Position numbers and translations under genes: made by a program. The notes below the pieces were generated by a model, which had not been told where the DNA came from, ran no database searches, and saw only the letters and a list, made by a program, of their open reading frames with translations. Positions 1 through 64,000 of a stretch of DNA of 64,000 nt are shown one piece after another (the stretch's first letter is position 1; every line of letters begins with the position of its first letter). Location of the stretch: the NCBI RefSeq assembly GCF_000142905.1, contig NW_013657665.1, positions 374,039 through 438,038 on the forward strand, given 5' to 3'. Source of the DNA: Thecamonas trahens ATCC 50062. Lineage: Eukaryota > Protista > Apusomonadida.

Positions 1-117
1 ATGAAGACTCACAACGACAAGGGCCTTCTTCCCGTCCTCGCCCGCCTCCTCTCCTTCTCGGACGACCAAGTAGCCGCCATCCGCAAGGCCCGCGCCGGCA
101 TGTTTGGCCTCTGGTAG
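1..117 (+). CDS. 3' end of a GRIP-domain golgin (partial; 5' part outside window)
   Basis: Frame 1 reads ...THNDKGLLPVLARLLSFSDDQVAAIRKARAGMFGLW-stop. This matches the GRIP C-terminal pattern LxPVlaxLLxFSxxE plus an aromatic-rich tail. Confidence 0.7.
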   Translation: MKTHNDKGLLPVLARLLSFSDDQVAAIRKARAGMFGLW

Positions 118-346
118 TACACCATCTACGCTGCTCCCTCTGTCAACGCCATCGCCATTGATCTGCACACCGTTCGCATGTGAATCAGAGGTGATGGTGT
201 TCCCACAGGGGACATGCGCACGTGTGTATCATTCCATTCTGAAACCTCCGCATTTTCCGCCTTTTTCTCGCGCCTCCTCAACCGCCGCACCTCCCCCCCC
301 CCCCCCCCCCCCCTCCCGAGTCGAAGCACTCAACTCTCTCCTCAAC

Positions 347-3300
347 ATGTCACCGCCTACTGTAGTGCTCGTCACGTGCATGCTTCTTAGCTTCACCACG
401 TGGTGCGCAACAGCGGAAGTAACCTCTTCATGCGTTGCGAACACCCCAGCGGTTCTGACGGCTGTCGTGTCCGAAGTCAAGAAAGTGGCGGCTGTAGCGG
501 CGTTCGACGCCAACAGCGACGGCCTGGTCGACGTGTTTGCCATGGACAAGGAGCATCACTCCCTCCAAGCCTTTGCCAACAATGGCTTGCTCGCCCTCCT
601 CGAACCAGTCGTGGTCGACGGCGCGTACTCGCGCTCGTACGCAACCGAGCTGCTGCCGGCAGACGTTGACGGAGACGGGCGGACTGACTTGGTTGTCCTG
701 GCCAGAATCAATCGCCCCGCAAAGGAAGACTTTGACTCGGCCTTCTGGTACCGCAACCTGGCAGAGGGATCTGGTGGGCCCATTGCCTTCTCGGAGCGCA
801 ATGTCATCGCGCACAGCTTTTTGGGTGGGGCAGCGCTGGCCGTCGGTGATCTCGACGGCGACAGCCATGTTGACGCTGTGGTTGCCATCAGCAGTACTGG
901 CGAGATCTGGCTTTACCCCAATTCATTTGGCAACGGCACCTTTGGGCTCGGCCGCGTTGTCATCTGGAAGGAAAATTTGAAGGGCATTGCTGACATTGAG
1001 CTTGTCGACATCGGCAGCGATGGCATGCTCGACGTGGTAGCGGCAGTCCAATTGGACAACTCGTACGAGCTTAACTGGCACCGCAACGATGGAGCCGGTG
1101 TCTTTAACCCACTGGTTACGCGTTCCTCGGTGGAAGCCAAGACCTTTGTGCAAGGCGAGGTCAACAACGACGGGTATCCAGACTTGGTGATCGGGACAGG
1201 CACCGAGTTGTATGTTCTCACCGGAAACTCGAACGGTTTCAACCCCATGTCTGGCGCACGCAACTTTGCCTACGCGGCCGACGGTGTGTTTGTCGGTGAC
1301 TTTGATGGTGATGGATGGGCCGATGTAGGTGCGTTTGGCACGACGAAGTACTCTGTGTGGCCGAACAATGGCGCCGGCGACTTTGCCACAAGCTCGGAGC
1401 ACACCACGCCTGTGTATGCTGCTGCCGTCGCCGACATGGACAACGATGGAAGCCAAGATCTCGTTCTAGGATACAAGCATCCCGAGTCTGTCAAGGTCTT
1501 GGTGCAGTATAGCGCGGCTGAGATGTCGGTGCCATCGACAACGTACGACTTTGTGGCGCACGGCTATGGAGACGTCGACGGTGACGGGGATGTTGACGCG
1601 GTGGCCGCAACTTCCCAAGCACTGTATTGGGTGCCAGCGGAGCGGTCCGATGCAACGGCGCATGGCGTGCCAATCGCTCTGCCCACCTGGCAGTTTGGCG
1701 ATAGCGCGCAAGACCTGGCGGTCGTCGATCTCGACGGCGACTCGGATCCAGACCTTGTGGTCTCCCGAGACGGACAGCCTCCTGTTTGGCTCGAGAACCT
1801 TGGCGGCTTGGGAAACTTCGGTGCTGGCACTGTCCTTGCAGGCGCGCTGCGCAGTGTGGGTGACGTTGTCGTTGCCGATGTCGATGGCAACGGGCTGGTC
1901 GACATTGTTGTTCGCGAGCTCGGCTCTGGCTCTGCCCTTCAGTGGTTTTCGCAAACGAGCAGCGGCACGTTTGCAGGTGCGGCGATCCTTGCCGCCGCGT
2001 CACCGCGCGCGTCTATTCTCACCTTTACCGTTGCCGATCTCGATGGTGCTGGTTTGGTCGATGTGGTGTTTTTGGAGGATGATGGATTGACCGTCAATGT
2101 AACGTATGTCTCGGCTGATGGAGGCGGAGGCTTCAGTGCGCCCACTGTGCTCAAGACGAGCTTCGGCTCGCCGTGTCGCTCCCTTCAGGTTGGCGATGTC
2201 AACGCCGACGGGCTTGCCGATGTGGTTGTCGGTTGTGGGGTTCATATTCACCTGCTTTACGGCGAGGGTAGTGGCGTGTTTGATCCAGGCTCTCCGATAG
2301 TTCTTGATAGCAGCGTTGACGACATCTTGCTGCGTGGGCGGCCAGATGGACATGGTATGGACCTTGTTGTATATGACGTCTTTGGCCTTGTGAGAACGGG
2401 AGTGCTCCGTCGCGAGCGCACGTGGGGGATGAACCAACTCCCGCTTTTTGCGTCGTTGTACGCGTTTGAGTCCCCAGTGGTGGTCGACATGGACGGCGAT
2501 GGCGTCCTTGATGTTGCTGCACTTACCACCACTGTGACGATGGTGTGGGCGAACGGTCTCTCATCCCCGCGCTCTGCCAGCTTTATTGACAGCATCGTTG
2601 GCAGTGACGGTTCTGCCGACGGGCTTGCCGTCTGCGACGTTTCTGGCAACGGCTTTGTCGATGTGGTCACCCGCAACGCTGAAGGCAAAGTGCTTATTTT
2701 TGCTGGAAGCAGCTCTGGTGTGGCGAGCTCTGCAGACACCAACCCGTCTCTTGTGGGGCAAAGCAAGGGCCCAGTTCTCTGTGGTGACATTGATGGCGAC
2801 GGCTCGGCAGACGTGATCTCTGGTGGTGCTGTGTTCTACAATACCGACGGCACCGGCCCCAAGGCGGCAAACATGGTGAGCGATGAGATCGTGTACACTG
2901 ATGCTGCCCTGGGCGACGTCGACGAGGACGGAAGACTTGATGCTGTGTTTGCTGACGCCGACGGATTGTGGTGGGCGCCAGCACTCGTCGAAGATAGGAG
3001 CGAGTGGTCCATTCAGACGACTGCCATTGGGTGCGCGTCGATATCGGTGTCGGATGTCGTGCTTGGCGAGATCGACGGTGACGGCCACGTTGACGCCGTG
3101 GCTGTGTGTGGCACCGACGTGACGTGGTTTTCAAATGTCGATGGAACCGGCACGTTTTCGTCGCGCCCGACGCTTGGTGCCGAAATGACGGGCAGCGGTG
3201 GGCTTGTCGACATCGGCGACTTTGACGCCAATGGCGCAATGGACGTGGTCGCCGTCGACACCGACAGCGGCACTGTTTCGTGGATGCGCAACTTGGGAGG

Positions 3301-6300
3301 CGGTGTTTTTGACGCGCCGGTCATCATTTCGTTGAACGGCCAAGGGGCAACCGGTTTGGCGGTGGGCGACATAGACAGCGATGGCGCCTTGTCGATCGTT
3401 GTGGTCGGTGGTCGTGGCGTCAGTGTTCCCCGCCGCGCGGTGGCATTTGTGCTAGTTGGCGATGGCGCTGGTCACTTTGTCGAGCACATGATTCCTACCG
3501 ACAATGCCGCGCTTACCTCTGTGGTGCTATCCGACATGAATCGCGACGGGCGGCTGGACATGGTGGTCGGAGTCGACGACTGGAAGTCCTTTCAGGTTTA
3601 CACCCGCGAGGCGCACGGGCCATTCTCGAGGCACGTACCGCGCCAGCTGGTAGTGGACCCAAGCGGTGATACTGAATGCGGTGTCAGCGCTGGTCGAGTC
3701 GGCTTTGACTGCGTGTGGCGGCGCGTGATGCAAACCTCGCAGTGTGCCCGCGACGAGGTTGTCCTGCCCGCGGGGATTACGGATGTCGACTTGCATCACA
3801 CGCGTCACTTGAACGCGGCGTGTCAATTCGTGGCGCCGGAATGGCGGTAACGAGGTTTGACTGCCATGCTGTTAGTGGCGAAATTGGCGGCGTACTGATG
3901 GCGGTTGACAACAACGGCGAGCTGGAGCTGAGCTCGATGACAATTGCCAACCTGGGCGTGGCGCGCAAGGCTAACCGTGGCACGCCTGGCCTCCGAGTTC
4001 AGAGCAGCGACGATAGCGCCCCGAGAGGGGCACTTGTGCTTGACCGAGTTCGAGTTGTAGGTGGACGTGCCGACGACTCGGTCTCGCCGTTTCTGGTGGG
4101 TCTCGGCATCGGCGGCGCCGTGGCGGTCGATGTTGCCGGAACGCTTGACGTTCGCAACTCGATCTTGACCGATTGCTCGGCGCAAAGCTACGGTGGTGCT
4201 ATTTCGGGTCGTGGCAGCGGCGTGGTCATCACCATTGTCGACTCGGTCATCGAGCAGTCGACCGCTGGCATTCGCGGCGGAGGGTTGTTTGTGGCGACCG
4301 GAGCGCAGTTAGCCGTCACGCGGAGCAACGTGACCGCCAACGTCGCCGGCACCGGAGCTGGCGGTGGGCTCGCTGTCGAGTTTGGCGCGGATGCATACCT
4401 CCTTAATGCTCGACTGGCGGGCAACGTCGCGGCAGCGGGCATCGGTGGCGGCGGTGTTGTTCGGCCTGGGTCAGCACTGACGCTGGAGCGCAGCTCAGTG
4501 TCAGGCAACCTGGCCTTGGCTGGCGGCGGGTTGGCGGTGGCGGCAATCGCGACCGAGGCTGCGATGGTGGTGAACGCGGTGACCGAGCTTCCACGAGGCA
4601 CTGTGCTCGATGCTCCGGCGGCCAACACGCTGGATATCCGCGACACGGCGTTTTCCAGCAACCATGCGGCGACGTACGGTGGCGGGCTGCTTGTGTGCGG
4701 CGCGCAGGTTGCTGTGGACGGGCCGACGGTGACAATGAGCAACAATGTGGCCGGGCGAGGCGGCGCGCTGGAGTCGTCCGCCGACGTGATGAGTTGCGCG
4801 CCTGAGAGCGGAAATAACGCTTGGCTGGTGGTCACCGGTGGCAGCGCGCAATTTGTCGACCACGGCCCCCGGGCTCACTGGAGTGGGTGCGTGAGCCAGA
4901 GGCGTCTGCGCCACTCGGATCGCAGCTGGATGGCACGTTTCGAGTTCTGGACCTTCTCTCCCGTGCAGCAGTCTCGTACGCAAACACCGAGTTTCAAGTT
5001 GCGGTGACGTCGGGCGCGAGCTCGCTTGTGGTTGACGGCCCGCAAACGATGCGTGGTGAGAGCGGTGAGGTGGCACTGCCCGGGGCAATCCTGTATGCAG
5101 ATGCGGAGAGCGTCGATGAGGCGGCACTGCCGCGTGTAGAGTTGGTGGTGACAAGCGCTAATGCGGAGCTGGGCTTCCTGGCGGCGCCGATTCAGCTGAC
5201 TGCGTGCGGGCCGCAGGCCGGCGGCATCGAGCTTGTACTTGATTCTGGGGCGCGAGTTGTCGGGTGTGTTGACTGCGGGGCTGGGGTCTCGGGCGAGACA
5301 TCGCTGGCAGGGTGCGTAACGGCAGCGACGTGCCTGGCCAACTCTGTGGAGAATGGCGGCGTGAACGGAACGCAGCGGTGCGTGTGTGAGGGCGGGTTCT
5401 ACGCCGTCGGCGCGGATCCGAATCAGTATGCCGTAGAGTGTGCTGCGTGCCCGGTCGGAGCAATATGTCGCAAGGGGCGCGATCCGCCTCTGGCCGCAGA
5501 GGGCTTCTACGGCGAGAGCAACACGTCGTTTGTGCGGTGCCGGCGGCCGGGTGCGTGTCTGGGTGGGCACGGTTCGGCGTGTGCACCAGGGTACTCGGGC
5601 TACATGTGCAACGACTGTAAGGACGGATGGTACTCAAACACGGCGCGCGAGTGCGCCAAATGCCCCGCAGCTGCGGTGGGCGCGCTTGTTGGCGGCGGAC
5701 TAATCCTTGTGGTTGTGGCCGGAAGTGCGGCGGTGTTTGTGGCGATTGCCGTGGCGCGGTCGCACGACTTTGCGGCCGATACTGGCAAGGCAGTGTCTGG
5801 GGCGCTGCTGCGGCGACGACTGTTTCCGGCATCGATCTCGATGGTGGTGGTTGCGATCCAAGTGATCGGGCTGGTGAGCGAGGCCGAGTTTGGGTGGGGT
5901 GAGTCGACACAGCGGCTCCTCCTCACGCTCAACATCTTCAACATCGACCTGAACCTCTTTGCGTCTGAATGCACGCTCGCGTCGTTTCACGCAAAGTATG
6001 CATTTTCTGTGGCAGCGCCAGTGGTGTTGCTCGCTGCGTCGATGTGTGCGCTGGTCATTGCGCGCAAAACAATGATGAAGGCGCGGCTGGAAAGGGTTCG
6101 CACAAGGGCGCTCTTTGATGCGGTGCTCTTTACGCTCGCGCCAGTGCTGTACATTCCGATGGCGCGGGCGGCGCTAGTCATCTTTGACTGCGTCTCGCTG
6201 CCGAACGGACAGTTTGTGCTCGACTCGGACCCGAGCGTGCGGTGCCTAGACGCGTCGTGGTGGACCGTGGCGCCGCTCGGGGCGCTTGCGGTAGTGGCTT

Positions 6301-6968
6301 ACGTCATCGGCCTGCCGGCATACTCGCTCTCGTGCATTGCGAGCCACCGCGAGGCGCTGCTGGAGCCTGCAGTCTTTGCGCGGTTCGGCTCGCTCTACCT
6401 CCGCTACCGGCTGCCGTACTACTGGGGAGGGGTGGCTGAGCTCGGCAAGCGGCTGGCGCTCGTGGTGGTGGCCGTTTTCGCAAGCGACCATGTGTTTGTG
6501 CTCATTGTTCTCCTCTTTGGCATTCTCATCGGCTCGTCGGGCTTTGTCATCCGCAAGCAACCGTACTACTTTCCGCTGTACAACAAGCTCGACGCGCGGC
6601 TCACCGCCGTCCTCCTCTTCCTGGTCCTCGTTGGGACCGGAAGCTACGCCGAGCGCGGGGCCGGTGCCGTATCGGACGCAGCGTTTCTTGTCCTGGTCAT
6701 TGCCGCGCTCGTCGCACTCGTCGTAATCGGCGGGCACGCCATCATCTCGGACGTCGTCTCGATCCTCCGTTCCCGCCGCAGGCTCGGGGCGGACGAGACC
6801 GGTACTGCGCGGCAGCGCGCGCTTGCAGCACACATCCAGCGTGAGGCCGTCGACCTCGAGCCGCAGCTCGCCCGCGAGCTCGTCGCCATCGCCGAGCGGC
6901 TGGAGCAACAAGATTGGGAGGAGGGAGGAGCCGTCGATGTCGAGATGGCGTCGCTTGTGCTCGAATGA
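347..6968 (+). CDS. Giant surface protein (~2200 aa): signal peptide, 21 FG-GAP/VCBS Ca-binding repeats, PMP-like GGA beta-helix, Cys-rich stalk, multi-TM C-terminus; joined across two 1-nt frame breaks
   Basis: ATG 347 starts MSPPTVVLVTCMLLSFTTWCATA. DxDxDGxxD motifs recur through ORF 104..3850. GGA(I/V)/GGGL repeats fill ORF 3715..5007. CxxC repeats and a hydrophobic TM bundle fill ORF 4821..6968. The frames join if G4 at 3772-3775 and C5 at 4866-4870 each gain one base. Confidence 0.8.
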
Positions 6969-7093
6969 ACTCATCCTACGACTTTGCCCTTGCGAAAGCA
7001 GTGGTGAGCGCGAACGCGGCAAGAGTGGCAGAGCGCTGCGGCCGGCAGGTCCAACGCGGCGAACAGCGGCGGGGGCACTCGACTCGGCGAGGC

Positions 7094-8254
7094 ATGTTGC
7101 GGGTGTTTATGACACGGGTGGAGGCACTTGCCTTCTGCACGGTGCGGCAGATGCACGGCCGCCCGCTGGGCCGAGGTGGCAGGCGGGGAGCAGGCAGGGC
7201 GGGCAGGAGCGGGCCGAGCGGGTGGCCGGCGAGCGGCAGCCGGCTCCGCAGCCACAACCAGAGCAGAGCAGCCGGGCGTGTCGGGCACGGAAGGACGATC
7301 GGCGGCGACCTGACGGCGCTGAGTGCGGTCGAGGCCGCCATGGAGAAGGCACCGCCGGGAATGGAGGGCGTGGCGGCGAGGAGCATGCCCGGAGGAAGTG
7401 GGACGCAGGCGCAGGCGCAGGCGATGGCACAGGCGAGGGTCGATGCGTCGGCGCGCCCGCACAGGTTCCAAGCGGCGCAAGCGCAGATGGGTGCAAGGGA
7501 AGCCGCAGTCAGACGATCGGGTATGGCAGTGGTACTGGCGCATCTTCGGCAGAACCCGCCGCATGCACCGCCGGGTGCGCTGGATCGGCTGCACCACCTG
7601 TTCATGATGACCTCGGACGTCGTCCACGACCGGGTCCTTGTGCTGCAGCGGTCGATGCGGCGGCTAGATGCCAAGCTCCACCGCGGCGGGCTCTCGCTGC
7701 TTCAGGTGGCATCGGTCATCGGAATTGGTTGCGTGCTTGGGTACGGGATGTGGGGCGGCCAGGTGAAGGAGGGCCTCTCGCGCGAAGGCGCCGATGTTGT
7801 GGGGCAGGTTGTCTCATCAAAGGAGCTGCAGGCCAAGCTCGAAAAAAACGCAACGGCGCTTGTCGCGTTCCTCACTCACGATCCCGCCACCCATGTGCAG
7901 CTGCAAGAGCTGGCGATGACACTCCTGGCGTCCGATGCGGTGCAGAACGCGGTGGCGAGCCTCGTCCTCCATCTCATCTCGCAGCCGTGGGCTGTAGCGT
8001 CGACCAAGCAGCTAGCGCTCAACGTTGTCGAGCAACTCCGCGACGATCCGACGGCGCTCGATGCCGCTACCGCCTTTTTCTCCTCTGTCTTTCGCCGGCA
8101 GGACCTGCAACAGGCCGCTGGCGAGGGCATCCGCGCCTCAATCACACATGCCGCCGCGCCGCTCGCCCTCGATTTACACAACGACCACGGCCAAGTCCGC
8201 TGGATGTGCACTGCCGGCGTGCTTGCACCGTTTGTCTGTGCCCCGCCGTGGTGA
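7094..8254 (+). CDS. Hypothetical single-TM helical protein, probably mitochondrial
   Basis: The start MLRVFMTRVEALAFCTVRQMHGR is Arg-rich and presequence-like. One TM (LSLLQVASVIGIGCVLGYGMW) precedes an amphipathic helical region. Start choice is uncertain; an in-frame ATG also exists at 6965. Confidence 0.6.
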   Translation: MLRVFMTRVEALAFCTVRQMHGRPLGRGGRRGAGRAGRSGPSGWPASGSRLRSHNQSRAAGRVGHGRTIGGDLTALSAVEAAMEKAPPGMEGVAARSMPGGSGTQAQAQAMAQARVDASARPHRFQAAQAQMGAREAAVRRSGMAVVLAHLRQNPPHAPPGALDRLHHLFMMTSDVVHDRVLVLQRSMRRLDAKLHRGGLSLLQVASVIGIGCVLGYGMWGGQVKEGLSREGADVVGQVVSSKELQAKLEKNATALVAFLTHDPATHVQLQELAMTLLASDAVQNAVASLVLHLISQPWAVASTKQLALNVVEQLRDDPTALDAATAFFSSVFRRQDLQQAAGEGIRASITHAAAPLALDLHNDHGQVRWMCTAGVLAPFVCAPPW

Positions 8255-8528
8255 GAGGAGCAGGAGTTTGTGGTTGGGGGGGGGGGGCAGGTGGGGGGGG
8301 GGGGGGGGGGGGGTAAAAAATTTCCCGCCACTTGTGCACCGGGCACCGGGCACTGAGTTTGGCGTTGGCGCGAATGCAAGCGGCAGCAGCAGCAGCCACC
8401 CGCCACAACGGCGGGCAGAGGGGGGCACAGGCCACAGTCGCAGCAGAGAGTCGACCACTTCTCGACGTCCTTGACGTCTTCAACCAAGCCACACACTCGC
8501 ATACACATATACATACACTCGCACAGCC

Positions 8529-9420
8529 ATGTACGGTTGCCCAGGCTGTCCAACGCCCCGCGCCTTGCCGCCCAACCTGCCCCACCTCCCCCCCCCCCCC
8601 TTGATGACACAGGTATCGGACGACGACACCGCAGCGGACCCGGCGACGGACAGGTGGGGGCTTTGGAGGAGGATCATCGTCGCTGGGACCTGCGGACGTG
8701 TCGATGAGTGCATCGGTGGGCGGCGGGCGGAGGAGTATGGGCGCGGCGAGTCCCGTGCGGCGCGGAGGAGACGAGGCCGGCGAGGGCGTTGCAATGGCAG
8801 CGATGGGTGGAATGGAGGAGCCGCTGGCGGAGCAGGACCCATCGGTGGTGGACGGGTTTCGGGTGGTGTACGATCGTGAGGTCCCGTTTGAGCTGCGGGC
8901 CAACGAGGAGGAGGAGGGCCAGCTGGATGCAGTGAGGGCCAAGATCCTCATCCAAGGCGAGTCGCACGCGCCCGAGGCTGTCCGGGTGGAGCTTGGATGC
9001 GAGTCGGACCTGTTTTTTCACTACACGCATCAGCTGGATGAGCTCTCGTTTGCCGAGCTGCAGCGTGAGCAGAAGCTCATGGTCGAGTTTAACGAGTACG
9101 CACACGTCCTCATCCGCATGTTCAACTCGGCCATCAAAGAGCCGCAGCAGTACCTTGCGGTCTTTGTCCTGCAGGAGGACAACACTGGTCGGGTCGACTT
9201 TATGCAGAATGCCATGTACAAGTTCCTCGAGCTGCTCTCCATCCAGTTTGCGCCGTCGCCGGGCAACGCTGTTCGCCAGCACATCCACTTTCGGTACAAC
9301 ACCATGAAGGCCCGTCTGGCGGCCATGCAGCAGCGCCTCAACGAGGTCTACGCCACCGTCAAGGTCAAGAACCCGTCGCTCCTGCTGCAGCTGCAGCAGA
9401 TGCACGGGCCGGCCAAGTGA
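8529..9420 (+). CDS. SAS6L: SAS-6-like protein (SAS-6 head domain with short coiled coil); predicted intron 8531-8612 splits the ATG
   Basis: YDREVPFELR...RVELGCESDLFFHYTH...FAELQREQKLMVEFNEY...YKFLELLSIQF is a SAS-6 N-terminal domain. The long coiled-coil tail of canonical SAS-6 is absent. Confidence 0.85.
8531..8612 (+). other. Predicted spliceosomal intron splitting the start codon (AT|G)
   Basis: gccAT|gtacgg ... acacag|G TAT CGG puts the ATG in frame with SAS6L. Confidence 0.65.
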
Positions 9421-9483
9421 TCCCGCGCCCCCTAGCAGCAATGAAAGTGACCACTACGTGTGCGCAAGACGATAGCCTACACT

Positions 9484-9590
9484 TTAGGAGGCTCGAGCTG
9501 CAAGCCGTGCCACCGCCCGCTGGCGAGCTGCCTCGATCATAGCAGCCTTGGCGGCGGCGGCCTCAGCAGCTGCCGCTGCCTTGGCCGCTT

Positions 9591-9624
<34 letters not shown>

Positions 9625-10344
9625 TTCAGCCGCTGCCTCGCGGTTCCGTGAGGCCTCAGCGGCCGCCACGGCTGCCGCGACCGACGGTGCCATGCGCTGG
9701 GCTCGGGCCCGGGAAGGGGGATCGCCAGGTGCGACGTCACGCTCGCGCGACCGCGACCGCGATCGGGCGCCGGATACGGGCGCCGGCGGCGGAGCCCGGA
9801 CGGAGAGAGCAAACTCGGCCGGCGACGCCGCGTTGTGAGACGCAATCTCGGTGTCGGCCAACGCCAGAGCCGCAACGGCGGCGTCGCGTTCGGCAAGCTT
9901 GTCCTTGTACGCCTGGGTGACGTAGACCGGCTTATCGGCAAACTCCTCGGCGCCGTTCTCTTGCTCACGCAGCAGCTTTCGCTCGCGCGCCAGCTCGATC
10001 TCCAGCTCGCGCTCCTTGGCCTTGGCCACTAGTTTGGCAATGTACTTGGACTGCTCCTTGGGCGCCTGCGCAAGGGAAGCTGCTGCACTCGCCTCGGGCT
10101 CGGGCCTCGTCGACGTGTAGCTAAAGACTGAGGCATCCTCGGCCAGCGCCGCCGCCCGCTCGCGCGCGACCTTGCGCTCCTCGACCGCCTTGAGCGCCGC
10201 CGCCCGCGCTGCCGCCCGCTCCTGAGCCGAAGGTCCGCTATCGTCGTCTACCGCCGCGCCAGCCTCGCTTGCAAGCGCGGATTGGTGTGTGAGGGCCAGG
10301 GGAGGGGTAGCCAGCGCCGGAGGGACGGCGAACAGTCCGCCGCG
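9484..10344 (-). CDS. NSRP1: Nuclear speckle splicing regulatory protein 1 / CCDC55 (DUF2040) homologue; 5' end lost in N gap
   Basis: AEDASVFSY...SKYIAKLVAKAKERELE...RERKLLREQE...EEFADKPVYVTQAYKDKLAER, ending IEAARQRAVARLAAR. Confidence 0.8.
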
Positions 10345-10631
10345 NNNNNNNNNNNNNNNNNNNNNNNNNNNNNNNNNNNNNNNNNNNNNNNNNNNNNNNN
10401 NNNNNNNNNNNNNNNNNNNNNNNNNNNNNNNNNNNNNNNNNNNNNNNNNNNNNNNNNNNNNNNNNGTGGGGGTGGGGGTGGGGGTGGGGTAGGGGGGGGT
10501 GGGGGTGGAGGGCGGCGGGTTAGGGGGGGGGGGGGGGGGGGGGGGGGTGGGAGGGGGGGCCTGGGTCTGGTCTGGACGCGACTCGGCGCACACACCACAC
10601 TTTGCGCGGCGTGAGGCTGGGATTTACTGCG

Positions 10632-13580
10632 TCATCCCTTGCGGTGTCGGCGACGAGAAGACGACGACGACGAATGCGGTGAGGTCGTAGCGATGGGCGT
10701 GGGATCATAGATGTCGAGCTGGGCGCGGACGATGGGCGGGCCACCGCCGTGCTGCGAGACGAAAAAGTCCCAGACGGCCCGGTTGAGGCCGCGGTAGTCG
10801 TACGACTTGCGGAGGCGCGGGAGCGGCTCACCCGAGTCGTCGAGCAGAATATGGTTGTCGATGGGGCCCGGAAGGACGTCGGTTCCGGTGGTAAAGGCAT
10901 GCCAGCGCTCGATCCAACCGTTGGAGATGAGGTACCAGCACTCGCCCTCGGCGATGGTCGACGAGTCGTTGCGTGCGATAAAGTGCTTTTCCTTGGCGCG
11001 CTGGTCAGCCATGGCGCGGGCGGCGCGAAGGCAGGCAGCGCATGGTTCCGGCGAGCGGAGCGGTGGATCGGCGGCGCCAAAGAGCGAGACTAGCAGTGTG
11101 TAGACGTGGTCAGGAATGCCAAAGATCGGCAGCGGTGCGTCGGGCGGAAGTTCGCCGGCCATGTCAAGCGGCGACGGCAGGGCCAGGCCGCCGTGCTCGC
11201 ACACGACGTCGGCCGACGAGACCGGGCCGGGCCGCGAGAGGACGCGGAACTTGGTGTACCAGTGGCGCGAGATGTAGACAAGGTCTTTGTCGACGTCGGG
11301 CGCGGCGAGATCCCCGGCAGCAGCGTCAAGGGCGCGGAAGACCCGGTCGCGAACGGCCTGCGCCTGCGGCGCCACCCGCTCGTAGACCAGGATGTAGGCC
11401 TCGGCGGCGGCGACAGCGTCGGGCGTGACCTGCGAGACTCGCGTGTCGTCGAAAAGGTACCACTCGTTGTCGACGGCATTGCGGCAGTAGGCCACGTAGT
11501 GACCGCCGGTCATCGACCCGCGGTGGTTGACCAGGCCCGAGAGGCGGTACGACGCCGCAGCAGCCTCAGTCGTCACATCGGGCTCACGGCGGGAGAGGAA
11601 CGGCGCAGCGTCGAGCTCAAACGGAAACTCGACCCGGGTCGTGACCTTGGAGCCAAAGTACGAGTCATAGCGGAAGCGCTTGATGTGGATGGTGAGCATT
11701 TCCGGGAGCCGCGCCAGCGCCAGCGCCTTCAGCGAGTCGTGCTTCTCATCGCACTTCTCGCAGTGGTACCGTTCGGTCCCGACAAGGTTCTCCTGCGCAC
11801 AGTACGCGTAGAGGCAGTCTTGAAGTGTGAGCGGTGACGAGCCGCCAAGGCCAAAGATCGATGCAAGCCCGCGGAAGAAACCGCCCGACTCGCCGCCCGC
11901 CTCGCCACCAGGGCCCGCCACCTCGTCACTTGCAGGAGCTTTGCCCTTGCTCTTGCTCTTGGCCTTGGCCTTGCCCTTCCCCTTGCCCTTGTCCTTGCCA
12001 TGCAGCTTGCCGTTGCTGCCGCCGAGCGGCGGCTCACCGCCACCAACATAGGTGCCGCCGCCGGGCGAGGCGTCAGCGTCAAGCGCGGCGGCGCCGACTT
12101 CGCCCAGCAGGTGCGAGGTCCTTCCCTTGAGCTTGGCGCGCGCCTTCTTGGACGGGATCTCGACCGAGACGTCAAAGAACGGCTCGCGCGTGGCAGACAC
12201 CGTCCCGCAGTTGGAGCATGTGACCGAAGACACCATTTCGCCGGCAAAGATGTCGGCAATGAGCGAGGCCTCGAGTTTGCGACGGGTCGAGCCGTCCGAG
12301 CCGTCCGAGCCGGCATCAGAGCCGTGCTCGTGTGACAGCGGCGACGCCGACGAAAACGCCGACGGGGACGACGGCTCGGGCGAGGCCGAGTCGGAGCTTG
12401 ATGAGGTGACCGAGAGCCCATGGGCCGCCTTGGCCTTGGCTTTGGCTTTGGCCTTGGCTTTTGCCTTGGCTTTGGCCTTGGCTTTTGCCTTGGCTTTTGC
12501 CTTGGCTTTCGCTGCCTTCTCCTGAACCTTGGCCGGGCCCTGGGCCTGTGCCTTCTTGGGCGCCTCAGGCGGCGGACCCCGTAGCTCGAGGGTAAGCTCT
12601 TGGTGCAGGCGGTCAACTACAGTGCGGAGCAGCTCCTGCGAGTCGTGCTGGGCGTAGCCGCGGAAAACGGGGTTGATGACCTGAACAGCGCGGACAAGGT
12701 CAGACGGCGCGAGGTAGTCGCGACGGGCAGTCCACATGGCGCGGATGAGGGTGTGGAACTTGGGAAGGAGCGCAACGCGCGAGCGCGGCGCTGGAAGCAT
12801 TTCCGGCTCGAGCGCAAGCATGACTCGGTGGAGTGGCGGCGAGTTGGAGAGGGTCTGCAGCGCCGAGTTGAGGAAGCACGTGTTGCCCAGGTTGCGCAGG
12901 CCACAGAGGCCCGAGCCCGGGCGGGCACCAGCCGCCAGCACCTCCTCGTCGAGCTGCGGAGTGCAAAGCGCCGGCAGGCCGGGCATCGACAGCGCCGAGT
13001 CTGACAGCGCCATGTCCGCCACCTCGCCCTCGTCGTCGGGCGCGTCCGGGTCGTCGCCGCGGAGCAGGGCGCGGAACCGGAGAATGGCCTTGGCGTTGGC
13101 TGTTGTCGCATCGATCCACAGCTCGTCGTCGCATCCGTAGCACCACACCTGCCCGCTTGCCACATTGATGCACACCGAGTGCCCGGCTCCGTTCCGGGAA
13201 GCATGCTTCAGCGCGTGGCCGCGAACGGTCCGTCCGCATGAGACCCGACCGCACGAGTCACCCAGGCACCGCCACAGCAAGCTCGGGTCGGCAGCCCCGC
13301 ACTTGCACCGTGCACTGCCACTGTCCAGAACACTCTGTACACGCTCGCATGTGTGTGAGTGGCCCTCCCTCTCCTCCCTGCCACACGTGGCCTCACCCCC
13401 AGCCTTGTCCGCCGCCGCTCAGAAGAAGGTCGTAGCCATGACCGGCCGCCTCCCGAAAGCGGCGAAAACGGGCTCGTTGTCCCCTGTGGCCGCCTCCAAG
13501 CAACGTACCAGGAAGCTCTTGTCCTCGAGGCTTGTGGACACCTCCCGCAGCTGCTCGAGGTGTCCGCACTCGGACGTCAT
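10632..13580 (-). CDS. Ubiquitin-specific protease, USP20/33 type (ZnF-UBP, USP catalytic, DUSP); intron 13335-13508
   Basis: Cys box GLRNLGNTCFLNSALQ, QHDSQE, His box HRGSMTGGHYVAY, and DUSP motifs WYLISNGW...PGPIDN...WDFFVSQHGGGP. Splicing restores the ZnF-UBP (MTSECGHL...CKC...LWRCL...CGR...HALKH). Confidence 0.9.
13335..13508 (-). other. Spliceosomal intron (USP gene)
   Basis: GTACGT donor, ACTCAC branch, TACAG acceptor, phase 0. It removes the in-frame TGA at 13419. Confidence 0.85.
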
Positions 13581-14040
13581 CTCCCTCCACTGGTCCGTCG
13601 AGTGCAGTGTGGGTAGGAGGAGGGGCAGGGGTTTGACAGCGGTGGGAGAGGGTGTGATCGTCATCGTCATCGTGATCGTCATCGTCATCGCAGTTGGGCC
13701 AGCCGGTGGTTGGAATGCCACGCCCATGGCGACGTGGCAAGAGAGCAGCATCGTACGCGAGGGGAATGCAGGGCATGGCACATGCTCCCACACTAACGCC
13801 CCGCACCTGATAATGCTTCACCTCTGGCTTCAGGCAGGCGATAGGCCGCGGCGATAGGCAGGCCGAGGCTGTCGGGTGCGGTCAGAGCATGGCCAGTCTT
13901 GCCAAATGGCATGACATGCGGGAGAGGGGGGGGGGAGGAGGGTGTCGACAGAGGCAGAGCCACTCGACTGGCTGGGCAGGAGAGCGTGCACAGAAGAGGG
14001 ACGCCGTGTAAGAAACGCCCAAAGCTGGTAGCACAGGACT

Positions 14041-15083
14041 ATGTCTGGAAAGGACGCGTTTGCGCGGAGGCGTGCTGCCCGTGAGAAGCGCGAGGCAGCG
14101 GCAAGGTCGGCGGCAAGCGACAAGAAGGAGAAGGCCAAGCTGCGAGCCCAGCTGAGGGCCGAGCGCAAGGCTGCCCGCCAGGCCAAAGCCAACGGTACTG
14201 GAGGAGGCGCAGGTAGTGCGGGCAGCAAAGGCTCGGCTCCAAAGCGGTCGGTGGCTGGCAAGCGGTCAGCGGTGGCCGAGTTCTTTTCCGATGAGGACGA
14301 CGACGACGAGGAAGAGGAGGTCAACGCCGACGACGATGATGCTGGGACGGGACAGCCTGACACCACATTTGGCTCGACGGAGGCAGAGACGTCTGCGGAT
14401 AGCGCGGCGCTACTGATGGGCGCGACAACGACGGCGACGGCGGCGGATCTGTTTGCGTCGCCGCCGCCGTCGGCGCCCAGCTCGCCGGCGGCAGCAGCTA
14501 CCGGCGGCGGCGGGCGGATGTCGCGGCGATCGGCGACGCTGGGCCCTGGCGATGCCAGTGTGAGCTTGGGTGGCGACGGCGGTGGGAGCGGGCAGAACAA
14601 GGCGACGGTGGCGCTGCTGAGGCGGTCGCACGAGACGCTGAAAGAGATGACCCGCAAGTCGCATTCTGCACTCAAGACGACAATCAAGACGGTGTATGAG
14701 ACGCTGCAGCGCGAGATGCAGTCTGCACTGGCGGTGCAAGCCCAGTCGTTCTCAACACTGCTTGAAACGCAGCGTGCCGCCAACGAGGCGCGCTTCGCGC
14801 AGCTCTACGAACAGAACCAGCAGCTCCGCAACGCCATCCACACGCTCAAGCGCAAGCTGCAGAACGGCTCCATCACTGTCGGTCGCGCCCTTGTCCTTCA
14901 AGCCCGCGACAACACCCACTGGATCGTCGAGCGCTCGGTCCACTCGGACGAGGTTGCCCTCCTCTCGCACATCCCGTACGAAGACCTGGGCGTGGGCGGG
15001 ACCGACGACATCGCGCTGGCGTCGCCGCGCGGGCCACCGACGGAGCCACCCGCGGCCGGTCGCGCGCCACATCGGTGGTGTAA
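14041..15083 (+). CDS. Hypothetical basic/acidic coiled-coil protein; 3' end uncertain (15083 with a 1-nt correction at G3 15031-15033, otherwise 15273 overlapping DCN1)
   Basis: ATG 14041 opens a K/R-rich N-terminus, an acidic run (DEDDDDEEEE) and a heptad region (NEARFAQLYEQNQQLRNAIHTLKRKL). Confidence 0.6.
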
Positions 15084-15114
15084 ACACATTGCAAGGCTCC
15101 CAAGAAGGCTGTGT

Positions 15115-15834
15115 TTACTCCCCCCTGCTCGCGTGGGCCACATACTCGGAGAACAGGACCGGGTACGGGCCGTCGTCTTCCCAGTTGGACAGGTCCGGCG
15201 CGATCTCGTCGATAAAGTCGAGCCACGAGCTCCACTGGTCGTGGTTGAGCGCCCGGGCTGTGCAGCTGTCTGAGGTGAGAAAGGCGACAAAGGCGTCGGT
15301 CCGCTTGCGATCGCTCTCGCTCCGCATCGACATGACGAGCTCGAGCATAGCGCACGCCGACGCCAAGTCGACGATCTTTTTGCGAGGCTCCTCTTTGGCA
15401 AATGCAAAGGCGTACTCGTAGAGGGCGGCAAAGCCGCTCGTCGACGCCGCAAGCTGTGCCTTGCGCCGGCTGATGGCGACCGCCAGGTCGTCGAGCGAGC
15501 TTGCGGCAAGGCTCACCATGCCGGCCTCAAACTCGGTCTTGCTGATGTATCCCATTCTGGCCACGCCCATAGTGTGGCACATGACAAGCGCGTCTGCAGA
15601 CGCCGGCGCGATCCCGATTGCCTCGCACAGGGCCTCGACCGCGCCCGGGCCGAGCTCGTCCATCACTGCCTCCGCCGGTGTCCCGGCGTCGCTCGCCTTG
15701 GCTCGTGCAAACGCAGCGTCACGGGCCTCGCGCGCCTTACGAGCAGCGAGCGCGGCTTCAACCTCCTTGGCTGCTGCTGCGTTGGCCGCCTTGGTCGCCT
15801 GCCGCTTCCGGCGCATCCGCCCAAGCAGCCCCAT
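15115..15834 (-). CDS. DCUN1D: DCN1-like cullin neddylation E3 (PONY domain) with possible N-myristoylation
   Basis: MGYISKTEFEAGM...FAALYEYAFAFAKEEPRKKIVD...LNHDQWSSWLDF...WEDDGPYPVLFSEYV. The N-terminus is MGLLGRMRRKR. Confidence 0.85.
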   Translation of the reverse strand: MGLLGRMRRKRQATKAANAAAAKEVEAALAARKAREARDAAFARAKASDAGTPAEAVMDELGPGAVEALCEAIGIAPASADALVMCHTMGVARMGYISKTEFEAGMVSLAASSLDDLAVAISRRKAQLAASTSGFAALYEYAFAFAKEEPRKKIVDLASACAMLELVMSMRSESDRKRTDAFVAFLTSDSCTARALNHDQWSSWLDFIDEIAPDLSNWEDDGPYPVLFSEYVAHASRGE

Positions 15835-16032
15835 GGAGAACAATGTGAAGCCGACGGGTAGTGCTAGCCGCGCTTGCCTGGGCGCGGCTGGCACGCCTCC
15901 GGTTTTGTGGTCCAGGTCCGGCGGCCCCGTTTAGGCGGAAGGCGCCCAATTGGGGAGTTTCTTCATTTTGTTCCGACTCGCCCCGCCCCGCCCCAGGGAC
16001 TCATCATCCCACATGGGTCATGCCTCAGCCTC

Positions 16033-18078
16033 TTACGCATCGGCGCTCTCTGGACCACGACAGACTGGGCAAGCGCCCGGGCAGGCGGGGCATGGGGCGC
16101 CCGGCTCGCATTCGACGCAGAGCTGGCATGGGCACGGACGCGCGTTGGTGCAGTACATGGGGCAGCCTTGGCGGCAGGGCCAGCGGCCGCCGCACACAAA
16201 GCACATCTCGCCGCCGCACGGACAAGTCATATGGTGGCAGGCGTGGCCGCGTGCGTGGGCAATGGCGGCACCGCAGTCGATGCACGGCCGCGACGAGAGC
16301 GCAATGAGCTCGCGGGTGGCGGCCGACGCGCCGGCGGCGGCGTTGCAGTCGGCGCCCGGATGCCACGCGCTGCGACATGCCCAGCAAAAGGGGCGCGCGC
16401 AGTACGGACAGGTCACCGAGCGCATTGCCTCGGCCGCCGTTGCGCACTCTGCGTCTTCGGCATCAACAAAAACCAGCCCGGAGCACTCGGAAAACGGGCA
16501 GTACGCCCGGACAGCGGCAGGCAGAGCCGCAGTGGTGTGCGCGGTCTCAAAGGCCTCCACCTCGTCGGGGGTGATCAAAGTCCGGAGCGCGAGCGCTCCC
16601 ACGTCTTGCGGCTGCATCACGCCTGTGCATCGCTGGCTACCGTCCATCACCGGGCAGCGGAGCGGAATGAGCGCCCGGTCGGCGAGCGCGTCGCGCACCA
16701 TGTGTTCTGCGCACTCCACGCATAAAACATGCTTGCACCGCGCCGAAAACGCAAACACTTGGTGGCCAGGTGTGTCAGCAAAGCAGACGAGACATGCAAG
16801 ACTGCGGACAGCTGTCACAACCGCGCTTGCACTTGCCAGGCAAATAGGACACGTGCCCGGCACCCGCTTCATCTGCGCCTCGGCGCAGTGTCGGCACGTC
16901 AGAGCGTCCCCGCACGGGACGATGACAGCGTCGGCAGCGCGGAAGCGACAGAGGACGCAGAGCCCGGAAGTGCGACAAACTGGTGGGCTCGCGACTGCTA
17001 GACACGTCTCGCACACGTCGTACGAGCAGCCGCGAGTGCAGTGCCACATCGCGCCGTCTGTAGCCGTCAAGCTGCGGCCGCAAACGCCATCGCACCGCCA
17101 CCGGCCGCCATGCGCGGCGTAGACTACGTCCGGGTCAGTGGCAACTAGAGGGTGGTCATGGGCTCCAAGCTCTACCATCGGCCCCGAGAGCGCCAGCCTT
17201 CGCTCGGTGCGTGCAAGCATGCATCCGCTGCACAGATCATAGTCGCAGCCCAAGCCGCAGTGCCACAACCAGGCGCCCGAGCTCGCGCCGCACCCGTCAC
17301 ACGCCCACATCTGGCTGGGATAGACCTCGGCCACACGCGAGCGCACAAGACGATGATCATGGCCAGCAGCCTGCCGAGAGTTGGCCTCGTCCTCTGCTGC
17401 AGCCACGGATCCAACCGCGCACGCCGGACAGAGGTCAAACTCACAGTCTGCGTGGCGGCAGGCCATCATCGGCAGCGTCTGCGATCGCTGAACGCTGCCG
17501 CATCCGTCGCAGTGCCACACGCCGGCAAAGCCTGGGTAGACTTCGCGTGGATTGGCCAGAAGCTCCAGTGGGTGCTCGTGGAGCCAAGAGCGAAGCGGAG
17601 CGCCAGCGATGATGGTGGCGGAGGTGCAGGCGAAACAGATGTCGTAGTCGGCGCCGGCAACGGGTGCAAGCGCGTGCAGCCCCATATCACGCTCACGGCC
17701 CCGTACAGGCGCAAGGGTCGCCACTCTCCGACACTCATCGCACGTCCATCTGGTCTCGTCCGGGTACACTCCCAGCAGATCGAGCTGTACAAGGGTCAAG
17801 GTGTGCCCACCGCCGGCCGCATTCCGAGAGTTCGTGACCAGGCCCAAGCGGCCTGTGCTCCTTGCGCACGCCCAGCACAGCCATGCGCTGCTCTCTGCGC
17901 CGCGCCACCAGTGCACACCATCTACCTGTGGACGAGCCGCGCAAGTAGCGCAGGTCGGCCCACCAAGAGCTGCCGGGTCGTGCACGTCGGTCTTGTTGAT
18001 GGTCAGGTGCTCCACGCTCCCTCCGGCGCGTGGAAGCCACAAGCCGGGAACCACATGCTCGGCAGCGTCGGCAGCCAT
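16033..18078 (-). CDS. RBR E3 ubiquitin ligase preceded by 4-5 DC1/ZZ-like Cys/His repeats and an extra RING
   Basis: Repeats of the form HxHxL...VY...WxCDxC...CxYDLCxxC; an extra RING (CVLC...PCGD...CRHC...CPIC); RING1; IBR (YCPFSEC...CPYCARPFCWAC...WH); RING2 with catalytic HACHHMTC. Confidence 0.85.
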   Translation of the reverse strand: MAADAAEHVVPGLWLPRAGGSVEHLTINKTDVHDPAALGGPTCATCAARPQVDGVHWWRGAESSAWLCWACARSTGRLGLVTNSRNAAGGGHTLTLVQLDLLGVYPDETRWTCDECRRVATLAPVRGRERDMGLHALAPVAGADYDICFACTSATIIAGAPLRSWLHEHPLELLANPREVYPGFAGVWHCDGCGSVQRSQTLPMMACRHADCEFDLCPACAVGSVAAAEDEANSRQAAGHDHRLVRSRVAEVYPSQMWACDGCGASSGAWLWHCGLGCDYDLCSGCMLARTERRLALSGPMVELGAHDHPLVATDPDVVYAAHGGRWRCDGVCGRSLTATDGAMWHCTRGCSYDVCETCLAVASPPVCRTSGLCVLCRFRAADAVIVPCGDALTCRHCAEAQMKRVPGTCPICLASASAVVTAVRSLACLVCFADTPGHQVFAFSARCKHVLCVECAEHMVRDALADRALIPLRCPVMDGSQRCTGVMQPQDVGALALRTLITPDEVEAFETAHTTAALPAAVRAYCPFSECSGLVFVDAEDAECATAAEAMRSVTCPYCARPFCWACRSAWHPGADCNAAAGASAATRELIALSSRPCIDCGAAIAHARGHACHHMTCPCGGEMCFVCGGRWPCRQGCPMYCTNARPCPCQLCVECEPGAPCPACPGACPVCRGPESADA

Positions 18079-19029
18079 AGCACGGTGATGAAGAGAGACA
18101 GGTATGTGGCTATGGCGTCGATGATGCTGGTGGAGAGGAAGCGGACGATTCCTCACGGTCTACTCGAGTTGTGGAACCTGTCGCAATCGATGGACCGGGG
18201 ATGATGACAGGCTGATGTGGAGCAGAGCGGGGCGAAGAGAGGCCGACAGCGGCAGGAGGCCGAGGCCGAGGCGGAAGGGCGGAGAAAGGCACACTCAGCT
18301 TACATTCCGTACGTGGTACCTGGACCAGGGACTTTTTCCCCCACCCGCCTCCTCTTCCATGCCCTACCCCCTGCTGGCTGCTTGCCCGTGCCCCCCCCCC
18401 TCCCCCCCCCGCACTCTCCCTTCCCCCCTCCCTGCCCCTCCACCGCCGAGTGGTGGTGACGGCAGTGATCCCAGGCACGGGTTTTTCTGCACCCACCAAC
18501 CACCACCACCTCGGCAGCAGAGCCTCCCACAGATGGCCTCTTTCCGGAAACGCCTTGTTTTGTGCACTATGCTCCTTCTCCGTTGCCCTAACCCTACGTT
18601 GGTGGCTGTGGGAAGGTAGCCAACACAGCGACGGCTCCCCCAGTGGGTGTCAGGCACTCCCCTTCTCCCCCCCCCTCCCCCCCCTGGAGGTGGCAAAAGC
18701 GAAACGCGGGCAAAGCAGCAGCCTGTCTTTGTTTTTGGAGTGGGCGGCACGCGTGCCGGTGAGGAAAGGTGACTTCTGTCTCTTGGCTCGGTGTCACTCG
18801 CTGGGGAAGCCCAGGGGATGGCGACGTGGTTGAAGACACTTTATGGGCTATAGTGTGCTGGTGTGCCTCGGGCAAAACGAGGCAGGACAAGCAAGGTGGT
18901 GGGGAGGGAGGGGGAGTGGGGCTTGTGAATGTATGTGCGCGTGACTCGCGGCGTGTGGGGGTGGGAGGGAGGCAAAGTGGGTTTGTGACTCATGCTGCTG
19001 GGTGTGGGCGGGACAGGCATACAAGGAAA

Positions 19030-20616
19030 ATGATGCTGAAGACTGCTGTGGGCGTTGTGCTGCTCGCCATGGTTATGGGCGCAATGGCGCGGTCGTCGAT
19101 TTACAGCAACAACCGGCCGTGGACTGCGTACGCGTACGACCAGGTGTCGAACAACATGGTCATTGCGTTCTCGCCGATGCAGACGCAGTACGGACTCTCG
19201 TTTGGTCTGGAGACGCGGATGTGCGACGGGCCGGACAACTGCGGTGACTCGCAGACGACGTACGAGGTTGCCAAGTGCATCCGCGATGGGACTGCGCAGG
19301 CTGTGGTTGAGGACATCTCTGTCTACGTGCCGTCGACGCACAACGTGTTTAACGGGCAGTACATGCTGTACACCGAGTACAACCCGAACCTCTCTGGCGA
19401 CGCGTCGACGCCTGCGGCGAACAACCTCCGGTTTGAGTACTGCCCGGCCCTCGGGTGTGCACACTCTGTGGTGAACAACTACCCGCGGACGATCCTGGAA
19501 AACGCATACTGGCCGGCGATGACGTTTGTTCAGGCTGCGCTGGGCAAGAAGGTGCCCGCGATCGGGTACGTCACCATTCCCAAGGCGATCGGCTCGCTCC
19601 CGTCGGTCGACCATGTCGGCGAGCTCACGGTCACGGTCTGCTCCAAGGTTGACTGCGACGCGCAGACCGACGCGACCAAGACGGTCATCGACTCGTGCCG
19701 CGGCGCGGACGATGCTGGCTCGCCCATGTGCGCTGGCGTCTCGATGACGACAGTCGACCAGAAGGCGCTCATCCTGTACTACGGGCCGAGCCTCAACCAG
19801 GGTAGCGACGGCATCTGGCTCAAGACGGCGTACTGCGGCGACTTGAACTGCAGCCCGAAGACCAACGTCATCACTGACCATTACCAGGTGCTCGAGGAGG
19901 TCAAGCCGTTTGCTGGCGACTCGATCATCATGACCCGCAACGGCGGCTTCCCCGCCTTTGTCCACGTCAAGTCGGACGGCGAGCTGTACCTCACCCGCTG
20001 CTCTGTCTACGACTGTCAGACCACGACCGAGGAGCCTGTGTCCAGCGGCCTGTTCTCGCAGTCGCAGGCTGAGCCGCACATGGCGATGTCCCACAACGAC
20101 AACCCGGTCATCATCTGGATCCGTGAGGTCAAGGTTCAGGGCACGACCAAGCGCGACATCATGATCGTGTACTGCGACGACGAGGCCTGCACCACCCGGA
20201 GCTCACCCGAGGCCATCACCGACTGCGCCGGCAACACCTGCTCGCCAAGCCACCCGCGGATCACCGCCGTCGCCGACGACTTTATGGTCATCTCGTACTG
20301 GGACACCGTCCACTCGAAGGACTTTATGGTCATGTGCACCAACACCACGTGCACACCCGAAGAGATCGCCAACCCCATTGAGGTTGATACCACCTGGGGC
20401 GACGGCGAGTGCACTGGCCTCTTCCCGGCTCCCAGCTCCTCACCCAAGAAGAAGTCCAACGCTGGCGCCGTCGCGGCCGGCGTCATCATCTCGCTCATCG
20501 CCCTCGCCGGCGTCGCCGTCTTTGCCTACTGGTTCGCCGTCGTCCGCCAGGGCGGTCGCTGGCCGTGGGAGGGCATTGCCCAGCCCAAGGGTCTTGACTC
20601 GTACGCCGAGCTCTAA
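19030..20616 (+). CDS. Type I membrane protein with seven Cys-pair repeats (putative disulfide-stapled beta-propeller) and C-terminal YAEL
   Basis: Signal peptide MMLKTAVGVVLLAMVMGAMA; seven hydrophobic-strand + CxxxxC units; TM AGVIISLIALAGVAVFAYWFAVV; short tail ending YAEL. Codon usage is strongly GC3-biased. Confidence 0.85.
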   Translation: MMLKTAVGVVLLAMVMGAMARSSIYSNNRPWTAYAYDQVSNNMVIAFSPMQTQYGLSFGLETRMCDGPDNCGDSQTTYEVAKCIRDGTAQAVVEDISVYVPSTHNVFNGQYMLYTEYNPNLSGDASTPAANNLRFEYCPALGCAHSVVNNYPRTILENAYWPAMTFVQAALGKKVPAIGYVTIPKAIGSLPSVDHVGELTVTVCSKVDCDAQTDATKTVIDSCRGADDAGSPMCAGVSMTTVDQKALILYYGPSLNQGSDGIWLKTAYCGDLNCSPKTNVITDHYQVLEEVKPFAGDSIIMTRNGGFPAFVHVKSDGELYLTRCSVYDCQTTTEEPVSSGLFSQSQAEPHMAMSHNDNPVIIWIREVKVQGTTKRDIMIVYCDDEACTTRSSPEAITDCAGNTCSPSHPRITAVADDFMVISYWDTVHSKDFMVMCTNTTCTPEEIANPIEVDTTWGDGECTGLFPAPSSSPKKKSNAGAVAAGVIISLIALAGVAVFAYWFAVVRQGGRWPWEGIAQPKGLDSYAEL

Positions 20617-21115
20617 TCCAGCCCCCCTCCCCCCCCCCAGTCCCGAGCCCTCCTGGATTGAAAGTCCTGCTTCCGTTATGTGTCTTCGTGTCGTGGCTAG
20701 TGGCGGAGAGAAAGAACGAGTGATCATCGAAAAGCCGCCACGTGCTTACTATGGCGCGCCAGTCGTAGTCCCCACGTTCTCTTGAGCGGCAGAGATGGAT
20801 GGGTGGAGTAATCACAGACCTTAGACGTAAAGACGCACCTGCTAGTGGTCTCCCTGACTCGATACCCACCTGTTAACCAGCCCCCCCTACATGTTGCATC
20901 TGCTGCCAATGGCTGCCCCGCCCCGCCCCAACCACAATTTTCACTCAGGCACCACCAAACTAGGCCCCCCCCCTCCCCCCCCCCCTTGCCCTCCTCGACA
21001 CCTACCTCTCTCCCTCTCTGCCTGTGGGCGTAAGCCACGAGTGGTCGACCACCCACCTCACCCACCCCATCCCACCCTACCCAAACCCGACTCCAAACCC
21101 CCTTCTTGCACGCCA

Positions 21116-24100
21116 ATGAGCCAGGAGCCGGCCATGGCTGACCATGGAGGGACAAGCGAGGCTGCGGTGGCTGGCCCCGCTGGCGGCTGCGTGGCAGTTC
21201 ACGACTTGGTCCTGCTGGACAAAGCCGACGTGCCGACGGTAGCCAAGACGCTGGAGCAGCGGTTTGTGGACGGAGCGGTGTACACATGCATCTCGAGCGT
21301 GGTCCTTGCCGTCAACCCTTTCCGCCGGCCCGACGGCCTTTACGGGCCGAGTGTGATGGAGGGCTACTTTGGCAAGGCCGCACGGTCTCAGCCGCCGCAC
21401 ATCTACGCCCTGGCCAACGACGCGTACCACGCCATGCTCGAGACAAACGTCTCGCAGACTATCATCATCTCGGGCGAGTCGGGCGCAGGTAAGACCGAGT
21501 CGTCGCGCATCTGCATGCACTTTATCGCTGCTGTCTCGGGCAACCGTGCCGCTGACGTTGACTCTGTCAAGGACTCGCTCCTCGGCTCCAATCCAATTCT
21601 GGAGGCCTTTGGCAATGCACAGACGCTACGGAACGACAACTCGTCGCGGTTCGGCAAGTTTATGGAGATCCAGTTTGACGCCCGCGGCTCGCCGCTCGGC
21701 GGCTGCGTCTCGGTCTACCTGCTCGAAAAGTCGAGGGTTGTCCGTCCTGCGCCCGGCGAGCGCTCGTTCCACGCCTTCTACTTTATGCTCGCCGGCGCGC
21801 CGCCTGAGCTTCGCGCCGAGCTCGACCTCAACCACCCGCCCGAGTTCTTTCCCTCGCTTGCTCGCTCCGGGACATACACCGTGCCGTCGATCGACGACGC
21901 CGCGGGCTATGCTGAGCTGGTCGCTGCCATGACCACGCTCGGCTTTCCTGCCGACTCCCAGACCGCGCTCTTTCGCCTCCTTGCCGCCGTTCTTCACCTC
22001 TCGCGCGTCTCCTTTGTGGCCGCTGCTGGCTCAAAGGGCGACGTGGCAAGCGTTGCTGACGGCGCCGTCCTCGCCGACGTCGCCCGGCTGCTGGGCGTCT
22101 CCGCCGATGGCCTCGGCAAGGCCCTCACCTCACACACCATCGAGACCCGTGGCGAAGCCATCAACATTCCGCTCTCACCAGAGCGAGCCGACGATACCCG
22201 TGACTCGCTCGGTGCCGCCCTCTACGACGCCATGTTCTCACACATTGTGACACTTATCAACGCCTCAATTTCGTCACCGGCGCCAGCCGCGGCCTCCATT
22301 GGCGTGCTGGACATCTACGGCTTTGAGATTCTCCACTCCAACACCTTTGAGCAGTTTTGCATCAACTACACCAACGAGAAGCTCCAGAAGCTCTTTATCG
22401 ACCTCACGCTCTCGGCCGAGCAGGCCGAGTACGCCGCCGAGGGTATTGCCTGGGTCCCAGTTGACTACTTTGACAACGGCGTCATCTGCGAGCTCATTGA
22501 GGGCCGCGGTGGCGTCTTTGACGTCCTCGACGAAGAGACCGTCCTGCCCAAGACTTCCGATACCTCGTTTGTGGCCAAGCTGGAGGTGACCAAGCCCGGA
22601 TCGTCGCCGTACTTTGCGCTGGCCGCCACCCACCGCGCCCTCAAGCTCCCACGGCTCTCGTTCCGGGTTGAGCACTACGCCGGCTTTGTCGAGTACACCG
22701 CCGTCTCGTTCCTCGAGAAGAACAAGACCAAGACGTATCCCGACTTTGCCTCACTCCTCGCCGCATCATCCGAGGCCCTGCACGTTTGTCTCGCGCCAGC
22801 ACTGGGCGCAGGCTCAACGTCGGCTTCCTCCCGCCGCGGCGTCCGCAAGCGAGCCGCCACCACGGTCTCGGTCTTTAAGCGCCAGCTTGCCTCGCTCATC
22901 CAGACGCTCACCGCCTCGCACGCCCACTACATCCGGTGCATCAAGCCCAACGACGAGCGCTCGCCGACAATCTTTGACTTTGAGCGCGTCGAGCACCAGA
23001 TCCAGTATCTGGGCCTGCTGGAGAACGTCCGCGTCGCCCGCGCTGGGTTCTGTTTCCGCGAGCCTGTCGACTCGTTTGTGGCCCGCTACAAGATGCTCGC
23101 GCAAGACTCGTGCTGGCCGCACCCGACCGGCCTCAGCCTCCCTCAAGCTGTCCACGCCATCCTTGCCGCCCGTGGCATCGACAAGAGCCAGTACCAAATG
23201 GGCAAGACCAAGGTGTTTGTCAAGGACCCGGCGTCAGTGTTTGCACTCGAGGATGCACGCACCGCCGCCCTCCCGCGCCTCGTCACACTCATCCAGGCCT
23301 GGTGGCGCGGCGTCGCGACTCGGGCCGCACTGGCTGCGGCCGCGGCCGCCACTACCATTGCCACAGCCTGGCGCGCCTTTGTGGCCCGCCGGTTCTTTGT
23401 CGAACACCGTGCCGCCGTTCGCATCGCCCGGGCCTGGCGGAGCTTTGGGCTTCGGGCCTGGTGCGCTCGGGCGCTTGCAGCGTCGACCATTGCCCGGGCC
23501 TGGCGCTGCTCTAAGGCCCGCGAGGCGAGGCGCCACCAATTGGCTGCGCGCGACATTCAGCGGACTGCGCGTGGCTTCCTCGCTCGCACGGCGGTTGCCC
23601 GGACTACTGCCGCCTCGCGGATCGGCGCTATTTGCCGTGGCCGTTACGTCCGCGCCCACATCGATGACATCACCGCCGAGGCGCGCGCCGCCAAGGAACG
23701 CGCCCGGCAAGACGCCGCGGCAGCGGCCATCCAGGCACAAGTCCGCGGCCTGCTCGCGCGGCGCGCGTATGCGCGAGCGAGGGCGGCGACCAAGATCCAG
23801 GCCGCGTGGCGCGGCCACGTCCAGCAACAAGCGTACATCAAGAGGCGCGCAGGCGAGCGGGTGGCGTCGTTTGTGCTGCGAGTGGCGTTGGAGCGACGGT
23901 TTGCTCGTGCCAAGGCGGTAACTCACATTGCAGCAGCATGGCGCGGGCGGGTGGCGCGCCTCGCGTTTAAGCGGCTCATGGCCGCTCGCAAGCTGCAAAA
24001 GTGGATCCGTGCTCTCTGGGCTGTCCAGCTTCTGTCCGGCATCGAGCAGGCGCTGGCGTCGCTGACTCCCAAGGTGTGGCCGGACGCGGTGGTCGACGGT

Positions 24101-24895
24101 GCGCAGGAAGATGCTCGGGCGACACTCTACCACATGTATCTCGCGTGGCGAGCACGGGTCTATCGCGACGCGTGCACCGAGACCAAGCGCATCGCCATGT
24201 GGCGGCGAGTCCGGGCCTCGGAGATGTTCAAGGCGAGCAAGGCCAAAGTTTACGCGGCGTCGGTCCAGCTCGCGTTTGCCGGCGACGCGCTCGGGCTCGG
24301 CACCGCCGGATCCAAAAGCGCGCGCGAGTTGGCCAAGGCCATGGCCAAGGTGGGCGACGAGTCGAGCATCATCTTCTCGGCGCCCATCGCAAAGGTCAAT
24401 CGGTCGTTCAAACACGACGAGAACGCGGTGGCGCTCAGTCGCCGGCACTTGTTCCGGCTCAAGGGCAAGTCGTTCAAGGTCAAGTCGGTGACGCCGATCG
24501 AAGCCATATCCTCGCTCTCATGTTCGCCGTTTGGAGACTGCTACATGGTGCTCACGTTTGATGGCGTCGAGCACCACGACATGGTCTTTGCCTGCGAGCG
24601 CCTCGTCGAGTTTGCCGTCCGCCTTCTCGACCAGCTGCAGGCCGTGACAGAGGCCGGGCGCTCTGGCGCGACGTCGCACGTCGCCGCCGCATCCCGCATG
24701 GCAGCCGCAACGTCGCACACCCACGCCCGCGTCGAGTTTGGCGACCGGCTCGTGTTCCAAGAGCCCAAAGGTGAGTATGTGCTTCTGTTTGACGCGTCCA
24801 GCGAGGCACGGCCCGACGGCCATGGAGGCGGCTACAAGATCGCCAAGATTAAGGGCGCCAAGAACACGGGAAAAGTGGTTGTCCCCCCGTCTTGA
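21116..24895 (+). CDS. MYO1: Class I myosin (short-tailed, TH1) with ~11 IQ-like motifs
   Basis: [46 protein letters not shown] repeats, and a TH1/PH-like tail (FSAPIAKVNRSFK). Confidence 0.9.
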   Translation: MSQEPAMADHGGTSEAAVAGPAGGCVAVHDLVLLDKADVPTVAKTLEQRFVDGAVYTCISSVVLAVNPFRRPDGLYGPSVMEGYFGKAARSQPPHIYALANDAYHAMLETNVSQTIIISGESGAGKTESSRICMHFIAAVSGNRAADVDSVKDSLLGSNPILEAFGNAQTLRNDNSSRFGKFMEIQFDARGSPLGGCVSVYLLEKSRVVRPAPGERSFHAFYFMLAGAPPELRAELDLNHPPEFFPSLARSGTYTVPSIDDAAGYAELVAAMTTLGFPADSQTALFRLLAAVLHLSRVSFVAAAGSKGDVASVADGAVLADVARLLGVSADGLGKALTSHTIETRGEAINIPLSPERADDTRDSLGAALYDAMFSHIVTLINASISSPAPAAASIGVLDIYGFEILHSNTFEQFCINYTNEKLQKLFIDLTLSAEQAEYAAEGIAWVPVDYFDNGVICELIEGRGGVFDVLDEETVLPKTSDTSFVAKLEVTKPGSSPYFALAATHRALKLPRLSFRVEHYAGFVEYTAVSFLEKNKTKTYPDFASLLAASSEALHVCLAPALGAGSTSASSRRGVRKRAATTVSVFKRQLASLIQTLTASHAHYIRCIKPNDERSPTIFDFERVEHQIQYLGLLENVRVARAGFCFREPVDSFVARYKMLAQDSCWPHPTGLSLPQAVHAILAARGIDKSQYQMGKTKVFVKDPASVFALEDARTAALPRLVTLIQAWWRGVATRAALAAAAAATTIATAWRAFVARRFFVEHRAAVRIARAWRSFGLRAWCARALAASTIARAWRCSKAREARRHQLAARDIQRTARGFLARTAVARTTAASRIGAICRGRYVRAHIDDITAEARAAKERARQDAAAAAIQAQVRGLLARRAYARARAATKIQAAWRGHVQQQAYIKRRAGERVASFVLRVALERRFARAKAVTHIAAAWRGRVARLAFKRLMAARKLQKWIRALWAVQLLSGIEQALASLTPKVWPDAVVDGAQEDARATLYHMYLAWRARVYRDACTETKRIAMWRRVRASEMFKASKAKVYAASVQLAFAGDALGLGTAGSKSARELAKAMAKVGDESSIIFSAPIAKVNRSFKHDENAVALSRRHLFRLKGKSFKVKSVTPIEAISSLSCSPFGDCYMVLTFDGVEHHDMVFACERLVEFAVRLLDQLQAVTEAGRSGATSHVAAASRMAAATSHTHARVEFGDRLVFQEPKGEYVLLFDASSEARPDGHGGGYKIAKIKGAKNTGKVVVPPS

Positions 24896-24979
24896 CTCGT
24901 AAACGCTATCCGCACTCTGAACGGGATCGCGCTCGTTGTTGCTGGTCGCCAACGGCACAGAGACGGCGCAGAGATGCAT

Positions 24980-27900
24980 TCATTGGACGTAGTTGGAGGG
25001 GAACTCGCCCTTGCTCCCGCGCAGTTCACCGGTCCACCAGCCGTCGCCCTTGGACACGATGGTGATGACGTCGCCCTCGCGGAACGAGAGCTCACCGGCT
25101 TCCTGTGCGTCGTAGTCATAGAGCGCGGTGACAGTCTCGCGGGCGGGTGTCCGCTTCGGGCCGGGTGGCGGCGGNNNNNNNNNNNNNNNNNNNNNNNNNN
25201 NNNNNNNNNNNNNNNNNNNNNNNNNNNNNNNNNNNNNNNNNNNNNNNNNNNNNNNNNNNNNNNNNNNNNNNNNNNNNNNNNNNNNNNNNNNNNNNNNNNN
25301 NNNNNNNNNNNNNNNNNNNNNNNNNNNNNNNNNNNNNNNNNNNNNNNNNNNNNNNNNNNNNNNNNNNNNNNNNNNNNNNNNNNNNNNNNNNNNNNNNNNN
25401 NNNNNNNNNNNNNNNNNNNNNNNNNNNNNNNNNNNNNNNNNNNNNNNNNNCCGCCACGGCCGCCACGGCCACCGCCGCGGTTGAACGAGTACGATGGGGC
25501 AGCAGTAGTGACGGCCCCGATGGAAATGACGGACGGACCCTCGTTGCCTGGGGTGGACTTGTCGAGACCCGGGGCGACGAGAACCTTTGTCTTCTTGACG
25601 AGGCCGGGGCCACCGGACGGGTCCTGCACAAAGGTAAGCGCCCGGGTCTTGTTCTTCTTGAGCGTGTATGTGACCTGCATAGCAAAGGCGACGTCCACGC
25701 CGTAGTCCTGCTTGAGGACGGCAACCAGCTCGGTCTTGCGGCGGCATTCGATGACGTTGTCGTGCTGGCCGGGGACGTGGAGTACGACAATGTTGTCGGC
25801 AAGCGGGGAGAGCGAGACGCGCTTGAGAGTGTCTTTGGTGATGCGGCGCTTGCAGATGTAGACAAACGGCTTCGAAGCGAGCATGGGGTCGGCCTTGTTC
25901 TTGTTCTTCTCGACTGCAATGATGTAGGTGGCCTGGTCAGTGACGACGAGGACGCGGCGCTGGGCGCGGGAGCGGCGGTCGTACTTGATGATAGGCGCGG
26001 CAAAGCGGAGAGTCTCGCGGCCGTGTTCGGCAACGATTGACTTGAGTCCGTGGTTGGAGCGGAAGCCCGCGTAGTCTGTGGCAAAGAAGCGCTCGACGGA
26101 GTTGCGGCGGCGCTGCTTGTTGCCGACAAAGGTGGCGTTGGCGACGGCGTGCAGGTCGTGGTAGTACTGGCGCATGGCGAATCGGAGGAAGAACCGCTGG
26201 ATGGTGTTGGCGTAGGTGTCGAGACGGCGGTCGCGCTGCTCCTCGAGGGCAAAGACAGCCTCAGGGGCGCGGATAAAGATCTTGGTGCGCCCAAACTCAA
26301 AGTCGGTGCCCTGACGGAGGCCCTGCGAGGCGAGGATGGCCGACGCTCCGTCCTGGTGGTTGCCGGAGAACGAGGGGAAGGTCTGCGAGCAGATGACGCG
26401 GTAGCGGTAGAAGAACCGGTCAAAGGTCTGGCGGTAGGCGTACCCTGCACGGCGGATGCGAACGTTCTCGAGGAGGCCGAGGTACTGGACCTGGTGGCGC
26501 GAGAGGTTCGAGTCCCAGTCGTTGGCCTTCTTGTTGTTGTTCGGCTTGAGGCACCGGATGTAGTGCGGGGTGCATGCCATCAGCCGCTCGACGAGGGCCG
26601 CGATCGACGACTTGATGATGGTGCCCGAAGTGGGCGGGCGGCGCTTGTCGTTGCGCGAGCGGGTGGTGGGGAAGAGGTTGGCGATGAACGGCGACTGCGA
26701 GTTCTGGCAGAGGATCTCAAGATCCTTGAACAGCGGGTCCTTGTTGCGGTCACAAAAGCCCGTGGCGCAGTACGTGACGTCGCCAGCGTAGTGCGAGATG
26801 GTAAAGTAGCCGTGGCCGGCAGGCGCGTAGTGCGGGTGGCCCGAGTGCTCGGACGAAAGCTTCTCGGCAAACTTGTCGTCGGTGCCCTTGGGGAAGTTGC
26901 ACACGTCGTTGAGGAGCGAGAAGACCCCGATGGGGTTGCGCTTTGACTCGATGAGGTCGCACACGATCTTGTTGTTGAAAAAGGTGATTTCGGTCCACTC
27001 GATGCCTTCTGCGGCGTACTCCTCCTGCTCTTGCTTGAGGGTGAGCTCGATAAAAATCTGCTGGAGCTTCTCATTGACGTAGTTGATGCAGAGCTGCTCA
27101 AAGCCGTTGTTCTCGAAAATCTCAAAGCCGTAGATGTCCAGCACGCCGAGGACAAGCGTGTCCGGGTCCGAGAACTGGAGGTTGACGTTGACCGCGGCAA
27201 CGATCCAGTCAAACAGGTTCGAGTAGAGGGCCTTGGCGAGGGCGTCGCGGGCGTAGACAGCCATCTCGGCGTTGTTCGGCACGTTGTACGTCGAGCCGCG
27301 TGAGCCGGCACCGGTCTCGATGGTTCTGGTGGTGAGCGCAGCAATGACGGCCTCGTTCGAAGTGCAGAGGAGGTACGCCGCGTACTCGATGGCCACCATG
27401 TCTTGCGGCTGGGCCTGCTCCTTGTCATCCTCGTAGAACGAGATGTTGCCGAGCTGGAGAATGCCGGCCACCGTCCGCCACACGCCCATCTGGTCGTCGG
27501 GCGTGAGGCCCATGGTAGTCATGGCCTCGACAACCTCGGCGTACTCGCGGGTGTCGTTCATGCCCGACACGGTGGTGCAGCCGGACTGGGCGAGGTAGTA
27601 AAAGTCCTCAGGTCGGGCGAGGCCAAACTCCTCGCGCATGGCGGCGTCTGCGCCGGCGAGCAGCTGATAGAACGCGTGAAAGTTGCGCTCGCCGGCCTGC
27701 TGGCTCACAACACGCGACTTTTCAAGCAGGTATACGTTGATCGAACCACCGGCCGGGTCACCGCCGTACGTGAACATGATCTCCATGTACTTGCCGAACC
27801 GCGACGAGTTGTTGTTGCGCACGGTCTTGGCATTTCCAAACGCCTCGAGCAGCGGATTCGACTGCAGAATGATGTCACGGACCCGCGCCACCTCGTTGGT

Positions 27901-28388
27901 CGCCGAGCACACTGAGGCAATGTACTGGAAGATCTTCTTAGACGCCTCAGTCTTACCGGCACCCGACTCGCCCGAAATGATCACACACTGGTTCTCGCCC
28001 TCGGAGAGCATGGCGCGGTACGCCGCATCGGCGAGCGCGAACACATGCGGCGCCAGCTCGTACATGTATTTGCCGCGGTACGCCCGGAGCCGGGTGTCCG
28101 AGTACAGGTCCTTGATGCCCTTGAACGGGTTGACCGAGATGAGCACAGGGCCGATCTGCAAAGAGGGTTGTACGGGCAGGGGTGGGTGGGTGAGTGAGTT
28201 TGAGAGAGAGAGAGAGAGTGTGTGTGTGTGTGTATGTGCGTGTGTGGGGAGTGCGTGCATGAGGGAGAGCGTACGTAAGTGTAGATGGTGTCGTCTTTGT
28301 ATCGTTTGTGGAGGTTGTCGACAATGGCCTTTTCGGTGATGGACGAGAGCATGACCATGTCGTCGACACCGGCTTTGGATTGGTACGC
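24980..28388 (-). CDS. MYO1: Long-tailed class I myosin (motor, IQ, TH1, GPR-rich TH2 in N gap, SH3); intron 28156-28274; ATG-only first exon unresolved upstream
   Basis: The exon starting [14 protein letters not shown] resembles amoeboid myosin-I N-termini. Motor motifs include GESGAGKT and DALAK. The SH3 reads [19 protein letters not shown]...WWTGEL...FPSNYVQ-stop. Confidence 0.93.
25175..25450. other. Assembly gap (N run); other gaps at 10345-10464, 28592-28691, 42003-42102, 44728-44827, 49017-49116, 59637-59776
   Basis: N runs, mostly abutting poly-G/C or GC-rich repeats. Confidence 0.99.
28156..28274 (-). other. Spliceosomal intron (long-tailed myosin I) containing (CA)n/(CT)n microsatellite
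   Basis: IYTY|gtacgc ... actcac ... tttgcag|IGPVL. Confidence 0.9.
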
Positions 28389-28991
28389 CTGGAGGGATGA
28401 GGAGAGAGGGTGAATGGTGAGTTGGGGGGGGGCGGAGGGTTAAGCAGGAACAACTTGCAGTCCGCCGCCGGCCAACCTGAGCCACCATGGCCTCTGCGGC
28501 GCGCCTGCCGCCCCCTGCCCCCCCCTCGCACACCACTACCTTGTGTCCTGTTCATGCATGTGCATGTGGGTGGGTGGGGTGGGGTGGGGGTNNNNNNNNN
28601 NNNNNNNNNNNNNNNNNNNNNNNNNNNNNNNNNNNNNNNNNNNNNNNNNNNNNNNNNNNNNNNNNNNNNNNNNNNNNNNNNNNNNNNNNNNGGGGGGGGG
28701 GGGCGGAAGCTGGCCGGCGGCTGGGGACTTGTGCACTGTGGATTACCTGCGTCGGCCTAGCGCCGGGTTATGGACCTGGATTTGCCCAGGAGAGACGCTT
28801 GATACCTCTCCAAACGGGCCATCGTGGCGAGATCGCATCCTCTGCAAGGTCTTGGGTGCTGGGTGTGGGACAGGGCAGGGCAGGCGGAGGATCGCTTGAG
28901 AGTGTGCAGTTGTGGACGCGACAGGCTCGGTGGGCAACGGTATGGGTAATACTCGTCGACCTGTTGTTTGGAGGAGAAGCACCAGGTGGCG

Positions 28992-31480
28992 ATGATGCAG
29001 AAGAACAAGGCTCGCTTGCGGAAGGAGCCGCTGCGCAAGCTGTGGGAGCCGTCCAATGTCGGTATGTTGGGTTGAGGGTGGGTTGGGTTGGGGGGGGGTT
29101 GGGGGTCATGGTGTCGTCACTGCAAGAGAAGACGGAGGGGTGTGTGTGAGGGAAGGGGGGGAGGGGAGGGGAGGGGAGGAGGGAGTGAGGGGGGAGGGGG
29201 GAGGGGGGCGATGACTCATGTAGAAGAGGTCGTTGGTGTGTGTGCTGCGTGCTTGGTCACGGGGCTGTTGCTGCTGCTGGCTGCTGGCTGGACGCTCGTT
29301 GACGTTCGACGTGCCGACGCTGATGCTGATGGGTGGCGATGATGGGTGGCTTTGGGGTGCGTGGGTAACAGATCCATATCCCCTCTCGGGATCTCACTCG
29401 TCGTCTATCGAGTCGCAAAAGGCATCGCTCCCGGCCCGGGTGTTGCACAAGGTGTACGGCATTCCCTATGGGCCAACGTCGCGGATGGTGGCGACGGCGG
29501 CGAGCCAGGTGTTCCCGCTCGGATGGCTTCGCCGCTACGGCCGCAGTCAGCTGGGTAGTGACATTGTGGCCGGCCTAACCATTGGCATCATTCTTGTGCC
29601 GCAGGCCATGGCTTACGCGCTGCTGGCGGGCCTCCCACCGCAGTACGGGCTGTACACCGCCATCTTTCCGGCGCTCATGTACGGGATCTTTGGCACGGTG
29701 CCGAACCTGTGCATAGGCCCGTTTGCGCTACTCTCGCTGCTTGTGGCCGAGGCCGCGTCTGCAGTTTCGGGTGAGGACGGCGGAACGGATGCGTCGCAGC
29801 GGTACATCGAGGCGACCATGCTGCTGTCGTTTTCACCGGCCTGGTACTCTGCGCCATGTCGACGCTGCGGATGGGCTTTGTCACCGTCTTTCTCTCGCCG
29901 GTCCTCATCTCGGGCTTCACCACCGCATCGGCCATTCTTATTGCCACGTCGCAGCTGAAGCACGTGTTTGGCCTTCGCCCGCCGCAAATTGACGGCTTTT
30001 TGAGCCGTTCCGGACCATATACTGGCTTCTCTCTCATCTTGACGAGGCCAATGTGGCCGCGATTGTCATTGCTGTCGTCGCGGTCCTCCTCCTCTTTGGC
30101 ATTCGGTATCTCAACACCAGGTTCAAGGCCCGGCTTCCGATGGCGATCCCGTCCGAGTTTGTGCTCCTTGTTCTCGCGCTTGTCTTCTCCAAGGCGCTGA
30201 GCATAGACACGCGGTGGGACGTGAACGTGGTTGGCTCGATTCCGGGCGGCTTGCCGTCGCTCACGGTCCCAAGCCTCGGCTCGGACATGGTCGGTGCTGC
30301 GTTGGCCAACTCGATCATTCTTGCTGTCATTGGGTTTGCCGTCTCTATTGCCATCGGCAAGACTTTTGAGAAGCAGCTTGAATTGAGCGTCCGGCCCAAC
30401 CAGGAGCTACTCGCCATGGGCATCGCCAACGTGTTTGGCTCGTTTCTACTCTCGTATCCGTCGTGCGGCTCACTCTCACGCTCGGTTGTCTCGGCCGAGT
30501 CGGGCGTCAAGTCGCCGATCAACATCCTGTTCTCGTCGACGCTAGTGGCTATCATTGTCGCCGTCCTAACCGGGCCGTTTGAGGCCACGCCTCAAGCCGT
30601 CCTTGCCGCCGTCATTCTGGTAGCGCTCAAGCGGCTCCTTCTCCAGGTCCGCGAGCTCCCGGCACTGTACCGGATCAAGCGGGCCGACGGCTTGGTCTGG
30701 GCCTTTGTGTTCACCGCCGTTCTGGTTGTCGGCGTCACCGAAGGCCTCATCCTCGGCATGGTCTTCTCGCTTCTCATTGTGCTGTACAAGCAAATGCGGC
30801 CGTACACGGCGGTGATGGGCCGGTTTCCAGGCACCAGGCTCTACGGCTCAGTGGCGCAGTATGGCGACCAGGTCGTCGAGTGGCCGCGCATTAAGATCGT
30901 CCACTTTGGTGCCGAGCTCTTCTATGCCAACGTCGCCTTTTTGGAGGACACGATCGAGGGCGTCGTCCGCTCCACCCCGGGCCTGGCCGCCATTGTCCTC
31001 GACATTTCGACCTTTTCCGACATCGACATCTCGTCGGCGCGCGACCTCTCTCGCATCCACGCCGACCTAACCGACCGCCACATCCGGCTCCTCTTTGCCC
31101 ACCCGCGCAAGCGGCTCCGCTCGCTCTTTGCCGCCGAAAAGACGGTGCCCATCGAAGACATGTTCATCGACGTTCACGACGCCTGCCTCTACGCCATGGA
31201 AGTCGGTCCCATCGTCCCTGACGCCACAGACTCGGACTCGAACGGATCGTCCACCACGGCTGCCATCTGGCCGGGCTACGGCTCGGTCGGCTGGAGCCCC
31301 ATCCCTAGCGTTGTCTCGCTCTCATCCGACAGTGAGCCGACCACCACCGCTCCGTCGACGCACGCCGAGCCATCAACGGCCATCTCGGGCCACCACCGCT
31401 CAGCACCCTCTTCGGCGCCAAGCAGCGGCATTTCGTCGTCGTCAAGCTACTTGTCATCGTCGGCCTCACCGACCGTTTAG
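28992..31480 (+). CDS. SLC26/SulP anion transporter with STAS domain; intron 29062-29371; two 1-nt frame breaks (29830-29833, 29997-30001)
   Basis: DIVAGLTIGIILVPQAMAYALLAGLPPQYGLY, GFTTASAI, NQELLAMG, SLSRS, and STAS motifs LFYAN and IVLDIS. Confidence 0.9.
29062..29371 (+). other. Spliceosomal intron (SLC26)
   Basis: G|gtatgt ... taacag|AT, phase 1. It joins MMQKNK...SNV to DPYPLS. Confidence 0.75.
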
Positions 31481-31767
31481 CGCTTGCGCAGACACCATGC
31501 AACTGTTGGCGTACTTAATCAAAGATAGTGTCGTCTCGTCTTGTGTGCCAGTCCTGCAAGTCGAGATGCACCCCATCCCCTTCCCCCGATATCATTGCGG
31601 CTTGATGGTTGGCGAGCCCAAAGGGAGCATGAGTTTGGCTCAGCTCGCCCCCCCCCCCCCCCCCGTGGGGGGAGGGGGAGGGCGGTTACGAGGAGCCCTA
31701 GTCTTGACACCAAGCAGAGCACACACGACGCCAGACCGAGGCTACTTGAGCCGTGGGGCAGGTTTGG

Positions 31768-34700
31768 ATGAACGTGACGTTTTCAGACACAGTGTCGGTA
31801 GTTGGAGACGAGGGAGGCGGAGGCGGCGGTGGAGACCGAGGCAGAGTCGGGAGAGCCGCCGCGAGCGGGGCAGCGGTCGCCACGGCGGCGTACCCGTTGT
31901 CTGGCACGACGAGGACGGCAACGACGGGAGAGGTAGATGCAGACAAACCGGCTGGTGTGGGAGACGGAACAGCGGTGGCTGCTACCAACGGAGCAGCTTT
32001 GCCTATGGGCGCTACCCGAACGGGCATGGCGAGCGGGCAGGGAAGGCTTGCCGACGGCCACGCCTTTGACGAGATTGCGTGGAAGGACCTCCGAGTACGT
32101 TGATCTTGGCTTGGCAGGGCGGGGCGAGGGGCGAGAGTAACTTGGACCAGTTGATGGTGCGTAGACTCACGGTGCTGTGGATGTGTGCTCGGTACAGATC
32201 ATCCGCAAGGTTGGCACCGGGGGCTTTGGCGACGTCTACGCTGGGATGTGGGGCGGGACGCCTGTGGCGATCAAGAAGCTCAAGACGAGCTCGCCGCATG
32301 GGCCAACGCCGATGATGACAACACCGACGGGCTCGGTTTCGCGACCGGCGTTCGGTGACGGAATGACAGCGTCGTTAGGTGGCGCCGGGACGCTTACGGC
32401 TGGGACGTGGGGCGGCGGCGGCGGCGGCGGCGGTGGCGGCGGTTTTCGGCATGTGGGTGGCGGCGAGACGGGAGGCGACAATCATGTCCGCGGAGACAGG
32501 GCTACTGTTACTGAGACAGAGCCCGGGTTGCCGGTGGCGGCTGCCGGAGAGTCGGATGGCGTTGGCAATGGCGGCGGGCGGACAGGACTTGTTGTGTGGG
32601 GCGAAGACTCGATTGCGCCCGAGCACCGGGCATCGTTTTTGGCGGAAGCACATTCGCTGTCGACGGTCAACCACCCCAACTGCCTGCAGTTGCTGGGGTG
32701 CTGCACCGAGCCGCGACACCTATGCATTGTGACCGAGTACTTGAAGGAGGGCGATTTGGCGACGCTCTTGTTCAACTCGGACGAGCTGATTGGCGACGCG
32801 AAAAAGGTGTCGATTCTGGCGCAGATTGCGCGCGGGTGTGAGTACCTGCACCTCCGCAAGGAGATCGTGCACCGCGACCTCAAGCCGGGCAACATCTTGC
32901 TCGACCACTCGGCGTCGGTGGTCAAAGTCGCCGACTTTGGCCTCTCGGTCCTTGTCTCCAAGCTCCAGGACGAGCGTGCGCGGCGCGGCGGGACTCACAA
33001 GTACATGTCACCGGAGCAGCTACTGGGTGGCGTGACGGCGTCACGGGCCTCTGATGTCTTTTCGTTTGGCGTCATTATGTACGAGGTGTTGACTCGGCAG
33101 CGTGCCTTTGACCGTGAGCGATGGGTCAATGTCTACGCGCGCCCTTCGCTCGAGGCGACGGTACCGCACTCGACGCTCTCGCTGATGCTTTCCGACTTGC
33201 TAGAGGCTACGCTCGCGCCGAATCCCGACGACCGGCCGGACTTTACGTCGATTGTGGCGGTGCTAGAGGATTTGAAGAGCAAGCTGGTGTACGGGCCTGT
33301 GTGGCCGTCTGTGCCTGCACTGCCGCCTGCATTTGTGCCTGTCGAGCGCGACCTTGATGCGCTGCGGCAGCTGGTCTTGCGCGCCCGGCGCCCGCTGCTG
33401 AGCGGCGAGAGCCGTGCGCCACTGCCGTCGCCGATGGCGGCTTGGACGCCGCTGGGCTCTGAAAGCGGCAGCGAGTTTACCAGTCCGGGCTCGTCGTCGT
33501 GGTCGTCCGAGGCTGAGTCGCCAACGGCATCGGTTCTTTCGACAGGCTCATGGGCTGCGAGCAACGCACCGGGCGGGGTGTTTGTTGTCGGCCCGGCCGG
33601 GCGCGGCAAGTCTGTACTTGCGGCTGCGCTTGCGCGCGACGAGACGATCCGGCTTGCCTTTCCGGGCGGATCGCACTGGATCACGCTGGGCCCTGCGCCG
33701 CGCATTCCTCAGCTCCTCGCCAAGCTCCGGCAGGAGATGCTCGGCTCGAGCGAGAGCGATGACGACGGGTCGGACAACAGCGGGTGGTCGGGCGGCGGGC
33801 CGCCGCCGCTTGTCCGAGCCGGCTCATCGTCCGAGGCTGCTATCCCGAGTGATCCGCTGCTCTCTGTCCGGGCGCTCCGCGAAGAGCTTCGCGAGCTGTT
33901 CAACGAAGCCGGTAAGCAAGCGCTGCTAGTGTTTGAGGACGTTGTCTCTGCCTCGCACTTGCTGCCGTTCCTTGACGTGGCGGCGGGCTCGGGCTCGTTT
34001 GTGGTGGCCAACACCCGGAGCACGGGCCTTGCGGCGCGACTGCCTGGCTGGGACGAGTTTGTGCTCGAGGGCCTAGAGGCAGAGGCGTCGCTGGCGGTGC
34101 TGGCCAAGGCGTCGCGGCGCGGAGTGGAGGCACTTCCGCGTCCGGCACGGGCCATTGCACAGCTCTGCGGTCGGTTGCCGCTCTCGCTGGCGATGCTTGG
34201 TGGCCTGCTCCGGCACTGCGCCCACGAGTCTGAGTGGGCCGAGGTTGCGCGCCAGCTCCGGGACCTGGGCGCCGGTGCTGGATCGGCCATCCACGTTGCG
34301 GTCCTTGCCCTCGGCCCGCTGCGGTACCGCTACCTGGACCTTGCGGTTTTCCCGGCGACGATGCCGATTACGCTCGCGGCGCTGGAGGCGATGTGGTCGG
34401 TTCTCCCCGAGCCGCTGACCCGGTCCGACGTGAAGATTGTCGTTGACGCGTTTGTGGCCAAGGCGCTCGTGGTTGTCGACGGCTCCGGCGACCTCATTTT
34501 GCACCAGTTGCAGCGCGAGTTTCTGTTGGAGCAGGCTGTGGCGTCGGGCGAGTTGCGCAGCATGCGGGCGCGGCTGTTTGAGGGCTTTGAGCCGCATGCG
34601 TCGCGGCTGCGGCTTCAAGAGATCGAGTTCCTGAAGGCCATGTACTGCCGCGACGGCGAGTTTGAGATGGCAGCGCACATGTGTGAGTACGTCGAGCAGT

Positions 34701-35943
34701 ACGAGGCTGCCGTCGATGTGGGCGACCCTGCGGCAAAGCTGCGCGAGGTCCAGTTCTCGATTTTCTTCGAGGTCGACATCCCAGCGCCGGCATTGCCGGT
34801 GGCAGACGAGGGCGACTCGGGCGAGGCATGCGGCGACGAGTGCGGAGCTGGCGACGAGCCGCTCGCTCCCGAGCAGGCACGAATCGAGCTGGAAGCCTCG
34901 CTGGTTGCCGGCTACCCGTTCCTTGTCCAGCCGAACGTAACCATCCGGTCGAGTGCGTTGTCGCGGAGCGGACAGGCCTCGATCATGGCTCAGATGCAGA
35001 GCTTCCTCGACTCGGTGACGCAGCCCGGCGAGCTGTGCGTCTCCCGGGCAGTCGAGTGGGTGACGGCCAACGTGCTGCGGTTCCTCGAGCACTCGGCGAC
35101 CAAGCGGATGCGCGCGAGTGCGAGCGATGGCGGCAAGAGCGCGGGCAAGGGCAAGGGCAAGGGCAAGGGCAAGGGCAAGGGCAAGGACAGTGGCAAGGCG
35201 AGCAAGAGTCGAAACATGGGCAGTCGACAGCCCGCCGTGGTTGTGCCGCCGCGCGGGCGTCCGAGCTCGCTGCTGGTCTCGCCGGCACTGGTACGGCGGT
35301 CGACGAGCATGGACGCCATTGCTGGCGATGCGGCGACGGACGCGTTTGCGTTTGGCTGGCGCGGCTGGCCGCGGATGACGTCGCCGCGGATGGGAGCGGG
35401 CGCGGGAGCTGGAGTTGGAGCGGGGCCGGAGCCGGAGCCGAAGCCGGAGCTGGAGGCGGGGCGATAGGAGCCGCGAGCGGCAATAGCCTCGAACGACAAG
35501 TGTCGCCGTCGCCGTCGACGCCATCATCGAGCTCGCTGCTTGCCCACGCGCAGCAGCGCGAGTGGCTCACCTTTCCCAAAGCCAACTTTAAGGTTGTGGC
35601 GCCCAAGGCGCTCGAGTCTGCGCGCAAGCATTTGCTGACGGGCTTTGTGGTCTCGACCTCTCCATCAGTGGTGGTGTTTGAGGGCGAGGCGCCTGCGGTC
35701 GAGGCGGCCATCGCGTGGCTCTACACTGCGCTGGACAACTCGTTCATTGTCGCATCGTTTGTGCGCAAGTGGACGGAGCGGTGCGTGTCGCGGCGTTCAG
35801 CAGCGACCTGGCTCCGCTTTGAGCGCTTTGCGCTCTACGGATACTCACGCGGGCGGGCGCGCAAGCGGTTCCGCGCCGTTCTCGATGCCTCAGGCTGCGG
35901 CGGCGTGTTTTTCAAGGTCACCGGCATCGAGTATACCTCGTAG
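31768..35943 (+). CDS. TKL kinase - NB-ARC (STAND ATPase) - RWD - DUF1115 fusion protein; intron 32095-32197; 1-nt frame break near 35345-35353
   Basis: Kinase: GTGGFG, VAIKKL, HRDLKPGN, DFG, GTHKYMSPE. NB-ARC: GPAGRGKS, LLVFEDV, LCGRLPL, LHQL. RWD: QEIEFLKAMY...YPFLVQP. DUF1115-like: LTGFVVSTSPSVVVFEGE. Confidence 0.85.
32095..32197 (+). other. Spliceosomal intron (kinase-NB-ARC gene)
   Basis: EIAWKDLR|gtacgt ... actcac ... gtacag|IIRKVGTGGFG restores the TKL kinase entry. Confidence 0.9.
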
Positions 35944-36222
35944 TATGAATCGCAACAGTGTTGCTCTCGCAATGGCAAGTGTCGCGAGGGGAGAAGAACA
36001 AAAGTCGAGCAGCCGCCAATTGAGAATTTTGATTGAGGCCTGCAAAAACATCGCCGGGTGACGTGAGCGCAGAGCGGGAGGAGCGGTAAAAGTCACCATT
36101 TCTCTTCCCCAAACCAACGTACGAAACGGCTGCCGCGTCAATCCCAGGCCAATAGTTGGCCTTCCCCTCGCACCCTTTCCCCCCTCCCACTCACACTCTC
36201 TCCTTGCTTGTTCCGGCTACAG

Positions 36223-38324
<2,102 letters not shown>

Positions 38325-38452
38325 GTTTCCTCTTTCCCCCAGCACCATGTGTTAAACCCGGAGACGACCAAGTTGGTGGTGGTGTGGTGGTCGCGGTGTG
38401 GCTCTGGCGCAGCCAGGCCTGGCCTTGGACCTGGAGCAACTTGTCGCCTAGC

Positions 38453-39769
38453 ATGGGCGGTTGCAGGCTCTGGAGTCGAGGCGGCAGTCAAGGCAGCGAG
38501 GGGTTGTGGCCCAGCCTGGTGGTAGTGCTGGGCGTGGTGGGCGTGGCATTGGCGGTGGTGGGCGCAGGAGTGGCAGTTGCGGCAGCGGAAGCCGAAGGCG
38601 CTGCGGGGCTCGAGTGGGTCGAGGCCGTGGCCCGGTCGGTGGCAGCTCATCGGTCGCTGTACCCAGAGCTGCCGCAGCCGGTGGTGGCGCGGCGGGCGGT
38701 GCGGATCGGGACGGGCGGCGAGGGCGAGGCCGGCGAGGGCAGCGCGAGCGGGTTGACGGTGACGGTGGACGAGGTGATGGCAGCGTTGGCGGCCAACTGC
38801 TCGACGTCGCGCAACGCAAGTCTAGCAGGCGGCCCGCTGGTGTACGGCGACGACGTGGCGCTGGTGAAGCGAGTGATCGACAAGGAGAGCGGCGAGCCGT
38901 GGTCGGCCATGGCGCCGGTGGAGGCGTTTGTGGCGGATCCCAGCGTTGTGCCGCCGGCCGGCGCTCTGCGTGCTGCGGTCGATGCCGGCTTCTCGCTTGT
39001 CTTTAACCGCATCCACAAGTTAGCTGCGCGGTACGGGCCGGTGTGTGAGCTGGGTGTGAGCGGGGCGGGCGGCGGGCGGCCGCGCGTGGCGCTGGCCGAG
39101 ACTGCGGCGCGGATCGCGGCCACGCTGCGCGACGGGAGCTACGACGGCGGGGCGTATGAGGGCGCCAACCTGTACTGGAGCCCTGCAGGCTCGCCGGGCT
39201 TTGAGACTCACTTTGACGTCATGGACGTGCTGGTGGTCCACATTGCCGGCGCCAAGACGTGGCGGGTGTACCAGCCGCAGGTGGCGCTGCCGCTGCCGGG
39301 CGACAAGGCGCGGCCTGCGTTTGAGAGTCTGGAGGTTATCGGGAGCTTTACGCTTGCGCCTGGGGATGTGCTCTTCCTCCCGCGCGGCTTTCCGCACGAC
39401 GCCGAGGCGACTGCTGACGGGCCGTCGGTCCACATCACCTTTGGCTTTGATGTGTACAACCACACATGGGCGGCGCTGGCGGCGCCGTGCGTGGCGCCGG
39501 CGGCGGCCAGCATCCTCGCGGCCTCGCCGCTGCTCCGGACAACGCCGACCGAGCTCCTCCCGCCGAGCTGCGTCGACGGCGGGCTGCGCGACGTGCAGTG
39601 CCGGGCGTCTGCGGTAGCGGTTGCCGCCGACGCCATCGCCGAGTTGGCGGCAAGCGCGGGGCTCGCCGAGGACGCGGCCAGCATTGCGGCTTGTCTAGCG
39701 CCACGAGTCGTTGCTGCGCACCCTCTCATCGACCGTGAGTCGGAAAATACGAGCCGCGACGAGCTGTAG
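38453..39769 (+). CDS. JmjC/cupin-4 (ribosomal-oxygenase-like) 2OG-Fe oxygenase with N-terminal signal/TM and C-terminal RDEL
   Basis: ANLYWSP...GFETHFDVMDVLVVHIAGAKTWRVY...LAPGDVLFLPRGFPHDAEA...SVHITFG has an intact HxD...H triad. Confidence 0.85.
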   Translation: MGGCRLWSRGGSQGSEGLWPSLVVVLGVVGVALAVVGAGVAVAAAEAEGAAGLEWVEAVARSVAAHRSLYPELPQPVVARRAVRIGTGGEGEAGEGSASGLTVTVDEVMAALAANCSTSRNASLAGGPLVYGDDVALVKRVIDKESGEPWSAMAPVEAFVADPSVVPPAGALRAAVDAGFSLVFNRIHKLAARYGPVCELGVSGAGGGRPRVALAETAARIAATLRDGSYDGGAYEGANLYWSPAGSPGFETHFDVMDVLVVHIAGAKTWRVYQPQVALPLPGDKARPAFESLEVIGSFTLAPGDVLFLPRGFPHDAEATADGPSVHITFGFDVYNHTWAALAAPCVAPAAASILAASPLLRTTPTELLPPSCVDGGLRDVQCRASAVAVAADAIAELAASAGLAEDAASIAACLAPRVVAAHPLIDRESENTSRDEL

Positions 39770-39824
39770 CGACGGCAACGTATGTGCTGTGTGGTTCACT
39801 TTGAACAACCGTACCGCTGCAGGG

Positions 39825-40466
39825 CTACGCGAGGACGCCGATAAAGTGCTTCTTGAGCTCGATGACGGCGTCGACCGGGTGCTGGTCGCCGTAGAAAGCG
39901 TCGGTGGCGTCGGAGCCGGCCCAGGCGGCGAGTGCGGCGGCGCCGCCGGGGTGGTTGGGCATGTAGCCGGTGACGTCAAAGACAAAGCCGTTGACAGCGA
40001 TCCAGGCGTCGTCGTCGTTGCCGTGGGCAGCGAGCTGGGCGTTGGAGATGGAGACGGCGGCCTTGGCCTTGCCGTCGGCATCGGCGTCGAGGCACTCGCC
40101 AATGTAGTACTCCTTGAGCATCTCGTGGGCCTTGGACGGGTGCTGCGGGCCGTGGAAGCCGTCGGTGTTGTCGCCGCCGGCGTTGTTGAGGATGGCGTCG
40201 CCGCCCTCGTGGGTATCGACGTACGGCGTCACGTCGTAGACCTTGCCGTGAACAATCATCCACAAATCCTCGGGGCTTGCGTGCTTGCTCACCTCGGCGG
40301 CCAGAAACAGCTTCTTGTTGCTCCGCGCCTCGCCGCTCCCGCCGTCAGCTGCCAGCGAGTCGGTCTGCGAGCGGACCCAGGCACGGACAACAAGCCAGAC
40401 CAGGCCGCCGAGGAGGAGGGCGGCAAGGACCTGCGGCGTCATGGCAATTTCGTGGACCAGTCCCAT
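39825..40466 (-). CDS. Membrane-anchored protein with two cytochrome b5 heme domains
   Basis: N-terminal TM. Domain 1: WMIVHGKVYDVT...HEGG...FHGPQHP. Domain 2: WIAVNGFVFDVT...HPGG...FYGDQHP. Start is at 40466 or 40442. Confidence 0.9.
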   Translation of the reverse strand: MGLVHEIAMTPQVLAALLLGGLVWLVVRAWVRSQTDSLAADGGSGEARSNKKLFLAAEVSKHASPEDLWMIVHGKVYDVTPYVDTHEGGDAILNNAGGDNTDGFHGPQHPSKAHEMLKEYYIGECLDADADGKAKAAVSISNAQLAAHGNDDDAWIAVNGFVFDVTGYMPNHPGGAAALAAWAGSDATDAFYGDQHPVDAVIELKKHFIGVLA

Positions 40467-40600
40467 CCTTGCGCTAGCTATTGGCAGTTGAGTGTGTGGG
40501 GTAGGTGGGGTGGGGTGTGCGGGGTGTGGCGTCCGGGGGGTGGGGGTGGGGTGGGCGAGGGTGGCGAGGCGGGGGGGGGGTCAGGGCAATGTGGGCGAGA

Positions 40601-40645
40601 GATGGGGCGATGGGGCGATGGGGCGATGGGGCGATGGGGCGATGG
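40601..40645 (+). repeat. Tandem repeat (GATGGGGC)x5 within a G-tract intergenic region
   Basis: gatggggc gatggggc gatggggc gatggggc gatggggc gatgg, read directly. Confidence 0.9.
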
Positions 40646-40901
40646 ATGGGGGGGGGGGGGGGAGGGGGAGGGGGAGGGGGAGGGGGGGGATGGAGAGTGC
40701 TGTCAATGATGGCTGATGGCAGGAGCATGTCCATCGCGAGCCGATCCGGGTCTTTAGCGGGGCGGGCGGGTGAGGAGCGCCAGGCGAGGGAGGGTTGGTG
40801 GGACATCCTGCGCCTTGTCAGCAGGCGGGCAGCATGGCGGCAGAGGGCGGGGGGGGGGAGGGGGGGAGGGAGGCAGACGGGCACCACCTCTCTTGCGGGC
40901 A

Positions 40902-41944
40902 ATGGGCAAGCGTGAGCGAGTGCGTGCGCGTGCGCGGAAGCGCAAGGTGGAGAAGAAGCTCGGTGTGCGCGAGCAGGGCGGGAATGGTGGTAGGGCCGAG
41001 GTGAGGAGGATGATCCGGCGCGGGGCGATGGGCAGCGGCGGCGGCGGCGGTGCAGGCGGTGAAGGGGCCGGCGGGTACGGGATCGATGGGCGGAGGGTCA
41101 AGGCGGAGGCGGGGGCCAGTCAGAGCAAGAGTGGCAAAAAGAAGAAGAAGGGCGGTGCTGGTGGGGGGGGATTCCCGTCATCTCGCGCAAGGCCGAGGCG
41201 GTGTACGGCGAGGCCGCGGGTATCTCCAAAATGCTGCTGGTTGGTGACGGCGACTTCTCGCTCGCTGTGGCCATGGTGCGGCTGGCCGGCGGCGACGGAT
41301 CGCGGCTGGTGGCTACGTCGTACGACTACGCTGAGGACGTGCGCGATAAGTACAAGCAGGCTGAGTCGAACATTCGCGCGCTGGAAAAGGCCGGCGCGTC
41401 CGTGCTGCATGGCGTCGATGGTCGCAGGCTGCACCGCAAGAAGGAGCTCCGGGGCGAGCTCTTTGATCGCATCGTGTTCTTCTTTCCGCACTCGGGCCAG
41501 CAGCGAGTCCATGTCAACCGCCTCCTCCTCTCCGAGTTCTTTTCCTCGGCGGCGCGCGTCCTCGCCCCTGGCGGCGAGGTCCACGTCGCGCTCAAGACCT
41601 TCGCGCCGTACATCCACTGGAACGCTCCGGGCGCCGCCGCCGCCGCCGGCCTCGACCTTGTTGTCCAGCATCCGTTGGCCAGCCTTCAGCTCCGCGAGCA
41701 CGGCTACATCCACCGGACAACGGATCCCAATGCCGTCAAGTTCCGCTCGGTCGACTCGATGCTGTACGTCTTTGCCAAGTCGGCGGCAGCTGAAGCCGCT
41801 GCGGCGTCGTCCAAGAAGCGCCGCGCGGCCACCAGCACCTCGACTGAGATCGCTGCCATCCTCGACGCAGCCGGGGGTACCCTCTTTCCCGTCGCGCTCT
41901 CTGCCGAGGCACGTCCCATCAAGAGGCGGAAGCTGCTTCCCTAG
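40902..41944 (+). CDS. DUF2431/BMT5-like rRNA methyltransferase-domain protein; 1-nt frame break at G8 41163-41170
   Basis: MLLVGDGDFSLA...LVATSYD...VLHGVDG...FDRIVFFFPHSG...GEVHVALK...YIHWN. The basic N-terminus MGKRERVRARARKRK is in the preceding frame. Confidence 0.85.
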
Positions 41945-42163
41945 GAGCCCTTGAGCCGTCGCGATGTCGTGCCTCGCTGATGATCGACGACCACGCAATC
42001 CANNNNNNNNNNNNNNNNNNNNNNNNNNNNNNNNNNNNNNNNNNNNNNNNNNNNNNNNNNNNNNNNNNNNNNNNNNNNNNNNNNNNNNNNNNNNNNNNNN
42101 NNCCTCCTTCTCTCTCCCCTCCCTCCTCCCCCCCCCCCCACCCTCCCCCCCTAACCCCACACT

Positions 42164-43117
42164 ATGGCAGAGGTCAGCAGCATGGCTGTGTGCACCGAGC
42201 TCGCAGGCGGCACGGCAGCCGGAGCCGGCGGCAGCAATGGGAGCAGACCGCGAGGCAAGCGGCGGTATCCGTTCGGAGGCTTCTCGCCGCGGGCAGCCAA
42301 GGTGACCAAGGTTGACACCGAGACCGTGGCTGAGAGGACCATGGAGCGTATGCGCCTCGGTGGCCATCTGCAGTCTCTGGACCACTCGCAGCCAGGCCTC
42401 CCGCAGCCGTTCCGCGTCCGGAACCTCATCACCAAGCGCATGGCTGCCCCGTTTGTCATTCCCAGTCATCACCGCGCAGCCGGTTCGTTTGGATCGAGCC
42501 TGCCGGCTCATGCTGAGCGTCCGCTGGCCTCGTCTGCGCACTCATCGTCGCTGTTTGGGTCGCCGGGCTCGCTCTCGTCGTCGTCGGCGTCGTCGTCGTC
42601 ATCTTTGTTGCATGGCCAGCACGGCGGCGAAGCTGAGGCTGGCCCGTCGGCCTCGGCCTCGGCCTCCGCGTACACGCCGACGTTGTATCAGATGTTTGGC
42701 GTCGAGCCGCGGGCCGGGGCTGCCGCCGCGCTTGGGCGCGGCTGCGGCGACGATGGCGGCCTGGCTGAGATGGAGGGCGTGTCGGCGCAGGTTGCGTGCT
42801 ACATCTGCGAGAAGACCGAGTCTGCCGTGGGGTGTGCCCGCTGCGGGTATGCGGTCTGCCCGGCCTGCATGCGGCAGTGCGATCTGTGCGCTGACTCGTT
42901 CTGCGACGTCTGCGTCATTGTCAACTACGACCAGCGCTACGACCGCATCTTCTGCCTCTCGTGCTCGGACGAGAGCGCCGCGGCGTCAGCATCGGCCTCA
43001 GTCGGCCCGCTCCGGCTTCCGCACGAGTTTACCCCGGTGTCGTCGGCTCCGCCGCGTGCGCTGCGCTCCTCGCCGCCACAGGTCTCGCTGGACAACTACT
43101 TTGGCCACGCATCGTAA
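42164..43117 (+). CDS. SIVA-family zinc-finger protein with C-terminal PIP-box-like motif
   Basis: CYIC...CARCGYAVCPACMRQCDLCADSFCDVCVIVNYDQRYDRIFCLSC resembles the SIVA C-terminus. The protein ends QVSLDNYFGHAS. Confidence 0.7.
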   Translation: MAEVSSMAVCTELAGGTAAGAGGSNGSRPRGKRRYPFGGFSPRAAKVTKVDTETVAERTMERMRLGGHLQSLDHSQPGLPQPFRVRNLITKRMAAPFVIPSHHRAAGSFGSSLPAHAERPLASSAHSSSLFGSPGSLSSSSASSSSSLLHGQHGGEAEAGPSASASASAYTPTLYQMFGVEPRAGAAAALGRGCGDDGGLAEMEGVSAQVACYICEKTESAVGCARCGYAVCPACMRQCDLCADSFCDVCVIVNYDQRYDRIFCLSCSDESAAASASASVGPLRLPHEFTPVSSAPPRALRSSPPQVSLDNYFGHAS

Positions 43118-43351
43118 ACTCTACCACCCGGGGCATGGCGCTCTCTCTTCAGGCTTGTCATGTATTGATTCCCGATCTGCTTCCACAGGGGGGGGGGGTG
43201 GGAGGGGGCAAAGTCCGTTTCTACAGCAGCAGGAAGCAGACGCACGAGGGCAGGGGCGAGGGTGGTAGCTAGGTAAGCGCTGCGCGTGTGCGCGATACGA
43301 CGCCGATTGAGGCCGGGGATGAGGCGGCGGGCTGCGAGGCGGCAGAAGGTA

Positions 43352-43836
43352 CTACGCCTTCCGGCGGCGGCGAGAAGAGCTAGCAGCATCGACGCCCTCA
43401 GGCTTCTCCATGGCGAGGGAGATGAAGAGGGTGTTGATACGGTCGACGTGCTTGAGATGAGCTGTGAGCGAGGAACGGAACTTGATGACCGACACGTTGT
43501 CGGTGACCTTGAGCTCGACAGCGCCCTCGCCGTCCTTTTTGGTGTGCTTGAGCACGTAGCGGGTCTGTAGCCATTGTTGCGCGTGAGTGGAGGGGCTGTG
43601 CTTGCCGTGGTTGGTGGTGTGTGGGGTGGGAGGAGGGGTGTGTGTGGTGGGGGGGGAGGGGGGCGATCCCGGCGGGGTTGGCGGGGGGTATGGGAAAGGC
43701 GTCTGTGTGGGCAGAGGGAGGGGTGTAGGGTATGGTGGAGATGGGCATGGGCGTGTGTACGTACACTACTCGGGGCAGCGTGGTACATGTCCTCGGCCGC
43801 CTCGTAGAACTCGTTGAACTTGTCGTACACAATCAT
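43352..43836 (-). CDS. SRP9: Signal recognition particle 9 kDa subunit; intron 43565-43764
   Basis: Spliced product MIVYDKFNEFYEAAEDMYHAAPSS/TRYVLKH...VELKVTDNVSVIKFR. Confidence 0.9.
43565..43764 (-). other. Spliceosomal intron (SRP9)
   Basis: GTACGT donor and CTACAG acceptor, phase 0. Confidence 0.9.
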
Positions 43837-44165
43837 GGCTTGTGGAGAGCAGTGTGAGTGTGAGAGGGGGGGAAGGGAGGGGAGGGGAGGGAGGGGAAAT
43901 GGGGGAGGAGAGAGGAGGGGATTGGGCGAGGGAGGGGGGGGGGGGGGGGGATACCATTGGATGGCTATTGCTTAACCATAGGATGCGGATGGATGGCTGT
44001 TATCGGTGGCCGATGGATGGCCCTGGCCGGCACTGAAGTACCGTAGCCCTCGGCGGCCATGTCATTGCTCTATGCTCAATCTGATCGTTTGGTCTTCGCT
44101 GACGGCTCACATTGGCCACCGCTCTCACCTCCCCTCTTTCCATACCACCGGCACTACCACCGCCA

Positions 44166-46557
44166 ATGCCACGACGGCGATGGGGTGAGCCCGCAGACGG
44201 AACCGAGCAGGGTGCAGCAGGCGTGTCGGTCACAGGCCGCATCCATGCGCACCCGTCGCCGCCTCAGGCGCCCAGGCCGCCGGCCGCGTCGTCGGCTCGG
44301 CACGGCCACAGCCACCAACAACGGTCCTCCCGGCGGAACCAGCACCACGCCGCATCGTCGGGCCATCCGGGCGCAGACGCCACACCTGGCGGGCAACGAG
44401 CAGCGGGCGGTGACCAGGTCCTCATTCCGGCGCCGCGGAAGCACAGATCAAAGTCGGGCGTACCCAACTCGGGCAAATCGCCCGGGCAGAGTCCGCGGAC
44501 AAGGCGGGTGGCGGCGGTGAGGCGGAACACCCGCGGTTCGGGCGGCAAGGCGCGCGCAGGCCAGAGAGAGCCAAGGGCGCCGGCGCCGAGGGCGCGCGGC
44601 AGAGTTGGCGGCGGGAGCGCGCGGGCGCACGGCGGCGATGACACTGCCTATTACGCCTTTTACAAGAAGCAGCTGCAGAACTCGCTCTCTGGAAGCGGGG
44701 CGATGGCCGGCGGCGGTGGGGCAAATANNNNNNNNNNNNNNNNNNNNNNNNNNNNNNNNNNNNNNNNNNNNNNNNNNNNNNNNNNNNNNNNNNNNNNNNN
44801 NNNNNNNNNNNNNNNNNNNNNNNNNNNGCGATGACACTGCCTATTACGCCTTTTACAAGAAGCAGCTGCAGAACTCGCTCTCTGGAAGCGGGGCGATGGC
44901 CGGCGGCGGTGGGGCCAGCGGCGGTGTAAGTGGTGGCCGGCGGCGGCAGCGGCGGCGGACCGACGAGACCGGAGATACCCAGTCGGCCGACCCGTCAGTG
45001 AGCTCGGACGAGCTGCTGGAGATGGACGCCGGTGCCGTGGCGGGCTCGGGCTCGCTCCGCCGCCGACGCAACAAGCAGCGGTCTCAGTGGGGCAGCGGCC
45101 GTGACGACGAGCAGCTCTTTCGCGGGACAACCGGCGACCCGCATGCCATGGCCGCGCAGTCGCTGGCCGCGGCCTCGCCGCTCCATGCAGCCCAGCCGTT
45201 GGTCTCGCCGCAATGGGGCTCACCGCGGGCAGCTCTTGCAGCGCAGGAAGCCGGCACTACCTTCCGCAACGCGGCCGCCGACGCCTACTCGCCCTACGCA
45301 GTCTTCACCGCCAACATGGACCCTGCCCTGCTCGGCGGCGCACCCAGGGTGGTCCACGACCCCCCGCCGATCCCACCCGACGCTCCGGCCCATCTGTGGC
45401 AGGCCACCACTCGCCCACATGCGTATGCTGCGCCGGCCCCGCCTCCGCTCGATGTCACACTCGAGGCTGCGTACCGCAGGCGTGAGGATGAGCAAGCTGC
45501 ACGCCGCCGCCGCCGCCGTAAGCGCGCCGCCGCCGAGCAGATCGAGCGCTCCACCCAGCGGCTTGCCTCAACAGGAGATCTGCTCTCGCCAGAGGCTTCG
45601 CGCGAGAATTTGCACGCCGACAGCAACTCAACTGCCGAGCGTGACTTCCCGCATGGTGGCGAGTCGACCGACTCGCTCCATCTACGTCGCAAGTCGCGGC
45701 GGATGTCAACGGTCTCGGCCATCTCCGAGGCCATTTCGCGCGAGCCGTCACAAGTCATTGATGGCCTCGATGTCTCTGTCGACATCGGTGCCGAGACCGC
45801 GCCAGCTCGCGCCACGGCGACCAATCTCTGGTCCACACCCGACGACGAGCTGGAGCCGCAGCTCACGCCCGATCGACCGCGTGACGACCCGCCGGCTTCT
45901 GCTGGCGAGCTGCCTGGGACTCGGATGCCGCCACGGCTGCTGCCGCCCATCGATGATGAGAGCGACCCTGGTGACGGCTGGCGCGAGCGCTCGTGCTCCG
46001 ACGTCGAAGACTCGAGCGCCCACGACCTGGTCAGCGGTCGCGACTCGTGCTCAGCCTCGCCGCCAGTGTCGCAAGCCAACATCCCGATCTCCACTTTGGC
46101 CGACCTTCAACCTCACTCCCGCCACCGCAGCGACTCGGGCTCTGGCTCTCGCTCCGCCTCGGATGGCGAGGCGCGCGCTGGCTCGGATCGCCACTCATGC
46201 TCCAACCAGTCCGACTCGCGCTCTGCAGCTTTGACGGCATCTGCTTCAGCGTCGGCCGCGGGCGCGGGCTCGGACCTCTGCTTGCAATCTGGCCCAGAGG
46301 CCAGTGGTGAGGCTTCCGCACCTATCAGCGGCAGCTACAGCGGCAAGAGTGACCGCAGTAGCTGCAGGAGTGATTGCAGCCATGGCAGCGGCAGCTGCAG
46401 CAGTGGTAGCAGCAGAGAGCACGCCATGGCACGATCCAAGTCGACACCCGCCGCAAGTCTCAAGGGCAAGGGCAAGGGCAAGGGCAAGGGCAAGGGCAAG
46501 GGCAAGGGTAAGAGCAAGGGCAGAGGCAAGGAGAAAGAGGGATGTCGTGTTATGTAA
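44166..46557 (+). CDS. Low-complexity hypothetical protein with polybasic (KG)n tract and C-terminal CaaX (CRVM); spans an artefactual gap
   Basis: ORFs 44112..44834 and 44605..46557 join through a sequence duplicated on both sides of the N gap. The protein ends KGKGKG...KEKEGCRVM-stop. Confidence 0.65.
46462..46520 (+). repeat. Coding hexanucleotide microsatellite (AAGGGC)n encoding (KG)n
   Basis: Read directly. Similar tracts occur at about 35143-35186 (+), 11960-12000 (-) and, as (KA)n, 12427-12510 (-). Confidence 0.9.
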
Positions 46558-47680
46558 AACGTGAACGAGCCCGTGGCGGGGACGGCGTGGCTCGCGGCGG
46601 ACGGCCAAAGATGTGGGCAGACATGCGGGTGATGTGCTTGGCGTGGACCACGAGGGCGTCGAGCTCGTCGACGGTATAGTAGCCATCGCGCGCGGACGTT
46701 GCGCCAAACCGGGCGTGCGAGGCTCGGACAATGAGCTCAGACGCCACAGTGTGGTCGCTGGCGTGCAGCGGGTCAGTCACAGGAAGGCTGCCAAAGCCCG
46801 AGTACTCAACGAGAACGTCGTCGACGTCGAGGCGAACCAGAGAGCTCGTATGGCCGATTTCGCGGAGGAGCGCGGCATGCAGGTCCGGCGGCGTCAGTTC
46901 AAGCCGAGTAGTGCTCGGAGGAGCCTCTACATCGATGGTTACGTCCGAGACACCGGCGAGCCCGTCGGTGCGGGTGAGGATCGAGCCGAGATCGAGCAGC
47001 GAGCTGAGGTCGAGGCGGATGCGGCCGGCGACGCCGTCGCCAACTGCGAGCGTCTTGATACACGTCCCACGCGAGACGATTGTGACGTCTGAGCTCGTCG
47101 CAAGCAGAATGTCGAGTGGGAGCAGCCGCGGCGCGAGAGTGAGGACAAAGTCGCGGGCGTCAGCCACCACAACCCTGGCCACCCGCGCCGTGACCACGTA
47201 CTCGGTGTGCTTGGGCGGCGACTGCAGGACGAGGCACTCGGTGGCGTCGCTCGCCCCATGCCCTCCGCGGGTCGCGATGAGCGAGTCTGACAGCGTCCGC
47301 CCCGCGTCGCCTTGCTCTGCTACGGCGCTGGTCGCCAGCGGCGCGGCGCCGATCCGCGACGGCGCGTCGGCGAAGAAGACCGAGAGCGAGCTCTTGCCGG
47401 GAGTCGGCGAGTCGTGCGGCAAAGCCAGCAGTGGCATCGATTCATCCGCCAGCGACGATCGGCTTTTGTGCATCTCCCGCTGCATCGAGATCGCCACCGC
47501 AGCTGAGTTTGCCGCCGCCTCACCCGCGAGGATCACCAGCCGGCTTGGAGGCGCGAGCCGGTTGGCCACAGCGTGAGCTAGCGGCTGGCTGCCCACAAGC
47601 GGCAGCTCGAACAGCGCCGCCACGTCTTCAGCGCTCCGCCCATCCGGTACACTTGCGCACTGTACCATAAACGTGTCCAT
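46550..47680 (-). CDS. Hypothetical protein (376 aa)
   Basis: ATG-initiated ORF with a globular-looking composition, filling the space between flanking genes. No family recognised. Confidence 0.6.
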   Translation of the reverse strand: MDTFMVQCASVPDGRSAEDVAALFELPLVGSQPLAHAVANRLAPPSRLVILAGEAAANSAAVAISMQREMHKSRSSLADESMPLLALPHDSPTPGKSSLSVFFADAPSRIGAAPLATSAVAEQGDAGRTLSDSLIATRGGHGASDATECLVLQSPPKHTEYVVTARVARVVVADARDFVLTLAPRLLPLDILLATSSDVTIVSRGTCIKTLAVGDGVAGRIRLDLSSLLDLGSILTRTDGLAGVSDVTIDVEAPPSTTRLELTPPDLHAALLREIGHTSSLVRLDVDDVLVEYSGFGSLPVTDPLHASDHTVASELIVRASHARFGATSARDGYYTVDELDALVVHAKHITRMSAHIFGRPPRATPSPPRARSRFT

Positions 47681-48006
47681 GCCAATGGGTTGCAGCCGGC
47701 CAGTGAGGTGTAGCTATCTTGCCCCCCCCCCCCCCCCCCCCCCCTCCTCTCCCTCTCTCCCCCCCCTCCACACTGACTTGGCTCAGCCCGATCGAGCCCG
47801 CATTGCGAGACAGTCAGAAATGCGATCGGGCAAGATGGTCGGCAAGGTGTATGTAGGCAAGTGTGTAGGCGAGTGTAGGTGGTAGTGACACTGCCCAGCC
47901 GGACCATCTGCCCCCCGCCATCCTGGCCGGTCGACGCAGTCCACATCTCGGCGCCGGCTTCCGCGCACCTTACCCTTCCCCACCCCTTTCACCTGACCCC
48001 ATCACC

Positions 48007-48979
48007 ATGAAGACATACCTCTGTCTGGCGGCAGCCGCAGTGCTTGCCATTGCCACATGTGCGCTAGCGACACCGACGCCCCCCATGTGGGGCACGTGGG
48101 CGTCCCAGTTTGAGCTTGTACGTACCGCACTCCTCCCCTCCCGCCTCCTTCCACATGTTTGAAGCCGCTCTCTCCGTGCCTGCCCGTGCCGGCTGGGTTG
48201 CAACGCAAGCCGGTCACAGGTCGGCGGAGCAGATATCTATGATGGCCAAAGCCACGCAATGGCGACTCACTGCACTCACAACATCTACGTCACACACGAT
48301 GCATCTCTGTCTATCTGCTGTGGCTGCTGTGGCACGGGGTGGGGGGGGTGGGGCGGCCGGTTGCCTCTCCTCCGTTTCATTCGTCGCCTTTTTTTTTGGT
48401 TCCCTTTTCCTCCGATGGGGCGGACTGCCACGCGCACAGAAGGAGTTTAACCCTCAGGCCAACAACTGGATGACGACAACTGGCTCGTACTACTATTCAC
48501 CGTTGGCCTCGCTGGTGGCGTATGCCAACGCGAGCGCCGAGGCGTTCTGCGGCTCGACGGGGATCGGCGCCGGCACGCCATGCTACCAGCTTGCCAACTC
48601 GGACGCGCGGTTCCTGTACTTCCCAGAGGCAGGTGACTCGGACAGCGGCGAGTGCTGCAAGTGCTGCACCGTCGAGCAGGGCTGTGGGCCACTCAAGCCG
48701 TCGTGGATGGCCGATGCCTCGTTCGAGGGCACAGTGACCGCCCAGGGCGTCACCGCCGACAAGTGGCTGATTGCCGGCAACGAGGACAACTACTACTATG
48801 ACATCTCCGACTCGCACATCCCGCTCCTCCTCAACAACTCGGGCTTCCAGATCTTTGGCTTTGTTCCATCGTCGTACACCACCCTCGTCCCGATGTCAAT
48901 CTTCACCGTTCCGGACATCTGCCAGGGCTCGATCGACCAGTGCGAAGGCGTCTGCGGCCGTTTCGGCGCCAGCAACTGA
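48007..48979 (+). CDS. Secreted Cys-rich protein, probably ependymin-related (LolA-like fold); intron 48118-48439
   Basis: Signal peptide MKTYLCLAAAAVLAIATCALA; PPMWGTWASQF/...TTGSYYY...PCYQL...RFLYFPE...CCKCC...GCGPLKPSW. Confidence 0.7.
48118..48439 (+). other. Spliceosomal intron (ependymin-like gene)
   Basis: QFEL|gtacgt ... gcacag|AAG GAG TTT, phase 0. A NAGNAG acceptor is possible. Confidence 0.7.
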
Positions 48980-49446
48980 TGGTTGCCACACCCGCCCCGC
49001 GCATCCCCCCCCCCCCNNNNNNNNNNNNNNNNNNNNNNNNNNNNNNNNNNNNNNNNNNNNNNNNNNNNNNNNNNNNNNNNNNNNNNNNNNNNNNNNNNNN
49101 NNNNNNNNNNNNNNNNACCCCCCGTCACCGCTCCCGCTCCACCACTCCACACGCAAACACGCCCGACAACGGCGGGCGCATTCTTCGGCTTCCAACTCGG
49201 TACCGCTAGTCCCTATTTCGTGGCGCGCACCGTGCGTCCGCCGGGCAGACGCTCGTGCAACAACAATCGTTAGCCAACGGTCTTCTCTCGGACGCCGACT
49301 TCTGACTCACTTCCCAGCCAGACCCACCGACAGTGAGGAGGCGAGTCAGAGTCTGCGACAACGGCAGCACAGCCAATAGAAGCTTGCCGAGTGGCACTCC
49401 CCACCCCTCTCTCCCCAACCGTCACTTCCACCCTGGCCACCGCAAA

Positions 49447-52400
49447 ATGGACACGCTCCCGTCGGACGTGACGCTGGTCTGCGGCGCGGTGGTGTTGGCG
49501 GTGTGGGCTGGGGCAGGCGCATTGGCTTTTGTCTCGGACACCACGTCTGTGGTGGATGAACAGGCCAAGGCGATCCGATCGTCAGCGGTCGAGGCCGCAC
49601 AGCAGAACAAGGCTGCAGCAGCGAGCGCCAGAGACGGCGGCGACGACGCCCACCACGGCCCGGACAAGAACAAGTGGCGCAAGTGGATCCGCCGGTACCG
49701 ATGGGCCTTGCTCTCACTGACGCTCTTCTGGGAGTTCCTCCAGCTCTTTCAGCTCACCTTTACCGGCTCTGTTCCCTGGCCGCAGCCGATCAAGGACGTC
49801 CTTGCCGTCTTTGTAGTCGCCGTCAAGGGCCGCCTCGCCGTCATCATGTTTCTGGTCACTTCGGGCATCACCCTCCTGGCGCTCGGCATCTTTGCCCTCC
49901 TCGAGCACCGCATGATCCTGCGTTGGCTGAGGTGCTCGCGCTGCTGCGGGTCCTCACCTCACGCATCCGGTGACGACGATGACAGGCCCCACAAGGCGTA
50001 CGAGCCGTCGCCGCCGCACGCGGCTGCAACGCCGGCGCTCACCCCGGCTTCGCCATCTACAGGCAGTGCAAGCGGCCGAGGCAAGGCAAATGGCAAGGGC
50101 AAGGCCCAGGACAAGCCCAGGCCCAGGCCCAGGTCCAAGTCCGAGGCCAAGGGCAAGGTCAAAGGCAAGGCACCGGCCCCACCGTCGGTTGCCAAGGCCA
50201 AAGGCAACCGCGTCGTCTCGCAGTCGCTGCCGCCGCTCGACAAACGGCGGCTTGCGGCAAAAGCTAGCGGCAGCGGCAGCGGACGCGGCTCGCGGCGCAA
50301 GTCCAAAGTTGCGATCGAACAACAAGAGTCGGCCTGCTTCGCGGCCTCGGCTCCTTTGTCAGAGAGTGAGCAGATCGAAGACGTCGACTTGCTCAACGAG
50401 GGCGGCTCCGACGATGCGTCCACCCGATCGGCGTCGATCGAGTCGGACGACCTCGTAGAAATCGGCGATGCGGTCATGCTTGCCAAGAACCGCCGGCCCG
50501 GCGCCATCCGCAAGCTCCGAGCATGGTGGCACAAGTGGCGCATCATTGTGTACGAGGTCTTTGGCACGCTCCTTCTCGACATCATGTTGATGCCGTCGTC
50601 GCGACTCGCGCTCGAGATGGTCTCCTGCCGGAAAAGCATCCTTGACTCGCCTTCGCTCAACTCGTGGCCTGAGATGCGGTGCTGGGAAGGGCCGCAGCTC
50701 GGCTACGCCGTTGGGGCCATGGCCTCATATTCAATCATGTACATGGCGGCGCTCAAGTTCTCGCTGGCCGGGAACGACCTCAATCCTGAGTTTCAGTACC
50801 TCCCACGGTTCAACGTGGCGCTAATTATGGCCGAACTGTACTTTGTCATCCTCACCACTATCTTCAAGGGCCTCTCGTGGGCCATTGTCTCGGGCGTCAC
50901 ACTCGGCCTCATCCTGCTTCTCACTTCGAATATTATGCTCCAGCCTTGCCTCGGCGAGGGCTCCGTTTCCAACCATTGGCGGTCGGCATCCTTTGCTGGA
51001 TGTCTCCTCGCCGCACTCTGCTCGATTGTGCAGCGGTTGATCAACAACGACGATTCCTACGTCGTCTTTTTTGTCATGTGCGTTCTCTTTCTCCCGGTCA
51101 CCATCTCGGCGCTGCTCTTCTCGCGCTACTGGGCCCGCCGCATTGTCCGCAACCTCTTGGTCAACCTCTCCAAGCTCGACCCCGACTCACACGTCGCCGA
51201 TGCCGCCACTGCCCTCAACGGCGTGGCCAACCTCGCACTCGCGCCTGAGATGCGCAGCCTCGTCCTCGCCGACGATGGAGCGCTCATCCCCAACATGGCC
51301 CACATGCTCGCCATGGGCTCGCCTGACGTCTCACGCGCCTCGCTCCGCGTCATCTCCAACCTTGCCATGGACCCGATTGGCATGCGCCTCTTTGCCCGCT
51401 CGTCGGTTGTCCGCGGCATCATCGGCGTCCTCGAGCTTGCCAACCGCCAGTTGAGGGCTGCACCCGGCGGGCCGGCCGCGGCGCGTTCCCGCGCCCGCAC
51501 CCTCGGCGCTCGCCGCACTCGCCGAGTCAGACCCGGCGCCGTGCCACCATCGTCGTCGTCGTCACCGGCCACCATCGCAGACTCGGCCGCTCTTCTTGGC
51601 TCGGTACGTGAAGTCACCGATCTTGCCATCATGGCCATGCGTACCCTGACCAAGCTTGCCTCGGTCCCGCGCGTCAACGAGCACATGGTCGAGGACGGTG
51701 CCCACCGCATCGCGTCCAGCATCGTCCGCTCGCGCTACCATGTCGAGCACGGCCGCGTCCAGCTCGTCATTGTCGCCGTCCGGCTCATCACTCAGATTGG
51801 CTACATCGTCATCGACAAGCCCGCCATCATCAAGACCGACGCCAAGAACGTACTCCGCCTCGCCCGCGCCTACGGCAAGGCCCATCCCAATCTCACCCGT
51901 GCCGCCGTCATGTTCCTCACCGTTCTCGCAGCAAAGGGCCCCGAGGCCAACCGCCTCGAGCTCGGCAAGTACGGAGCCGTCGAGGACGCTCTTGCCATCA
52001 TGCATCGCACCACCTCGGCTGAGACCACTCGCTACGCCCTCCTCGCCATCGCCAACCTCTGTTCTACGCCCGCAAACCGCACTCGCATCCGCAGGGTCTA
52101 CCTCAACGAGATCCTCTCTTACACCCACTCGCCGCTCGCCATGGTCCGCCACCCTGCGGCAAAGCTCTGCGATCTCCTCGGCCTCGCCCATGACGTTCCA
52201 CACTCTGACTACCGCAAGCCGCACCCCGGCGCTGCCGCGCCGTCCTCGTCGTCCTCTTCCTCGTCATCGTCGTCGTCGTCCTCGTCATCGTCACTCCTCT
52301 CGCACTCGTCGTCGGCCGCCTCGTGCTCCCGCTCCGGAAAGCTCTCGCGCCGGACGTCACGTGCTGACTCGACCGCCTCGCGAAAGTCCTCCGCCACCGG

Positions 52401-52542
52401 CCTTGGCTCGGGCTCTCGCCGCGGCTCGCGCCGTCGCTCTGCAGTTGGCAAGCCGTCGCCGCTCACTACGCCTGGATCCGGGCCCGGGCCCGGGCACCGT
52501 CGCTCCCGCGGGCGTGGCCGCGGTCGTGGGCGGGGAAAGTAA
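49447..52542 (+). CDS. Multi-pass membrane protein with cytosolic armadillo-like repeats
   Basis: Several TM segments, including the loop motif C...WPEMRCWEGPQ. These are followed by ARM-like units (ALNGVANLA, SLRVISNLA, ALLAIANLC) and an S/R-rich tail. Confidence 0.75.
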   Translation: MDTLPSDVTLVCGAVVLAVWAGAGALAFVSDTTSVVDEQAKAIRSSAVEAAQQNKAAAASARDGGDDAHHGPDKNKWRKWIRRYRWALLSLTLFWEFLQLFQLTFTGSVPWPQPIKDVLAVFVVAVKGRLAVIMFLVTSGITLLALGIFALLEHRMILRWLRCSRCCGSSPHASGDDDDRPHKAYEPSPPHAAATPALTPASPSTGSASGRGKANGKGKAQDKPRPRPRSKSEAKGKVKGKAPAPPSVAKAKGNRVVSQSLPPLDKRRLAAKASGSGSGRGSRRKSKVAIEQQESACFAASAPLSESEQIEDVDLLNEGGSDDASTRSASIESDDLVEIGDAVMLAKNRRPGAIRKLRAWWHKWRIIVYEVFGTLLLDIMLMPSSRLALEMVSCRKSILDSPSLNSWPEMRCWEGPQLGYAVGAMASYSIMYMAALKFSLAGNDLNPEFQYLPRFNVALIMAELYFVILTTIFKGLSWAIVSGVTLGLILLLTSNIMLQPCLGEGSVSNHWRSASFAGCLLAALCSIVQRLINNDDSYVVFFVMCVLFLPVTISALLFSRYWARRIVRNLLVNLSKLDPDSHVADAATALNGVANLALAPEMRSLVLADDGALIPNMAHMLAMGSPDVSRASLRVISNLAMDPIGMRLFARSSVVRGIIGVLELANRQLRAAPGGPAAARSRARTLGARRTRRVRPGAVPPSSSSSPATIADSAALLGSVREVTDLAIMAMRTLTKLASVPRVNEHMVEDGAHRIASSIVRSRYHVEHGRVQLVIVAVRLITQIGYIVIDKPAIIKTDAKNVLRLARAYGKAHPNLTRAAVMFLTVLAAKGPEANRLELGKYGAVEDALAIMHRTTSAETTRYALLAIANLCSTPANRTRIRRVYLNEILSYTHSPLAMVRHPAAKLCDLLGLAHDVPHSDYRKPHPGAAAPSSSSSSSSSSSSSSSSSLLSHSSSAASCSRSGKLSRRTSRADSTASRKSSATGLGSGSRRGSRRRSAVGKPSPLTTPGSGPGPGHRRSRGRGRGRGRGK

Positions 52543-53034
52543 AGCACCATGGCATCCATGGTTGCAGGCGCATATTCTTGGTGGGAGCTGCCACGAGGCA
52601 AGTCATGTGTGCCGCCCATTCTGGCGTTTCGCAATTTTTGTCTCTCGTTTTTTTTCTCTCCTGGCCATTTGCCCGACACTCAGCCGCCAAACTTTCTGCG
52701 GCGGGCCGCGAGCCACTTTGCAGCGACAGCCGGAGACGACCACGAGGTCCCGGAGCGGGGTTGAGACGAGCACTCAACGCAGATCTCGGGGAGTAGGTAC
52801 AAGTAGTTGTACACTCTACCCGCAGCATCCTCGCGCCTTCCCTCTGCATCTTTTAGCGACTCTCTAGCGGCCGGAAGGCGGCACCACGTCGGCCACCACT
52901 TATTGCGCTGCGTCCCCCATCACAGCCCCACAGCCCACGCCGGACGCTTCTGGGCCCAATCAGCAAGCAGCGAGACCGGGAATTGGAAAGCAGTAGACAA
53001 AGCGCGTGTGTGCAAGCTGCGGAAGTATCCAAGT

Positions 53035-54765
53035 ATGGATGGAGAACTGAGCGCCGCGAGCGATACGCTCCTGGCAAGGTTTGGGCGCGCACTCGAGGTT
53101 GTGCTCGACGAGCCGCAGCGAGAGCTGGACAAGTGCAACGTGTTTGTCAAGTACCTGCCCAACGACGTCGACGACGATGTGCTGCACGCGCTGTTTGCCG
53201 GCTTTGGCGACATCGCGTCGTGCAAGGTCATGGTCGACCTTGACTCGGGCAAGTCGCTCGGCTACGGCTTTGTTCGATTTGTTCTGCCGGATGCTGCTGC
53301 CACCGCCGTCGATGCTATGTCAGGCCATCGCATCTCCAACAAGCGGTTGCTGTGCAAGCTCTCGCACTACAACCCACCCAAGGACAAACCTGCGGTGGCG
53401 CAGGATGCCGTTGTCCTCTCGCCGCTCATCGGCTCCGTCGACGCCGGCGCGCTCAAGGCTTTGCTTTGCAGATTCGGCACTATTATCCACGCCAAGGTCA
53501 TCGGCAAGAAAAAGGGAAACCCACGCCGTGGGGTTGTTCAATTCACTGGGCCGGACGCGGCGAGTGGTGCGGTCAAGGCATTGGACGGCAAGTCCGTGGC
53601 CGGCTTCTCGGCGTCAAATCTCACCGTCGCACTTGCAGAGGCGTCCCTGGTGCCCGGGACCAAGGCTGCGAGCGGCGGCGGGGCACTCAGCCGGACATCG
53701 CGCAAATGCAAGGACGCCGCCATCCTTGTCCGCCAGTTTTACGCCCACACCATCCGGCTGGTTCGCGACGGCGCGCTGCACACGCCATTGGCCCCTGTCT
53801 CCGACTATGTATCGCCGGGCACGCCCGATCCGGATCCCAAGTCTCTGGCGGGCATTGCTTCATTTCCGGAGTTGGATGGGTTCGACGCTGTGGCGCCGCT
53901 TGCCCTTCCGCTCTCGGGCGTGCTCATGGTTGTCGCCCCGCTGCATCCGCACATGGACGCCGCCGTGCTTTACGCCATGCTGGCACCGTTTGGCCTCCTT
54001 GCAGCATCGACGATTGCGCCGCTCACGCCCGACGCAGCTGCCGCGGTCAACCTGACGCCCGATGTCGGCTCGAGCAACGCGCGAATGGCGGTTGCCGTGT
54101 TCCATGCCCCGGCGGCGGCGGCCGCCGCCACCGTCGCCCTTCACGGCTACCGTCAGGGGCGAACGATTCTCTCGGCCGCCGTGCCTGACGTGCAAACAGC
54201 GACAAGCCTAGCGGCGGGTACTATCGCAGCCGTCGCCGAAGCGGCGAGCAGCGGAGGCGGAGGCGGAGGTGGCGGGGGCGGAAAGGCGCGGTCGCGGCGG
54301 CGGCGCGGAAGGCGGCGGCGCGGGCGCAACCACAGCTCGGAAGCCGGATCGCCCGAGCCGTCCCCACTCACGCCGCCGGCAACAGCCACCGCGATGACTG
54401 CATCGACAGTTGCGCCATCGGCGACGGCGGCCGCACCAGCGGTGAGCGACTTTGCCTCGTTCGCGCCACAGGCGTGCTTCCCGCCGCCGCCACAGTCGGG
54501 TATGGCTGCGGGGGTGGGCGGAGGAACGAGAGCGGGCAGCTCGAGCATCTTTCCGGACCTGGGCACAGGCGGGACGTGGGCACCCCCATCGCACGGCCTA
54601 TCACCGCTGCTGTACTCGGGCAACCCGCTGCTGGTGCCGCTGGACGTCGATGCGCTGGCGTCGGGCCCGTCGGGCCCGTCCGGCGGGCCGGCCATGGGAG
54701 CCGCCGGCAGACAGCCCGTGCTCTCCCGATACGCGCCCGCGGCGCAGCACAACCGGCGCAGCTAG
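53035..54765 (+). CDS. RRM RNA-binding protein (ELAV/PABP-like RRM1 plus two degenerate RRMs)
   Basis: RNP2 NVFVKYLP and RNP1 KSLGYGFVRF. Confidence 0.85.
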   Translation: MDGELSAASDTLLARFGRALEVVLDEPQRELDKCNVFVKYLPNDVDDDVLHALFAGFGDIASCKVMVDLDSGKSLGYGFVRFVLPDAAATAVDAMSGHRISNKRLLCKLSHYNPPKDKPAVAQDAVVLSPLIGSVDAGALKALLCRFGTIIHAKVIGKKKGNPRRGVVQFTGPDAASGAVKALDGKSVAGFSASNLTVALAEASLVPGTKAASGGGALSRTSRKCKDAAILVRQFYAHTIRLVRDGALHTPLAPVSDYVSPGTPDPDPKSLAGIASFPELDGFDAVAPLALPLSGVLMVVAPLHPHMDAAVLYAMLAPFGLLAASTIAPLTPDAAAAVNLTPDVGSSNARMAVAVFHAPAAAAAATVALHGYRQGRTILSAAVPDVQTATSLAAGTIAAVAEAASSGGGGGGGGGGKARSRRRRGRRRRGRNHSSEAGSPEPSPLTPPATATAMTASTVAPSATAAAPAVSDFASFAPQACFPPPPQSGMAAGVGGGTRAGSSSIFPDLGTGGTWAPPSHGLSPLLYSGNPLLVPLDVDALASGPSGPSGGPAMGAAGRQPVLSRYAPAAQHNRRS

Positions 54766-56005
54766 GCGCGGGCCTGCTTCTTGCGCAGAATGGCGAGGGC
54801 CGAGATGACAGCAGCGCGCTTGGCAGTGCGCTTCGAAGTGTCGACAGCCATGGCCACGTACTTGTCGTCGACAAAGACCTTGACCTTGGTGGCACCCGAC
54901 TCGGCGTCGCGCGAGTATTGAAAGCGAGGCGGAGCCTTGGTTGTCGAGATGACCAAGTTGTTGAGGAGGGTGACCGGGTCGACGTGCTCCGGCCGCTCGT
55001 ACAGCTCGTCAACCAGGAGCGGGAGCACCTTGTGCGAGACAAACTCGTTGGCCTTTTCCATGCCCGAGTCGACAAAGACAGCGCCCACAAAGGCCTCGAG
55101 GGTGTTGGCTTTGAGTTTGAGCAGGCCATGTTCACGATTGGTGTTGGCGGCAAGCGCCTCGGCAGCTGAGCCGCCGTCGTCGTCGGCGGTGGCGGGCGCA
55201 CCAAGAAACGACGGCGCGACAAGCATGAGATCGGTGAGCGACAGTGCATCCGCCGCCGATGCCAGCACCTCGTTGGAGCGCATAAAGTTGCGGAACTGGG
55301 TGATGGTGCCTGCAGGCGCATGCGGCGCGAAAAAGTACAGATACGACGAGAGCATGAGGTCGAGGACCGAGTCGCCCAGAGCCTCCAGTCGGCGGTTGGA
55401 GAGCCGGCGGACGTTGCGCGGGTAGGCCGTGAGCGGCGCGAGATACGACTGGTGGACAAAGGCCTGTGTCGCAACCTTGCCGTCGCCAAACTCGACGCCC
55501 AGCTCACGGCAGAGCTCAATGCGCCGCGCGTGGAAGCCCGGAGGGAGGACCACCTGATCGGCCTCCCACTGCGCCAGCTGCCACGGGCGCTTCACCGGCC
55601 GCCACGGCTCCTTGAGGAGGACAGGCACCGTATCAAAGAGCTCGGCATTTCTCAGCGGCTTGTCATCTGCGCACCACGCCCATGCAGCGCCACACCCAAG
55701 ACCCATCGCGGTGTCTGGTAGTGAGTCTCTGTGCCTTTCGCCATGCCGGCGGGGCGAACCGCGACCCTTTCGGCTTTGGTCGGATCATCCCACGAAGAGG
55801 GTGAACGGGATAAGGAGGGGGGGGGGGAGGGGAGGGGAAGCGGGAGTGAGCGGCGCACTTGCTTACCTTCGTGTTTGGCGAGGTACTGTTCTTGCAAGTC
55901 GAGCTGGTCGTCGGTGTGGTTGGGGAGGTGGGGCGCGGCTATGGTGGAGAGCATCGCCATGCCTCGCTGGCTGCCACACAGTGCGGCGCGGGCAAACCTC
56001 AGCAT
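54762..56005 (-). CDS. Mitochondrial-targeted RNase III + dsRBD protein; intron 55715-55866
   Basis: Presequence MLRFARAALCGSQRGMAMLST; QAFVHQSY; NRRLEALGDSVL; ANTLEAFVGAVFVDSG; dsRBD DPVTLLN...SKRTAKRAA. Confidence 0.85.
55715..55866 (-). other. Spliceosomal intron (RNase III gene)
   Basis: G|gtaagc ... actcac taccag|AC ACC GCG ATG, phase 1. Confidence 0.85.
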
Positions 56006-56043
56006 TGGACGACAAGTGGTGGCATGCAGTTGTTCATGTTCTC

Positions 56044-59000
56044 TCACGGACGCCAAGATGACGAGCCGGCGCGCGAGAGCGCCGAGGTCGTGGGCGATGC
56101 GAGGCTGGACGAAGACGGCGACCTGGAGGCGTGCTTCTTGGCATCGCGCTTGAGTGCCGACGCGCGCATCCGCGCCAGCCACGCTGTTGATGCACGCTTG
56201 ACAAGCCCGCGAGTCTGGACAACGCTGGCGAGCGGGGCTGGGCGCGAGTCGGGCGTGTGGCGCGTCGTCGGTGGCGGGTTGGACTTGGGCGGGGGAGTAG
56301 ATTGCGCCAGCGAAGGCATGGATGGGGCCTCGATCAACGAGCTGGTTGTGGCCGTCAGCGTCGCGTTCGAGAGCGAGATCGAATTGTAGAGACCTGGTGA
56401 CGAGAGACCTGCATCCTCGCGGGCCTGGGCGGTTACTGCGGCCTTGAGGGTCTTGATCAGCTTGCGCTGCTGGGCGATGCGGGCTTGTGCGGCCTGATAT
56501 GAGGTACGGAGCTCGGCGTGCTCAGCATTGGTCACTGACTGCGTACGGTAGTCCCGGAGCGTCTCTTCCAGCGCGTCGATCCACTGCTGCAGGACGCCTG
56601 CTTGTTCGCGGATCCACAGATGCTGCCGTTGCAGCGCCTGCAGCTGACGAAAGTCAAGGCCGTCGAGCACCAGGTCGCGCGGGAGCGAGATGACCGGCGA
56701 TGCAGCGGCAGCGGTAAAGGTCGCCACCTCACGGATGGTGTCCTGCAGGCTGACGGTGTCGTGCGACATGGCGCGGAGCTCGGACGAAACGTTGGCCAGC
56801 AGCTCTTCCACTCGCTTGTTCTCGCTTGAAATCTCCTGCAGCTCGGTAGCCATGACCGAAAACATCGGTGACGGCGTCGGCTGTCGCGAGTTGATCATCG
56901 AGAGCGCCATCGAGACCGACTCGTTGAGCAGCGACTGGCGGAGTTCGGCGACCGAGTGGGACCGCATGCCAGCCGGCGAGACAAGAGCCGATGCGAGCGA
57001 TGACGTCGCAAAGCGAGAGCCTAGTTGGGACGGAGGACCATGTGTCACCAGCGCGGATGTACTTGCGGTCTCGAACGCCAGAGTCTTGGCCGCCTTAGCT
57101 TCTTTGGCCGCCTGCATTGCAGCCGCGACTGCCGCCGGATCTTCAAACGTGCGTAGCGCAAGGAGCTCAGTGGCGATGGCGTGAAGAACAATGGGTTGGG
57201 GGATACCTTTGAGCTCGTGCTTGCCAAGTTCCGAGACTACGACCGAGGAGAGGAACTCGGGTGCGAGCTGGTCCAGGAGTGCATTCGAGACGACAACCTG
57301 TCCACCCTGCGCCACCGACTCGACTCTTGCCGCGAGATTGACCATTGGCCCAAAGTAGTCCATGCGCTTGGTGATCGGGTCGGGCGCATCCATCGGCTCA
57401 CCGTAGTGGATGCCAATGCGGACCCGTAGGCCGCGGTAGATGACCCGTTCAATGCCGTCGTCGTCGGCCATCTCGACCGCCGACGCAGGATTCTCCAGCA
57501 GCTCGGGCGGCCAGTCGACCTCAAGCAGCTGCTCTTGGATGGCAAGCGCGGCCGCGACCGCGCAACGCGGCGACGAAAACGCGACCATGAACGCATCGCC
57601 CTCGGTCTTGACCTCGTACCCGCCAAACGACGCCAGAACTGACCGAATGAGCGCGTTGTGGAGGGTGAGCGCCTCGGACATGACCTGCGGGTTTGCGGCC
57701 CACTGCTTGGTCGACGACAGCACGTCGGTGAACATGAGCGCCACCGAGCCGGTTGGCGCCGGTTCGGTCGAGAGGCGCGCTGCCCGCGACTCTTCTTGGG
57801 CAAAGTGGAGCTGGGCGGTGAGGCGAGCAATGACTAGCTCGGTTGTCTGCGCTCGGCTTGCGGCAGCCTTGAGCGCGTCTGACAGTTTGGCTTGCATCAC
57901 AAGCAGCTCGTCGATGCGAGCCTGCGCGGCTGCAACCGCCTCCTGCGACGCTGCCGACGACCGCTCCTCGACAGTGCCGTCTGACGCAGTATCAGTGGGC
58001 TCATTGTCATCCTCCTCGTTGTTAGCGCCAGCGCCAGCACTAGCACTAGCGCCAGCGGCTGCGGCTGCGGCGGCCGAAGCTGCTGCCGTCGCAATGGTTG
58101 CAGTCGTCGCGGTCCGCACCACGCGGAGCTCGGCCTCCAGCTCGGCGTTCCGCTCGTTGATGGCTGTGGCTGTGGCATGAGCATCGGCCAGCTCGTCGAT
58201 GAGCGCGGTGCTTGCAGGAAGCAACGAGTCACGGACAAAGGCTAGCGACGAGACCCGGCGCGACCGAGCGGCGGCGAGCGCGTTAAGGACGGAACGCGAG
58301 GTCGGAGCGTTGTTAGAGGCGGCATCAGCGCGGGAGTTGGCGCCCGGGAAAAGCATCTTGAGCGAGTCTTCGAACGAGGTGTGGAGCCCACTGACGTCGA
58401 GCTTCGGGGTGGCCACCCCGGATGACGCGGTGAGGTCCAGCTCGTCGAGCTTGTCGGACGGCACTGCCGCACGGAGTGTCTTGACCTGCGTGGTCAATCG
58501 GGCGTTGATCAGCGCCAGCGTCTCGTTGCGCGAGCGGAGCGGCTCGACCTGGGCCTGGGCCAGAGCCAGCTCGTCCTCGACAGTGGCAACGACGGCATGC
58601 TGGTCGGCAAGCGCTTTGGAGAGCGCATCGATACGGGCGAGCGCGGCATCGCGCTCCGCAAGCGCGGCATCGCGGTCAGCGTCGGTCGCATCGTGGTCCT
58701 TGCGGAGCCGGAAGCACTCTTTGCGGGCCAGCTCGGAGGTCTCGCGCTCGTCGGCGAGTGCTGCTTGCAGGCCGGTAATGTCGGCGAGCAGGCTGTGCGA
58801 GGTCTCGTCGCCGGCAAACTTCTCGGCGCGCAGCGCGGCCAGCGCAGCCTGAGCTTGCACCCGCTGCTTGGTCTCATCGGCGAGCTGGCGTGCAAGATGC
58901 GCCGAGTTCTCCGCCGAGAGCGCAACGTCTGCGGTCCCAGCCTCGGCAGCCAGCTTGTACTGCTGGATGCGGTGGGTGAAGGCCGCGATAGCCTTGTTAT

Positions 59001-59238
59001 GAGCCTCAACCAGAGCGCGGCTCTCCGCATGGACCTTGGCCAGTGCTGCTAGCCGTGATCGACAGACAGTGCGGCAGGTAGACACCACCGACCTCGCCTG
59101 CGCCGCTGCCAAGTCGGCCGCCGACCAGGCCAGCGAGGCCACAGACTGAGCGTGGGCAAGTCTGGCAAGCAGCTCCTCCTTCTCCCGTCGCAGCGACGCT
59201 GCTTGGTGGCTATGAGCAGAGCCGCCTTTGTCCCGCAT
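56044..59238 (-). CDS. Soluble class III adenylyl cyclase flanked by coiled coils
   Basis: LMFTDVLSST, YEVKTEGDAFM, GLRVRIGIHYG, MDYFGPMVNLAARVES. The ATP-specifying K and D are present. No TM segments seen. Confidence 0.9.
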   Translation of the reverse strand: MRDKGGSAHSHQAASLRREKEELLARLAHAQSVASLAWSAADLAAAQARSVVSTCRTVCRSRLAALAKVHAESRALVEAHNKAIAAFTHRIQQYKLAAEAGTADVALSAENSAHLARQLADETKQRVQAQAALAALRAEKFAGDETSHSLLADITGLQAALADERETSELARKECFRLRKDHDATDADRDAALAERDAALARIDALSKALADQHAVVATVEDELALAQAQVEPLRSRNETLALINARLTTQVKTLRAAVPSDKLDELDLTASSGVATPKLDVSGLHTSFEDSLKMLFPGANSRADAASNNAPTSRSVLNALAAARSRRVSSLAFVRDSLLPASTALIDELADAHATATAINERNAELEAELRVVRTATTATIATAAASAAAAAAAGASASAGAGANNEEDDNEPTDTASDGTVEERSSAASQEAVAAAQARIDELLVMQAKLSDALKAAASRAQTTELVIARLTAQLHFAQEESRAARLSTEPAPTGSVALMFTDVLSSTKQWAANPQVMSEALTLHNALIRSVLASFGGYEVKTEGDAFMVAFSSPRCAVAAALAIQEQLLEVDWPPELLENPASAVEMADDDGIERVIYRGLRVRIGIHYGEPMDAPDPITKRMDYFGPMVNLAARVESVAQGGQVVVSNALLDQLAPEFLSSVVVSELGKHELKGIPQPIVLHAIATELLALRTFEDPAAVAAAMQAAKEAKAAKTLAFETASTSALVTHGPPSQLGSRFATSSLASALVSPAGMRSHSVAELRQSLLNESVSMALSMINSRQPTPSPMFSVMATELQEISSENKRVEELLANVSSELRAMSHDTVSLQDTIREVATFTAAAASPVISLPRDLVLDGLDFRQLQALQRQHLWIREQAGVLQQWIDALEETLRDYRTQSVTNAEHAELRTSYQAAQARIAQQRKLIKTLKAAVTAQAREDAGLSSPGLYNSISLSNATLTATTSSLIEAPSMPSLAQSTPPPKSNPPPTTRHTPDSRPAPLASVVQTRGLVKRASTAWLARMRASALKRDAKKHASRSPSSSSLASPTTSALSRAGSSSWRP

Positions 59239-59926
59239 GCGAGGTGCCGTGCCGTGTGACGAGTGTGAGAGGGGGGGTACTTGTCGGAGGGAGCTGGCGA
59301 ACAGCGTCACCCCCCCCCCCCCCCCCCCCCCTTCTCTCTTCCTGCCCCTTTGTTCGTTCGTCGGTGTCTTTGGCGGGCTCGTTTGCGCCAAAACTCGCTC
59401 GCCGCCCTGCCCACTAGCACAGGCACCAACTACGAGGTGTGCAGCAGCTCTTTGTCCTGCACATGTACTCCTTGTCCGTATGTAGGTACATAGCTTTCAT
59501 ACGCATCTGAGCTTGCTGTGATCGCCTATGTATCGAGGAAAGACAAGGGGTGGCCGGCGGGCGGACAGGCTTTGATCGGCTAGCCTGGGGCCCAGACCTC
59601 CCGCACTCCCGGGACGCAGGGGCGGGGGGGGGGGGGNNNNNNNNNNNNNNNNNNNNNNNNNNNNNNNNNNNNNNNNNNNNNNNNNNNNNNNNNNNNNNNN
59701 NNNNNNNNNNNNNNNNNNNNNNNNNNNNNNNNNNNNNNNNNNNNNNNNNNNNNNNNNNNNNNNNNNNNNNNNNNNNGTTCATGCGCGCGCGCGCGCGCGC
59801 GCGCGGCGGGGCGGAGGGGGGGGGGGAGGGCGCGCAGCGTGGCACCACCCGACTCTGCAGCGAGAAGGAGAGGGAGGTATGTCCGAGGCCTCACTAGGAA
59901 GCGGGTATGCTGGAGACTACAGCGAC

Positions 59927-62900
59927 ATGACCGACTTGCTCGCCCCGTTCTCCCTCGACGGCGGCAGCAGAGCGCGCGATCACTCGGCGAGCTCGAGGGG
60001 GAGCAGGCAGCTGTCACGCGGGTCGTCGGACGGAAGCGCCGCGAGTGCTGCGAGTGCTACAAGTGAAGGCGGGCACAAGCTTGGCTCCAAGCGTACAGTG
60101 CGCGACGGACGTAAGCGGGCTGGTCTTACCCGCTCGCGGTCGGTCGCCGTGCCTGAGCGAAAGTCAGTGGTGGCTGGGCGTGGGCGCGGGCGCGGGCGCG
60201 GACGTGGCTCGCGGCGTGGTGGGCGCGGTGGCGCAGCTCGTCGGCTCAAATCGGTGGGCCTGGGCGAGCGGGCGGCGTCAACTCCTATCGTTGACTCTCT
60301 TGTAGCATCCGAGCTGGAGCAGCCGTCATCGCCGCGGGCGCTGGCAAAGTCGAAGCACCGGAGCTCTACATACAAGCGACAGATGTCCAAAGAGTACGAA
60401 GACGAGATCAGCCGCGCCATTGCCAAGGCTGGCGCCAGCAGCACCAACCACGATGGCCACATTGACCCATCGGCGGTTGTAGTAGACACGCTTCGTCGCG
60501 ACAAAGCCATCCTCTCGCGACAGCTCAAGGGCGCGCGTCAAGAGGCAGCGGCCGCAGCAGCCGCGGCTGCTGCGGCCGCCGACGAGGACCAGGCGACCAT
60601 TGCCCGACTGCAACGCGAAGTTCATGACCTGCAGTCGTCACTTCTCACTATGCGGACTACCATCTACGCCCGGTCGCACTACTACCGCCAACTCTGCACC
60701 ACCGACGAGGAGCGGGCCGAGCTGGTGACGATGGAGTCCAACTCGCTGGCCGAGATCGAAGCGTGGAAAAGCGCGCTGGAAGCGCAGTACGCGTCGGACC
60801 GCAATTCGGCGGCCCACCGAGTGGCCAAGCTCAAGGCGGGCCTTGCTGCTGCACTTTCAGACAAGAAGGAGCTGGTGGCACAGCTGGAGGATGCGCGGGC
60901 CGAGCTGGCCAAGCGCGAAGACTCGCACCTGTTCCTGGAGCTCAAGGCCCACAAGGATACCAAGCGCAAGCTCTGCATCACCATTGAGATGCTCCGCGAG
61001 AAGCTGACTCACATTAGGACGACGTCGCCGGCTCCGACTCGAGAGCTCAACGCAGCGCACAAGCGCATTGCCGAGCTGCAGGCCATCCTCAAGGACAAAT
61101 CGCGCGAGTCGTTCTCGCTTTCGCAAGAGTTCACCAAGCGCTCCGTCTCGCGCGAGGCCTCCATCCGCGCCGATGTCGAGCTCAAGCTCAAACCGCAGCT
61201 TGAGGCTATTGAGGCGCGACACGCTGCGCAGGTGGCAGACCTCCGCGAACAACTCGCCGACGCGGCCAAGGCCCAAAACGCGTCCCGCGACGAGCTCGCT
61301 GCGCTTGAGGCCTCACTCGAGCGGTCCAAGGCTGCACTTGCAGACAAGTCGAACGCCCTCGCCGACATGGAGGCCGCGGCGGCGGCTGCTGCTGCGGCCG
61401 CCGCCGCCGACAAGGCCACCATTGCCCAGCTACAGGCAGACAAGGACGAGCTGGCATTCCTGCTCAAGGAGTCGGCGGAAGCCACGCGGGCAGAGGCTTC
61501 GGGCCACGTCCAGGCCAGTGAGCGTGCTCAATCTGCGGCAGCCCGCTTGGCCGAGCTCGAGGCTGAGCTCGCGGCAGCACGGGCTGACCGCGACAAGATT
61601 CGAGCTGCAGCCGAGACGCTGCAGGCCAACAACGACACGCTCGGCACGTATTGCAAGCAGCTACTGGCTGAAGCTCAGGCAGCGCGCGACGCGGAAGCTC
61701 TGGCGAAGCGCGAGGCGGCGGCGGCGGGCGCGGCGGCGGCGGGCACGCTCTTGACGCCAACGTCGACACCGGCAGGCACGCCGGCCAAGTCGCCCGTGGT
61801 CGCTGCGCTCGCTGCTGAGGGCCGCCGCCGCTCGCGGTCTGGCTCACTGTCTGACTCGGACGCGACCGCGCTTCGGATGGCACGGCTGCAGGGCAAGGTG
61901 TCGGCGATGCAGACTTCGCTTGCTGCGGCAAGTGTTGCACGCGAGGCCGCCGCCCGCTATGATACGCTCTTTGTTGAGGTCTCGCGCGACCTCCGCGCTG
62001 CATCGTCGGCGCTGCATAGTGCCGATCCTCACGCAGCGCGCACTGCGCTCGATGCCGCCACCAAGTCGATGAGCGACTTTACTGCCGAGACCCAGCTGCC
62101 GCCATCACCAGACAAGGTTGTGGCGCGCGCACAAACTCGAGTGGACAACGAGCAGGCCCGACTCATCGACGCGCTCGCACAGTTGAAGCTGCTTGCAGTC
62201 TCGTCGCGCTCATCTTCGCGCGCATCATCGCCTGTTCCGTCAGCCGACATCGAACACGGCGAGAGTGGCACCGAGTCGCTGGCCATGCCAACGTCTGAGT
62301 TGGAAAGACTGCGGAGCGAACTGGACGCCGCTCGGGCAGGCAACGCTCGCCTGGAGGCGCAGGTCGAGGTGCTCTCGGCTAACATGGACCTTGCACACTT
62401 TGCCGACGCCCACGCTTCGGCCGAGGCGGCGGCCGCCTCGGCAAAGGGCATCATGACCAGCGCTGGCGCCGACGATGAAGCCTTGCTTCGCGTCCGCGCC
62501 CTTCAGGCGCAGGTCAAACGCCTCGAGTCTGTCGTCTCCATTGCAGCTGCACTCGTGGGTCATGAGGTTCTTGGCTCAGCAGCCGACGCTAGCGAGGTCA
62601 AGGATACTGGCGGCTATAATGCTAGCTCTGCTTCAGGCTCGGACTCGTCATCGGACGACGGCAGTCGCGACACTCCACTAGACGCGCTGGCGGAGCGATT
62701 GGGGCCGCAGCTAGAGCGCCTGGCCGAGGCCGCGTATCAGGCGTTCGAGTCCGAAGCAGTGGCTCAGCTGGAGACCGCGCTGGAAGCACGCCAGCGCGAG
62801 TTGCACACGCTACTTGTGGAGCGCGGCGAGCTCGAGCTTGCAGAGGCTACCTCGGCGCGCGACGTGGCCGAAGTCGCGCTCATCCACGCCTCTGCCCACA

Positions 62901-64000
62901 ACGCAAGCTTGCAGGGGCAAGTCGAGGGCCTGTACGCTACGTTTGGATTTATGGAGCTCCTCAACTTGTCGTCCCGGGTTGAGGCCGCGCGTGCGCTGGG
63001 CGTCGATGCGCTGATGAGTCGACTGGAGAGCGGCGAGACGTCTGCGGCACAGAGCGAGCTTGCCAAAGAGCTGTCGGAGCTCAAGAGTGGGGTGAAGCTG
63101 GCAACGTACGTGGCGCAGCAGCAAGATGCAGTGCACGCGGCCCAGGCGAAACTTGTCGCCGTGGTGTCCAAGCTTGAGGCTGAAAGTCCAGATGTTCTCT
63201 CTGATGAGCTCCGTTTGGAGCTTGCTGAAGCGCTGGACGTGCCTGCGCCACCAGCTGCCCTGCCTTCTGTGGCGGCTATGGCGAAGCGAGCAGCGCCCAT
63301 GCTGGATGCCGAAGTGGACGAGTTGAATGCGCTGCGTGAGTCTTCGGGGCGGGTTCGGGCTGGGGTCGAGCAGCTGGTTGACCACCTTGAAGCTGAGCTC
63401 CTGGGCCCGCAAGCGCGTGGTGCGCTCGACGAGCTTGTGGTGCTAACCGGCCTCTCACCGCTTGAAGGCCGCTCGTTGGCGGGCAGGCGGCTGACACGGG
63501 AGCGGTCTGCGTCATTTACCACCGAGGATCCTCACCTGGAGATTGCGGTGCTACGTCGTCAGCTGGCGTCGACCAAGGCACAGCTCGAGGGTGCACGGAG
63601 CATGGTCTCGCTGGGACGGTTTGCCGCCATTGAGCTCGACAAGATGGAGCACCGGGCACCGATTTCTGTGTCTGAGCTGGCCAAGCTGCAGTCAGAGCAT
63701 GTGGCAATCAAGGAGCGCAACGCGGCGCTATTGAAGGCGCGCAAAACCCTCGAATCGAAGACGTCTGTGCTTGCAGAGAAGCTGCAGGTGACACAAGAGA
63801 TGCTTGCCGGATACCTGGGCACCGACGGCGCGTCAGGAGCCCGACAAGTCGAGGCCCGGCTCGACGAGCTGGCAGCGGAAAAGGTGGAGTTGGCGGGCCA
63901 GCTGGACGCGGCGACCAAGTCGCTCGAGGCGATGACGCTCAAGGCCGCTGAGGCCCAGATGGCGTTGGAGCAGGCTCAATCGAGCGAGGCAGTCGTGTCG
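59927..64000 (+). CDS. Large coiled-coil protein (>1350 aa, 3' end beyond window)
   Basis: The frame from ATG 59927 (MTDLLAPFSLDG) is still open and in register at 64000 (...ALEQAQSSEAVVS). It has A/E/L-rich heptads. It is absent from the ORF track because it has no stop codon. Confidence 0.8.
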   Translation, partial: MTDLLAPFSLDGGSRARDHSASSRGSRQLSRGSSDGSAASAASATSEGGHKLGSKRTVRDGRKRAGLTRSRSVAVPERKSVVAGRGRGRGRGRGSRRGGRGGAARRLKSVGLGERAASTPIVDSLVASELEQPSSPRALAKSKHRSSTYKRQMSKEYEDEISRAIAKAGASSTNHDGHIDPSAVVVDTLRRDKAILSRQLKGARQEAAAAAAAAAAAADEDQATIARLQREVHDLQSSLLTMRTTIYARSHYYRQLCTTDEERAELVTMESNSLAEIEAWKSALEAQYASDRNSAAHRVAKLKAGLAAALSDKKELVAQLEDARAELAKREDSHLFLELKAHKDTKRKLCITIEMLREKLTHIRTTSPAPTRELNAAHKRIAELQAILKDKSRESFSLSQEFTKRSVSREASIRADVELKLKPQLEAIEARHAAQVADLREQLADAAKAQNASRDELAALEASLERSKAALADKSNALADMEAAAAAAAAAAAADKATIAQLQADKDELAFLLKESAEATRAEASGHVQASERAQSAAARLAELEAELAAARADRDKIRAAAETLQANNDTLGTYCKQLLAEAQAARDAEALAKREAAAAGAAAAGTLLTPTSTPAGTPAKSPVVAALAAEGRRRSRSGSLSDSDATALRMARLQGKVSAMQTSLAAASVAREAAARYDTLFVEVSRDLRAASSALHSADPHAARTALDAATKSMSDFTAETQLPPSPDKVVARAQTRVDNEQARLIDALAQLKLLAVSSRSSSRASSPVPSADIEHGESGTESLAMPTSELERLRSELDAARAGNARLEAQVEVLSANMDLAHFADAHASAEAAAASAKGIMTSAGADDEALLRVRALQAQVKRLESVVSIAAALVGHEVLGSAADASEVKDTGGYNASSASGSDSSSDDGSRDTPLDALAERLGPQLERLAEAAYQAFESEAVAQLETALEARQRELHTLLVERGELELAEATSARDVAEVALIHASAHNASLQGQVEGLYATFGFMELLNLSSRVEAARALGVDALMSRLESGETSAAQSELAKELSELKSGVKLATYVAQQQDAVHAAQAKLVAVVSKLEAESPDVLSDELRLELAEALDVPAPPAALPSVAAMAKRAAPMLDAEVDELNALRESSGRVRAGVEQLVDHLEAELLGPQARGALDELVVLTGLSPLEGRSLAGRRLTRERSASFTTEDPHLEIAVLRRQLASTKAQLEGARSMVSLGRFAAIELDKMEHRAPISVSELAKLQSEHVAIKERNAALLKARKTLESKTSVLAEKLQVTQEMLAGYLGTDGASGARQVEARLDELAAEKVELAGQLDAATKSLEAMTLKAAEAQMALEQAQSSEAVVS

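Follow-up and report, generated by a model that had tools for sequence, protein, structure and literature searches.

An RWDD2-like tail in the WD40 position of a kinase-NB-ARC (STAND) protein from Thecamonas trahens

STAND and NLR proteins are modular, and it is the C-terminal domain that decides what they detect. In a 64,000-nucleotide stretch of the genome of Thecamonas trahens (the window), one gene joins a protein kinase and an NB-ARC ATPase to a tail made of an RWD domain and a second domain that is harder to place, which raises the question of what this tail is, how it came to stand there and what it may do. The original prediction had read the locus as a kinase-NB-ARC protein with an RWDD2-type module (RWD plus DUF1115) in its sensor slot, acting as an integrated decoy or sensor. 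Here we report the domain content of the gene, the continuity of its reading frame, its sister relationship to a WD40-bearing gene and the boundary at which the two part. On this basis we propose, at somewhat better than even odds (roughly 55%), that a STAND kinase arose by duplication and had its tail exchanged for an RWDD2 copy, and that this tail would hold the NB-ARC closed until a partner binds.

The locus is a single plus-strand gene (about 31768-35943; about 1357 codons) in which a kinase is followed by an NB-ARC and winged helix, an RWD and a further C-terminal domain, and its product of about 1357 residues is a protein of the STAND (Apaf-1/NLR-like) class. Pfam profiles were run on the long frame 32177-35464 and on separate pieces, with the exons and both frames searched apart; the kinase profiles, PF00931 and PF05773 scored above the Pfam cut-offs as anticipated, while PF06544 stayed below its own. 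GC3 lies between 0.78 and 0.84 over the kinase, NB-ARC, winged helix, RWD and C-terminus, and is 0.81 in the neighbouring ATP synthase beta gene. In the sole RNA library examined, a seawater metatranscriptome, the locus was matched by one identical contig of 247 nt.

Exon 1 (31768-32094) has an uncertain 5' end: its first ~95 codons are G-rich and of low complexity, the exon has no Pfam match, and most of it is without support as coding sequence, because GC3 is flat at 0.64. Its last 11 codons (AFDEIAWKDLR) open the kinase domain and align with AFDEIHPRDLK of the closest paralogue, L001, at equal spacing to the Gly loop. Homology to this paralogue supports a 103-nt GT..AG intron at 32095-32197 (GTACGT...ACAG, phase 0, GC3 0.47), read from the sequence, whose removal joins DLR to IIRKVGTGGFG and makes the product collinear with the unspliced paralogues. 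The original prediction had not mentioned this intron. The three runs of this organism appear to be low-coverage DNA, since one contig passes unspliced through it.

The kinase (32198-33262) matches PK_Tyr_Ser-Thr (PF07714; E 1.7e-46, 159 bits) and Pkinase (PF00069; E 4.5e-46, 158 bits) on the long frame, and these level scores are the sole basis on which we class it as a probable TKL-like Ser/Thr kinase. It was expected to be intact, and its catalytic K, E, HRD, DFG and SPE are all kept: the Gly loop lies at 32213-32236, VAIK begins at 32264, the alphaC Glu (FLAEA) at 32636, HRDLKPGN spans 32870-32893, DFG 32933-32941, and SPE begins at 33008. These residues are more canonical here than in three of the four kinase-NB-ARC-WD40 paralogues in the genome. 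Between beta3 and alphaC lies a G-rich insert of ~100 codons (32291-32611) with GC3 flat at 0.65, which may conceal an unrecognised intron.

The NB-ARC (NBD plus HD1, 33563-34273) scores 65.6 bits with PF00931 on the long frame (cut-off 23.5; E 5.3e-18) and carries every motif that had been quoted for it: the P-loop GPAGRGKS (33590-33613), the RNBS-A-like FPGGSHWITLG (33659-33691), the Walker B LLVFEDV (33923-33943) and the GxP motif GRLPL (34169-34192). To these is added a sensor-1 ANTR (34001-34021), and GPAGRGKS, LLVFEDV, ANTR and GRLPL all align with Apaf-1-like bacterial and paralogous sequences. An acidic, G-rich insert of ~45 residues lies within the domain. The winged helix (34274-34591) is the last part collinear with L001, both in BLASTP, to long-frame residue 804, and in the alignment. 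Two positions depart from the canonical motifs: Walker B has ED instead of DD, and LHQ (34493-34513) replaces MHD/LHD, with the His kept and the Asp changed to Gln. The P-loop, one Walker B acid, the sensor-1 Arg, GxP and the His of MHD are retained. Because the MHD-position His is lost in three of the four paralogues, we regard LHQ as variation within the family and not as grounds for exclusion from the NB-ARC/STAND group. The two substitutions could mean that constraint is relaxed or that the switch has changed.

The RWD domain (34610-35068, with an acidic loop insert) begins just behind the winged helix. It scores 27.3 bits with PF05773 in the whole frame (cut-off 22.8) and 33.4 bits (E 5.6e-8) as the separate piece 34580-35100, and its language-model features match RWD clusters at a score of 0.90. 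The motifs quoted earlier, EIEFLKAMY (from 34616) and YPFLVQP (from 34913), are in place. Against all PDB chains (phmmer, E up to 10) the domain matched only human RWDD2A (2DAW, E 1.4e-5) and RWDD2B (2DAX, E 3.5e-5), which upholds its assignment to the RWDD2 type; another RWD of the same genome, taken as a control, matched RWDD1, IMPACT and RWDD3 instead.

An in-frame Met at 34562, 16 codons before the RWD, would permit a separate RWDD2 gene starting internally, and the short read contigs leave 34966-35198 unbridged, so that two genes might have been read as one or joined by misassembly. We consider this highly improbable: no stop, gap or non-coding stretch separates the winged helix from the RWD, GC3 runs at 0.82-0.84 across the junction, and two independent read contigs, from run X2 (33477-34712) and run X3 (34102-34965), span the junction at 34610. 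The domains, the continuous frame and these contigs agree that the kinase-NB-ARC and its RWDD2-type module form one STAND/NLR-like gene, much as first described.

Two microsatellites found by Tandem Repeats Finder follow the RWD. The first, (GGCAAG)11 at 35132-35198, lies in the unbridged interval and encodes the basic (GK)n linker noted in the original prediction; the second, (GGAGCC)n at 35393-35459, encodes (GA)n and holds a run of G at 35422-35425. In the assembly, the upstream frame meets a stop at 35465-35467 and the C-terminal domain lies in another frame. This 1-nt break is real in the assembly, but it is no biological feature of the gene: one contig from each of three runs of the same organism (X2, X3 and X4) carries an extra G behind 35421, the sole difference between read contigs and assembly over 35199-36200. 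Since the read contigs carry this base, the frames join into one that ends at the stop 35941-35943, and the break comes down to an indel in a microsatellite, of assembly or strain origin. An intron had been considered as well, but a GTACGG donor at 35291 had no in-phase AG acceptor in 35466-35501 (read by hand), and the explanation was dropped because the read contigs show the extra G. With it the frame stays open for 1248 codons, for which our own arithmetic gives a chance of ~1e-14 at a stop frequency of ~2.5% estimated from base composition.

As the frameshift is present in the assembled sequence, there may be a truncated allele, and one could suppose that a paralogue lost its WD40 repeats, became joined to an RWDD2 copy and now drifts as a neutral or decaying fusion, possibly a pseudogene in the sequenced strain. 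A long NB-ARC branch, the changes in Walker B and MHD, the several low-complexity inserts where codon-position GC is flat and the failure to find orthologues would all fit such a history. It is nonetheless improbable, given that three read sets restore a frame of 1248 open codons, that the catalytic residues of the kinase are all intact and that all folded domains, the C-terminus included, show strong GC3 periodicity.

The C-terminal domain (35557-35940) lies in frame +1 relative to the upstream frame of the assembly and is taken to be coding because GC3 reaches 0.79 in that frame only, matching the rest of the gene. Its predicted DUF1115/Prp3_C identity is the weakest part of our claim. With PF06544 the piece scores 13.7 bits (E 0.067), below the cut-off of 27.6, over profile positions 18-49 only. 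A DUF1115-like domain is nevertheless suggested by its place in the domain order and by three weak lines of evidence: hhalign against the genome's own two DUF1115 proteins (E 5.8e-4, probability 29%), language-model features whose ten best family-bearing clusters are all PF06544 (score 0.85, 175/256 shared), and a collinear three-way alignment that includes the domain, at ~20% identity to a standalone protein encoded on contig C26. Searches with the C-terminal piece gave a low-complexity match only, and no sequence relative, among 1.84 billion representatives (phmmer), and no match in the PDB. AlphaFold2 reached pLDDT 39 for the piece alone and 52 with a 3-sequence alignment, and Foldseek on the latter model returned noise only (best E 0.23); both models being unusable, structure is neutral on the assignment. 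The DUF1115 of Prp3 has a ferredoxin-like fold and binds ssRNA with help from a basic peptide that precedes it (PMC4520091). A basic peptide, (GK)n, precedes the DUF1115-like domain in the present gene too.

The origin of the gene is best seen against its four kinase-NB-ARC-WD40 paralogues (L001 on contig C30, L006 on C53, L013 on C3 and L014 on C11). All share the kinase and NB-ARC with it and are collinear with it to the end of the winged helix; from there they continue into APAF1_C and one or two WD40 propellers, to 1900-2400 residues, whereas our gene continues into the RWDD2-like module and ends at about 1357. In L001, whose identity to our gene (BLASTP) is 49% for the kinase and 35% for NB-ARC and winged helix together, similarity stops at long-frame residue 804, 8 residues ahead of the RWD, and the APAF1_C helical domain, followed by WD40 repeats, stands exactly where it ends. 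The NB-ARC tree makes the two genes sisters (support 97/91), with a branch twice as long for our gene (1.17) as for L001 (0.58). The module had been placed in the sensor slot, and paralogues with exchanged C-termini had been proposed as the place to look; four genes with HD2 and WD40 in the position of the RWDD2-like tail confirm that placement.

The course of events that we favour would begin with duplication of a kinase-NB-ARC-WD40 gene, after which an RWDD2 copy would have come to stand in place of all that follows the winged helix. The kinase would then deliver the output, while NB-ARC and winged helix would act as the ADP/ATP switch and as the core for oligomerisation. If Apaf-1, NLRs and bacterial STANDs are a guide, the NB-ARC may be kept closed by the RWDD2-like tail until a partner binds, candidates being a protein on the RWD or single-stranded RNA on the DUF1115-like fold. 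Nucleotide exchange and oligomerisation might in turn bring kinase domains together for trans-activation, again by analogy.

Where the RWDD2 copy came from bears on the proposal of a decoy, by which the integrated copy would mimic a host RWDD2 attacked by pathogen or virus effectors, and modification or binding of this bait would free the NB-ARC. The genome does hold one standalone gene with RWD-like and DUF1115-like domains, the only such gene, on contig C26 (L017:4253-5071; PF06544 23.8 bits). It also has at least three STAND architectures, headed by kinase, TIR and Ank-TIR, and a sizeable repertoire of this kind, including TIR-NB-ARC-WD40 genes, would fit an immune system. Bait and supposed target, however, share only a 30-residue motif (BLASTP, E 3e-5) besides the low identity in the C-terminal domain, and the C26 protein matches neither RWDD2A nor RWDD2B in the PDB, both of which the integrated copy matches. 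By these comparisons the integrated copy is more like animal RWDD2 than the standalone gene is, and the two copies are very distant from each other; a search of the genome with the RWD and C-terminal pieces found the gene itself and no second copy. As the module moreover replaces a repeat sensor instead of being added to one, and RWDD2 has no known role in any host-pathogen interaction, the decoy picture appears strained and we hold it to be rather unlikely.

The RWD is a non-catalytic E2-like fold by which GCN2, IMPACT, RWDD1, RNF14 and RNF25 dock on GCN1. RWD domains are protein-docking modules, and the tail might do no more than tether the kinase to one fixed partner, for example GCN1 or the ribosome, with the NB-ARC as timer or scaffold and no signal read by the tail; GCN2 likewise unites an RWD with a kinase. 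A comparison of human RWD proteins with regard to GCN1 binding did include RWDD2A and RWDD2B, but binding by RWDD2-type RWDs is itself a prediction (PMC10931611). The tail also occupies the canonical STAND sensor position, where the sister genes have WD40, and fixed docking seems to us somewhat unlikely. At the other extreme, the tail could be a true ligand sensor coupling translation or RNA surveillance to the STAND kinase, its RWD engaging GCN1 at collided ribosomes, or its basic linker and DUF1115-like fold engaging free ssRNA ends in the manner of Prp3, with either event leading to NB-ARC oligomerisation and kinase firing. This reading is a long shot; if true, an NLR chassis would here carry a stress or antiviral logic like that of GCN2 or ZAK, and the conserved, uncharacterised RWDD2 family would gain its first functional clue.

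The combination of kinase, NB-ARC and RWDD2 looks undescribed, as the original prediction had suspected, and is represented by a single orphan gene. We found no orthologue or similar locus with the kinase-NB-ARC-RWD-DUF1115-like architecture in protein databases or two metagenome scans, and no paper describing a kinase-NB-ARC-RWDD2 architecture in the literature. The blank obtained with the RWD-plus-linker piece and with the C26 protein is weak evidence, because the word-indexed search prefilters by word. With a whole RWDD2 protein in the slot that holds WD40 repeats in its sister genes, the gene is a clean exchange of domains made by nature. Conservation of RWDD2A and RWDD2B extends from algae and fungi to humans, yet we know of no function for them, and for this reason the fusion of RWDD2 to a kinase-ATPase switch may serve as a 'Rosetta stone' hint that what RWDD2 binds is worth a signal. 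The presence of at least three STAND architectures in a small marine protist genome also bears on how NLR-like immunity came to be assembled outside plants and animals.

Among known systems, the best database matches are bacterial NB-ARC-TPR/WD40 proteins (33% identity, E 1e-28), one of which (P0007) also has a kinase. With Apaf-1/CED-4-type and bacterial STANDs the gene shares the NBD-HD1-WHD core, P-loop, Walker B, sensor-1, GxP and MHD-position His, as well as the layout of an N-terminal effector and a C-terminal sensor slot; unlike them it has no HD2 (APAF1_C) and no WD40 or TPR, its tail being RWD plus DUF1115-like, and it carries ED and LHQ. Wheat Tsn1 (kinase-NBS-LRR) and barley Rpg5 are plant NLRs with a kinase, and RRS1-WRKY is an NLR-ID; these proteins likewise fuse kinase and NB-ARC or hold a non-repeat host-protein domain inside an NLR. 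Plant NLR-IDs retain their LRR, however, and the integrated domain, a mimic of a host target, comes as an addition, whereas here the repeat domain is gone, the module replaces it and the candidate target on C26 is remote; no paper that we found has an RWD as an NLR integrated domain. GCN2, with which the likeness is limited to domain folds, combines an RWD and a Ser/Thr kinase in one polypeptide as our gene does, but its RWD is N-terminal and accompanied by a HisRS-like regulator with no STAND ATPase, while here the RWD is C-terminal and an NB-ARC is present. RWDD2A and RWDD2B have the same RWD-DUF1115 order as the tail, whose C-terminal domain resembles PF06544. RWDD2 proteins are free-standing, of about 290-320 residues (PMC10931611), whereas in this gene the module forms the C-terminus of a kinase-STAND protein and has long GK/GA linkers as well as an acidic RWD loop.

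Searched against Pfam, the whole long frame of the gene at 31768-35943 (+) matched a kinase (E ~1e-46), an NB-ARC (65.6 bits) and an RWD (27.3 bits). The first two domains stand as originally predicted: the kinase retains the beta3 Lys, alphaC Glu, HRDLKPGN, DFG and SPE, and the NB-ARC its P-loop, sensor-1 Arg and GxP, with ED in place of DD in Walker B and LHQ at the MHD position.

The window (~64% GC, eukaryotic DNA) was placed at C15:374039-438038 of the 28.7 Mb, 131-contig assembly. A short + strand frame opens with an ATG at 31768 and ends ..AFDEIAWKDLR, the next bases being GTACGT; after ..GGTACAG, a 1096-codon frame carries on at 32198 with IIRKVGTGGFGDVY. Because the closest paralogue, L001, reads AFDEIHPRDLKLTRLLGTGGFG uninterrupted at this point, with identical spacing, the predicted intron (32095-32197, +; 103 nt, phase 0, GT..AG) is well supported by homology. 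GC3 is 0.78-0.84 in all folded domains and 0.81 in the neighbouring ATP synthase beta gene. The first ~95 codons of exon 1 (GC3 0.64-0.65) and a G-rich stretch of ~100 codons inside the kinase (32291-32611) have no codon-position GC signal, so the 5' end of the gene is uncertain and the kinase insert may harbor an unrecognised intron. Both 31768-32060 and 32291-32611 are G-rich and of low complexity and may be unrecognised introns or non-coding; 32379-32585 is one in-phase GT..AG intron candidate within the kinase insert. A 247-nt seawater metatranscriptome contig is 100% identical to 34237-34483; it places the organism or a very close strain, or its DNA, in seawater and shows no more than that. 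Judged from ORF translation alone, the neighbours are an apparent SulP/STAS-type anion transporter C-terminus upstream (30053-31480, +) and a mitochondrial-type ATP synthase beta subunit downstream (36735-38324, +), both seemingly unrelated to the gene.

As assembled, the long frame reaches a stop at 35465-35467, and ~170 codons at the end of the gene lie in a different frame; the break falls within a (GGAGCC)n microsatellite (35393-35459, +). This 1-nt frame break, part of the original prediction, is present in the assembly and is repaired in read contigs: contigs from three runs of one sample of the same organism, possibly the source of the assembly and counted here as a single line of evidence, each have an additional G within the run at 35422-35425 and otherwise do not differ from the assembly across 35199-36200 (35205-36008 for run X3). 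The extra base brings the upstream frame into exact register with the downstream frame (GC3 0.79, against 0.60 and 0.51 in the remaining two frames), giving a continuous second exon of 1248 codons and a protein of ~1357 residues. The break is an assembly error or strain indel and no feature of the gene; other apparent frameshifts of the assembly may be errors of the same type. Since independent read contigs also cross the junction at 34610, there is no misjoin there, and we consider it very improbable that two genes have been read as one.

At least 21 NB-ARC matches were found in the genome. Four are kinase–NB-ARC–WD40 genes (L001 on C30, L006 on C53, L013 on C3 and L014 on C11), and the others include a larger TIR–NB-ARC–WD40 group, one Ank–TIR–NB-ARC and one P-loop (AAA_16)–TPR protein. 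By BLASTP, L001 is closest to the gene (49% identity in the kinase, 35% in NB-ARC plus winged helix), and in the NB-ARC tree the two are sisters (support 97/91), the gene's branch being twice the length of that of L001. Within the long frame, similarity to L001 stops at residue 804, 8 residues short of the RWD; the APAF1_C helical domain of L001 lies exactly there, which places the swap boundary at WHD|HD2. Paralogues with different C-termini exist, L001 having APAF1_C where the gene has RWD. On this reading a kinase–NB-ARC–HD2–WD40 ancestor shed all sequence downstream of its winged helix and acquired an entire RWDD2-like protein. That the resulting fusion is simply drifting seems improbable.

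Kinase-headed genes cluster in the tree with bacterial NB-ARC–WD40/TPR proteins, apart from the genome's TIR-headed family (L001, L006, L013, L014 and window 33590-34600 compared with the bacterial or metagenomic matches P0001, P0003 and P0007). They share GKSVLAAALARDE with a cyanobacterial protein, and the kinase–NB-ARC–WD40 order recurs in P0007; the complete architecture may have been transferred horizontally. Members of the TIR–NB-ARC–WD40 family are nearly identical (branch lengths 0.007-0.14) and lie within 2-6 kb of contig ends, several as fragments (L003-L005, L008-L012 and L015; C49:2803, C97:5068, C71:3346, C59:2472, C17:3065, C57:1654, C64:191878 of 195173, C22:454943 of 456871 and C70:113150 of 114015), which suggests a subtelomeric family, recently amplified or homogenised. 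C70 carries three NB-ARC genes (loci L004, G000:C70:108500-114015, and L007, C70:64700-74699). One of the three is Ank–TIR–NB-ARC; another is an open frame with WD40 repeats ahead of a divergent NB-ARC and may represent read-through of two neighbouring genes. Short repeated Pfam matches to DUF2203, CATRA-C, BLUF and DUF1918 in the WD40 arrays of the TIR-headed paralogues L005, L008, L010 and L012 seem to be no real domains but artefacts produced by a motif repeated many times.

Scanned alone, the RWD scored 33.4 bits (E 5.6e-8) in Pfam, and against all PDB chains (E up to 10) it matched only 2DAW (RWDD2A, E 1.4e-5) and 2DAX (RWDD2B, E 3.5e-5); blocks of conservation surround YP.., ..RS..LSRS.Q and GELCV..A.EWV. 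Another RWD of the genome, used as a control, matched RWDD1, IMPACT and RWDD3 instead. These matches identify it as of the RWDD2 kind, as predicted. The accompanying claim of a DUF1115-like domain fared less evenly. Against PF06544 (Prp3_C, formerly DUF1115) the C-terminal domain reached 13.7 bits (E 0.067; profile positions 18-49), below the 27.6-bit cut-off; phmmer found no match among 1.84 billion representatives or in PDB, and two AlphaFold models were too poor for use. Leaning towards PF06544 are hhalign against a profile of the genome's two PF06544 proteins (E 5.8e-4, probability 29%, same core), language-model features (ten best family-bearing clusters all PF06544; score 0.85, 175/256 shared) and a three-way alignment, collinear between the L(T/S)G..V(V/M)V.(E/R)G core and the W.R(F/R) motif. 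Taken together with the RWDD2-type RWD directly upstream, these weak lines make DUF1115 the probable identity.

No second copy of either domain was found in the genome. A standalone 272-residue gene (L017:4253-5071, G000:C26 ~132252-133070, -) has a sub-threshold PF06544 match (23.8 bits). Its N-terminus is RWD-like, though missed by Pfam, and shares with the integrated RWD only the opening motif (E 3e-5, 30 residues). The gene's product matched neither RWDD2A nor RWDD2B in PDB, nor anything in a large protein database, and appears to be a very divergent RWDD2-like protein, so the integrated copy is judged the more canonical RWDD2. A decoy recently captured from a standalone target fits poorly with this, and we view an integrated decoy as quite unlikely.

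Querying with NB-ARC to RWD returned only bacterial or metagenomic NB-ARC–WD40/TPR proteins, matched over the NB-ARC part alone and none with RWD; two metagenome scans found no relatives and a full-text literature search no paper on an NB-ARC or NLR with RWD. These blanks, from searches by sequence and text rather than domain architecture and so of limited reach, speak against the combination being common.

The observation in the original prediction, an NLR-like gene with an RWDD2-type module in the sensor slot, is confirmed, and its interpretation is partly supported; the architecture is what we observe, and the mechanism is argued by analogy. The NOD of Apaf-1, NLRs and bacterial STANDs is kept closed by the C-terminal domain until ligand binding releases it; oligomerisation then brings the N-terminal effectors close together and so activates them. 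Kinases lend themselves to activation of this kind. By this analogy the tail would be a sensor or autoinhibitory (probability about 0.55), holding the NOD shut until ligand is bound, and oligomerisation would then activate the N-terminal kinase by proximity. RWD domains are docking modules, several of which bind GCN1 on stalled ribosomes (PMC10931611); a tail acting as a docking module is possible, if unlikely. For a sensor or autoinhibitory tail, the two domains suggest as candidate inputs an RWD partner such as GCN1 on stalled ribosomes and ssRNA via the DUF1115-like domain. In Prp3, DUF1115 has an expanded ferredoxin-like fold and binds ssRNA with help from a basic peptide that precedes it (PMC4520091), and here, similarly, a (GK)n peptide precedes the DUF1115-like domain.
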